This document shows positions 1 through 32,000 of a stretch of DNA of 32,000 bases, one piece after another. How positions within the stretch are numbered: position 1 is the stretch's first letter; each line of letters opens with the position of its first letter. Under the pieces are notes generated by a model. That model searched no databases. It worked only from the letters and a program-made list of their open reading frames with translations, and was not told the origin of the DNA. Source of the stretch: Patescibacteria group bacterium (GTDB lineage: Bacteria; Patescibacteriota; Patescibacteriia; 2-01-FULL-39-33); contig JBAZRV010000001.1 in NCBI GenBank assembly GCA_041662745.1, positions 60,001 to 92,000 on the forward strand. Direction: 5' to 3'. The position numbers were made by a program, and so were the translations under genes.

Positions 1-22
1 TTTTTACGGCGTCAGGCAGCCG

Positions 23-346
23 CTAGGCCAATCGTCGGTCATACTTTTGATCTAATTCTTTCTGTTGTTTTTGACGACGCAACTTACGAAATCTTTTGCG
101 CGCCACTTGGTAATAATAAGTACCCACCATGGTGCCCAGGGCGCAGCCCAAGGCATAAAGCAAAGCCAGCGACCAATTGTCAACATTGTCAACAATCGTC
201 CGTACCACATAATACCAGATCAAGATATTGATCACGGTAATAGCTCCGCTAGACCAAACTTTGGTTTCCGTAACCGCTTTGGTCCATAGGGTAACTATAA
301 GCATTTCCACGGCGCCCACAAAAAATAGAATGATGCTTATTTTCAT
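23..346 (-). CDS. small multi-pass membrane protein (reminiscent of the UPF0316/DUF5698 membrane domain)
   Basis: 107-aa ORF with three hydrophobic segments followed by a K/R/Q-rich tail. The family resemblance is from memory only. Confidence 0.45.
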   Translation of the reverse strand: MKISIILFFVGAVEMLIVTLWTKAVTETKVWSSGAITVINILIWYYVVRTIVDNVDNWSLALLYALGCALGTMVGTYYYQVARKRFRKLRRQKQQKELDQKYDRRLA

Positions 347-451
347 AAATTTGTGGGTTTAATTCCGCTGATTAATTCAGGGAATCATTAATTTTAACGA
401 CCTTTTTAATGAAAAAACGCCCGCTCACGCGTACGCTTTATTCATGCCTTA

Positions 452-480
452 AGTATAGACCTTTCAGAGCCTTTTGTCAA
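452..480 (-). promoter_or_regulatory. sigma70-type promoter, TTGACA-17 nt-TATACT
   Basis: Minus strand: -35 TTGACA (475-480), exact 17-nt spacer, -10 TATACT (452-457). It lies about 105 nt upstream of the ATG at 346. Confidence 0.6.
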
Positions 481-506
481 TCAAAAACCCATAAAACATA
501 ACCTGA

Positions 507-1871
507 TTATTTGATCAACTTCTCAGTTTTCAACAGCAATTCCGCCAGAACCTCCCTGCTCCGCGCTTCAACATTCAAACGCGCCAGAGGTTCGGTATGC
601 GACGGCCGGATGTTAAGATACCATCGCTCTCCCCTGTCCTTGATTGACAGTCCGTCAAGAACGGAAAACTCCGCTCCCTTGAACTCCTGCCTGAATTTTT
701 TAGCCAACCGATCAAAGTCTTTAACCTTATAATTCTTCTCTCCGGAAATAGCATAAGCAGACGAATATTTAGCGATGGCCTGCGACAAGGTTAATTTATT
801 ACTTTTAAGATAGGACAGGATAAGCAGAATCGGCAAAATCGCATCGCCCCAAACATAATTTTTCTTTCGGCCGAACAAGCGATAATTGAACATAAAATGG
901 CCGGAGTTCTCGCAACCGAACAGGATTTTTTTCTGATTCATGGTCTTGATGATGTTGGCGTAGCCGGCGCGATGCGCCAAGGCTTCACTGCCCCTGGCGC
1001 GGATCAATTCCGCCAAACCCAAACCTAAACGAGCGTCAATAACAATCCTTATCTTCGGCTTGTCAGCCAAAATTAACTCTGTTAGCAGACAATTCAAATA
1101 ATACGGTTCAACAAACTTGCCCTTCTCATCAATGAATATCGCCCGATCGGCGTCACCGTCAAAAACTATTCCCAAATCGGCTTTTGCCGTCTTGATTTCC
1201 TTTACGATCGGCAGTTGATTCTCTTTGACCAAGGGATTAGGGCCATGATCGGGATAGGGATCGCCGGAAAAAAAATTCATCCGCGTTGTTTTTATCGGCA
1301 AAAAAGAAAAAACCGTCTCAGCCAAACGCGCTCCCGAACCGCCGGAAGCGTCTACCACGACATTCATTCCCTTCAATATTTGAGGGTTGATTAAAGATAG
1401 GACAAAATCACGGTATTCCTTGGTTACCGAAAAAAAATCGGCCTGCGGTTTGCCCATTGTTTGCTGTTTGATCTTACCGACCTGGATTTTAATTTTCTTT
1501 AGTCCGGTCTTAAGCCCGAAAACCCGGCCACGGCTGTCGCAGAATTTCACTCCGGTTTCTCCTGCCGGACTGTGGCTGGCCGTAATCATGGCGCCGGCGG
1601 GAAAATCATGCTCGCCGACGGCAAAAAATAATTCCGGCGTGGCGCAGACGCCCAAATCATAAACCTTTACGCCGCCCTTGTTCAGGCCGGCCAATAACGG
1701 CCAGAATACTTTTTCTGATTCCAAGCGGGCATCGCGACCGCAGATTATCTTTTTGGCTTTGGTCACTTTAGCGAAAGCCAAACCCAAAGCAAACGCTGTG
1801 TGTTCATCCAATTCCTGCGGATATTTACCGCGGATATCGTACTCTTTAAAGATTTTGGGGTTGATATTCAT
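507..1871 (-). CDS. phosphomannomutase/phosphoglucomutase (alpha-D-phosphohexomutase family)
   Basis: 454 aa. Contains the active-site loop TASHSPAGETG (family TASHNP motif) and the Mg-binding FDGDADR motif. The 4-nt ATGA overlap with the upstream HD gene indicates an operon. Confidence 0.9.
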   Translation of the reverse strand: MNINPKIFKEYDIRGKYPQELDEHTAFALGLAFAKVTKAKKIICGRDARLESEKVFWPLLAGLNKGGVKVYDLGVCATPELFFAVGEHDFPAGAMITASHSPAGETGVKFCDSRGRVFGLKTGLKKIKIQVGKIKQQTMGKPQADFFSVTKEYRDFVLSLINPQILKGMNVVVDASGGSGARLAETVFSFLPIKTTRMNFFSGDPYPDHGPNPLVKENQLPIVKEIKTAKADLGIVFDGDADRAIFIDEKGKFVEPYYLNCLLTELILADKPKIRIVIDARLGLGLAELIRARGSEALAHRAGYANIIKTMNQKKILFGCENSGHFMFNYRLFGRKKNYVWGDAILPILLILSYLKSNKLTLSQAIAKYSSAYAISGEKNYKVKDFDRLAKKFRQEFKGAEFSVLDGLSIKDRGERWYLNIRPSHTEPLARLNVEARSREVLAELLLKTEKLIK

Positions 1872-2476
1872 AAATCAATTTTCTCATATTCTTTAATGAC
1901 CATTTTCCAAGCCCGATGAAGCGGGGTTAGCGCCTTTTTCACCTCCGGAAAGGCGGCGAGATCGCGATAGTCGCGAGCCATTTTGCCATAAGCGCGAAAA
2001 GGTTGTTTTTTGGCTTTATCAACGCAAGCGATGTCCATATACATAAAATCAGTTATATGACTGGCTGAATCGGCGCAAGCCACAATTTTTGCTTCTAACG
2101 TTTCCGGCATAACATCCTTACAACGATGAGCGCGAATAGCATGCAAAGCTTTTTTCATTTTATCTTTAGGATATTTTTCTTGCTGAAAAAACTTTTTTGC
2201 TATTTCAGCGCTGCGTTTAGCGTGATCAATTGATGCGGACATGGGATAGTGGCCGATATCATGCAACCAAACTCCCAATAATACTGTTTCCTTATCGGCC
2301 GTAGGGTGTTTTTTACACAAATATAAGGCCCATCTTTCCACTTCCGGCACATGTCTTAAAAGACCAAAGGGATCATCGCCGAATTTATTAACACTTAAAA
2401 CATTGCCCAAATCACCCTTGGACTTCTTAACTCTGTCTTGGAATAGTTTTTTTGCTTTAATAACGATACTTTTCAT
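1868..2476 (-). CDS. HD-domain metal-dependent phosphohydrolase
   Basis: 202 aa with the H...HD signature (WLHDIGH) and further His residues (HAIRAH). Specificity is unknown. Confidence 0.75.
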   Translation of the reverse strand: MKSIVIKAKKLFQDRVKKSKGDLGNVLSVNKFGDDPFGLLRHVPEVERWALYLCKKHPTADKETVLLGVWLHDIGHYPMSASIDHAKRSAEIAKKFFQQEKYPKDKMKKALHAIRAHRCKDVMPETLEAKIVACADSASHITDFMYMDIACVDKAKKQPFRAYGKMARDYRDLAAFPEVKKALTPLHRAWKMVIKEYEKIDL

Positions 2477-2478
2477 AT

Positions 2479-3228
2479 TTACATTCTACCATTTTTAACC
2501 GCGATCGCCAAAAGATTATCGCCGTACATAATGCCTTTTTTGCCTTCACTTTTAGCCTTGAACTCTAATTCCTCAATGATAAATCCGGCTCGCCTCAACA
2601 AACGGCGGGTTTCTCCCTTGGTGAAGGAGTGGATATAGCGCTTAGTGTCTCTCCCGCCCGATTTCCAAGGCACAAAAGCATCGCTCATAGCCCAGGCGCC
2701 CCAACGGATTTTTTCCAGCCAATTAAAAAGATAGGGATAATAGCGGAATCTTTTTTTCCAACCGAACACTTGCCACAAATTCCAATTCACCATGACCAAT
2801 CGCCCGCCGGGTTGCAGAATGTCATGGATGTTTTTTAACGCTCGCCAGCGCAATTGCCTACTCGGCAAATGATGCAGAACAGCAATTAGTAAAACTAAAT
2901 CGTAAGAATTATTCTTAAACTGCAAATTATTAATATCCCCGACCTCAAATTTCACCCACGGCTTGTCCTTAAATCTTTCGCGGGCGATTTTTATCAATTC
3001 TTCGCTATTGTCAATACCCAAATATTCCACCTTTGAATCGGCAAAAATCTCGGCCATCCGGCCATTGCCACAGCCGATATCCAAAACCCTGTTCCCCGGC
3101 TTGACATATTTGGCAAAATCGCCGAAACCGCGCCACCAGTGGCCGCGCGTATCTGAAAAGTCTAAGGCAATCTCATTGTAAAACCCTTTAGTCTGTCCGA
3201 GTATTTTTTGTGTTTTTTTCCGGATCAT
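2479..3228 (-). CDS. class I SAM-dependent methyltransferase, Trm9/ALKBH8-MTase-like
   Basis: SAM motif I is VLDIGCGNG. Several blocks resemble my recollection of yeast Trm9: YNEIALDFSDTR (YNEIAPHFSQTR), LIAVLHHLPSRQLR (IAVVHHWSTRERR), DAFVPW (DVFVPW) and KRYIHSFTKGE (RYYHLYREGE). Confidence 0.7.
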   Translation of the reverse strand: MIRKKTQKILGQTKGFYNEIALDFSDTRGHWWRGFGDFAKYVKPGNRVLDIGCGNGRMAEIFADSKVEYLGIDNSEELIKIARERFKDKPWVKFEVGDINNLQFKNNSYDLVLLIAVLHHLPSRQLRWRALKNIHDILQPGGRLVMVNWNLWQVFGWKKRFRYYPYLFNWLEKIRWGAWAMSDAFVPWKSGGRDTKRYIHSFTKGETRRLLRRAGFIIEELEFKAKSEGKKGIMYGDNLLAIAVKNGRM

Positions 3229-3255
3229 AACAAACTAACTTTAGCATTTTTTTGG

Positions 3256-3291
3256 CAAAAATAAAACCGCGCTGGCAATAAGCCAGCGCGG
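3256..3291 (-). terminator. rho-independent terminator downstream of paralog A
   Basis: 10-bp GC-rich stem ccgcgctggc / gccagcgcgg (3267-3276 / 3282-3291) with a 5-nt loop, followed on the minus strand by a U-rich tract (plus-strand A-run 3257-3266). Confidence 0.7.
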
Positions 3292-3344
3292 GAAAATAAC
3301 GATTCCAAGAGGTCAAGGTTCAAGGAATCAAGGTGACAAGCCTG

Positions 3345-3386
3345 CCTACCGGCAGGCAGGCTCGGCCTACCGGCGGGCAGGCTCGC
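3345..3386. repeat. 21-bp tandem duplication (2 copies, 2 mismatches) spanning the stop codon of paralog A
   Basis: cctaccggcaggcaggctcgg (3345-3365) and cctaccggcgggcaggctcgc (3366-3386). The TAG stop (3367-3369) lies in copy 2, and the equivalent 'cta' recurs in copy 1. Confidence 0.9.
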
Positions 3387-4104
3387 GGACAACAGCGAAC
3401 CGCCAAACGCCGCTGAAGCCACCCCCAAGACAGTCCAGGCTCAGAGCGCGCCTCGCACCATCCCCGCTGAGGCAAGCGAAGAAGCGGTAGCCGGCACGGC
3501 GCCAAATTGAACCCAGTGCGGCAATGGGGTATAGCCGTTGCAATTCGGGGTGGGCCGCACCCAGAGCCAGCAGTTCTTCAATCTGAGCAAAAAGATAGCG
3601 ATAATTCGCTCCTTGCTTGGCCAGCCAATCATTGACTTCTTTCAATTTGGCAATAATCTGATCGCCATTGCTGAAATCCCGATTGAAGTGGAGTAATTCC
3701 ACTTTGATTTTCCGCTTACCCGCTCCATTGAAAGGGAAATGATCGGCGATGATGTTGGGATTGGGCCAGTCATAGCGGCCGGCGGCGATCATCTGCGCGA
3801 GATTCTTACTGGGATCAATGATCACATCGTAAACGCCGACCAGATAAGAGGAGACAATTTGTTTGGCGGCGATCCTTGTCTTTTGGGTCGCAGGCATCTC
3901 GGCGACAATCAATTCTCCTATCTTGCGAATCGTACCCTCGCCATTAACGCTCGCCAAATAAAGAAGGCACCTGTCAAAATCACCGCCAAGTTCGCCTATA
4001 ACCTTGATCAAGGTGGCGACAATCTCGGTAATCCTGCCCCAATACTTTAGGAGCAACCTCACTGTTATTTCCGCTTCGGCTTTGTTTGGATTTCTCTTGC
4101 CCAT
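3367..4104 (-). CDS. hypothetical protein, paralog A of a 245-aa GC-rich family
   Basis: 245 aa and full-length homologous to 10393..11130. Shared blocks include AAKQIV, MIAAG-YD, ELL-FN--FSNGDQ-IAKL-EVNDWLA-QGA, ELLALGAAHP-LQRL-PIAALGSIW and WRFAVVREP. It has its own consensus promoter, an AAGGAGAAG RBS and a terminator. I recognise no catalytic motif. Confidence 0.8.
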   Translation of the reverse strand: MGKRNPNKAEAEITVRLLLKYWGRITEIVATLIKVIGELGGDFDRCLLYLASVNGEGTIRKIGELIVAEMPATQKTRIAAKQIVSSYLVGVYDVIIDPSKNLAQMIAAGRYDWPNPNIIADHFPFNGAGKRKIKVELLHFNRDFSNGDQIIAKLKEVNDWLAKQGANYRYLFAQIEELLALGAAHPELQRLYPIAALGSIWRRAGYRFFACLSGDGARRALSLDCLGGGFSGVWRFAVVREPARR

Positions 4105-4210
4105 GTCTCTTCTCCTTTTTTGGCCTAATCCCTCATCTCGACCCTATGCCGAAACCCCAGATTAGCCGTTTTTAGGTGCGAATCAGCTTTGCCCGCGGGG
4201 CAAAAGCTAA
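4105..4210 (-). promoter_or_regulatory. conserved, probably structured 5' leader of paralog A
   Basis: The RNA begins with a 5' hairpin (arms 4185-4194 / 4198-4208), followed by GCACCUAAAAAC (4168-4179). A second helix pairs GGCUAAUC (4160-4167) with GAUUAGGCC (4122-4130), followed by CCAAAAAAGGAGAAG and the ATG. The same architecture occurs upstream of paralog B with compensatory changes. Confidence 0.5.
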
Positions 4211-4216
4211 TAGATG

Positions 4217-4245
4217 ATTATATTGCCTAAATAGTTATTTGTCAA
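4217..4245 (-). promoter_or_regulatory. perfect-consensus sigma70 promoter (TTGACA-17-TATAAT) of paralog A
   Basis: Minus strand: TTGACA at 4240-4245, 17-nt spacer, TATAAT at 4217-4222. Confidence 0.75.
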
Positions 4246-4317
4246 TATCTTTGATTTTTGCCTTAGCCAAGTAGATTATATTTTTAGCCAAATTTAAACA
4301 AAAACATAGTAGAATTA

Positions 4318-4346
4318 TTGAAAATTAAACGGATTAATGCTATCAT
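4318..4346 (+). promoter_or_regulatory. promoter with extended -10 placed for a leaderless elp3 transcript
   Basis: TTGAAA (4318-4323), 17-nt spacer, TGcTATCAT (-10 at 4341-4346). Only 6 nt separate the -10 from the ATG at 4353, and there is no SD. Confidence 0.6.
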
Positions 4347-4352
4347 TTCCAG

Positions 4353-5945
4353 ATGAAAAACAAGGAGAAACAATTAGCTGAAATTGTCTTAAAAATTACC
4401 CAAAGCAATCCTGTCTCAGATAAGGAGTTATTTAATATTGTCCGCTCAATTTCAGGAAAACAGAAACTCCCGCCACCGGAAAAATCCGCCTTGCTTGCCC
4501 AATACCGCCGATTAATCAAAGCAAAAAAAATCAAGCCGGATAAAAATCTGGAGCGGCTTTTGACTAAACGCGCCGTCCGCACGCTTTCCGGCGTAGCCGT
4601 GATCTCCGTCTTAACCAAACCGCAACCCTGCCCAGGCGACTGCCTGTTCTGTCCGACGGAAAGGGCTATGCCCAAATCCTATTTGAGCAATGAGCCGGCG
4701 GTGATGCGCGCCATCTTAAACGACTTTGATCCTTACCGCCAAGTGACAATGCGGCTTAAGGCGCTTGAAGCCAACGGCCATAAGACGGAAAAAATAGAGC
4801 TTATCATCATGGGAGGCACCTGGTCATATCACCCCACCAGATATCAAAAATGGTTCATCAAACGCTGTTTGGAAGCGCTTAACGGCCGAGCGGCAAAAAC
4901 CCTGCAAGAAGCGCAAAACAAAAACGAAACAGCCAAGCATCGCTGTATCGGCCTCACCTTGGAAACCCGGCCGGATTATATCACGCCCCAAGAAATTAAT
5001 CGCTTGCGCGAATTGGGCTGTACCCGGGTGGAATTGGGCGTCCAGCATACCGATGACAAAATCTTGAAATTAAACCGCCGCGGCCATACGGCCAGACAAA
5101 GCATTGAAGCAATCCGCTTACTTAAAGATGCCGGTTTCAAAATCAATCTGCACTTGATGCCTAATATGTACGGTTCTACGCCGGCTAAAGATCTGGCGCT
5201 GTTTAAAAAAATCTTTACCGACGGCGATTATATGCCGGATATGGTTAAAATCTATCCTTGCGTGGTGAATAAGAACGCCGATTTATATCGTTTATACAAA
5301 CAGGGAAAACATAAGCCGTATACGCCCCAACAATTGCTTGGATTGCTGATAAAAATAAAAAAAATCGCTCCACCCTGGGTGCGCATCACTCGTCTCATCC
5401 GCGATATTCCCGAAGAATCAATCGTCGCCGGCAATAAAATCACTAACTTGCGCCAATTAATCAACGAACAAGCGGCTAAAGACGGTTGGTCTTGCAAATG
5501 TATCAGATGCCGAGAAGCGGGTCACGCCGGCATGACCGGCGAATTAAAATTAAAAGGTCAAAAATCAAAATTAATCAATAGAAAATATCAGGCCAATGGC
5601 GGAACGGAATATTTCTTGAGTTTTGAATCGCCGGATGAAAAAATACTTTACGCTTTCCTGCGTCTGCGCCTGCCGGAGCAAGCAAAAAAATCTTTTTTGC
5701 CGGAATTACAAAACGCCGCGCTGATCCGCGAACTGCATACTTACGGCCGAGCCCTGGAGTTGGGCGGTGAAGGCCAGATCCAGCACTCGGGCTTGGGCAA
5801 AAAACTTTTAGCGGAAGCGGAAAAACTCGCCCGGCAAAAAAATTACGAAAAAATTGCCATTATTGCCGGCATCGGCGTGCGTGAATATTACAAAAAATTA
5901 AATTATAGTTTAGAGGGAACCTACATGGTAAAATATCTCAAATAA
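4353..5945 (+). CDS. elp3: Elp3-type radical SAM/GNAT enzyme (tRNA U34 cm5-type modification)
   Basis: 530 aa. N-terminal radical-SAM cysteine cluster CPGDCLFCP, a central TIM-barrel-like region (ELIIMGGTW, GLTLETRPD, VELGVQ) and a C-terminal GNAT motif (IQHSGLGKKLLAEAE). The domain order is typical of Elp3. Confidence 0.9.
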   Translation: MKNKEKQLAEIVLKITQSNPVSDKELFNIVRSISGKQKLPPPEKSALLAQYRRLIKAKKIKPDKNLERLLTKRAVRTLSGVAVISVLTKPQPCPGDCLFCPTERAMPKSYLSNEPAVMRAILNDFDPYRQVTMRLKALEANGHKTEKIELIIMGGTWSYHPTRYQKWFIKRCLEALNGRAAKTLQEAQNKNETAKHRCIGLTLETRPDYITPQEINRLRELGCTRVELGVQHTDDKILKLNRRGHTARQSIEAIRLLKDAGFKINLHLMPNMYGSTPAKDLALFKKIFTDGDYMPDMVKIYPCVVNKNADLYRLYKQGKHKPYTPQQLLGLLIKIKKIAPPWVRITRLIRDIPEESIVAGNKITNLRQLINEQAAKDGWSCKCIRCREAGHAGMTGELKLKGQKSKLINRKYQANGGTEYFLSFESPDEKILYAFLRLRLPEQAKKSFLPELQNAALIRELHTYGRALELGGEGQIQHSGLGKKLLAEAEKLARQKNYEKIAIIAGIGVREYYKKLNYSLEGTYMVKYLK

Positions 5946-5990
5946 TATAATCCACACCTAAAACATAATTGAATAATCGCCGATTCAAAA

Positions 5991-6019
5991 AGCAACCGAT
6001 TAATGCCGGTTGCTTTTGT
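5991..6019. terminator. bidirectional hairpin terminator between convergent elp3 and the beta-helix gene
   Basis: Arms agcaaccg (5991-5998) and cggttgct (6007-6014), followed by tttt on the plus strand and preceded by an A-run. Confidence 0.7.
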
Positions 6020-6051
6020 TATTCCGCTGTTTGGCCGGATGTTTTTAATGG

Positions 6052-8016
6052 TTAGGGAGCAATGCAGGAGGAACTGAAGAATGACTTGCAACACTTCCTC
6101 TTTGAGGAATTATAGTAGGGATAAGTTCTGTTCTTAACTTTGCAACAAGCCGAATTAGTGCAGGTCTTAGCCACACAAACATTGCTAACGCAATTCTGCG
6201 CCGCATTGCAACTGCCACAATTCAGGGTGCCGCCGCAACCGTTAGAAATAGAGCCGCAATTCTTGCTTTGGGCCGCGCAGGTAGTCGGCGTACAGACGCA
6301 AGCTTGGCTGACAGCCGGCATATTCGCTGTTGTGCCGCAACCGTTAACATCAACGCAAGTTCTTGTTTGCGCGCTATTGGAGCAGGCGCTCCAATCAGTA
6401 CAAGACCAATTCTCAACACAAACCGGCGGCAAGGTACCGCTGAACTCATAAGCGCCCAAATCCGGCGCCGTGCCTTGCGGCACTGCCGTACCGGCATAGT
6501 CAGGAGTCAAACTCAATGACGCCCCCTTATTAATCGCCGGGGAGGCTGATTGAAGGGAAAAATCATAAGCGACGGCATTATTGAATTTAGGATCAACAAC
6601 TAAAGAGTTGGCGTCTTGTCCGGCCGGTTTGGCGTAGGAACCGCTGGGGTAGTAAAGGTTATAATTAATAGTGTTGCCGGTAGCGCCGACTAATCCCAAA
6701 AGCGTCTTATAGTTTCCGGCAGTACTGCCGGCCGCCATGGTGCTGAAAATATTGTTTTTAACCTGCGCTCCGGTCATCAATGATCCGGCCAAGACCAAGC
6801 CGAAGCGCTTGCTGTTATACACGGTATTATTATAAACGGCAACGTTGGCAAAATTATAAAGCTGTATGCCATCGCCCTCATTATAAATCACATTATAAAT
6901 TACGGCGTTGCCATTGGTTCCGGCAACTCCGTTGATACTGCCGTCAAAACGGATTCCCTGAGTGCCCAACTTCTGCCCGCTATTGCCTTGATCAAGGACT
7001 ACAGCTAACCCTTCAGGATTATTATAAGTGTCATATTGGCCGTAAACCTTATTATATCTGACAACATTATTGCCGCCGGTCATAAACAAATTAATGCCGG
7101 CGCGATCGTCAAAAGTGCGGCAATTGCCATAAACCGTATTATGTTCAATAATATTGCCGGCCGTAATTGACGAATACAGAGCGATGCCGGCATCGCCATT
7201 ATTATAACTGGTATTGCTTTTAAGGGAACTGTTGGAACCGGAAAAACTAATGCCCATGGCGCCATTATTGTAAGTCTGATTGTTAAAAACTTCATTGGCT
7301 AAGCCGCGATCCGATCCGTTGGCATAAAACATTATGCCGGCGCCGTAATTGTAAGCATTGACTTGGGAATAAGCCGTGCCCTTGGTACCGCTGACAATAG
7401 AATTTTTCACGATGTTGTTATTGCCGGTACCGGCGACATCGGCCAAAAAATAAATTCCGCCGTAACCCCAATTATCCACTGCGGAAATTCCATTAACCGT
7501 TATATTGGAAGAATTGTAAATGACTAAGCCGGCCGAAGGTGAATTTTCCGACCTGGCATTAGTAACACTGACACTGTTAAGCGAGATATGGCTCTGATTC
7601 AAAATTAAGATATTCCAAGGGCGGACTTGTTCAGCGTCAAGCATCGGATTGTTGCCCGAACCGTAAGCGTCAACGACAATCGGCAAGCCGGCTGAACCTG
7701 AGGCGGCAATCTGCAATGTCTCTTTAAAGGTGCAGCCGCGTTGCAAATAAATCTGATCGCCGGATTTTAATCCCACCATCCCCTGCATTTGGTTCAATCG
7801 AGCAAAAGTTTTCCAGGCCGTAGCGGGCGATGTGCCGTCATTAGTATCATTACTAGAAACATCACAACCGATATAGTAAGAAGACGATGATAAGGCCGTG
7901 GTCGTTCTCGGCTCTAAATTGATATTAACCGTCGCTAAAACCGACAAAGCAATGGAAGTGGCCGCTAAGACTAAGGCGGCGGAAGTTTTGAGGTGTGTCT
8001 TAGTAAGAGTAATCAT
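6052..8016 (-). CDS. secreted/anchored right-handed parallel beta-helix repeat protein with a Cys-rich C-terminal module
   Basis: 654 aa. N-terminal hydrophobic anchor/signal (AALVLAATSIALSVLA). About 400 aa of ~22-residue N/G/V-rich beta-helix-type repeats (NNxVxNN, VYNN, IxxN). The last ~120 aa contain more than 25 Cys, including WSCTDWSACSNSAQTRTCVDVNGCGT. Confidence 0.8.
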   Translation of the reverse strand: MITLTKTHLKTSAALVLAATSIALSVLATVNINLEPRTTTALSSSSYYIGCDVSSNDTNDGTSPATAWKTFARLNQMQGMVGLKSGDQIYLQRGCTFKETLQIAASGSAGLPIVVDAYGSGNNPMLDAEQVRPWNILILNQSHISLNSVSVTNARSENSPSAGLVIYNSSNITVNGISAVDNWGYGGIYFLADVAGTGNNNIVKNSIVSGTKGTAYSQVNAYNYGAGIMFYANGSDRGLANEVFNNQTYNNGAMGISFSGSNSSLKSNTSYNNGDAGIALYSSITAGNIIEHNTVYGNCRTFDDRAGINLFMTGGNNVVRYNKVYGQYDTYNNPEGLAVVLDQGNSGQKLGTQGIRFDGSINGVAGTNGNAVIYNVIYNEGDGIQLYNFANVAVYNNTVYNSKRFGLVLAGSLMTGAQVKNNIFSTMAAGSTAGNYKTLLGLVGATGNTINYNLYYPSGSYAKPAGQDANSLVVDPKFNNAVAYDFSLQSASPAINKGASLSLTPDYAGTAVPQGTAPDLGAYEFSGTLPPVCVENWSCTDWSACSNSAQTRTCVDVNGCGTTANMPAVSQACVCTPTTCAAQSKNCGSISNGCGGTLNCGSCNAAQNCVSNVCVAKTCTNSACCKVKNRTYPYYNSSKRKCCKSFFSSSCIAP

Positions 8017-8059
8017 AAAAAATTAAATTAATTGCTATAATCGGTTGTAATTTAACCGA

Positions 8060-8085
8060 TAAAAAACACCCTATGATTCGGGTGT
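8060..8085 (-). terminator. rho-independent terminator of hup
   Basis: Minus-strand stem ACACCC / GGGUGU (8080-8085 / 8066-8071) followed by UUUUUU (plus-strand A-run 8060-8065). Confidence 0.6.
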
Positions 8086-8094
8086 TTATTAATT

Positions 8095-8433
8095 TTACTC
8101 TTGCATAGAAACCGCTTCAGTCGGCTCAGAAGCAACCGACTGAACTTTGCCGGTTCTGCCCTTTAAGGCATCCTTAAGATTCTTTCCGGCCTTGAATTTC
8201 GCCACGGTAACCGTGGGAATCTCAATCTTCTCATTGGGGTTGCGCGGATTGATGCCTTCTCTTCCTTTGCGGGCGCGGGCGGAAAAAGTGCCAAAACCGG
8301 TCAAAACGATTTCCCCGCCGCTTTTCATGGTTTCGGTGGCAATATCCGTAAACGCCTCCAAGGCCGATTCGGCTTGCGCCTTATTAATGCCGACCTTATC
8401 GGCGATTTTTTGTGAGAGTTCTGCTTTGTTCAT
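8095..8433 (-). CDS. hup: HU/IHF-family nucleoid DNA-binding protein
   Basis: Canonical HU sequence MNKAELSQKIA...GFGTFSARARKGREGINPRNPNEKIEIPTVTVAKFKAGKNLKDAL, plus a ~20-aa acidic/polar C-terminal tail. I chose the start at MNKAEL (8433) rather than the upstream in-frame ATG at 8463. Confidence 0.9.
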   Translation of the reverse strand: MNKAELSQKIADKVGINKAQAESALEAFTDIATETMKSGGEIVLTGFGTFSARARKGREGINPRNPNEKIEIPTVTVAKFKAGKNLKDALKGRTGKVQSVASEPTEAVSMQE

Positions 8434-8496
8434 ATGTTTGGTGATTAAAATTATTAATTTCATCGTCAGGCTGTTCCTGTGTGTCGTTTTAACCGC

Positions 8497-9312
8497 TTAC
8501 TCCACCTCCACGGTTTTATTTATTCGCTCTATTTTGAGTGCTTGCTTATTTTTCTCATCCAATTCAAGGTAGACTCCGTTTAAAACCGCCGTGCCGCGCG
8601 ACGGCACATCGTGTTTTTTGGAAGTCTGGCCGATTTTCAAAAATAAATTATAAATCTGCTGTTTATCGGCGCCAATAATTGAATCGGCATAACCGACCAT
8701 GCCGGCATCGGAAATATAAGCCGTGCCCTTGGGCAGAATCCTTTCATCGGCCGTTTGCACGTGGGTGTGAGTGCCCAAAACCGCCGTTATCCTGCCATCA
8801 AAGTAATTAGCCAAGGCTATTTTTTCCGAAGTGGCTTCCGCATGAAAATCCACGAGATACAAGGCTTGGCGATTTTCGCTGACTATCTTTTCTAAAGTCT
8901 TAAAAGGATCATGCAAGGCATCCCGTTCTCTTTCACCACAATCAAAAAATACCCTACCCATTAAGTTTACCACGATTAGCTTATTTTCGCCAATATTTAT
9001 TGTGAGCTGTCCCCGGCCGGATTTTTTGCTGGGATAATTAGCAGGGCGGATGAGTTGATTATGTTCGTCTTCCAGCATGGCATCACTGCCGGCCTTTTCC
9101 CAAATATGATTGCCGGAAGTAAACGCGTCTATTCCGATTTCCTTCATTTCATCAATGGTTTTCTGCGTGGCGCCGATGCCATGAGCCAGATTCTCCGCAT
9201 TAGCGATAATCAAATCCGGCTTATACTTTCTCTTTAAGCGAGGCAACTCCTGTTTAACGGCGTTACGGCCGATTTTTCCGACAATATCAGCGATGAATAG
9301 GATTCTAATCAT
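8497..9312 (-). CDS. ymdB: YmdB-like (TIGR00282-type) metallophosphoesterase
   Basis: 271 aa. The N-terminus MIRILFIADIVGKIGR...IANAENLAHGIG, together with GNH, DFHAEATSEK and GTHTHV, matches the calcineurin-like YmdB pattern. Confidence 0.85.
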   Translation of the reverse strand: MIRILFIADIVGKIGRNAVKQELPRLKRKYKPDLIIANAENLAHGIGATQKTIDEMKEIGIDAFTSGNHIWEKAGSDAMLEDEHNQLIRPANYPSKKSGRGQLTINIGENKLIVVNLMGRVFFDCGERERDALHDPFKTLEKIVSENRQALYLVDFHAEATSEKIALANYFDGRITAVLGTHTHVQTADERILPKGTAYISDAGMVGYADSIIGADKQQIYNLFLKIGQTSKKHDVPSRGTAVLNGVYLELDEKNKQALKIERINKTVEVE

Positions 9313-9392
9313 AATAAAATTTAATTTAATTTTAACCGGTGGACGCTTCAGCCCTGGATCTTGCTGGTAAATCGGCTATCAACCGCTACTGC

Positions 9393-10277
9393 TTAAACGG
9401 TCATTTCCTTCAATTTTTTAATCCGATCTTCCAGCGGCGGGTGAGTGGAAAAGGCATTGGCCAAAAAGCGCCTGGAGTTATTAAAAGGATTGGCGATATA
9501 CAGATGCGCTGTCGCCGAGGAGGCGGCGGACATCACTGACTGGTCATTGGCGATTTTTTCCAAGGCGCCGGCCAAACCCTCGGGATAGCGCGTCAGCAAG
9601 GCGCCGGAAGCATCGGCTAAATATTCGCGGCGGCGGGAAACGGCTAATTTTATCAATTGGGCGATTAACGGGGAAAGCAAAATCAAAATTACTCCGATAA
9701 TCAACAGGGCGGGATTACCGCGGTCATTATCCCCCCTGCCGCGGCCGAATAATGAACCGCGTAAAAACCAATCGGCCAAAAGGGAAATCATGCCGACCAA
9801 AACAATAATGATAGTCATTAACCTGATATCATAATTCTTGACGTGGGATAGCTCGTGGGCAATCACGCCTTCCAATTCCAATTTGCTTAACTTATTGATC
9901 GCGCCGACCGTTAAGGCGATTGAAGCATGGGAAGGATCTCGACCGGTAGCAAAAGCATTGATGGCTTGCTCCGGCATCAAATAAATTTTAGGCAACGGCA
10001 CGCCGGCGGTAAGGCAAAGATTTTCAACTAAATGATAGACATAGGTATTGTCGTTTTCCTTAACTTCTTGGGCTTTGGCCGACCACAAAGCCACCTGATC
10101 GCCGCCGTAATAACTGAACAACGACATGATAACGGAAAAAACAGCCGCAGCAACAAGAGCGCCATAACCGTAATTGAAATAATAACCGATAAACCAACCG
10201 ATAAACAGTATGATAACGGTAAAAACAATAATCAACAGCCAGGTGCGACGCTTGTTGGAATCTATTTGGTTATACAT
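9393..10277 (-). CDS. htpX: M48-family zinc metalloprotease HtpX
   Basis: 294 aa with four TM segments, the HELSHVKNYD (HExxH) motif and a downstream E in REYLAD. This is the typical HtpX topology. Confidence 0.9.
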   Translation of the reverse strand: MYNQIDSNKRRTWLLIIVFTVIILFIGWFIGYYFNYGYGALVAAAVFSVIMSLFSYYGGDQVALWSAKAQEVKENDNTYVYHLVENLCLTAGVPLPKIYLMPEQAINAFATGRDPSHASIALTVGAINKLSKLELEGVIAHELSHVKNYDIRLMTIIIVLVGMISLLADWFLRGSLFGRGRGDNDRGNPALLIIGVILILLSPLIAQLIKLAVSRRREYLADASGALLTRYPEGLAGALEKIANDQSVMSAASSATAHLYIANPFNNSRRFLANAFSTHPPLEDRIKKLKEMTV

Positions 10278-10335
10278 AAGCTATAATTCATAAATTCTAT
10301 CATCTTTATTTTAACAAAATTAAGCCAAAAAATCA

Positions 10336-10376
10336 AAATTAAAAAAGCCGCGCAACAGTTATTGGCTGTTACGCGG
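10336..10376 (-). terminator. rho-independent terminator of paralog B (copy 1 of a repeated hairpin module)
   Basis: Minus-strand RNA CCGCGUAACAG-CCAAUAA-CUGUUGCGCGG forms an 11-bp stem with one G.U, followed by CUUUUUU. The 24 nt at 10353-10376 are identical to 11324-11347. Confidence 0.75.
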
Positions 10377-10392
10377 ACTAAAGAGTCAAGGT

Positions 10393-11130
10393 TCAAGGTT
10401 TCAAAGGGATCGGTTCGCGGACAACAGCGAAACGCCAAGAACTGTAAAGACGATACTCAAGACTAATCAATGACAAGAGGCGCCTCCCCACATTTACGTC
10501 AAGGTAAGCGAAACTGCGATGGCCGGCTTCGTGCTGCCAAATTGATCCCAAAGCGGCAATGGGGTGTAGCCGTTGCAAACCGGGGTGGGCCGCACCCAGA
10601 GCCAGCAATTCCGGCAGGGGGGCGAAGCGGTAGCGATGCTCCGCTCCTTGCTGAGCCAGCCAATCATTGACCTCTTGCAATTTGGCGATGACTTGATCGC
10701 CATTGCTGAAATTTTGATTAAACTGGAGTAACTCTACTCTAATTTTCCTGGTAAGAGGTGAAAGCCTGAAAGAGAAATGACGGTTGTTGATATCCGGATT
10801 AAACGCGTCATACTTGCCGGCGGCAATCATCTGTTCAAGGTCTTGACTGGGATCAACGGTCACATCGTAAATGCCGACAATGCCGACCGGCTGAGGTAAG
10901 ACGATTTGTTTGGCGGCTCTTTTCATAATTCCAGCCTCGGCCGGAGTCAGTCCGGCAATCAATTTGGCGATTGCCCGAAGCGTTGAGTCGCCTTCAGGCT
11001 GAGCCAGCAAATAAAGGCACTGACCGACATTGCCGCCGAATTCCTGGATGTACCTAACCAGATTTACAACAACCGTGAGCAACGCGCCCATGGCCGACAC
11101 CACCGCTTCAACATTCTTCTTTGTCCTCAT
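10393..11130 (-). CDS. hypothetical protein, paralog B of the 245-aa GC-rich family
   Basis: 245 aa, collinear with 3367..4104. DNA identity is locally long, for example ggggtgggccgcacccagagccagca is identical in both. It has its own consensus promoter, an AUAGGAGAAUG RBS and a terminator. Confidence 0.8.
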   Translation of the reverse strand: MRTKKNVEAVVSAMGALLTVVVNLVRYIQEFGGNVGQCLYLLAQPEGDSTLRAIAKLIAGLTPAEAGIMKRAAKQIVLPQPVGIVGIYDVTVDPSQDLEQMIAAGKYDAFNPDINNRHFSFRLSPLTRKIRVELLQFNQNFSNGDQVIAKLQEVNDWLAQQGAEHRYRFAPLPELLALGAAHPGLQRLHPIAALGSIWQHEAGHRSFAYLDVNVGRRLLSLISLEYRLYSSWRFAVVREPIPLKP

Positions 11131-11237
11131 GATGCATTCTCCTATTTGGCCGGTCTCTCATTCCAGCGTTAACGCCAGAACCACGGACCAACCATTTTTA
11201 GGTGCAAATTAGCTCTGCCGACATGACAGTTTGCTAA
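11131..11237 (-). promoter_or_regulatory. conserved structured 5' leader of paralog B
   Basis: A 5' hairpin (about 11209-11237) is followed by GCACCUAAAAAU (11194-11205). The helix GGUUGGUC (11186-11193) / GACCGGCC (11148-11155) has 8 bp including 2 G.U and occupies the same position as the GGCUAAUC/GAUUAGGCC helix of paralog A. CCAAAUAGGAGAA and the ATG follow. Confidence 0.5.
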
Positions 11238-11243
11238 TATCTA

Positions 11244-11272
11244 ATTATATCATATTTACAATATTTTGTCAA
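11244..11272 (-). promoter_or_regulatory. perfect-consensus sigma70 promoter (TTGACA-17-TATAAT) of paralog B
   Basis: Minus strand: TTGACA at 11267-11272, 17-nt spacer, TATAAT at 11244-11249. It is preceded by TGTGGATAA (plus-strand TTATCCACA at 11278-11286). Confidence 0.75.
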
Positions 11273-11312
11273 TACCTTTATCCACAATACTTTTTATCTA
11301 AATTTAGATAAT

Positions 11313-11347
11313 AAAAAACCGCTCAACAGTTATTGGCTGTTACGCGG
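11313..11347 (-). terminator. terminator of the DUF2419-like gene (copy 2 of the repeated hairpin module)
   Basis: Uses the same hairpin sequence as 10348-10376 (24/24 identical core, one extra mismatch in the stem), followed by UUUUUUAU on the minus strand. Confidence 0.65.
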
Positions 11348-11362
11348 GTTAAAGAACGGAGA

Positions 11363-12439
11363 CTAATAAGCCGTAGTGCGAAAAACCGGCTGGAATAATT
11401 GTATCCGCTGTTGGCAAATCTTTTCAAAACGACAGCTATTACATTGGGGCTCTTCCATCTCCGGACAATATTTGCGCGCCAGCCACATTAGCTTGTCAAC
11501 TTCAGCCATGGGCCTGCCGGAAAGAGTAATTACCCGGTCAACGGCAGCATAAACCGCCAACCTGATCGCTAATTCAATCTCAGCGTCAACCCAAGAACGG
11601 GAACTTACGCAATCAGCAAACCGTTCGGCCAAATCCACCAGACCGAGCCGCAAAGCCGAACGCATCAAATGATAATCAACTATCGGACGCCACTGCGGAC
11701 TATCCGGCTCAATCTTTAAAAAATGTTCCGGACGATTGGCTAGGGCCATCGCCAACAACGTGGCCTTTTTATTGAACGGATCGTTGAAACCAACGAGATT
11801 CAAAGCTAGAAAACTGATAAATTCTGATAATTTCGGATATTGCTTAAGAATATCAAGTGATGTTTGAAAAACCTCAGGGAGCTCTAAAAAAGAACGGCCG
11901 TAACCGGTTGTCAGAATATACCTTTGTTCCCAATCCGGAAAAGGCACTGGGCCATTGTCATCGCTGAGAAACTTCACAAAACCGGCCGGTGACAACGAGG
12001 CCAGATTGGTTGGCTTAAAAAAATCCGGATTATTGTCTAACGCCCTTTTAGCCAACTGCCACAGCAAATCGGAACCCTTGATTCTTTTGCCGTTTAAGGT
12101 TCCCCAAAGAGGTTCACTGTAGCCAGCGCAATTACCATACCAAAAGCCGAATTGCTGGGAACAGACATAAAAGAAAAAATCCACGGTCGACGGGTGATTA
12201 AGCGGCGGGTACATGCCACTGGCGACAATCTCTTCGCCTTGGGCATTGCGAAAACTGTAAAAATTCAAAAAATCCCTGTCCGGTGGCAAGCCCTTCAAAT
12301 AAGCGGCCAGCTTCTCTACCGCTTCTTCATTGACAACGGCAATTTCCGACAATCGCGATAATTCTTCTAATTCCATTTCCGTCGCTTCTTCTGCCGCCTC
12401 AGCAACAAGCAGTCTCATAATATCATCCTGACTGTGCAT
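11363..12439 (-). CDS. DUF2419/Qng1-like queuosine-salvage family protein (tentative)
   Basis: Start chosen at MHSQDD (12439), preceded by GGAGGcaaggtt. Blocks resemble my recollection of human C9orf64/Qng1: FFFYVCSQQFGFW (VTDTLNFSFW), IVDYHLMRSALRLGLV (FADYRLPQVLAHLGAL) and a C-terminal ...FRTTAY (..IRCIYY). It carries an extra CPEMEEPQCNSCRFEKIC segment. Confidence 0.5.
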   Translation of the reverse strand: MHSQDDIMRLLVAEAAEEATEMELEELSRLSEIAVVNEEAVEKLAAYLKGLPPDRDFLNFYSFRNAQGEEIVASGMYPPLNHPSTVDFFFYVCSQQFGFWYGNCAGYSEPLWGTLNGKRIKGSDLLWQLAKRALDNNPDFFKPTNLASLSPAGFVKFLSDDNGPVPFPDWEQRYILTTGYGRSFLELPEVFQTSLDILKQYPKLSEFISFLALNLVGFNDPFNKKATLLAMALANRPEHFLKIEPDSPQWRPIVDYHLMRSALRLGLVDLAERFADCVSSRSWVDAEIELAIRLAVYAAVDRVITLSGRPMAEVDKLMWLARKYCPEMEEPQCNSCRFEKICQQRIQLFQPVFRTTAY

Positions 12440-12517
12440 AACCTTGCCTCCTTCCGGTTGTTTTACTAAGCCTGACTGATTATCAAAGTACCAGATTATT
12501 TTTATCATGACACCAAT

Positions 12518-12549
12518 AAAAAAGCAAGGCGTTACGGCCTTGCTTTTTT
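12518..12549. terminator. bidirectional hairpin terminator downstream of lemA
   Basis: Arms gcaaggc (12524-12530) and gccttgc (12537-12543), flanked by an A6 run and a T6 run. Confidence 0.7.
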
Positions 12550-12563
12550 AATCAAAATTTAAC

Positions 12564-13124
12564 TTAAAATTTAACCTCAACATTCTGTTTTTCCGCCTCA
12601 TTGGCTTCAAAAAAATCATACTTCTTGAACTTGAGCAATTGATTGATCAAGTTATTGGGAAAAACCTCAATCTTGGTGTTGAAATCACGGACATTGCCGT
12701 TATAAAATCTTCGAGCGGCCTGAATCTTATTCTCCGTATCGGAGAGTTCTTCCTGCAACTTCAAGAAATTTTGATTGGCCTTCAAGTCGGGGTAACTTTC
12801 CGCTAAAGCGAAAATTGATTTAAGGGTATTGGACAATTCACCCTCGGCCTTAGCTTTAGCGGCCAAGCCATCGCCGCTGGCCATCGCCGTGTTTCTGGCT
12901 TCAATGACTTTTTGCAAAGTCGCCTGCTCGTGAGCGGCATAGCCCTTGACCGTCTCAATCAAATTGGGGATCAAGTCATAACGGCGCTTAAGCTGGACAT
13001 CAATGTCCGACCAGGCCTCCTTGGCGCGATTGTTGGCGCGGATCAGTCCGTTGTACAGCAGTACGACAGCGATAATCGCCACCGCCAAAACAATCAGAAC
13101 GATCCAAAGAATGTTTAACAGCAT
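12564..13124 (-). CDS. lemA: LemA family membrane protein
   Basis: 186 aa with an N-terminal TM and the LemA signature region YNGLIRANNRAKEAWSDIDVQLKRRYDLIPNLIETVKGYAAHE. Confidence 0.9.
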   Translation of the reverse strand: MLLNILWIVLIVLAVAIIAVVLLYNGLIRANNRAKEAWSDIDVQLKRRYDLIPNLIETVKGYAAHEQATLQKVIEARNTAMASGDGLAAKAKAEGELSNTLKSIFALAESYPDLKANQNFLKLQEELSDTENKIQAARRFYNGNVRDFNTKIEVFPNNLINQLLKFKKYDFFEANEAEKQNVEVKF

Positions 13125-13193
13125 ATTTTTATTATTAGAGTTTATTCCTTGATAACTAAGAAAAACTCATTATTAATTTTAGGTAAGCTGAAG

Positions 13194-14720
13194 TTATCGG
13201 GCGTATTCGGTCACGCGTTTTTCACGAATGACATTAACCTTGATTTCTCCAGGATATTTAAGCTCGGCTTCTATCTTTTCGGCAATATCCTTGGCCATCT
13301 TGATTGCGCCCAAATCGTCAACCTCGTCCGGCGTAACAAACACGCGCACTTCGCGGCCGGCCTGGATGGCATAGGCCTTGTCAATGCCGGGGAAGCCGAG
13401 GGCGATCTTCTCCAATTCATCCAAACGCTGGAGATAGTTCTCATAACTGTCTTTGCGAGCGCCCAATCGCGCGCCGGAAATAGCGTCAGCAACCTTGACA
13501 ATAATGCCTTCAAAGGTGGATGGCTTGTCATTATGGTGTTCAAAAACCGGAGCGATAATATCCTCGGTAATGCCGAATTTTTTGCAAATATCCCGGCCGA
13601 TTTCCGGATGCGTGCCCTGGACCTCGTGGTCAACGGCCTTGCCGATATCATGCAACAGGCCGGCCTTCTTGGCCACAGCCACATTGGCGCCCAATTCTTC
13701 GGCTAACAGCGCTGACAAATTAGCGACTTCCGCCGAATGGTTTAAAATATTCTGGCCATAGGAGGTGCGGTATTTCAAACGGCCCAAAATTTGCACTAAC
13801 TTCGGATCCAAACCGGTAATGCCTAATTCATAAACCGTGGCCTCGCCGGCCTTCTTGATATCAATGGCCAGATCCTGCTTGGCCTCTTTAATTGTTTCCT
13901 CAATGCGGGCCGGATGGATACGGCCGTCAAAAATCAATTTCTCAATCGCCTTCTTGGCGACTTGGCGGCGAATCGGGGAGAAAGACGACAGAGTAATCGC
14001 CTGCGGCGTATCATCAATAATGATTTCCACGCCGGTCAACTGTTCAATGGTCTTGATGTTTCTGCCTTCGCGCCCGATAATCCGTCCCTTCATTTCGTCA
14101 TTGGGTATGTCCACAACCGATGAGGTTGTTTCGGCGGCATGGCTGGAAGCGCAACGTTCAATCACCGTAGCCAACAATCCTTTGGCTTTTTTCTCCAAAT
14201 CCTCGCTGGCCTCATTCTCCAATTTTTTAATGCGGTTGACCAAATTGTCGGCAATCATGCGTTCGGCATTTTCCAAAAGCACCTTTTCCGCTTCGGCCTT
14301 GGTTAAGCCGGCGATCTTTTCCAGTTTCGCCAATTGGTCTTCCTTGATTTTTTGAACTTCCTCTTTGGCCTTGTTGATCTTATCCGCCTTGTCAGCCAGA
14401 CTGGCTTTTTGATTCTCCAAATCCAGAATTTTCTGATCAAACATGGTTTCGCGCTTTTCCAATCGGGATTTGGCGCTGTCCATTTCCACTTTAACTTGCC
14501 TGGCCTCAACCTTGGCCTCATCAATGATTTTTAAGGATTTCTCTTGCGCGACCAAAACAAGCTCTTTCTGCTTGGCTTTAGCCTCAATCAGCATTTTTTC
14601 AATTTTTGATTCCAAACTGTCTTTTCTTTTTTGCGCCCAGTTCTTGCGCATGAGGTAACCGCCGCCAAAACCGACCAATAACATCGCTAAGGCGATAACA
14701 CCTGAAATAATAATTTCCAT
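13194..14720 (-). CDS. rny: ribonuclease Y
   Basis: 508 aa. N-terminal TM, long K/E coiled coil, KH domain (GRIIGREGRNIKTIE) and HD domain (GLLHDIGKA...HH). Confidence 0.95.
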   Translation of the reverse strand: MEIIISGVIALAMLLVGFGGGYLMRKNWAQKRKDSLESKIEKMLIEAKAKQKELVLVAQEKSLKIIDEAKVEARQVKVEMDSAKSRLEKRETMFDQKILDLENQKASLADKADKINKAKEEVQKIKEDQLAKLEKIAGLTKAEAEKVLLENAERMIADNLVNRIKKLENEASEDLEKKAKGLLATVIERCASSHAAETTSSVVDIPNDEMKGRIIGREGRNIKTIEQLTGVEIIIDDTPQAITLSSFSPIRRQVAKKAIEKLIFDGRIHPARIEETIKEAKQDLAIDIKKAGEATVYELGITGLDPKLVQILGRLKYRTSYGQNILNHSAEVANLSALLAEELGANVAVAKKAGLLHDIGKAVDHEVQGTHPEIGRDICKKFGITEDIIAPVFEHHNDKPSTFEGIIVKVADAISGARLGARKDSYENYLQRLDELEKIALGFPGIDKAYAIQAGREVRVFVTPDEVDDLGAIKMAKDIAEKIEAELKYPGEIKVNVIREKRVTEYAR

Positions 14721-14750
14721 ATTTCTCCTTCTATGATGGCAGGGAGAAAT
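14721..14750 (-). promoter_or_regulatory. hairpin able to sequester the rny Shine-Dalgarno
   Basis: In the mRNA, AUUUCUCC (14750-14743), a 14-nt loop and GGAGAAAU (14728-14721) are followed immediately by AUG (14720). This is a perfect 8-bp stem that includes the GGAG. Confidence 0.5.
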
Positions 14751-14975
14751 CTGCTGATTTTACTTAAATTAGGCAAAAGACGAATTTAGTCGTAAATAAC
14801 GGGCAAACAGTAAAAAGACGGATAACCCGCCTAAAAATTGTTTTATTTCATTTTTTTCGCCCGCTTAAAATACGAGGTTTTCACAAAAGTATTAACAAAA
14901 TTAGATAAAATTCGTCTTCTTCCAAGTCAGCATGATTCCACCCGAACGCTTAATTCTTATTAATTATCTGATACT

Positions 14976-15004
14976 ATTCTATCACAAAAACAGTTGCGGG
15001 TCAA
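14976..15004 (-). promoter_or_regulatory. sigma70-type promoter (TTGACC-17-TAGAAT) giving a ~250-nt rny leader
   Basis: Minus strand: TTGACC at 14999-15004, 17-nt spacer, TAGAAT at 14976-14981. It lies 32 nt downstream of the clpP stop. Confidence 0.55.
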
Positions 15005-15035
15005 TCCGGCTGTTTTTCCTGGGTTTTTGCAATAA

Positions 15036-15614
15036 TTATTGCTTTATCACCTTATCAATCAGGCCGTATTCCAAAGCCTCTTCGGGTGACATATAATAGT
15101 CGCGATCAGTGTCCTTCTCAATCTGCGACAGCGACCGATTGGTATGTTTAGTTAAAATATTGTCCAATTTGCTTTTAATTTTGAGGATATGTTCGGCACG
15201 AATCTTGATGTCGGTTGCCTGCCCCTCGGCTCCGCCCATTATCTGATGAATCATGATCTCGGCATTGGGCAAGGCCAAACGCTTGCCTGTGGTGCCGCCG
15301 GCCAAAATCATCGCGGCCATGGAAGCGGCGGTGCCGACGCAAATAGTGGAAACATCGGCTTGGACGTGCTGCATGGTGTCATAGATCGCCAAACCGGCAG
15401 AAACCGAACCGCCGGGAGAATTGATGTACAGTTTAATGTCAGAATTACTGTCTTCATTATCCAAAAACAATAATTGGGCGATAACCGTATTGGCGAAAGC
15501 GTCATCAATGGGCGCGCCCAAAAAAATAATCCTGTCTTTAAGCAGGCGGGAATAAATATCATAAGCCCGTTCGCCTAAAGACGTTTTTTCTATCACTGTG
15601 GGAATAAGATACAT
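15036..15614 (-). CDS. clpP: ATP-dependent Clp protease proteolytic subunit
   Basis: 192 aa with the canonical ClpP sequence ([27 protein letters not shown]). The catalytic Ser sits in GTAASMAA, the His in IMIHQ and the Asp in DTDRD. Confidence 0.95.
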
Positions 15615-15660
15615 AAAATCAGTTTATAAAATTATCAGACCCGAAAGCCTTTGGCTATCC

Positions 15661-16611
15661 TCATAGTATCACCAATTCGCCGTTTTTTTCAACCACCTGC
15701 CAGGGCGCGGTAAACCCGGCCGCTTTCTTGTGGCCGCCGCCGCCGAACAAGCGGCAAAAAGCGGCCAAATCAACATCATCGCGCTTGGTGCGCCAACTGG
15801 CCTTAACTTGTCCGGTCGACAAACGAAAAACGGCCGTAGCGGAAACATCGGTAATTACGTTTAAAAAATTAGACAGCCCCTCCACTTCCTCTTCTTGGAT
15901 CTGGTACAAACGCAAATCATTATCCTTAATATAAGTAAAAGCCACGCCCAATTCTTGATTGATTTTTAAACGCGACAAGGCCTCGCCCCATAAGCGCAGA
16001 CCGCCGATAGTCTTATTCTGTATGGCGAAAGAAAACAATTGATTGATCTTGACGCCGTATTTAATTAGTTCCGAAGCAATTATCACCGCCTCTGAGTTGG
16101 TGGCGGAATTGACAAAGCCGGAAGTATCGCTGATGATGCCGGACAATAAGCAAGTGGCGCTGCGGCGATCCAAACGAAAACCGATTGTCTTAAAAAACTT
16201 ATAAATTATTTCGCAAGCCGAGCTGGCCGAAGCGTCAATGGCATTGATTGAGGCATAGCCGGAATTGGAGGCGTGGTGATCAAATGCCACCGTTGTCATT
16301 CCGGCTAAATCATCGCCGGTCATCCTGGCCATAGCCAAATCGGCGCAATCCAAAAACACAACCAAATCCCACTGGCGCTTGAGAACCTCCCGATCATTGA
16401 TTAATCCGTCTATTTTAGGCAAGTAACTAAGGGAGCTTGGCGCCGGATCCGGCGTATATAAAACATAATCCTTACCCAAGGATTCCAAATATAAACCCAG
16501 ACTCAATACCGACCCCAAAGTATCCTGGTCGGGACGCTGATGGCCGACTAAAAGTATCCTGTCAGCCTGCAGAATCAAGCGATCAATTTGTTTAAAGGCT
16601 CCGTCTAACAT
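15661..16611 (-). CDS. DHH/DHHA1 phosphoesterase (NrnA-like oligoribonuclease/pAp phosphatase)
   Basis: 316 aa with motifs HQRPDQDTLGS, FDHH and the DHHA1-type GGGGHKKAAGF. Confidence 0.85.
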   Translation of the reverse strand: MLDGAFKQIDRLILQADRILLVGHQRPDQDTLGSVLSLGLYLESLGKDYVLYTPDPAPSSLSYLPKIDGLINDREVLKRQWDLVVFLDCADLAMARMTGDDLAGMTTVAFDHHASNSGYASINAIDASASSACEIIYKFFKTIGFRLDRRSATCLLSGIISDTSGFVNSATNSEAVIIASELIKYGVKINQLFSFAIQNKTIGGLRLWGEALSRLKINQELGVAFTYIKDNDLRLYQIQEEEVEGLSNFLNVITDVSATAVFRLSTGQVKASWRTKRDDVDLAAFCRLFGGGGHKKAAGFTAPWQVVEKNGELVIL

Positions 16612-16640
16612 AATAAAGTCAATTGCTTATCTTAACGGAA

Positions 16641-16669
16641 TTAGCGGTTCTTGTCAAATGTGGTATAAT
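16641..16669 (+). promoter_or_regulatory. extended -10 promoter (TTAGCG-17-TGgTATAAT)
   Basis: TATAAT at 16664-16669 with TG at 16661-16662. The -35 is weak. It lies about 60 nt upstream of the ATG at 16733. Confidence 0.5.
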
Positions 16670-16732
16670 TAATGGCGTATAGCCGGCGGCGAGCAGGAAG
16701 CGGCTGAATATAAAATCAAGCTTATAAACCAT

Positions 16733-17785
16733 ATGAATTTAGACAATTTGAAGGCTATCAGATCGCTGGATAAAAGCCAAGTCGCCGAATCCATCGCCAA
16801 TCTGCCCAAACAACTGGCTCTGACTTGGCAAACGGGAAAGAAATTCAAACTGCCAGCCGGCCATTTAAAAGCTAAAGCCATCGTGTTCTGCGGCATGGGC
16901 GGCTCAAATTTAGCCTCGGAAATGTTGCGGGGAATTTTTCCTTTTCGGATGCCTTTTATTTTGGTCCGCAACTATAATCTGCCGGCTTTTGTGAACAAAG
17001 ACACCTTGGTTGTTATAGACAGTTACTCCGGAAACACGGAAGAGGCGATCTCTTGCCTGAAAATAGCAATCAAAATAAAAGCCAAGATAGCAGTCATCAC
17101 TTCCGGCGGCGAACTATTGGCTTTAGCCAAAAAACACCGCCTGCCCTGTTTATTATTGGATCCCAAGCTGAATCCCTCGCGCCAACCGCGTTATGACGTC
17201 GGTTCGCAGTTGGGCGCCGCCCTGACAATTTTAAAAAACTTTACCGCCATTAAAGCTGAGGTGGATCCGGCCGCCGCCTTTCTAACCAAATTGGGCCAAA
17301 CCCTGATGCCGCTGATTCCGGCCAAAAATAATCCGGCGAAAAATTTAGCTCAGCGATTATTCGGCAAGCAAATCCTAATCTTCGGCGCTGAACACTTAGC
17401 GCCTAACGCCCATATTTTAGCCAATCAATTAAATGAAAGCGCCAAGCAGTTAGCTCATCCCTACGCCATTCCCGAACTTAACCATCATTTCTTAGAGGCA
17501 CTGGCTTTGCCCAAATCAATCACCAAAAACACCGTTGTCTTATTATTGTCTTCCGCCGCTTATGCCCCCCGGATCAGCAAAAGAATGGCAGTCACAAAAA
17601 AAGTTCTGGACAAACTGAAAATAAAATATCTGACGCTTGAATCAGCGACTGAAGACAAATGGCTGTCAGCCCTGGAAATACTGGCTCAGGGTAGTTGGCT
17701 TAGTTTTTATCTGGCCATGTTAAACAACATCAATCCGGCGCAAATACCCTGGGTGGATTTCTTTAAAAAAGAACTGAATAAATAA
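16733..17785 (+). CDS. SIS-domain sugar-phosphate isomerase (bifunctional phosphoglucose/phosphomannose isomerase-like)
   Basis: 350 aa. SIS nucleotide/sugar-phosphate binding loop CGMGGSNLASE and a second SIS half (DSYSGNTEE). The size and layout resemble archaeal-type PGI/PMI. Confidence 0.65.
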   Translation: MNLDNLKAIRSLDKSQVAESIANLPKQLALTWQTGKKFKLPAGHLKAKAIVFCGMGGSNLASEMLRGIFPFRMPFILVRNYNLPAFVNKDTLVVIDSYSGNTEEAISCLKIAIKIKAKIAVITSGGELLALAKKHRLPCLLLDPKLNPSRQPRYDVGSQLGAALTILKNFTAIKAEVDPAAAFLTKLGQTLMPLIPAKNNPAKNLAQRLFGKQILIFGAEHLAPNAHILANQLNESAKQLAHPYAIPELNHHFLEALALPKSITKNTVVLLLSSAAYAPRISKRMAVTKKVLDKLKIKYLTLESATEDKWLSALEILAQGSWLSFYLAMLNNINPAQIPWVDFFKKELNK

Positions 17786-17824
17786 TCCGGCCGGCGGCAA
17801 CTAACGGCTCGCAAATAAAAATAA

Positions 17825-17855
17825 AACCGATTCGGCTGACCGAGTCGGTTTTATA
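17825..17855. terminator. hairpin terminator between convergent genes
   Basis: Arms aaccgattcgg (17825-17835) and ccgagtcggtt (17840-17850) form an 11-bp stem with one G.U. It is flanked by T-rich (plus) and A-rich (upstream) tracts. Confidence 0.65.
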
Positions 17856-17894
17856 AATTGAGATTTATATCCTGATTGGCAAAGCTTGCTCTAA

Positions 17895-17961
17895 ATGTTT
17901 TCTAGCTGCGCTAAAACGAAATTAGTTGATGTTTTCCAGCTGCGCTAAAACGAAATTAGTT
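17895..17961. repeat. 33-nt tandem duplication (period 34, 1 mismatch) of the 3' end of the first pilin-like gene
   Basis: atgttttctagctgcgctaaaacgaaattagtt (17895-17927) and atgttttccagctgcgctaaaacgaaattagtt (17929-17961). The upstream copy encodes ...NFVLAQLENI, and the downstream copy supplies the final N codon, the stop and the 3' UTR. Confidence 0.9.
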
Positions 17962-18302
17962 ATGGCATAAGCGGCAAAAATAATAACTAAACCGATAACG
18001 GCATTATAGATCATCTTCTTGGCTTTTTCCACCTTCTTTTCGTCACCCTGAGCAGTCATCCACCAGAAGCCGGCATAAATAACGATCAAGACCAGAATCA
18101 CTCCCAAAACTCCCAAGACAATGCCAATGGCTGTTCCAATCATTGGCATCAAATCACCACTGCCCAATTGGCTCTCTAATCCGGTTTCATCAAGAAAAGT
18201 TCCGAATTCAACGGCGCGAACAAGCAAAGGCGCAGATAAAGCCATTACAGACAAAGCCAACGCCAGACCTTGCTTGCCGATTTTTTTAATCATTTTTTTC
18301 AT
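17922..18302 (-). CDS. secreted two-TM pilin-like protein (TrbC/VirB2-type T4SS pilin-like), paralog a
   Basis: Start taken at MKKMIKK (18302), because the 66-codon upstream extension overlaps the neighbouring gene. Signal peptide ...LLVRAVE. Conserved core WWMTAQGDEKKVEKAKKMIYNAVIGLVIIFAAYAI is shared with the four neighbours. Confidence 0.75.
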   Translation of the reverse strand: MKKMIKKIGKQGLALALSVMALSAPLLVRAVEFGTFLDETGLESQLGSGDLMPMIGTAIGIVLGVLGVILVLIVIYAGFWWMTAQGDEKKVEKAKKMIYNAVIGLVIIFAAYAITNFVLAQLENIN

Positions 18303-18348
18303 AATTTTTATTTTAGTTATTTTAATGCTAATTTTTTGGGCTATACTC

Positions 18349-18798
18349 TCAATCAGCAGGGTCATCCGGATTAGTCGGTAAACCTTTGAATTCCTGCGAA
18401 GTAACCGCCTGACTGCCGGAGCCGACCCGTTGCAATTGATCCAGAACAAAAGCGGTGATCGCCCAAGCGCCGGCCACGATAGCCAAACCGATAACGGCAT
18501 TATAAATCATTTTCTTGGCTTCATCCACTTTCTTCTCATTGCCCTGCGCCGTCATCCAAGTAAAGCCGGCATAAATCAGCAGTAAAATCAATAAAATGCC
18601 CAAGACACCCAAAACCGCCTTCACTATTCCGCCGACAATAACCGGCAAACTGCCCTGGCCTATGCCCTGTAACCCAGTTTGCTGGCCCACTGCGCCCAGA
18701 TTGGTCAAACCCTCCTTAACCTGCGCCTTTGCCGGGGCGAGAGCAAAAGCAAAAGCGACAAACAGAATAAAAATTGAAATTATAAGTGTTTTTTTCAT
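18349..18798 (-). CDS. secreted two-TM pilin-like protein, paralog b
   Basis: 149 aa. Signal peptide (FALAPAKAQV), core TWMTAQGNEKKVDEAKKMIYNAVIGLAIVAGAWAI and a polar C-terminal tail. Confidence 0.75.
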   Translation of the reverse strand: MKKTLIISIFILFVAFAFALAPAKAQVKEGLTNLGAVGQQTGLQGIGQGSLPVIVGGIVKAVLGVLGILLILLLIYAGFTWMTAQGNEKKVDEAKKMIYNAVIGLAIVAGAWAITAFVLDQLQRVGSGSQAVTSQEFKGLPTNPDDPAD

Positions 18799-18820
18799 AA
18801 GAGGATAAGAGGATAAGAGG
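18797..18820. repeat. 8-bp x3 perfect tandem repeat (ataagagg) abutting and overlapping the start codon of paralog b
   Basis: Plus strand: ataagagg x3 at 18797-18820. On the mRNA strand this reads CCUCUUAU x3, with the last AU plus G forming the AUG. Confidence 0.9.
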
Positions 18821-18887
18821 AAATTAGCAGATCACAAAATATTTTATCATCTCCTAATCTCCCCCTAAGGGGAGAAAATAATCTTGA

Positions 18888-19286
18888 CTAAGCTCCGGTA
18901 CTGCCGACAATCGCTCGCAAATTGCTCATGACGAACATGGCAATGGCATAAGCGGCAAAAATAATGACTAAGCCGATGATACCGGCATAAATCATTTTCT
19001 TGGCCTTGTCAACCTTATCTTGTTCACCGCCGGCAGTCATCCAGATGAAACCGCCGTAAAGGATGATCAAAACCGCGATAACGCCCAAAAAGCCCATGGC
19101 TACGTTCAGGATTCCGCCAATAATACTATTGAGGTTTCCTTGTTCAATCCCGGCCGTGCTGGCTATAAGATCTAAATCAATGTTTTGCACATCATCCTGC
19201 GCGCTGACCAAAACCGGCAAAGCGAACATGGACATCGCCACGACAATCAACATGGAAGCCAATAATTTCTTTAAAGTTTTTTTCAT
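18888..19286 (-). CDS. secreted two-TM pilin-like protein, paralog c
   Basis: 132 aa. Signal peptide (LPVLVSAQD) and core IWMTAGGEQDKVDKAKKMIYAGIIGLVIIFAAYAI. Strong RBS GGGAGGUGA 6 nt upstream of the ATG. Confidence 0.8.
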   Translation of the reverse strand: MKKTLKKLLASMLIVVAMSMFALPVLVSAQDDVQNIDLDLIASTAGIEQGNLNSIIGGILNVAMGFLGVIAVLIILYGGFIWMTAGGEQDKVDKAKKMIYAGIIGLVIIFAAYAIAMFVMSNLRAIVGSTGA

Positions 19287-19431
19287 TCTTTGTCACCTCC
19301 CTTCCGTGCTTGCAATCGTCAGATTTTTAATTGTGATCGCAGCTGCGACATCGCAATACCTTACCCGACAGAAGCAAAATTTAAATTATTATTTTAGAGC
19401 ACTGTTTTTTATCGGATGATCCCCTTGCTCT

Positions 19432-19773
19432 TTAGCCGGCGGCGGGAACCAAGATGCTGAACACGAAAGTCACGACAGCATAAGAAGAGAAAATAACCAA
19501 TAACCCCGCAACAGCCCAAATCATGACGGTCTTGCCTTTTTTGATATTATCGGCGCTAATGCCGGCAGTCATCCATAGTATGCCGCCATAAATAAAAGAC
19601 AGGAGAGCGGCGATGCCGACAAGGCCTAAAAGCGCATTAATCAGCCGAGCGGCCAGAGCGGGAATCGGTTCGTCTGGCAACTTCAACGGATCAATCAATT
19701 GGACCGCTGAAACTGAAAGCGGCAAAATGATAAGAAGCAACGAGCACAATATTGTCTTAAAAAAATTTTTCAT
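19432..19773 (-). CDS. secreted two-TM pilin-like protein, paralog d
   Basis: 113 aa. Signal peptide (LPLSVSAVQ) and core LWMTAGISADNIKKGKTVMIWAVAGLLVIFSSYAV. Only 10 nt separate it from the stop of paralog e. Confidence 0.7.
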   Translation of the reverse strand: MKNFFKTILCSLLLIILPLSVSAVQLIDPLKLPDEPIPALAARLINALLGLVGIAALLSFIYGGILWMTAGISADNIKKGKTVMIWAVAGLLVIFSSYAVVTFVFSILVPAAG

Positions 19774-19783
19774 AAAATTTTCA

Positions 19784-20206
19784 CTAAACGCAAGTAGTTC
19801 CGAAGGAACTGCCGACCAAGGAAGTAAATAAAAAGTTTACCATGGTAAAAGCGGCTAAAATTATAACTAAAGCGATAACCGTATTAACCATCAAGCTTTT
19901 GCCTTTCTTGATTTTATTCTGATCGCCGAAAGATAACAGCCAAAACCAAGTACCGCCATAAATAAACAACAGCAAGGCGACAATGCCGGAAAAAGACAGG
20001 ATCATATTAGTGCCGGTAATGCCAACCTGAAGCAAATCGCAAAGACCGCAAACGCCGTTACAAAAACATTGATCGCTGATATCTTTGAGTAAATAGGAAG
20101 ACGGGCCAGTGGTCGGCTTGGCCGTACAGGCGGCCAAAACTGCCGGAGTATTCAACGCCAGCAACACCAATAAAACACTCAATATTTTCAGTCCCTTTCT
20201 AAACAT
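19784..20206 (-). CDS. divergent Cys-rich pilin-like protein, paralog e (possible lipoprotein)
   Basis: 140 aa. Lipobox-like VLAAC after the signal peptide, 7 Cys (CFCNGVCGLC), and a core FGDQNKIKKGKSLMVNTVIALVIILAAF homologous to the neighbours. Confidence 0.65.
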   Translation of the reverse strand: MFRKGLKILSVLLVLLALNTPAVLAACTAKPTTGPSSYLLKDISDQCFCNGVCGLCDLLQVGITGTNMILSFSGIVALLLFIYGGTWFWLLSFGDQNKIKKGKSLMVNTVIALVIILAAFTMVNFLFTSLVGSSFGTTCV

Positions 20207-20212
20207 AAGCGT

Positions 20213-20221
20213 ATTATAGCA
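20213..20221 (-). promoter_or_regulatory. extended -10 element (TGcTATAAT) positioned for a leaderless transcript of paralog e
   Basis: Minus strand: TGC at 20219-20221, TATAAT at 20213-20218, then 6 nt (acgctt) to the ATG at 20206. There is no SD. Confidence 0.55.
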
Positions 20222-20242
20222 AAAATATGATAATTACAAAAG

Positions 20243-21661
20243 CTAATATTGCTGGGTTACTGTCTGGTTAATCTTATCCACGGCTACGCCGATAACCTTG
20301 GATAATTCCTGCCGGGGATCGGACATCCTGAGATACTGCTCAATCATTTCTATCATAGCCTGCTTGGCCGCATCAAAATTCTTGCCCTTGTACCAACTGA
20401 AAGCCGAAGGCGCCTGATAGGCCGAGGGATACAAATCCTCGTTATCCAATTGGCTGTCGCGCAAATCGCGCAAAGCGGTCGGCTTGACCGTTTTGGCCAA
20501 AAACTTTTTTATTTCCGGATAACTCTTATTGGTTCCGGCGTCATTGATAAACAACAAGAAATCCCACGACTCATTGGGGTGCGTTGATGATTTGGTAACG
20601 GTTTCCACCCAATAATCAGCATAATTCTTGCTGGGATTGCCGGCAATCTGAGGAATTGGCGCCACGCCGAAATTAACCCGCGACTGCGCCCGCACCTGAG
20701 GGATGTTAAAGTTATAACCGAAGAAAAAAGCCACCTTGCCCTGAGTAAAAGCGTCAAAAGAATTGGGCAGGGAAGCGTCCCAGGAATAAACTCGTTTGCC
20801 CACGGTGGCAAAATCGGTATAAAACTGCAAAGCGGTCTGGCCGGGGTTGACCGTCTTGTAACCGCCGCTGCCGTCTGCTTGTTGGATAGTCTTAAAAAAA
20901 GTAACATAACCATTGCCATCAGCCATTGTCGCTCCGGCCTGCATCATTAAAACGGACAAAATATCAAAGGCGTAATTGACATTGTAACCCATGCCTAAGG
21001 CCGCTCCGGCCACCAAAATCTTCTGGGTATCGGAAACTTTGGTGATCTTTTCTACGGCATCCTGAAACGCCGACCAATCAGTGGGAATTTGAGCAACACT
21101 GTTCTGATTCAATAAATCCTTGTTATAAAACATGATCAGCGACTCCAGACTAAGCGGCAGACCGTAAATCTTATTATCCATAATTACATCATTGCTGACG
21201 GTATCAAAAAATAAAGCCTTCATTTCCCGGACGGTGGGCGAAATTTTTGTTCTTAACTCAACAACCTGTTCTTTCTGGATCGTGCCCTTTTCTATAATGT
21301 AACCCATTTGGTATTTGGCTGGCAAAGGTGAGATTTTATTCTTATACTTGGGCAGCCAAGTAACAGGAATGGAGAAGATATCCGGTCCGCGGTCTTCGGC
21401 TAAGGCGTTAAGCAAATAGCTCTCATATTCCTCCATGCGGAACTTGCGGTAATTGATGGTGATATTGGGATGTTGGACTTGGTAATCTTTGATAACAGCG
21501 TCAAAGGCGTCAGAATCATCCCAAACGCGCCAATAATTCAAAGTAATCGGCTTAACAGCTTCTTGTTCGGCGGAGCTGAGAAGCTTGCAACCGAAGCCGG
21601 CAGTAGCCAACACTAACGCTAATGTAGCTAAAGCAAGGAGATAAATTTTTTTATTGGTCAT
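20243..21661 (-). CDS. ABC-transporter extracellular solute-binding protein (family 1, sugar-type), orphan
   Basis: 472 aa. Signal peptide ending ...AGFGC (lipobox-like) and a typical SBP-1 N-terminus (LNYWRVWDDSDAFDAVIKDYQVQHPNITINY). No permease or ATPase gene is adjacent. Confidence 0.85.
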   Translation of the reverse strand: MTNKKIYLLALATLALVLATAGFGCKLLSSAEQEAVKPITLNYWRVWDDSDAFDAVIKDYQVQHPNITINYRKFRMEEYESYLLNALAEDRGPDIFSIPVTWLPKYKNKISPLPAKYQMGYIIEKGTIQKEQVVELRTKISPTVREMKALFFDTVSNDVIMDNKIYGLPLSLESLIMFYNKDLLNQNSVAQIPTDWSAFQDAVEKITKVSDTQKILVAGAALGMGYNVNYAFDILSVLMMQAGATMADGNGYVTFFKTIQQADGSGGYKTVNPGQTALQFYTDFATVGKRVYSWDASLPNSFDAFTQGKVAFFFGYNFNIPQVRAQSRVNFGVAPIPQIAGNPSKNYADYWVETVTKSSTHPNESWDFLLFINDAGTNKSYPEIKKFLAKTVKPTALRDLRDSQLDNEDLYPSAYQAPSAFSWYKGKNFDAAKQAMIEMIEQYLRMSDPRQELSKVIGVAVDKINQTVTQQY

Positions 21662-21730
21662 AATATTATTCTTACTTATGATATTATAACATAAATACCT
21701 AAAAATATAAAAACAACTTACTATTTTTTA

Positions 21731-21771
21731 AAAAAAATCACCCCTCGGAATCCATGGCGGACTCCGAGGGG
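21731..21771 (-). terminator. rho-independent terminator of 21788..22453
   Basis: 9-bp stem cccctcgga (21741-21749) / tccgagggg (21763-21771), followed on the minus strand by U8 (plus-strand A-run 21731-21738). Confidence 0.8.
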
Positions 21772-21787
21772 CGGTGAAAGTTCTAAT

Positions 21788-22453
21788 CTAATTATTAGTA
21801 TCCTTGTGGTACTGCTCCAGCAAGGCCTGGAGATCGGTCTTCTGGCTCTTGCTCACCGAGTGGTGCAAGGGCCGAGTCGGGCGGGCGATGATTTCCGCCG
21901 CCCGAATGCTGACGTTCGCCGTTATTTGGGCGTTATCGGCGGCGTCTTGCGCGGTCTTGGCCTTCTTGTCGGCCGTATCAGCCAATGCGCCGACATCATC
22001 AATCGACTCCTCCATCAACTTGTCGTACTCCTTGACGATGGCGGGTTCAATGTCCCAGATGCCGTTGGTCAGCAACTTTTTGACTTCCTTCTCGGACTTC
22101 TGCCCGAGTTCGGAATCATCGCCTCCTCGCGCTTGGATTGCCTGCCACTTGGCAAACAACGGATCGTTCTCGGCCTGGACGCGCTTATCCAGACGAGATC
22201 TTACCTTGGCGACGCCGGACGCCAGCGCTTCATCGGCCACGGACTGACTTGCCGTCAAGGCAATCATGTCCGTTTTCAGCAAGGACACGTCCTTTCTCAC
22301 ATTGCCGATGACGGACGCGATAAGGAGTATCAAGACCAGGCAAATTAAGAACCCGGCCCAAACGACATGCGGAACGGCTGAAGCAGACTTATCACGACGC
22401 CGACCGCCGGACTGTTGGCTTACCTGTTGAGTGTCTTGGTCATTATCCGACAT
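21788..22453 (-). CDS. hypothetical single-pass membrane protein with a coiled-coil ectodomain (GC-rich orphan)
   Basis: 221 aa. Polar N-terminus, one TM (VVWAGFLICLVLILLIASVIG), then an A/K/D/E-rich helical region. RBS GAGGAGGAAG, a consensus promoter and a strong terminator. Confidence 0.7.
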   Translation of the reverse strand: MSDNDQDTQQVSQQSGGRRRDKSASAVPHVVWAGFLICLVLILLIASVIGNVRKDVSLLKTDMIALTASQSVADEALASGVAKVRSRLDKRVQAENDPLFAKWQAIQARGGDDSELGQKSEKEVKKLLTNGIWDIEPAIVKEYDKLMEESIDDVGALADTADKKAKTAQDAADNAQITANVSIRAAEIIARPTRPLHHSVSKSQKTDLQALLEQYHKDTNN

Positions 22454-22531
22454 GATTCTTCCTCCTCTTTCCTTGTTTTTTGGTGTTTATCTCATTGTAG
22501 GTGCTTTCGGCTCACATTGCCGAATCACTCC

Positions 22532-22560
22532 ATTATATCATACCTACACCATTTTGTCAA
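22532..22560 (-). promoter_or_regulatory. perfect-consensus sigma70 promoter (TTGACA-17-TATAAT) of 21788..22453
   Basis: Minus strand: TTGACA at 22555-22560, 17-nt spacer, TATAAT at 22532-22537. The upstream TGTGGATAAAtGGAT (plus-strand TTATCCACA at 22566-22574) is homologous to the paralog-B promoter. Confidence 0.75.
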
Positions 22561-22638
22561 TCCATTTATCCACAGATAATAGTTATTCATTTAAAATTAG
22601 CTAAAATTTGACACAATTAATGCCATTTTACGACTAAT

Positions 22639-22667
22639 TTAACGAATCAGCCAAAATATGGTATAAT
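22639..22667 (+). promoter_or_regulatory. extended -10 promoter (TTAACG-17-TGgTATAAT) of the 22694-26389 operon
   Basis: TATAAT at 22662-22667 with TG at 22659-22660. An additional TTGACA at 22608-22613 lacks a good -10. Confidence 0.5.
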
Positions 22668-22693
22668 TAACATCAGAAAATTAACCAAAATCT

Positions 22694-23017
22694 ATGGATA
22701 ATGACTTTATCAAATCATTCTTAGAAAAATTAGTGGCTGAAGCCGGCTTAGACCAAATGTCCCCCGAATTTAAGGCGCAATATATGGGTAAATTGGAAGA
22801 AACGCTTAACCAGCAACTGGGCTTGATTCTGTTGCAAAACCTTGATGAAGCCAAACAGCAGGAGTTCCAAGCTATGATTGACAGCAAGACTCTGGATAAC
22901 GCCAAAATCCAAAAGCTGGCCGATCAAATACCGGATTTTGATCAAAAAATTAAAGACGGTCTGCTGGCTTTTGCCAACGACTTCATTACTCTGGCTCAAA
23001 AGAATAAGCCGGCATAA
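22694..23017 (+). CDS. small acidic helical protein (resembles a small-protein family common in Patescibacteria; I recall it as DUF5663, unverified)
   Basis: 107 aa, predicted all-helical, with the pattern ...LGLILLQNLDEAKQQEFQAMI...IPDFDQKIKDGLLAF. First gene of a three-gene operon with 3-nt gaps. Confidence 0.65.
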   Translation: MDNDFIKSFLEKLVAEAGLDQMSPEFKAQYMGKLEETLNQQLGLILLQNLDEAKQQEFQAMIDSKTLDNAKIQKLADQIPDFDQKIKDGLLAFANDFITLAQKNKPA

Positions 23018-23020
23018 GCT

Positions 23021-23215
23021 ATGGTCCAAAAAACAAAAAAAATCGCCACTAAAGGCGACTTGGCGCGGGAACTGAAAAAACTGGATAAATTATATCGGGA
23101 GACGATGTTGCAATTAAAAAAAATAAAAAATGAGGGCCGTAAAATGCTAGAAATCCAACAAAAGAAATCAGATGAAGAAAAAATTAAAGCGATCCTAAAA
23201 AGTTTAGGCAAATAG
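23021..23215 (+). CDS. small Lys-rich coiled-coil protein
   Basis: 64 aa, about one third K/R. Starts 3 nt after the previous stop and ends 3 nt before the next start. Confidence 0.55.
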   Translation: MVQKTKKIATKGDLARELKKLDKLYRETMLQLKKIKNEGRKMLEIQQKKSDEEKIKAILKSLGK

Positions 23216-23218
23216 CTT

Positions 23219-26200
23219 ATGGCGAAAAAACAAAAACAACCGCCGGACAATCCGTCAAGGCCAAGAGGCGAAGCCGAACAAACGTTCGGTTCATCTTTGG
23301 GTGATAATCCGGAATTGACCAAACTGTTTGCCGAACTCAATGCTGCGCCCGAAGAACCGTCCACCAATCTTGATCTAGGAGAAGCGAAAAAGCTTATTAC
23401 GGAATTAGAGGCCACCATTCAAGCGGAAGTGGGCGCTGCTGGCGACACTGCGGAATCAACGGAGGCGACAGCGGAGGCGGTTCAAGATTTTTCTCTGGCG
23501 GCCATAGCGGCCAGGGCGCTGTTGGACAGCTGGTTAGCAGATGGGGCAGGAACTGAAGATGGGGAAGAATATGAAGATGAAAATGGAGAGGAGACGGACG
23601 AGACTGAAAAACCAATAATTCCGATTGAACCTGTCGTACCAGCGCCTGATATAACAGAAGCCCCGGAAAAAAAGACGGCAACGCTTTCAACACCTGAAGA
23701 AGACAGGCCTATTCCCGTTGAGGAAACAGCCCCGATTCCCGTTGCAGAAACAACAACTCAAGAAACGGTCCCGTTACCGCCAACGCCGGAATCAACTTCA
23801 GAAAAAACAGAGACTGCAGTACCGTCGACCGAATTTATAAATCCTGAATCGCCACTATTGACTTCGGAATTGACTCCGGAAAAACTATTACATATTCTGG
23901 ACTCTCTTGAAACACCCTCGCCGTTGGTTACCCGCAAAAGCATCGTAGAAATATTTAATGAGTTGAACTCCCGGAGACTGGTTGCCCAAAGAACGGGTGA
24001 GGATAATGTCGCGACATTAAGCGCCGCTGAAAAAATGCGGGCCCAAGACGAGGCCGGCTTTGTTTCCGTTGAAACGGTCAAGTCAGGATTAAGCGAGCTA
24101 CCGGAAACCCGATTAATGGAAATATTGTCAGATCCTCAAAAGGAAGGCAATGCCGGTTTGCTGACGGAGCTGATTAGGAATTATGCTGAAGCGTCCGGCT
24201 TGGATAATAAAGAAACGCAACGAATTTTCCAACAGCAAGAAAAAAAATTACGCCGGGAAGCGCAACAGAGATTGGCTGAGGGGAAAAGCTTAAAAAAAGA
24301 AATGGGCAAGGCCTTGGCTAAAAGCGCCCTCTACATCGGCGGCGGCGTTGGCATTTCTCTTGCCACCGGCGGCCTGGCTTCCTTTTTCTCGCCCCTGGCG
24401 ATCGGCGCCATCAGATCGGCGGATATTTACCTTACTGCCAAAAAGAACAAAAAAGAGGGGGGGGCAAAACTGCAAGAAATCAGGCAAGAGTTGGCTAATG
24501 ACGAATCAGCTAAAGGAGCTTATCTGGAAGAATTCTTTGCCGACCTGGCCGTAGCCAAACAATTGCAATTAGGCCAAAATCAAGAAGGTTCGCTGGCCGA
24601 TTGCTTGACTGCCAATCCCGATATCCTGGGAAATATTTCAGAAGACGAAAAAGCCGGCGACATCCGGGGGTTAGAAATTTTAGAAAAGCATTATAATTTA
24701 TTAAATAAAGCCAACACCGGCTGGCTGAATAATCATCCCTGGGCGAATAAGGCGATCAAAGGATTGGATAAGGTATTCTTGGCCGGCGGAAGCAGCGCCG
24801 GAGAAAAAACCGTCACCAGTGCGGCATTGTTTGGCATCGGCCAGGCCCTGCGTTACGGCGGAGCCGGCGCTTGGGGCAGACGAACAGTAAGCGGTTTGGC
24901 CGGCGCCAAGTTGGGAGCGATCGGAGCCGAGTATCTGAGCGGAAAAAGTGGCTGGGGAGAAAAAATTGATGTTGAAAAACATATAATTGATCAGGAAGCA
25001 GAGGCTGATGCTATTTTTGAAAAATTCAAGGAGTTAAAGTCAGAAAAAACAAATCTTGACAGTAAAAAATACAAACGAAACGCCGTTAAAACGGCCGGGG
25101 TAATCGCCGGCGCTTTGGCCGGCATAGCTTTGGGCGAAGCGGCCAGCGCCGCAACCCATAAAATCAGTTCTTGGCTGCAAGGCGAAGCAGCGCCGGTTAC
25201 CGACGCCGGTTCCGCTTCGACGGAAACCGCGCCGCCGGCCGCCGCCAAAGTTGAACAGGCTGATTTAATGCCGCAGAAAGAGCAATTGGCTTTGGCGACT
25301 ATCGGCAAAGGCGAGGGCATTGAACACGCCCTGCACCGGCAATTGGAAGCCAACGCCAAGGAGCTCGGTTATGCCGGCGATCTGGAAAACAAAAGCGCCC
25401 TGCATCATTGGGCGGGCATGCGAGCGCATCAAATAGCTGTTGCCGAGCATTATGTTGATCCGAAAACCGGAGCGGAAGTCCGTGTCAGCGGTGCCGGCAT
25501 CGGTCATGCCCAATATATTTTAGATGACAACGGGCATATCCACGAATTCATAGACGGCCACCAAACCGGCGAATCTGGAACGATCGCCGCCAAAGCGTTT
25601 GAATACGCTTACGAAAAACCGACGACTCCGGCGACGATAATTAGCGAGGCAACGCCTGAGGCCGGACATATTTCTGAGGGCAATGTAACCGCCAGTCTAA
25701 ATAATCTTGATGCTAAATACCCCGGTTCGGCGGAGCTGATCACGCAAGCGACCATGGAAACAACCGGCCATGCCAATCAACAAGAACTCATTGATGTAAC
25801 CGATTATTTTTATCATCACCCCAATTTCAAACCGTCGGCCGGACTGATTGAGCTGGTAACCAGCCATGATCCCCAAGCCAACCGTCTGCTCGGCTTTTTG
25901 GAACACCACCAAGTTGCTGATAACCTTAAGATGGTGGAACTGATAAACTCCAACGACATCTTTGCCGACACTAAAAACATGCCTAACTGGCTGGAAGTAT
26001 TTTTGGGCTCAACCGAGGGGCGCAATGAAGGCGTGGCCTCATCGCTGGAGCGGATCTTCCATAATAACGGCTTAAGCGATCATTACAAGAGTGAATTCCA
26101 TATGCCCGATTTCCAGGTATCGCAAACCCATGCCAGCGCCTTCACCGGCGATATTGCCTTTAAAACCCCGGCACCCCTAAACTCAATGCTGACCGGCGGC

Positions 26201-26389
26201 AAACCGGCAATGATTGATTGGCTTTATGATCCGTCAAAAGGTTCTTTCAGGGCCACGATTAATTTCCGCGGCCAACTCATCGGTGAAGCATTTGCGCCTC
26301 AGCCCGGCGATAATAACCCTAACCGAATTCTGACCCGAACCTTCGAATCATTGCTAGATAAACTCAAAGACAAGGTGGCCGGCAAATAA
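23219..26389 (+). CDS. large (1056 aa) hypothetical membrane protein with an acidic/Pro-Thr-Glu low-complexity N-terminus and Gly-zipper TM segments
   Basis: Single uninterrupted ORF. Residues ~60-230 are E/T/P/A-rich. Gly/Ala-rich hydrophobic segments include ALYIGGGVGISLATGGLASFFSPLAIGAI, SAALFGIGQALRYGGAGAWG and TAGVIAGALAGIALGEAASAA. The His-rich C-terminal globular region contains GKGEGIEHALHRQL and HHWAGMRAH. Confidence 0.8.
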   Translation: MAKKQKQPPDNPSRPRGEAEQTFGSSLGDNPELTKLFAELNAAPEEPSTNLDLGEAKKLITELEATIQAEVGAAGDTAESTEATAEAVQDFSLAAIAARALLDSWLADGAGTEDGEEYEDENGEETDETEKPIIPIEPVVPAPDITEAPEKKTATLSTPEEDRPIPVEETAPIPVAETTTQETVPLPPTPESTSEKTETAVPSTEFINPESPLLTSELTPEKLLHILDSLETPSPLVTRKSIVEIFNELNSRRLVAQRTGEDNVATLSAAEKMRAQDEAGFVSVETVKSGLSELPETRLMEILSDPQKEGNAGLLTELIRNYAEASGLDNKETQRIFQQQEKKLRREAQQRLAEGKSLKKEMGKALAKSALYIGGGVGISLATGGLASFFSPLAIGAIRSADIYLTAKKNKKEGGAKLQEIRQELANDESAKGAYLEEFFADLAVAKQLQLGQNQEGSLADCLTANPDILGNISEDEKAGDIRGLEILEKHYNLLNKANTGWLNNHPWANKAIKGLDKVFLAGGSSAGEKTVTSAALFGIGQALRYGGAGAWGRRTVSGLAGAKLGAIGAEYLSGKSGWGEKIDVEKHIIDQEAEADAIFEKFKELKSEKTNLDSKKYKRNAVKTAGVIAGALAGIALGEAASAATHKISSWLQGEAAPVTDAGSASTETAPPAAAKVEQADLMPQKEQLALATIGKGEGIEHALHRQLEANAKELGYAGDLENKSALHHWAGMRAHQIAVAEHYVDPKTGAEVRVSGAGIGHAQYILDDNGHIHEFIDGHQTGESGTIAAKAFEYAYEKPTTPATIISEATPEAGHISEGNVTASLNNLDAKYPGSAELITQATMETTGHANQQELIDVTDYFYHHPNFKPSAGLIELVTSHDPQANRLLGFLEHHQVADNLKMVELINSNDIFADTKNMPNWLEVFLGSTEGRNEGVASSLERIFHNNGLSDHYKSEFHMPDFQVSQTHASAFTGDIAFKTPAPLNSMLTGGKPAMIDWLYDPSKGSFRATINFRGQLIGEAFAPQPGDNNPNRILTRTFESLLDKLKDKVAGK

Positions 26390-26403
26390 TAATCAATTAT
26401 AAA

Positions 26404-26433
26404 AGCCGCCCCGCTTTGCGGGGCGGCTTTTTA
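26404..26433. terminator. strong bidirectional hairpin terminator
   Basis: 11-bp perfect GC-rich stem agccgccccgc (26404-26414) / gcggggcggct (26418-26428) with a 3-nt loop. T5 follows and A4 precedes. Confidence 0.85.
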
Positions 26434-26438
26434 TGTTG

Positions 26439-26705
26439 TTACTCCAAAGAAATCACCAATAATCCCTTGTCTTCTATTGCTTCTTTCGGCCAAAAAAGCT
26501 TATCCAAACTGAATTTACCGACATAAGTTACGGTTTTTTCTATGGTCCGGCCGGTGTATTTTTCCGTCAAAGGATCCCATTCTTCCAATACCAGAACATC
26601 GCCTTCCCGCACTTCAAAGTCATTCAGACGCAGTTCATATTTTTTCTTTCCTGAAGCCACGGCGGAAAAATATTGCGGCCAGATTTTCTTATGTATCGTC
26701 GCCAT
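26439..26705 (-). CDS. DUF3850/ASCH-like small protein
   Basis: 88 aa. IHKKIWPQYFSAVASGKKKYELRLNDFEVREGDVLVLEEWD...YTGR matches the DUF3850 pattern as I recall it (KIxPxYFxAVxxGxKxFExRxND). Confidence 0.7.
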   Translation of the reverse strand: MATIHKKIWPQYFSAVASGKKKYELRLNDFEVREGDVLVLEEWDPLTEKYTGRTIEKTVTYVGKFSLDKLFWPKEAIEDKGLLVISLE

Positions 26706-26729
26706 ATAATAATCACAAAAAACGATGGC

Positions 26730-27485
26730 TTATCTGATAAACAACCTGAACGCCCAACCCAATAAACTAAACCCCTTCTTGGCCGCGCCCAAAGAATTCT
26801 CAACTGCCGAACCGGCTTGTTCCAATATCTGTATTTGCTGAGCCAGCAGCTGCTGATCGCCCTGATTCGCCAATTGATCCTCAAGTTGATTTAATTGTTG
26901 AATCCGCTCGCGGTTTTGTTCCAATAATTTTTGCGCATTGTTTATTTCGCCGTAATTCGGACCGATGAAAAATTTAGCTAAGCCGCTTCTGCTCTGGACT
27001 TTTTCCAGGCTGGCTTCCAGTTTTTCCTGGTTTTGATTTTGTTCCTGCGCAATCACTCTTACCTGCTCACCGATTCCACCGTTTCTCTCCGCCACTTGCA
27101 ACAACTCCTGCACGGCATTAGCGACCTGGCTCCTTCTTTCTTGCGCAAGAGCAGAGCCGGGAATGTCTTCCTCCTCTGACTGCTCGGCTTGAGTTTGATT
27201 TTGATTTTTAACCTGTTCCCCCGCTTCACTGCCATCCTGCAACTGTTGCTGTGTTTGCTGTTGCGCCGGTTTTTCGGCATTTATCCCCGCCGTGTCCCCG
27301 CTTTGAGCCTGCTCATTATTCTGCGTTTCAATCTGGTCGTTTTCCCCCTGATTGGCGGTTTCGGTTTGTTGTTGATTTGGCTGGCTACCGGCGCCGGCAT
27401 TATCATCCTTGCCGGCCGCATAAGCATGGCTGGCGACAAGCAGAGCCATGCCTACGGCAACGGCGATTAGGCTTTTGTTTTTCAT
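26730..27485 (-). CDS. secreted Gln/Glu/Asn-rich low-complexity coiled-coil protein
   Basis: Start taken at MKNKSL (27485), with the signal peptide ...LLVASHAYA. About 100 aa of Q/E/N/A low complexity is followed by a helical C-terminal half. Confidence 0.7.
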   Translation of the reverse strand: MKNKSLIAVAVGMALLVASHAYAAGKDDNAGAGSQPNQQQTETANQGENDQIETQNNEQAQSGDTAGINAEKPAQQQTQQQLQDGSEAGEQVKNQNQTQAEQSEEEDIPGSALAQERRSQVANAVQELLQVAERNGGIGEQVRVIAQEQNQNQEKLEASLEKVQSRSGLAKFFIGPNYGEINNAQKLLEQNRERIQQLNQLEDQLANQGDQQLLAQQIQILEQAGSAVENSLGAAKKGFSLLGWAFRLFIR

Positions 27486-27538
27486 AGTTTTTTCTTTCTC
27501 TTCACCCAATGCTTAGCTTAAACCGAACATTGGGTTAA

Positions 27539-27555
27539 ATTGATTAATAATCAAT
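27539..27555. promoter_or_regulatory. 17-bp perfect palindrome (candidate operator) in a divergent intergenic region
   Basis: attgatta-a-taatcaat at 27539-27555. The 10-mer aataatcaat (27546-27555) recurs at 27570-27579. Confidence 0.35.
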
Positions 27556-27657
27556 ATTTGAATCCATTAAATAATCAATTCGTTATGTTAGAGTTTCTGA
27601 GTCCCGCTAAATATAGTTATAACAAAAAAGAAGGGTTTGCGCAAATAAAAATATCAT

Positions 27658-27686
27658 TTGACGGCTGTCCCGTCCCGTGCTAAAAT
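27658..27686 (+). promoter_or_regulatory. near-consensus promoter TTGACG-17-TGcTAAAAT
   Basis: -35 at 27658-27663, exact 17-nt spacer, -10 at 27681-27686 with an upstream TG. The downstream RBS is GAGGAGGA. Confidence 0.7.
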
Positions 27687-27748
27687 ATTTCAGTTAATCA
27701 GGCAAGGTTCAGCAATACGAGAGGCCAAAAACAGAGGAGGACAAGCAA

Positions 27749-28069
27749 ATGGCAGAGCCGTCCGTTGATCGTTTGATAAAGGATGCCCAGCGCGTCTTAA
27801 AGAACCCCTTTTGGATTCCTGAGCTGACGGTGGAACAAGTATTTGAAAGGATTCATGATGATCACGACGGAAAATTCACCGGCCGTTTAATGGTGCAATT
27901 TACGCGAGATGGAGACGCCTGGATTACAACGGATGGGCATCGCGGTCCGCCATTGCGCTTTAGAGCTCCTCTTGGCGGAGGAAGCAGTCCGAGAGTAAGG
28001 AATGCGCTGATGCTTTTGGCGTTAGCTATCAAGTTGGACAACCAAGAACGGCCGCAAGAGCCCGTTTAA
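27749..28069 (+). CDS. hypothetical 106-aa protein (GC-rich orphan)
   Basis: Supported by a strong promoter, an RBS and the terminator at 28100-28136. I recognise no motif. Confidence 0.65.
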   Translation: MAEPSVDRLIKDAQRVLKNPFWIPELTVEQVFERIHDDHDGKFTGRLMVQFTRDGDAWITTDGHRGPPLRFRAPLGGGSSPRVRNALMLLALAIKLDNQERPQEPV

Positions 28070-28099
28070 CGAACAGAACAAAAAAATTGAAGCACAACA

Positions 28100-28136
28100 A
28101 CGCCGGGAACAAGAAGTTCTCGGCGTATTTTTATTT
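28100..28136 (+). terminator. rho-independent terminator
   Basis: ACGCCGGGAAC / GUUCUCGGCGU forms an 11-bp stem with one G.U (28100-28110 / 28116-28126), followed by AUUUUUAUUU. Confidence 0.8.
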
Positions 28137-28193
28137 ATTTAATTCGCAGTTTCGTTCAAAGCGCAACAGTCATTGTTCTCTCTGCCTAAAATC

Positions 28194-28340
28194 TTATTTG
28201 CCTTGTTTATCGGGGATAAAATAAATAAACCAAACAATCCAGACCAACCAAGCCATATCAAGCCAATCCTGAGTTAATATGCCGGGAATGCCAAGTAAAA
28301 ATAAAAATCCTAAAAATCCCAATGGCCATTTTTTTCTCAT
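28194..28340 (-). CDS. possible 48-aa hydrophobic micro-protein (below the ORF-track cutoff)
   Basis: Hand translation gives MRKKWPLGFLGFLFLLGIPGILTQDWLDMAWLVWIVWFIYFIPDKQGK*, with two hydrophobic stretches. It is AT-rich and has no obvious RBS. Confidence 0.3.
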   Translation of the reverse strand: MRKKWPLGFLGFLFLLGIPGILTQDWLDMAWLVWIVWFIYFIPDKQGK

Positions 28341-28427
28341 AGATTATCTTTATTATTTATTGATGTAAAACTTGGCGGAGCAGTCGGGTTAAGCACTAAC
28401 AGAATGGGATTTGGCGTCTTTTACCCT

Positions 28428-28970
28428 CTATGCCGAGACGCTCGGATCAGCCTTCTCTATCAATAAATCACTATATGACACCGAAATAAGATCTGACTCC
28501 GGTATATCAAAAAGTTTAAGATATTCTTTGCATTGTTCAAGTAGCTTATTTTTTCCAATACTTCCATCTTCATCAATTGCTTCTATTTCCACGAACGTAC
28601 CAAGTTTTTCAACGGTATCAATGTGGAATTTTACATTCCCCATAAAATAAATCTCTCGTTTTTTGTCTACAATAGTTAATATGCCATTGGCATTAACTAA
28701 TATTAATTTAAGTGAGCTTTCTGGATCTGATTTGAACAAAATAACATCTGATTGTTTTGGACCTTCTTTATTTTCCCGTTCATAATAAACCAGATAATTT
28801 TCAATGTTTCCCTCTCGTAATTTTAACCTTCCGTGGTTAACTTTGAAATAAGTATCAATCTGATGATCAACCCCCCTAAAATCAGCATTGTTGGATTTCA
28901 GGAGTTCACGAACCTTTTCGTGATTATTTGATTTAGCTTTTATTTCAATGTTTATATGATTCATATGCAT
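28428..28970 (-). CDS. CYTH-domain protein (class IV adenylate cyclase / triphosphate-tunnel metalloenzyme-like)
   Basis: 180 aa. N-terminal beta-strand motif NIEIKAK (family signature ExExK), then HQIDTYF, GRLKLRE, LVYYERE, KKREIYF, FHIDTVEKLGTFVEIEA. RBS GGAGUGACUC precedes the ATG. The gene is very AT-rich. Confidence 0.75.
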   Translation of the reverse strand: MHMNHINIEIKAKSNNHEKVRELLKSNNADFRGVDHQIDTYFKVNHGRLKLREGNIENYLVYYERENKEGPKQSDVILFKSDPESSLKLILVNANGILTIVDKKREIYFMGNVKFHIDTVEKLGTFVEIEAIDEDGSIGKNKLLEQCKEYLKLFDIPESDLISVSYSDLLIEKADPSVSA

Positions 28971-29183
28971 GAGTCACTCCGATGCTAATTTTTGGCGGTG
29001 ACGATGTCCCGAAGTTGGAACCGAAAACGGCTTATAGACGGCTCACTTTCTGGGCCCTTGATCCAATTATAAAGAATCTGAGACATATGCACAAAGAACA
29101 TCTCGAATGGTTTGAAGTGCCGAAGCCGAAGTCAGATAAGGGTAAAAATATGGTCGATTATTCAATCGATAATAAAAACAATG

Positions 29184-29810
29184 TTATTCTTTCTGTAGTC
29201 CAACCAAATCTTCTTGGTTAATGTTTTTATCAAAATTCAATAATTTTGCGTCTGAAAAGAGTTTAATAATTCCAATACTATGCCACATCGTTAAATGTAT
29301 ATTTGGAATCAAAAATTCAAACTGTTGGTCGTCTGTTCTGTTAAGGTGCAACTTAAAGCTTTCATGATTTGGATGAACAAATCTACAAATCAGCTTATAT
29401 TTTTCTTCGTGGGTTTCTTTAAAATTTGGAGGTAAGAAACTATCCTTTATTTCGTCTTTAATTTCTTTAAGACTCCATTTCTTATTATTAAAAAATTCAT
29501 CGAGCCTACATAAAACCTGTTCTTCTGACGATCCTGAGAATATGTAAAAAACTTTTATATATAATTCATAGATATATCTATAAAGATAAATTGATAAAAA
29601 AATATCATTAGTAACAAGGCTATTCTCCATTGATACATTTAGAGAATACATTTTATTTAAAATACTTGAAGCAAAATACTCTTTTGGGTTATCTTTTCTA
29701 GTTACTGTTCCAAAATTAAAACCCGGTTTGATAATTTGATTGAACAAAACAATTTTATTTTGCAAGGAACTCTTCAAGATAACATTCTCTTTTTTTAAAA
29801 GATTATGCAT
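29184..29810 (-). CDS. hypothetical 208-aa helical protein with a HEPN-like Rx5H motif
   Basis: Uninterrupted ORF, translationally coupled to the upstream gene (6-nt gap). CRFVHPNH (R143..H149) lies in the C-terminal third, before a final amphipathic helix. One 60-nt line (29521-29580) has 14/60 G+C. Confidence 0.65.
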   Translation of the reverse strand: MHNLLKKENVILKSSLQNKIVLFNQIIKPGFNFGTVTRKDNPKEYFASSILNKMYSLNVSMENSLVTNDIFLSIYLYRYIYELYIKVFYIFSGSSEEQVLCRLDEFFNNKKWSLKEIKDEIKDSFLPPNFKETHEEKYKLICRFVHPNHESFKLHLNRTDDQQFEFLIPNIHLTMWHSIGIIKLFSDAKLLNFDKNINQEDLVGLQKE

Positions 29811-29816
29811 AATTTA

Positions 29817-30362
29817 CTATAGTTCATATTTCCACCCCGGTTTCCACGCTTTTGTTTTTCTCCAATCTTCTGCAAGCGCTTGTTTCCAAGTTTTGCCTTT
29901 CAAGAGTACATCAAGGGCAAGTTGCGGTGCTTTGTGAGCGACGATAGCTACATGCTTACCTTCGTAGTTCTTTTTTAGAAATTCAAAGAAGTCTGCAACA
30001 CGAACTTTCACATCCTCGTAACTTTCACCTTCAGGAAAGGGATTTTCGATGCATTCTTCCTCCTGCATCGGTTCGACAATATTCGATGACGCACCGTTCA
30101 GCTTGCCGTAATTACATTCGCGAAGTCTCGCATCAGGAATGATTTGATATATACCTTCCCACGCAAGCTTTGCAGAATCATGAGCTCGCTTTAGGTCAGA
30201 ACAGAAAACCACATCAAATTTCTGGTCCTTGGTCTGATCTTTGAGCGCAACTGATTGCTGTGCTCCAAGCTCAGAAAGATCAACGTCCTTCCAGCCAGAG
30301 GAAATATGCTGTTCGTTGTCAGTTGTGGTTCCGTGTACGAAATAAGTAATTTTGATTGCCAT
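29817..30362 (-). CDS. histidine phosphatase (phosphoglycerate-mutase-like) superfamily protein with an atypical VHG motif
   Basis: 181 aa. YFVHGTTTDNE stands in place of xxRHGxTxxN. Also present are SDLKRAHDSA, RLRECNYGKLNG, GESYEDVKVRV and VAIVAHKAP (second catalytic His). Confidence 0.8.
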   Translation of the reverse strand: MAIKITYFVHGTTTDNEQHISSGWKDVDLSELGAQQSVALKDQTKDQKFDVVFCSDLKRAHDSAKLAWEGIYQIIPDARLRECNYGKLNGASSNIVEPMQEEECIENPFPEGESYEDVKVRVADFFEFLKKNYEGKHVAIVAHKAPQLALDVLLKGKTWKQALAEDWRKTKAWKPGWKYEL

Positions 30363-30365
30363 AAA

Positions 30366-30689
30366 TTATTCAACAGTTAGACGACAGACATTGAATCCAT
30401 CTTTGCTTTTACAACCAACCCCACACTCATAGTCACCGCGATCTAAATTAGGATCGCCCTTTGCGGTTGCAGAATCTTCCACCCAATCACGACAAGCCTG
30501 AACTGAACCGACATCTATTTCGCTTTCCCATTCGGTGAGATTATTGACGTCAGGATAATAGAAGGCATCCACTTTCTCCCATGGGGCATTACTATCTGCC
30601 CAAAAAATACCCGCCAAGAACCCCGGAGCAGCAGAAAGCACCCAAACTACGAGCACTACTCCTAAGATCCATTTAATAGCTGTTTTCAT
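30366..30689 (-). CDS. small membrane-anchored/secreted Cys-containing protein
   Basis: 107 aa. N-terminal TM/signal (WILGVVLVVWVLSAAPGFLAGIFW) and 4 Cys in the C-terminal half. It starts 42 nt from the tRNA-Ser 3' end and is 3 nt from the next gene. Confidence 0.6.
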   Translation of the reverse strand: MKTAIKWILGVVLVVWVLSAAPGFLAGIFWADSNAPWEKVDAFYYPDVNNLTEWESEIDVGSVQACRDWVEDSATAKGDPNLDRGDYECGVGCKSKDGFNVCRLTVE

Positions 30690-30731
30690 ATGGTTATATG
30701 ACTGGCTTTAAAAAGTTCAAAGTTGCCAATC

Positions 30732-30822
30732 TGGCGGAGAGGGGGAGATTCGAACTCCCGAGGGGCTATAAACCCCTGCCGCTTTTCGAGAGCGGTACCT
30801 TCAACCACTCAGACACCTCTCC
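30732..30822 (-). tRNA. tRNA-Ser (anticodon CGA), type II with a long variable arm and encoded CCA
   Basis: The reverse complement folds by hand as GGAGAGG-UG-UCUGAGUGGUUGAAGGUA-CCGCU-CUCGAAA-AGCGG-CAGGGGUUUAUAGCCCCUC-GGGAG-UUCGAAU-CUCCC-CCUCUCC-G-CCA. Confidence 0.9.
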
Positions 30823-30830
30823 AAAATAAA

Positions 30831-32000
30831 TCACTTCTTATACCTGATGTTTAAGGTTGATACGGCCAGAAGTATCCAAACCAATAAAGACAAGTCATTC
30901 TTAAAATAAGGCACGTCCACCAATCCATGGATCACGATTTCCAAAGCTACGGCCATAAAAACCACGCTGGCAATCTTATCAAACGGCCATTCCTGGCTGT
31001 AGCGCCAAACAATGGAAAAAATATTCTTCAGATTGTCATAAACAAACTTGCCCGCCAGCCACAAAAAAGCGCCGATACCCAAAACTCCGACTTCGCTCCA
31101 AAAATTAAACAGAATATTGTGCGGGTAAGGAAACACCTCAAACCAATGGGTATGATAAGGCAAAATAGAGGCCGGATAGCCGGCCAAACCGCCGCCGAAA
31201 AACCAATGATCCTTAAGCATCTGCCGGGTTTCGCCCCAGATTAACCGGCGGATAAAACCGGAGTAATCCTGCAAGGATACCTTTTGCCAAATCAAATCGC
31301 GCCAACCGCTGTTAAGCAGAACAATTGTAGCGGAAAAGACCAAAAATATCAAGGCATAGCCGCGGGAACGGCGGTTAAACAAAAGCAGTAAGAAACTGAC
31401 TGCTAAAACAGCCAGGATAGCGCCCTCTGATTGCGCCAAGACAATAACGCTGAAGCCGACGATAATAACCAGCCATTTCAGCCACTGTCGCTGGCGGTTG
31501 GACAGATAAAGCAACAGCGAATCTTGGTTGCGATAAAACAAAAAACCGACGAAGGCGATAATAATCGGCCCGAAAAACAAGCCCAGGGCGTTGGGGTAAC
31601 CATAAGTGCCGACCACCCGGTCAACGCTGCCGGTAGCGGTTAAAAACGCTTGGGGCACACCCCAACCGGTGAGTTTTTGCGCGTAACAAATCAGTCCCAT
31701 GTATAACACCGACAAGCCCAAACTCCAAAAAACCCCCTCTATCTGCCGGCGGACATCAACTAATGAAATCAAAATGAAATAAAACATGATCGGCTCCGCA
31801 AAATACGCTTTCCAGGCGCCTAAGGCCTTTAACGGCAGAGGCGAGACAAAAACCGCAATCGTAACAGCAATCAAAACCGCCAAGGCCGGATAAAACAAAG
31901 GATCGGATTTGATGACCGACCAATGGAAGTTCCTTTTCAATAAAACGACAATAAATAAAATCAGCACCATTGCCTCCAGCCAAGTAAAAGGAATGGTAAA
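30831..32000 (-). CDS. O-antigen ligase/polymerase-like (Wzy_C-type) polytopic membrane protein, 5'-partial
   Basis: At least 10 TM segments and a large loop with QSEGAILAVLAV... typical of the O-antigen ligase family. The frame stays open upstream of the ATG at 31970 to the window edge. The stop lies 8 nt from the tRNA 5' end. Confidence 0.65.
   Translation of the reverse strand, partial: FTIPFTWLEAMVLILFIVVLLKRNFHWSVIKSDPLFYPALAVLIAVTIAVFVSPLPLKALGAWKAYFAEPIMFYFILISLVDVRRQIEGVFWSLGLSVLYMGLICYAQKLTGWGVPQAFLTATGSVDRVVGTYGYPNALGLFFGPIIIAFVGFLFYRNQDSLLLYLSNRQRQWLKWLVIIVGFSVIVLAQSEGAILAVLAVSFLLLLFNRRSRGYALIFLVFSATIVLLNSGWRDLIWQKVSLQDYSGFIRRLIWGETRQMLKDHWFFGGGLAGYPASILPYHTHWFEVFPYPHNILFNFWSEVGVLGIGAFLWLAGKFVYDNLKNIFSIVWRYSQEWPFDKIASVVFMAVALEIVIHGLVDVPYFKNDLSLLVWILLAVSTLNIRYKK

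Follow-up and report, generated by a model that had tools for sequence, protein, structure and literature searches.

The window analysed here, a 32,000-nucleotide stretch of a contig from a Patescibacteria group bacterium, carries two 245-amino-acid open reading frames on its minus strand, here called copies A and B. The initial annotation had described each as a self-contained unit running from a consensus promoter through a leader and a gene to a terminator, and that anatomy proved right for both copies:

4217..4245, minus strand: copy A promoter, TTGACA-17-TATAAT, exact match
4105..4211, minus strand: copy A structured 5' leader, two hairpin domains with the conserved linker UUCGCACCUAAAAACGG between them, then the ribosome-binding site (RBS) AAGGAG
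3367..4104, minus strand: copy A coding sequence, an ORF of 245 aa, 100% identical to NCBI WC668_00310 (P0001)
3256..3292, minus strand: copy A intrinsic terminator, 10-bp GC stem, TTATT loop and T-run
11313..11355, minus strand: terminator of the 381-aa gene upstream of cassette B, 91% identical to the copy B terminator region
11278..11286, minus strand: DnaA-box-like TGTGGATAA (reverse complement of the consensus TTATCCACA), 5 nt upstream of the copy B -35
11244..11272, minus strand: copy B promoter, TTGACA-17-TATAAT with extended -10 (TGATATAAT), exact match
11131..11238, minus strand: copy B structured 5' leader, with the architecture of copy A, covariation and a score of 100 bits with model R1
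10393..11130, minus strand: copy B coding sequence, an ORF of 245 aa, identical to NCBI WC668_00340
10341..10376, minus strand: copy B intrinsic terminator, loop CCAATAA

The two proteins are 54% identical (E 4e-80). Both reading frames lie where they had been annotated, and their neighbours are of the housekeeping kind that had been claimed: a methyltransferase, an ELP3-like radical SAM protein, a beta-helix protein, HU, YmdB, an M48 peptidase, LemA and RNase Y. A scan of neighbouring genes, covering about 2.5-14.7 kb and 21.8-22.5 kb, found no recombinase. Some of the earlier description needed adjusting: the coding DNA, said to be GC-rich, has a modest excess, at 0.50-0.53 where the window has about 0.45, and the longest exact run between the copies, given as 26 nt, measures 27 nt (3546-3572 and 10581-10607). 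The conservation noted for the C-terminus holds for the domain, but in its last ~40 codons invariant scaffold codons alternate with hypervariable ones. In the predicted structure of copy A an N-terminal helical bundle of ~87 aa would be followed by a C-terminal alpha/beta domain of ~158 aa (AF2 pLDDT 93.5 for the full-length model, 96.2 for the domain-only model), and no clear export signal was seen in these variable proteins.

Promoters, leaders and terminators

The perfect promoters reported earlier are both present. Chance would give the window 0.01 TTGACA-N17-TATAAT sites, and it has three; the third, at 22560..22532, serves an unrelated gene. The DnaA-box-like site is found twice in the window (0.25 expected), each time with the same spacing to a consensus promoter, and it recurs upstream of family promoters at two related loci, L002 and L003. 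The strong RBS (AAGGAG / AGGAG) was confirmed, as were the hairpin terminators, whose loops read TTATT and CCAATAA. Direct repeats of 43 nt flank cassette B, since the terminator of the upstream 381-aa gene closely resembles copy B's own (the core is 24/24 identical by blastn); they are the one hint of mobility at the locus.

The conserved leader, put at ~105 nt by the initial annotation, is ~107 nt long and has a consensus structure of 26 pairs (RNAalifold). Across 12 leaders 95% of cells are paired, with compensatory change in 22 of the 26 pairs, and pairing falls to 28-47% in a control in which the partners were slid. The covariance model R1 scores the copy A leader at 117 bits, and the leader occurs upstream of family members as distant as 36% protein identity. 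The leaders have no Rfam match at gathering score, a tRNA being the only such hit in the window, and E-value scans of both against Rfam returned only sub-threshold, chance-level hits. Two proposals concerning the leader were rejected: its CACCU as an anti-Shine-Dalgarno mimic, as pairing with AGGAG, read from the sequence, extends to only 3 bp, and the GCACCTAMAA linker as a general motif of the window, which shows no enrichment (4 matches against 4.8 expected).

Family size and genomic neighbourhood

The earlier failure to recognise a family was borne out to the extent that no characterised domain is found by sequence: scans of both proteins against Pfam, NCBIfam, PADLOC and PHROGs gave nothing above noise and no model covers the family, a Pfam scan of the 54 relatives from a first search revealed no family in common, and a profile search against PDB sequences yielded nothing relevant. 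The genes are not orphans, however, as a profile search widened the set from those 54 relatives to 7,635 cluster representatives at E <= 1e-3, of which 1,655 remain at E <= 1e-30, with clusters counted at 50% identity. A defence cassette had also been suggested, but with no PADLOC hit nothing marks it as such. Structure comparison was scarcely more telling. With the full-length model, Foldseek had no match in PDB or BFVD at E <= 0.001. The best matches are C-type lectin-like domains at E >= 0.13 and TM 0.30-0.41, which are not significant; the domain-only model gave these weak matches again; and known variable proteins of diversity-generating retroelements (DGRs) are absent from the top 50 fold matches. 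The fold search points weakly to a divergent C-type-lectin-like fold.

It is the neighbourhood of the relatives that is informative. A DGR uses a reverse transcriptase to rewrite the last ~40 codons of the gene for a binding protein, and DGR variable proteins are generally thought to act in binding or host interaction. A profile search of genome contigs, taken at tight alignment, gave five loci. Family members adjoin Avd and reverse transcriptase (RT) genes in five independent loci. The arrangement is target, bAvd (PF22296) and RVT_1 in L008 and L009, target, bAvd and a truncated RT fragment in L011, and target, Avd and RT in L003 and L006; L017, which is 82% identical in DNA to L002, has two targets, a template repeat (TR), Avd and RT. 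The RT shares 59-70% identity with many Patescibacteria RTs. In L003, L006, L008 and L011 a TR and the variable repeat (VR) of the target form direct repeats of 127-170 nt, and in L003 the two differ at 24 of 34 adenine sites as against 2 of 93 other sites. To judge by these sequences, the family members are DGR variable proteins of Patescibacteria (CPR), and promoter, structured leader and terminator are the predicted normal expression unit of the family; the DGR-proximal target has them too. The initial guess of an abundant structural or host-interaction product fits in its host-interaction, or binding, part the general role of such proteins.

In a Buchananbacteria genome (L001) orthologs stand at both sites, each with its full module and with the gene order preserved, which argues that the cassettes are inherited rather than mobile and speaks against a mobile gene cassette of the integron or transposon type. 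The selfish cassette suggested earlier is therefore unlikely, and the converse case that the initial annotation had envisaged, a single inherited copy without the module, is not what relatives have: they keep both copies, with it. One might still suppose that these are orphan, lineage-specific duplicates with a C-terminus made hypervariable by ordinary divergence or positive selection, carried as mobile or selfish cassettes with no retroelement involved. The self-contained layout of each copy from promoter to terminator, the 43-nt repeats around cassette B, the want of an annotated domain and a serine recombinase four genes upstream of the L002 paralog pair could all be cited for it. We regard it as highly improbable in view of the 7,635 cluster representatives, Avd and RT beside family members at five independent loci, the synteny of both sites in another genome, a scan of viral contigs that returned no relatives and a TR with adenine-specific mismatches (p = 2e-15), described below.

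Template repeat and variable repeats

A TR lies at 7632-7753 of L002, after the second of two paralogs on that contig. The proteins on L002/L014 include ones identical to WC668_02060 and WC668_02065, whose locus-tag prefix is that of the window ORFs WC668_00310 and WC668_00340, and we assign the TR to the window's genome on the basis of MAG binning and this common prefix. That genome holds at least four family members, copies A and B and the two paralogs beside the TR. The readable L002 contig stops 23 nt past the TR and the Avd/RT region would lie beyond; Avd and RT stand beside the TR in relatives of the same layout (L017, L003, L006 and L008). Of the roughly 8,000 Patescibacteria RTs, nearly equal in rank, that came up in a homology search for the RT of the window's genome, none could be traced to WC668. 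The 32-kb window itself has no TR, RT or Avd: blastn with both 3' ends and the TR gave only the two copies, and tblastn with RT and Avd gave nothing. A metagenome scan with the VR tail TGGCGNTTCGCTGTTGTCCGC found only two Buchananbacteria VRs and no TR. The features at the 3' ends of the two genes are these:

3385..3506, minus strand: copy A VR, 122 nt, encoding WRRAGYRFFACLSGDGARRALSLDCLGGGFSGVWRFAVVR; gap-free alignment to the L002 TR, E = 2.5e-22
3382..3405, minus strand: GC-rich, adenine-free, IMH-like VR tail of copy A, TGGCGGTTCGCTGTTGTCCGCGAG, ending GAG where TRs have TAT or CAG
3340..3384, minus strand: 21-nt tandem duplication GAGCCTGCCYGCCGGTAGGCM across the copy A stop codon; both units can pair as one long hairpin
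3357..3340, minus strand: hairpin GCCTGCC-GGTA-GGCAGGC (second unit), 27 nt past the VR, with a GRNA-type loop
3313..3333, minus strand: copy A tandem CCTTGA repeats, between VR hairpin and terminator
10417..10541, minus strand: copy B VR-like region, 125 nt, scaffold codons kept, diverged from the recovered TR
10386..10398, minus strand: copy B CCTTGA repeats, overlapping the TGA stop codon

Measured against the TR, copy A is substituted at 24 of 31 TR adenines and at 4 of 91 other bases (Fisher p = 2.4e-15); one of those four non-adenine differences is in the mutagenised segment and three are in the tail, and three of the four equal the TR allele of L017. Adenines make up 6% of the copy A VR, as against 25% of the TR and 27% of the rest of the gene, and the substitutions run to G at 19 of 24 sites, a bias for which selection is the only cause we can suggest. 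Outside the VR the gene and its paralog share about 65% identity. In one strain comparison, with the strain-level ortholog at L015, the VR differs at 18 of 31 TR-adenine sites versus 8 of 91 others, with flanks that are 95-98% identical.

The surroundings of the copy A VR are those of a candidate recipient site. The GC-rich tail is kept in all family VRs and the TRs diverge directly past GTCCGC, copy A ending in GTCCGCGAG where TRs have GTCCGCTAT or GTCCGCCAG; by analogy with the findings of Guo 2011 (PMC3240598), the tail would act as an IMH. The hairpin described at DGR target sites has a 7-10 bp GC stem and a 4-nt GRNA loop and lies 4-34 bp after the VR (PMC3240598), and the tail and hairpin of copy A match the published criteria. 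The DNA fold of the duplication region has an energy of -37.8 kcal/mol (z = -7.1). If the 3' end of copy A is a DGR variable repeat, then the conserved DNA runs at that end, its adenine-poor, G-rich composition and the stop-codon hairpin are all explained.

We therefore favour, with a probability of roughly 85%, a model in which both ORFs are paralogous DGR variable-protein (target) genes of a Patescibacteria (CPR) genome, at sites that were vertically inherited, copy A being a remote target acted on in trans and copy B a frozen target or one served by another TR. For copy A it is the VR, equal to the TR except at adenines, that argues for this role, together with the IMH-like tail and the GRNA-loop hairpin. 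The TR would be the one beside two further paralogs of the same MAG, and the Avd and RT genes would follow beyond the readable contig end, as in four relatives; by the established DGR mechanism, the TR RNA would be reverse-transcribed with misincorporation at adenines and the cDNA would replace the VR. Copy A was probably rewritten recently, on the timescale of strain divergence.

It is conceivable instead that both copies are fossil targets, that the retroelement acts only on the two TR-adjacent paralogs, and that the likeness of copy A to the TR is left over from a past event. In Buchananbacteria the orthologs of both copies are a poor fit to the TR of that genome, with about 20/93 non-adenine mismatches, which indicates that remote copies can drop out of the system. 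Copy B and the Buchananbacteria copies A', B' and P0016 have each moved away from the TR of the genome they belong to, at 20-23 of ~92 non-adenine positions and in some cases with 3-nt indels, and the 21-nt duplication in the copy A recipient region might also be taken as a mark of decay. For copy A itself we nevertheless think such a history unlikely, as its mutagenised segment has a single non-adenine mismatch and its three tail mismatches correspond to a known TR allele in a gene otherwise so far from its paralog, the L015 ortholog differs from it mostly at TR-adenine sites, and its IMH-like tail and perfect GRNA hairpin are intact.

Copy B is another matter, as its differences are neither confined to TR adenines nor free of indels: 18 of 31 adenine sites and 23 of 91 other sites differ, there is a 3-nt insertion, BLAST against the TR finds only fragments of similarity, and no GRNA hairpin was found downstream of the VR-like region. 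It would be an intact, expressed-looking paralog, once a target and now frozen, or else served by a TR outside the recovered set. The stronger proposal that it too is active, under a second TR or a second DGR of the same genome outside that set, strikes us as quite improbable. Copy B does retain its scaffold codons, an adenine-free tail GTTGTCCGCGA, CCTTGA repeats, promoter and leader, its mismatches are somewhat commoner at TR adenines (p = 0.002), and the Buchananbacteria A' and P0016 appear, by eye, to have several non-adenine departures from the TR in common, as if from another template. However, the loci examined contained no second TR, the hairpin is missing, and within the VR every one of the three codon positions shows differences between copy B and its ortholog B', which looks like drift.

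The CCTTGA repeats of the window (3 matches against 0.01 expected) all lie 3' of copies A and B; across loci nearly all matches are directly 3' of a family VR, and none follows the TRs of L003, L006 and L017, the TRs with readable downstream sequence. These repeats and the leader, a covarying two-hairpin RNA absent from Rfam, are possibly new side findings. We can offer only tentatively the idea that they represent new functional classes of non-coding element, in which the leader would serve DGR variable-protein genes specifically as a cis-regulatory RNA, be it a switch that binds a ligand or a protein or a stabiliser of the 5' end, and CCTTGA would be a clade-specific recipient-site signal that would help, with the GRNA hairpin, in homing in trans into paralogs elsewhere on the chromosome.

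Comparison with known systems

On the favoured reading, an apparent orphan becomes an explained case, that of templated rewriting by a retroelement, in what are presumably symbiotic bacteria. It brings into view a target family of great size, with 7,635 clusters at 50% identity, a confident predicted structure and no Pfam model, and it offers three testable non-coding features: the covarying 5' leader RNA, the CCTTGA repeats that follow VRs and the DnaA-box-like site beside consensus promoters. As in the C-type lectin-fold DGR variable proteins Mtd, TvpA, archaeal AvpA and Thermus TaqVP, the VR would form the C-terminal strands of a compact alpha/beta domain in the model, and variable residues are interleaved with an invariant scaffold. 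The proteins themselves have no significant sequence or fold match to solved structures.

The prototype is the DGR of Bordetella phage BPP-1, with its mtd VR, TR, avd and brt. As there, the 3' end of the target ORF carries a VR of ~120-130 nt whose TR counterpart lies elsewhere, the differences of copy A are confined to TR adenines, the GC-rich, IMH-like end differs between VR and TR, Avd and RT genes are present (here in relatives), and a GC-rich hairpin with a 4-nt GRNA loop follows the copy A VR within a few to ~30 nt (PMC3240598). The differences are that the host is a cellular CPR genome and not a phage, that the target is not a tail-fibre protein, that avd in these loci is on the strand opposite TR and RT, that there are several paralogous targets, at least one of them on another contig, and that the target has CCTTGA repeats after its VR and a structured 5' leader.

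Cellular DGRs of Patescibacteria/CPR were reportedly first described by Paul et al. The case here resembles the cellular CPR DGRs of 'clade 2' (Roux et al. 2021, PMC8144416) in lineage and in having targets with no recognisable transmembrane or conserved domain. The CPR clade-2 targets of that survey likewise lack recognisable domains, and remote targets were not detectable in it (PMC8144416); unlike its cases, the target in the window is at a distance from the RT/TR locus, and it would be a clean remote-target example, in a small CPR genome, of a kind that large surveys could not detect. A DGR with remote targets is also known from Trichodesmium erythraeum (PMC8867640), in which one TR serves proximal targets as well as paralogs at dispersed loci, and in which only some of the TR/VR-homologous loci appear active (PMC8867640). 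It belongs to another phylum and has another target architecture, and the present system would operate in a small genome with at least four family members. A DGR with a variable-protein target is a known kind of system; here it would act on a copy far from the retroelement.

Paired cassettes and their protein family

The paralogous genes copy A and copy B encode proteins that are 54% identical (E = 4e-80), and upstream of each lie an exact TTGACA-N17-TATAAT promoter (three in the window, against 0.01 expected), a conserved leader of ~107 nt and an AGGAG-type RBS, with a GC-rich hairpin terminator downstream.

Family genes in the window and in a syntenic relative
Window 3367..4104, minus strand: copy A ORF, 245 aa
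Window 10393..11130, minus strand: copy B ORF, 245 aa
L001 (Buchananbacteria) 11003-11766: third family member, following the copy A ortholog, without a counterpart in the window

These elements, including the terminator loops quoted in the initial annotation, were all confirmed on the sequence, as were the housekeeping neighbours; the GC excess described for the coding DNA is present but modest, and the longest run of perfect identity between the copies is 27 nt, not 26. That run lies within a 213-nt block (window 3501-3713 and 10536-10748) midway through the C-terminal domain, directly upstream of the variable repeat (VR), where A and B are 82% identical as compared with ~65% for the remaining non-VR coding DNA; gene conversion between the paralogs or strong constraint could account for it. 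The terminator of the upstream 381-aa gene (11313-11355) is 91% identical over 43 nt to that of copy B (10342-10384), and direct repeats therefore flank the entire B cassette at a spacing of 971 nt; in the Buchananbacteria ortholog of this cassette the upstream terminator differs. Separately, a strain-level ortholog of copy A (L015) is unusually diverged from it at 3721-3840.

L001 matches the window in gene order (RNase Y, LemA, 357-aa gene, the copy B ortholog, M48, YmdB, HU, beta-helix, radical SAM, the copy A ortholog, methyltransferase), with the addition of a NUDIX gene and the third, divergent family member, which has its own promoter, leader and terminator, a recognizable N-terminal domain and core, and an extended C-terminus from which the VR scaffold (WRFAVVR) has been lost. 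With the A and B sites syntenic, the idea of a selfish or mobile cassette is not borne out: the cassettes are inherited.

Nor is the family an orphan, as it had been called, since 1.84 billion cluster representatives, searched with a profile, yielded 7,635 matches at E <= 1e-3, of which 1,655 reached E <= 1e-30; in some of the matches the C-terminal domain occurs in two or three tandem copies. A word-seeded search recovered 54 relatives, all of those with a source name being Patescibacteria (unclassified Patescibacteria, Buchananbacteria and Falkowbacteria), among them WC668_02060 and WC668_02065 from the same MAG as the window ORFs WC668_00310 and WC668_00340. No Pfam, NCBIfam, PADLOC or PHROGs model matched the proteins scanned, and the viral contigs scanned contained no relatives. 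AlphaFold predicts an N-terminal helical bundle (residues ~8-87) followed by an alpha/beta domain (pLDDT 93.5 over the full length, 96.2 for the C-terminal domain), and the top Foldseek results for the latter, mostly C-type lectin-like domains at E >= 0.13, are only suggestive of a CLec fold. In the family alignment, highly variable positions are interleaved with invariant ones (R, L, F, WRFAVVR) over the C-terminal ~45 residues. In copy B, residues 7-25 (VEAVVSAMGALLTVVVNLV, after MRTKKN) resemble a signal anchor by hydropathy (Kyte-Doolittle mean of 2.06 over 19 residues), and copy A has an amphipathic helix at the corresponding position, with a maximum of 1.41; the two paralogs may differ in localization.

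Template repeats and the variable end of copy A

The family is a target family of diversity-generating retroelements (DGRs), and its distant members lie in canonical cassettes. Two Falkowbacteria contigs (L008, L009) have bAvd (PF22296) and an RVT_1 reverse transcriptase (RT) downstream of the family gene, and L011 has bAvd there, with a truncated RT-like fragment; Avd and RT genes also adjoin family members on L003 and L006, as found by phmmer with RT and Avd sequences from other cassettes, and L017 has the order two family genes, template repeat (TR), Avd, RT. On L003, L006, L008 and L011 the 3' end of the family gene and a non-coding copy downstream form a direct repeat of 127-170 nt. The L003 pair differs at 24 of 34 template adenines as opposed to 2 of 93 other positions, the adenine-specific pattern that is the DGR signature of a TR and VR. 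The DGR-proximal target on L003, which together with L001, L004 and L005 belongs to one Buchananbacteria MAG, shares its promoter and leader with the window copies.

A TR is also present in the window's own MAG, on the contig L002/L014, which carries tandem genes for proteins identical to WC668_02060 and WC668_02065. About 270 nt past the stop of the second lies WHHAGNRNFAYLNRNDAKRNLNLNYLENDFNDNWRFAVVR, an adenine-rich copy of the VR scaffold; of 34 adenines in the L003 TR it has kept 33. The contig stops 23 nt beyond it; in the layout of L017, 82% identical to L002 in DNA, Avd and RT come after the TR. The two proximal paralogs mismatch this TR at 23/31 and 15/31 adenines, versus 3/91 and 0/91 other positions. 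Between a promoter-like TATAAT and the TR there are ~170-230 nt (L002 7455-7630; L003 10800-10985; L008 4960-5188), conserved in L002 and L003 as GGGTTAATA..CCGCGG..CGGGATACCC..GATTGCT.GGCGTCTGATG.TGGCGGG; this stretch, which has no Rfam match, probably forms the 5' portion of the DGR template RNA, a structured region. Some 3-5 kb upstream of the proximal pair, L002 also encodes a large serine recombinase (1178-2662, minus strand; Resolvase, Recombinase and Zn_ribbon_recom domains) and two tRNA genes, hints that the locus may lie in or beside an integrated element.

Copy A (3506..3385) aligns with the L002/L014 TR without gaps over a 122-nt core (E = 2.5e-22); mismatches affect 24 of the 31 TR adenines as opposed to 4 of the 91 remaining bases (Fisher p = 2.4e-15), and three of these four fall in the tail TGGCGGTTCGCT, where they match the L017 TR allele. 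There is good support, at a probability of about 85%, for copy A as a DGR variable-protein gene whose VR is templated by the TR, and from its sequence we take it to be a remote target of the DGR in its own genome. Adenine makes up 6% of its VR, as compared with 25% of the TR and 27% of the remaining gene, and this scarcity explains the G-rich 3' end. G replaced 19 of the 24 substituted template adenines (window 3385-3506); the substitutions of the proximal paralogs are more even (G 12, T 6, C 5, and G 8, C 4, T 3), and selection for Gly, Arg and Ser codons is a possible source of the bias in copy A. The strain-level ortholog (L015, L016), with flanks 95-98% identical to the window, differs from the copy A VR at 18 of 31 adenine sites and 8 of 91 others, which suggests that the VR was rewritten after the strains split; current DGR activity on copy A appears likely.

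Copy B, although it retains the scaffold codons, the tail GTTGTCCGCGA, CCTTGA repeats, promoter and leader, mismatches the recovered TR at 23 of 91 non-adenine positions, carries a 3-nt insertion and has no GRNA-type hairpin downstream; current DGR activity on it seems doubtful. The Buchananbacteria orthologs of A and B and one further paralog have likewise drifted from their own genome's TR, whereas P0029 from Buchananbacteria fits it (22/33 adenines versus 3/93 others differ). The family thus mixes current targets with copies that are outside the system or depend on unrecovered templates.

Candidate recipient-site elements, leader and promoter

The VR of copy A ends in a GC-rich, adenine-free run, GTCCGCGAG, where TRs instead have GTCCGCTAT or GTCCGCCAG, a difference that resembles the IMH/IMH* distinction.

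Promoter and candidate recipient-site features
Window 3357..3340, minus strand: copy A hairpin GCCTGCC-GGTA-GGCAGGC, 27 nt beyond the VR
Window 21740-22574, minus strand: third consensus-promoter cassette
Window 11278-11286 and 22566-22574; L002 5874-5882; L003 9842-9850: DnaA-box 9-mer sites

The copy A hairpin matches the published features of DGR target hairpins (PMC3240598): a GC stem of 7-10 bp, a GRNA loop of 4 nt on the sense strand and a position 4-34 bp away from the VR. Its counterpart in the proximal paralogs has 10 bp. In copy A a 21-nt unit containing hairpin and stop codon is tandemly duplicated, and the units can fold as a single long hairpin (-37.8 kcal/mol, z = -7.1). Between hairpin and terminator come tandem CCTTGA repeats; the window has them only 3' of copies A and B, with 3 matches where 0.01 would be expected, and elsewhere nearly all are directly downstream of a family VR, including that of the distant L011. 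They are absent after the TRs of L003, L006 and L017, where downstream sequence was checked (that of L002 being limited to 23 nt). The IMH-like tail, hairpin and CCTTGA repeats are candidate recipient-site elements.

An RNAalifold consensus of seven distinct leaders has two hairpin domains, a conserved linker (UUCGCACCUAAAAYGG) and then the RBS. A covariance model built from them detects untrained leaders directly 5' of family genes on L007 (E = 1e-10) and L006 (8.5e-9), with weaker matches on L002, L011 and L004 (E = 0.01-0.09); the leader has no match in Rfam. When 12 leaders are aligned, pairing holds in 95% of cells and both sides change in 22 of 26 pairs, figures somewhat inflated by fitting the alignment to the model; no shuffle attains either figure, and pairing falls to 28-47% with slid partners. 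As the 5' hairpin begins ~6 nt past the -10 hexamer, mRNA stabilization is the simplest guess for the role of the leader.

The third cassette comprises, in order, TGTGGATAA, TTGACA-17-TATAAT, a 5' hairpin, GCACCTACAA, a GC-rich 221-aa ORF (21788..22453) and a strong terminator. Its promoter architecture is 86% identical to that of copy B over 43 nt, and the leader model is not shared; the ORF, unrelated to copies A and B and without a Pfam match, has one hydrophobic segment and a long charged region, probably a coiled-coil. TGTGGATAA is a perfect DnaA-box 9-mer (the reverse complement of TTATCCACA). Several consensus promoters have it 5-6 nt 5' of their -35, DGR target promoters from three genomes among them; that of copy A is without it. 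Such promoters could be regulated by DnaA, or the 9-mer could be another factor's site.

Two further features of the window stand apart. Five small paralogous genes (113-192 aa) form a tandem array at 17922-20206 on the minus strand, with 186-nt DNA repeats spaced ~490 nt; each encodes a signal peptide and two hydrophobic helices flanking a conserved YAGFxWMTAxGxxxKVxxAKKMIYNAVIGL, and we take them to be similar to pilin-like proteins of the TrbC/VirB2 type, which are common in CPR. At 28500-30000 a low-GC stretch (0.31-0.33 versus ~0.45) with three short ORFs of 180-208 aa adjoins a tRNA-Ser (CGA) gene (30732-30822), and could be an island at the tRNA gene.

Relation to known retroelements

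A system of known kind, the DGR, accounts for the finding. A previous survey noted an absence of recognizable domains in CPR targets and was unable to detect remote targets (Roux et al. 2021, PMC8144416); remote DGR targets have been documented in other systems, such as that of Trichodesmium (PMC8867640). What is possibly new is the structured leader, the CCTTGA repeats and the DnaA-box-like site at promoters. In its mode of action the present system is like the BPP-1 DGR, and it belongs with the cellular DGRs of CPR.

Follow-up and report, generated by a model that had tools for sequence, protein, structure and literature searches.

What do three transcripts have in common that are predicted to start, within 32,000 nucleotides of one Patescibacteria genome, with a hairpin followed by the same 10-mer? 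The stretch analyzed (referred to here as the window, 32,000 nucleotides in all) belongs to a genome, G000, of 1,015,727 bases in 10 contigs that is 98% complete, and an earlier note on this DNA had taken the three sites for copies of one RNA element that defines a small regulon. The positions in that note, given on the plus strand, can be kept, but the element itself reads on the minus strand, as do all three 10-mer sites with their promoters, leaders, and genes. The sites and promoters are as follows.

4170-4179 and 11196-11205, minus strand: 10-mer GCACCTAAAA (sequence match).
22495-22504, minus strand: 10-mer GCACCTACAA (sequence match).
4217-4245, minus strand: perfect sigma-70-type promoter of paralog A (TTGACA-17-TATAAT).
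11244-11272, minus strand: perfect promoter TTGACA-17-TATAAT of paralog B.
22532-22560, minus strand: perfect promoter TTGACA-17-TATAAT of the 221-aa gene.

The shared 10-mer was borne out: GCACCUAMAA has three matches in the window, against 0.24 expected (at least three in 0 of 100 shuffles), each 3' of a TTGACA-17-TATAAT promoter, and genome-wide (1.016 Mb) it occurs in just these three copies. Perfect promoters of this type are common, with about 55 in the genome. Each of the three predicted transcripts does start, according to fold predictions, with a hairpin. Separately, the sequence nnnATATT directly after the -10 element (TAGATATT, TATATATT, CATCTATT), found at 4210-4216 and 11237-11243 of the window and at ~20 other promoters genome-wide, has the look of a conserved discriminator or start-site context.

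The leaders of paralogs A and B share a common architecture of ~110 nt, which consists, from 5' to 3', of a hairpin with an outer and an inner stem (P1), the single-stranded word, a two-part helix (P2), and a Shine-Dalgarno (SD) sequence.

4102-4211, minus strand: structured leader A (covariance model, 105.6 bits, E = 1.4e-22).
4182-4211, minus strand: P1 hairpin of leader A, outer stem AUUAGC/GCUGAU, inner stem UUGCC/GGCAA (fold and covariation).
4170-4179, minus strand: single-stranded word GCACCUAAAA of leader A (in BoxA numbering, G2 C3 A4 C5 C6 U7 A8 A9).
4122-4167, minus strand: P2 of leader A, a two-part helix with the conserved internal loop CUGGGG / GAUGAGGG (fold and covariation).
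4102-4116, minus strand: SD sequence AGGAG and AUG of paralog A.
11128-11238, minus strand: structured leader B (fold z = -4.8; covariance model, 100.7 bits, E = 1.9e-21).
Parts of leader B, minus strand: P1, 11208-11238; word, 11196-11205; P2, 11147-11194; SD, 11139-11144; AUG, 11128-11130.

In an alignment of 10 leaders out of 5 genomes, standard pairs fill 94.7% of the cells of this explicit structure, as opposed to only 21 to 46% when the 3' partners are slid by 1 to 3 columns. Double-sided changes are present in 17 of the 26 pairs, and the observed values were reached by 0 of 500 shuffles. While helices 1 and 2, which make up P1, are 91 to 92% paired, helices 3 and 4 of P2 are 96 to 97% paired, with double changes in 12 of their 15 pairs; the second helix that had been said to covary between the two paralog leaders is therefore real. 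RNAalifold, run independently, found compensatory changes in 15 of 20 pairs. A covariance model built from this alignment (R1; the window was scored with filters off) identified two copies only in the whole genome, namely, A and B. Among relatives, the leader was found in 14 of 151, and within the same family in 11 of 33, and the genes 3' of the 20 leader hits encode either members of a 245-aa protein family (with C-termini ending in ...WRFAVVRE) or short proteins with C-termini resembling DGR variable regions. The word column is conserved in these 20 leaders as G-Y-A-C-N-U, reading GUACAU or GUUCUU outside the genus. A conserved RNA-level element is thus present, as the earlier note had held, and its inability to place the element in a known riboswitch or leader class agrees with our Rfam search: at gathering thresholds over the window, this returned one tRNA and nothing at the leaders, the best match on leader A being freshwater-2 (13.2 bits versus a cutoff of 49.9 bits; E = 8.5). 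An AT-rich two-hairpin leader elsewhere in the window (27483-27579, minus strand), located before an open reading frame (ORF) ending at 27509 and lacking the word, scored 20.1 bits (E = 0.008) and is probably a chance match.

The nature of the two paralogs became clear from a locus elsewhere in the genome.

3367-4104, minus strand: gene for predicted 245-aa DGR variable-protein member A, with a variable region at the C-terminus that matches the template repeat (G000:C2:162002-162123).
10393-11130, minus strand: gene for predicted 245-aa DGR variable-protein member B; its variable region is more diverged from the template repeat.

Neither gene has a Pfam or NCBIfam match. An RT gene (G000:C2:162749-163417) directly follows three more paralogs of the 245-aa family, and a template repeat of 122 nt (C2:162002-162123) aligns without gaps, at 77% identity, to the 3' end of gene A. 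Mismatches between template and variable region fall nearly all at template adenines in the targets on C2 and mostly so in gene A, gene B being more diverged. Because of the RT gene, the template repeat, and the adenine-specific mismatches, we assign the 245-aa family to the DGR variable (target) proteins, an assignment made from sequence. The cassette as a whole (G000:C2:160401-163417) comprises two full targets, a truncated copy with the template repeat (162002-162123), and the RT gene; further RT genes are located at C4:57908-58576 and C5:21384-21782 of the same genome. Leaders A and B sit on paralogs distant from the RT gene, and the RT-adjacent targets at C2:160401 have a different leader, starting with GUACGUUACAU. 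In summary, leaders A and B are a bona fide structured 5' leader RNA of DGR variable-protein genes in this Patescibacteria family. In the DGR literature that we searched, UTRs go unmentioned, and no published description of a structured leader on DGR targets was found.

The third leader precedes a gene of another kind.

21788-22453, minus strand: gene for a 221-aa single-pass membrane, coiled-coil-like protein (no family match).
22495-22504, minus strand: word GCACCUACAA of the third leader, outside the structured leader family.
22506-22524, minus strand: small 5' hairpin UUCGGC-N7-GCCGAA of the third leader (fold; one G.U change in the G001 orthologue).

Scored with R1, the third leader (22451-22524) reached 13.5 bits (E = 0.27), which is background level, on a par with unrelated matches such as the rny leader, and the three copies can therefore not be regarded as one RNA family. 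As for the element said to be shared by all three leaders, the 10-mer and the 5' hairpin are there, but a second helix is missing from the third leader, which does not fold better than its shuffles (z = -1.2). Homologues of the 221-aa protein were found within the genus only. In G001 (which, like G002 and G003, is of the same genus), the orthologue keeps the promoter, the hairpin, and GCACCUAC, while the remaining leader has diverged. All that the third gene has in common with A and B is the word plus a hairpin of a generic kind. Genome-wide, too, the 5' hairpin proves generic, being present at 24% of predicted starts versus 15% in shuffles, a modest excess. Like the 5' stabilizer hairpins of Gram-positive bacteria and the 5' hairpin of Bacillus subtilis rrn leaders (PMC13753749), these are small, stable hairpins near the predicted start at strong promoters; unlike for the Gram-positive stabilizers, the starts are predicted only and the overrepresentation is modest.

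The 10-mer is not a self-contained motif either, as it turned out to be a subset of a much larger family of words, with instances throughout the genome far above expectation. Gene calls for this analysis were crude longest-ORF calls (967 ORFs, 87% coding), so that context counts are approximate. While GCACCTA as such is rare, with 20 copies versus 85 for the reversed control, all six copies of GCACCTAMMA are in the sense orientation, after consensus promoters. The 94 copies of GCAC[CT]T[AT]A break down into 48 intergenic-sense, 2 intergenic-antisense, and 44 coding copies, the rare antisense ones having the appearance of unannotated sense transcripts, and one-base control words (GCTC.., GCGC.., GCCC.., GAAC..) showed no comparable strand bias. 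In an unbiased scan of hexamers in co-directional spacers, GCACCT (22 sense versus 4 antisense) came first after promoter, SD, and start-codon words. The word occurs in two contexts, which have a core of 9 nucleotides in common, A-G-C-A-C-Y-U-U/A-A (RNA forms AGCACCUUAA, AGCACCUUAACA, and AGCACCUAAAAA). In the first, with ~31 sites, it lies in a 5' leader, 13 to 96 nt upstream of the start codon, and starts typically 24 to 40 nt after the -10 element (full spread, 2 to 54 nt); at times, a hairpin lies directly 5' of it. In the second, it lies in a 3' UTR, starting 0 to 25 nt after the stop codon and 9 to 12 nt before the first base of a terminator hairpin, from which it is separated by a gap of 1 to 4 nt; this arrangement was found at 27 of 237 terminator-like sites, versus 0 to 9 for ten control words. 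Terminators with the word include those at G000:C1:223340, C9:4974, and C5:87038. The sequence 3' of the core is A-rich in leaders and merges into the stem in terminators.

A strong orientation bias alone cannot separate RNA from nontemplate DNA, so that the word might also be an asymmetric protein-binding site in DNA that points in the direction of transcription, as stoperators do in Cluster A mycobacteriophages. We consider this very improbable, given that the distance to the promoter varies (2 to 54 nt after the -10 element) while the spacing to the RNA hairpin is tight, that alternation between pyrimidines, as seen at two positions, is a typical mark of RNA recognition, and that the word is a conserved single-stranded segment within a covarying RNA structure. 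The view that the 10-mer functions as a single strand, and is not coding context that was duplicated along with the genes, is also supported.

Genes that have the word in their leader encode PlsX, thymidylate kinase, a histidine phosphatase, HU, NusB, the DGR targets, and many uncharacterized membrane proteins, and a Pfam search of 10 word-bearing genes likewise returned unrelated functions. Because these genes are unrelated, and with the word in ~31 of their leaders and before 27 terminators, there is no small regulon. A hairpin beside the word, leniently defined, was present at 18 of 31 sites versus 70 of 155 control positions, and a genome-wide composite of hairpin and word was rejected, its adjacency not exceeding that of the control positions. 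The original proposal of one cis-regulatory RNA, composed of hairpin and 10-mer and governing three transcripts, could point to the exact 10-mer occurring just three times, in each case with a perfect promoter and a hairpin before it, and to the G001 orthologue of the third gene, where hairpin and word are kept. It is nonetheless extremely improbable and, in our opinion, largely refuted by the counts of the word family (~60 sense copies in unrelated contexts), the preterminator copies, and the score at which the covariance model rejects the third leader. Instead, we are confident that two superimposed layers have to be distinguished among the three copies: a structured leader of DGR genes (A and B) and a genome-wide word. 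On sequence grounds, the ~60 sense copies of the latter would represent a transcript-boundary signal that is, apparently, undescribed.

The word precedes the terminator at 13 of 129 convergent junctions and at 14 of 107 co-directional ones, and since the two kinds of junction are alike in word frequency, classical read-through fails as an explanation and was rejected for lack of a co-directional preference. A search for a trans-acting RNA complementary to the word found none, with 16S and 23S rRNA giving partial matches with one mismatch, in conserved internal regions.

Pairing in cis was considered as well. The CACCU in the word resembles the 3' end of 16S rRNA (GAUCACCUCCUUU), which reads GATCACCTCCTTT in this organism, and the word might thus act like an anti-SD sequence that pairs with the SD and throttles translation, with P2 as a clamp in the DGR leaders. 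In the minimum-free-energy folds of leaders A and B, the base of P2 is indeed bridged by pairs between CCU(A) and the (U)AGG of the SD. However, this pairing was not recovered by RNAalifold and is not kept in the divergent members (GUACAU, GUUCUU), and since it is not conserved across the alignment, it is something that we infer from the folds. Moreover, just 3 to 4 bp are possible, a true anti-SD would read CUCCU, and the 27 preterminator copies cannot be accounted for in this way, which together make an anti-SD role improbable.

The word appears to be restricted to the genus, although family-level sampling is thin. At same-genus loci, G(C/U)ACYU is found 17 times in sense versus 2 times in antisense orientation, and both contexts, leader and preterminator, recur in 400 kb of G001. 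At one orthologous terminator within the genus, the stem is altered by compensatory substitutions while the word is unchanged. An unbiased scan of preterminator k-mers recovered AGCAC in the genome of the window (10 versus 1.1 expected) and in G001 (6 versus 0.5); in the class-level relative G037, the same k-mer scans recovered neither the word nor AGCAC. NusB, on the other hand, is nearly universal in the class. Additionally, AATCATTA is strand biased in the spacers of G001 (C1:1-400000), with 13 co-directional sense copies versus 0 antisense, and often overlaps the stop codon or directly precedes ATG.

The known signal that the word most invites comparison with is BoxA, the site of NusB-S10 (NusE). 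Its gamma-proteobacterial consensus is GYTCTTTAANA, with 0 to 7 putative sites per genome, often before Nus-factor genes (Baniulyte et al. 2017, PMC5725501). BoxA is bound as an 8-nt single strand, in which transversions are not tolerated at G2, C5, and C/U6, C6U is neutral, and U8 occupies a pocket of NusB-NusE, with lambda having A8 (Stagno et al. 2011, PMC3177189). Numbered accordingly, the word reads A1 G2 C3 A4 C5 Y6 U7 U/A8 A9 and fits at all positions but the fourth. The 58 tabulated copies all have G2, C3, C5, Y6, and U7, since these define the word; 48 of them have U8 and 9 have A8, and A predominates at positions 9 and 1. Both BoxA and the word are short, single-stranded RNAs read in the direction of transcription, the word segment being single stranded inside the covarying leader. 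Both often adjoin a hairpin, and the orders boxB-boxA of rrn and boxA-boxB of lambda are both represented here. Both are found in 5' leaders, before a Nus-factor gene, and (like nutR) between stop codon and terminator. Regarding the ribosomal operons of other bacteria, a 5' hairpin and then a boxA-like element may open the rrn leaders of B. subtilis, and the rrn antitermination complex has been reported to interfere with intrinsic termination, too (PMC13753749).

NusA, NusB, NusG, and S10 are all encoded in the genome, while neither Rho (PF07497) nor a SuhB-type inositol monophosphatase (PF00459) was found in this 98%-complete assembly. The genes for NusB and S10 lie at G000:C4:114316-114804 and C7:13766-14050, respectively. 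Two tandem words lie 13 and 23 nt upstream of nusB, which lacks an SD here, and are kept in G001 and G002; in more distant relatives, the corresponding place is taken by GCUCUUUA, GCUCCUAAAAAA, UUCUUUAAAA, or ACUCCUAAACAA. Upstream of nusB (MSNRH...), which is without a recognizable Shine-Dalgarno sequence in nearly all of 30 relatives examined, the adjoining 30 nt (loci L043-L071) are A/U-rich and often boxA-like. In the nusA operon, the leader of the gene before nusA contains GCACCUUUAAAAAA 3' of a perfect promoter, and the tuf-rpsJ spacer contains the near-word UCACCUUAG.

The exact word is absent from the rRNA leaders. In the 16S leader, GCACCAA takes its place (16S-leader form AAGCACCAAACC), and in six genus members this leader retains AAG(C/U)A(C/U)CAA, which is word-like but has A7, beside a block, TTGACAAYTRAATAGTG, that is common to both rRNA leaders. 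In the 23S leader, CUCUUUAA occurs only in the three closest genomes, and G004 has GUACCUUA; we rejected CUCUUUAAC of this leader as the "true" BoxA, as it is confined to those three genomes and its flanks are equally conserved.

These rRNA leaders have features of their own. A block in the 23S leader (G000:C1:103923-103995), UUCUUCUCCAAG...CUUGGAGAAAGCGGUUUUUUU, is an intrinsic terminator conserved in six genus members, the 5' half of which can pair instead with the upstream UUCUCCAAG; with a 17-codon ORF preceding it, the block looks like an attenuator before 23S rRNA. The unlinked 16S and 23S leaders (G000:C1:126440-126460 and C1:103825-103845) have TTGACAACTGAATAGTG in common, which presumably resembles the boxA/boxC (NusA-binding) region of actinobacterial rrn operons. 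Finally, a palindromic mini-repeat of ~35 nt, GGATTCCCGCCTGCGCGGGAATGAC, is located in the 16S leader (G000:C1:126500-126540), with 52 matches in G002 and 28 in G003, both of the same genus.

On the basis of these similarities, we tentatively propose, at somewhat less than an even chance, that the word is a BoxA-type NusB-S10 site, i.e., a lineage variant of BoxA. We go no further than that because the support is circumstantial and has to be weighed against several points. First, position 4 is A in every copy, so that the full consensus (with U4) is not matched, and the U4 version, GCTC[CT]T[AT]A, is not enriched (8 sense versus 7 antisense). Second, besides its absence in exact form from the rRNA leaders, the word is present at ~60 copies per Mb, an order of magnitude above the 0 to 7 described for BoxA per gamma-proteobacterial genome (PMC5725501). 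Third, unlike BoxA, it is found mostly on ordinary mRNAs, with half of the copies immediately beside intrinsic terminators, some of which form true 3' ends, and convergent junctions equal co-directional ones. Lastly, it is specific to a lineage, even though NusB is nearly universal in the class. A further difference from the known BoxA systems is that neither Rho nor SuhB was found in this genome.

Some of the same points favor a different reader. The word might be the site of another lineage-specific RNA-binding protein or of an endoribonuclease (RNase Y acting with the adjacent hairpin, or a MazF-type enzyme), marking untranslated mRNA ends for processing, decay, or protection, with the likeness to BoxA being coincidental. 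The restriction to the genus, the position in ribosome-free UTRs at both transcript ends and beside hairpins, the invariant A4, and the equal frequency at convergent ends would all suit such a reader, and rny is encoded in the window (13194-14720). Leader variants of other genera read GUACAU, which contains UACAU, which we take to be the site of Bacillus and Staphylococcus MazF. No candidate reader was identified, though, the enrichment of a destabilizing cleavage site would need a special rationale, and the tandem words before nusB, the copy in the nusA operon, and the word-like block of the 16S leader would be left unexplained. We therefore regard this alternative as possible but on the unlikely side.

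Should the word indeed be a BoxA-type site, the NusB-S10 (NusE) heterodimer would load onto it in nascent RNA and take its place beside NusG and NusA on RNA polymerase; the complex would then modulate events at hairpins, be it intrinsic termination, pausing, or RNA folding. The tandem words before nusB would mediate autoregulation, and in the DGR leader the word would serve as a protein-accessible single strand between P1 and P2. We further speculate, and consider it fairly unlikely, that in this CPR lineage without detected Rho the BoxA-derived word has become a general punctuation mark of mRNA, with NusB-S10 or a new reader loading at 5' leaders and again before the terminator. In that case, the levels of free S10 and NusB, which report on ribosome assembly, would tune termination and the formation of 3' ends throughout the genome, and the genes for DGR variable proteins would carry this site inside a structured leader of their own.

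Control by Nus factors and BoxA is seen as a device of rRNA (and phage) transcription, with few mRNA targets and directed mainly against Rho. A 1-Mb genome that seems to lack Rho and has ~60 oriented BoxA-like words raises the question of what NusB-S10 does without Rho, and the location of about half of the words 1 to 4 nt from terminator hairpins raises the question of whether an upstream RNA word globally tunes intrinsic termination. With a reader other than NusB-S10, the word would be an undescribed transcript-boundary signal. The structured leader, for its part, adds an RNA motif that is supported by covariation and linked to DGR variable-protein genes.
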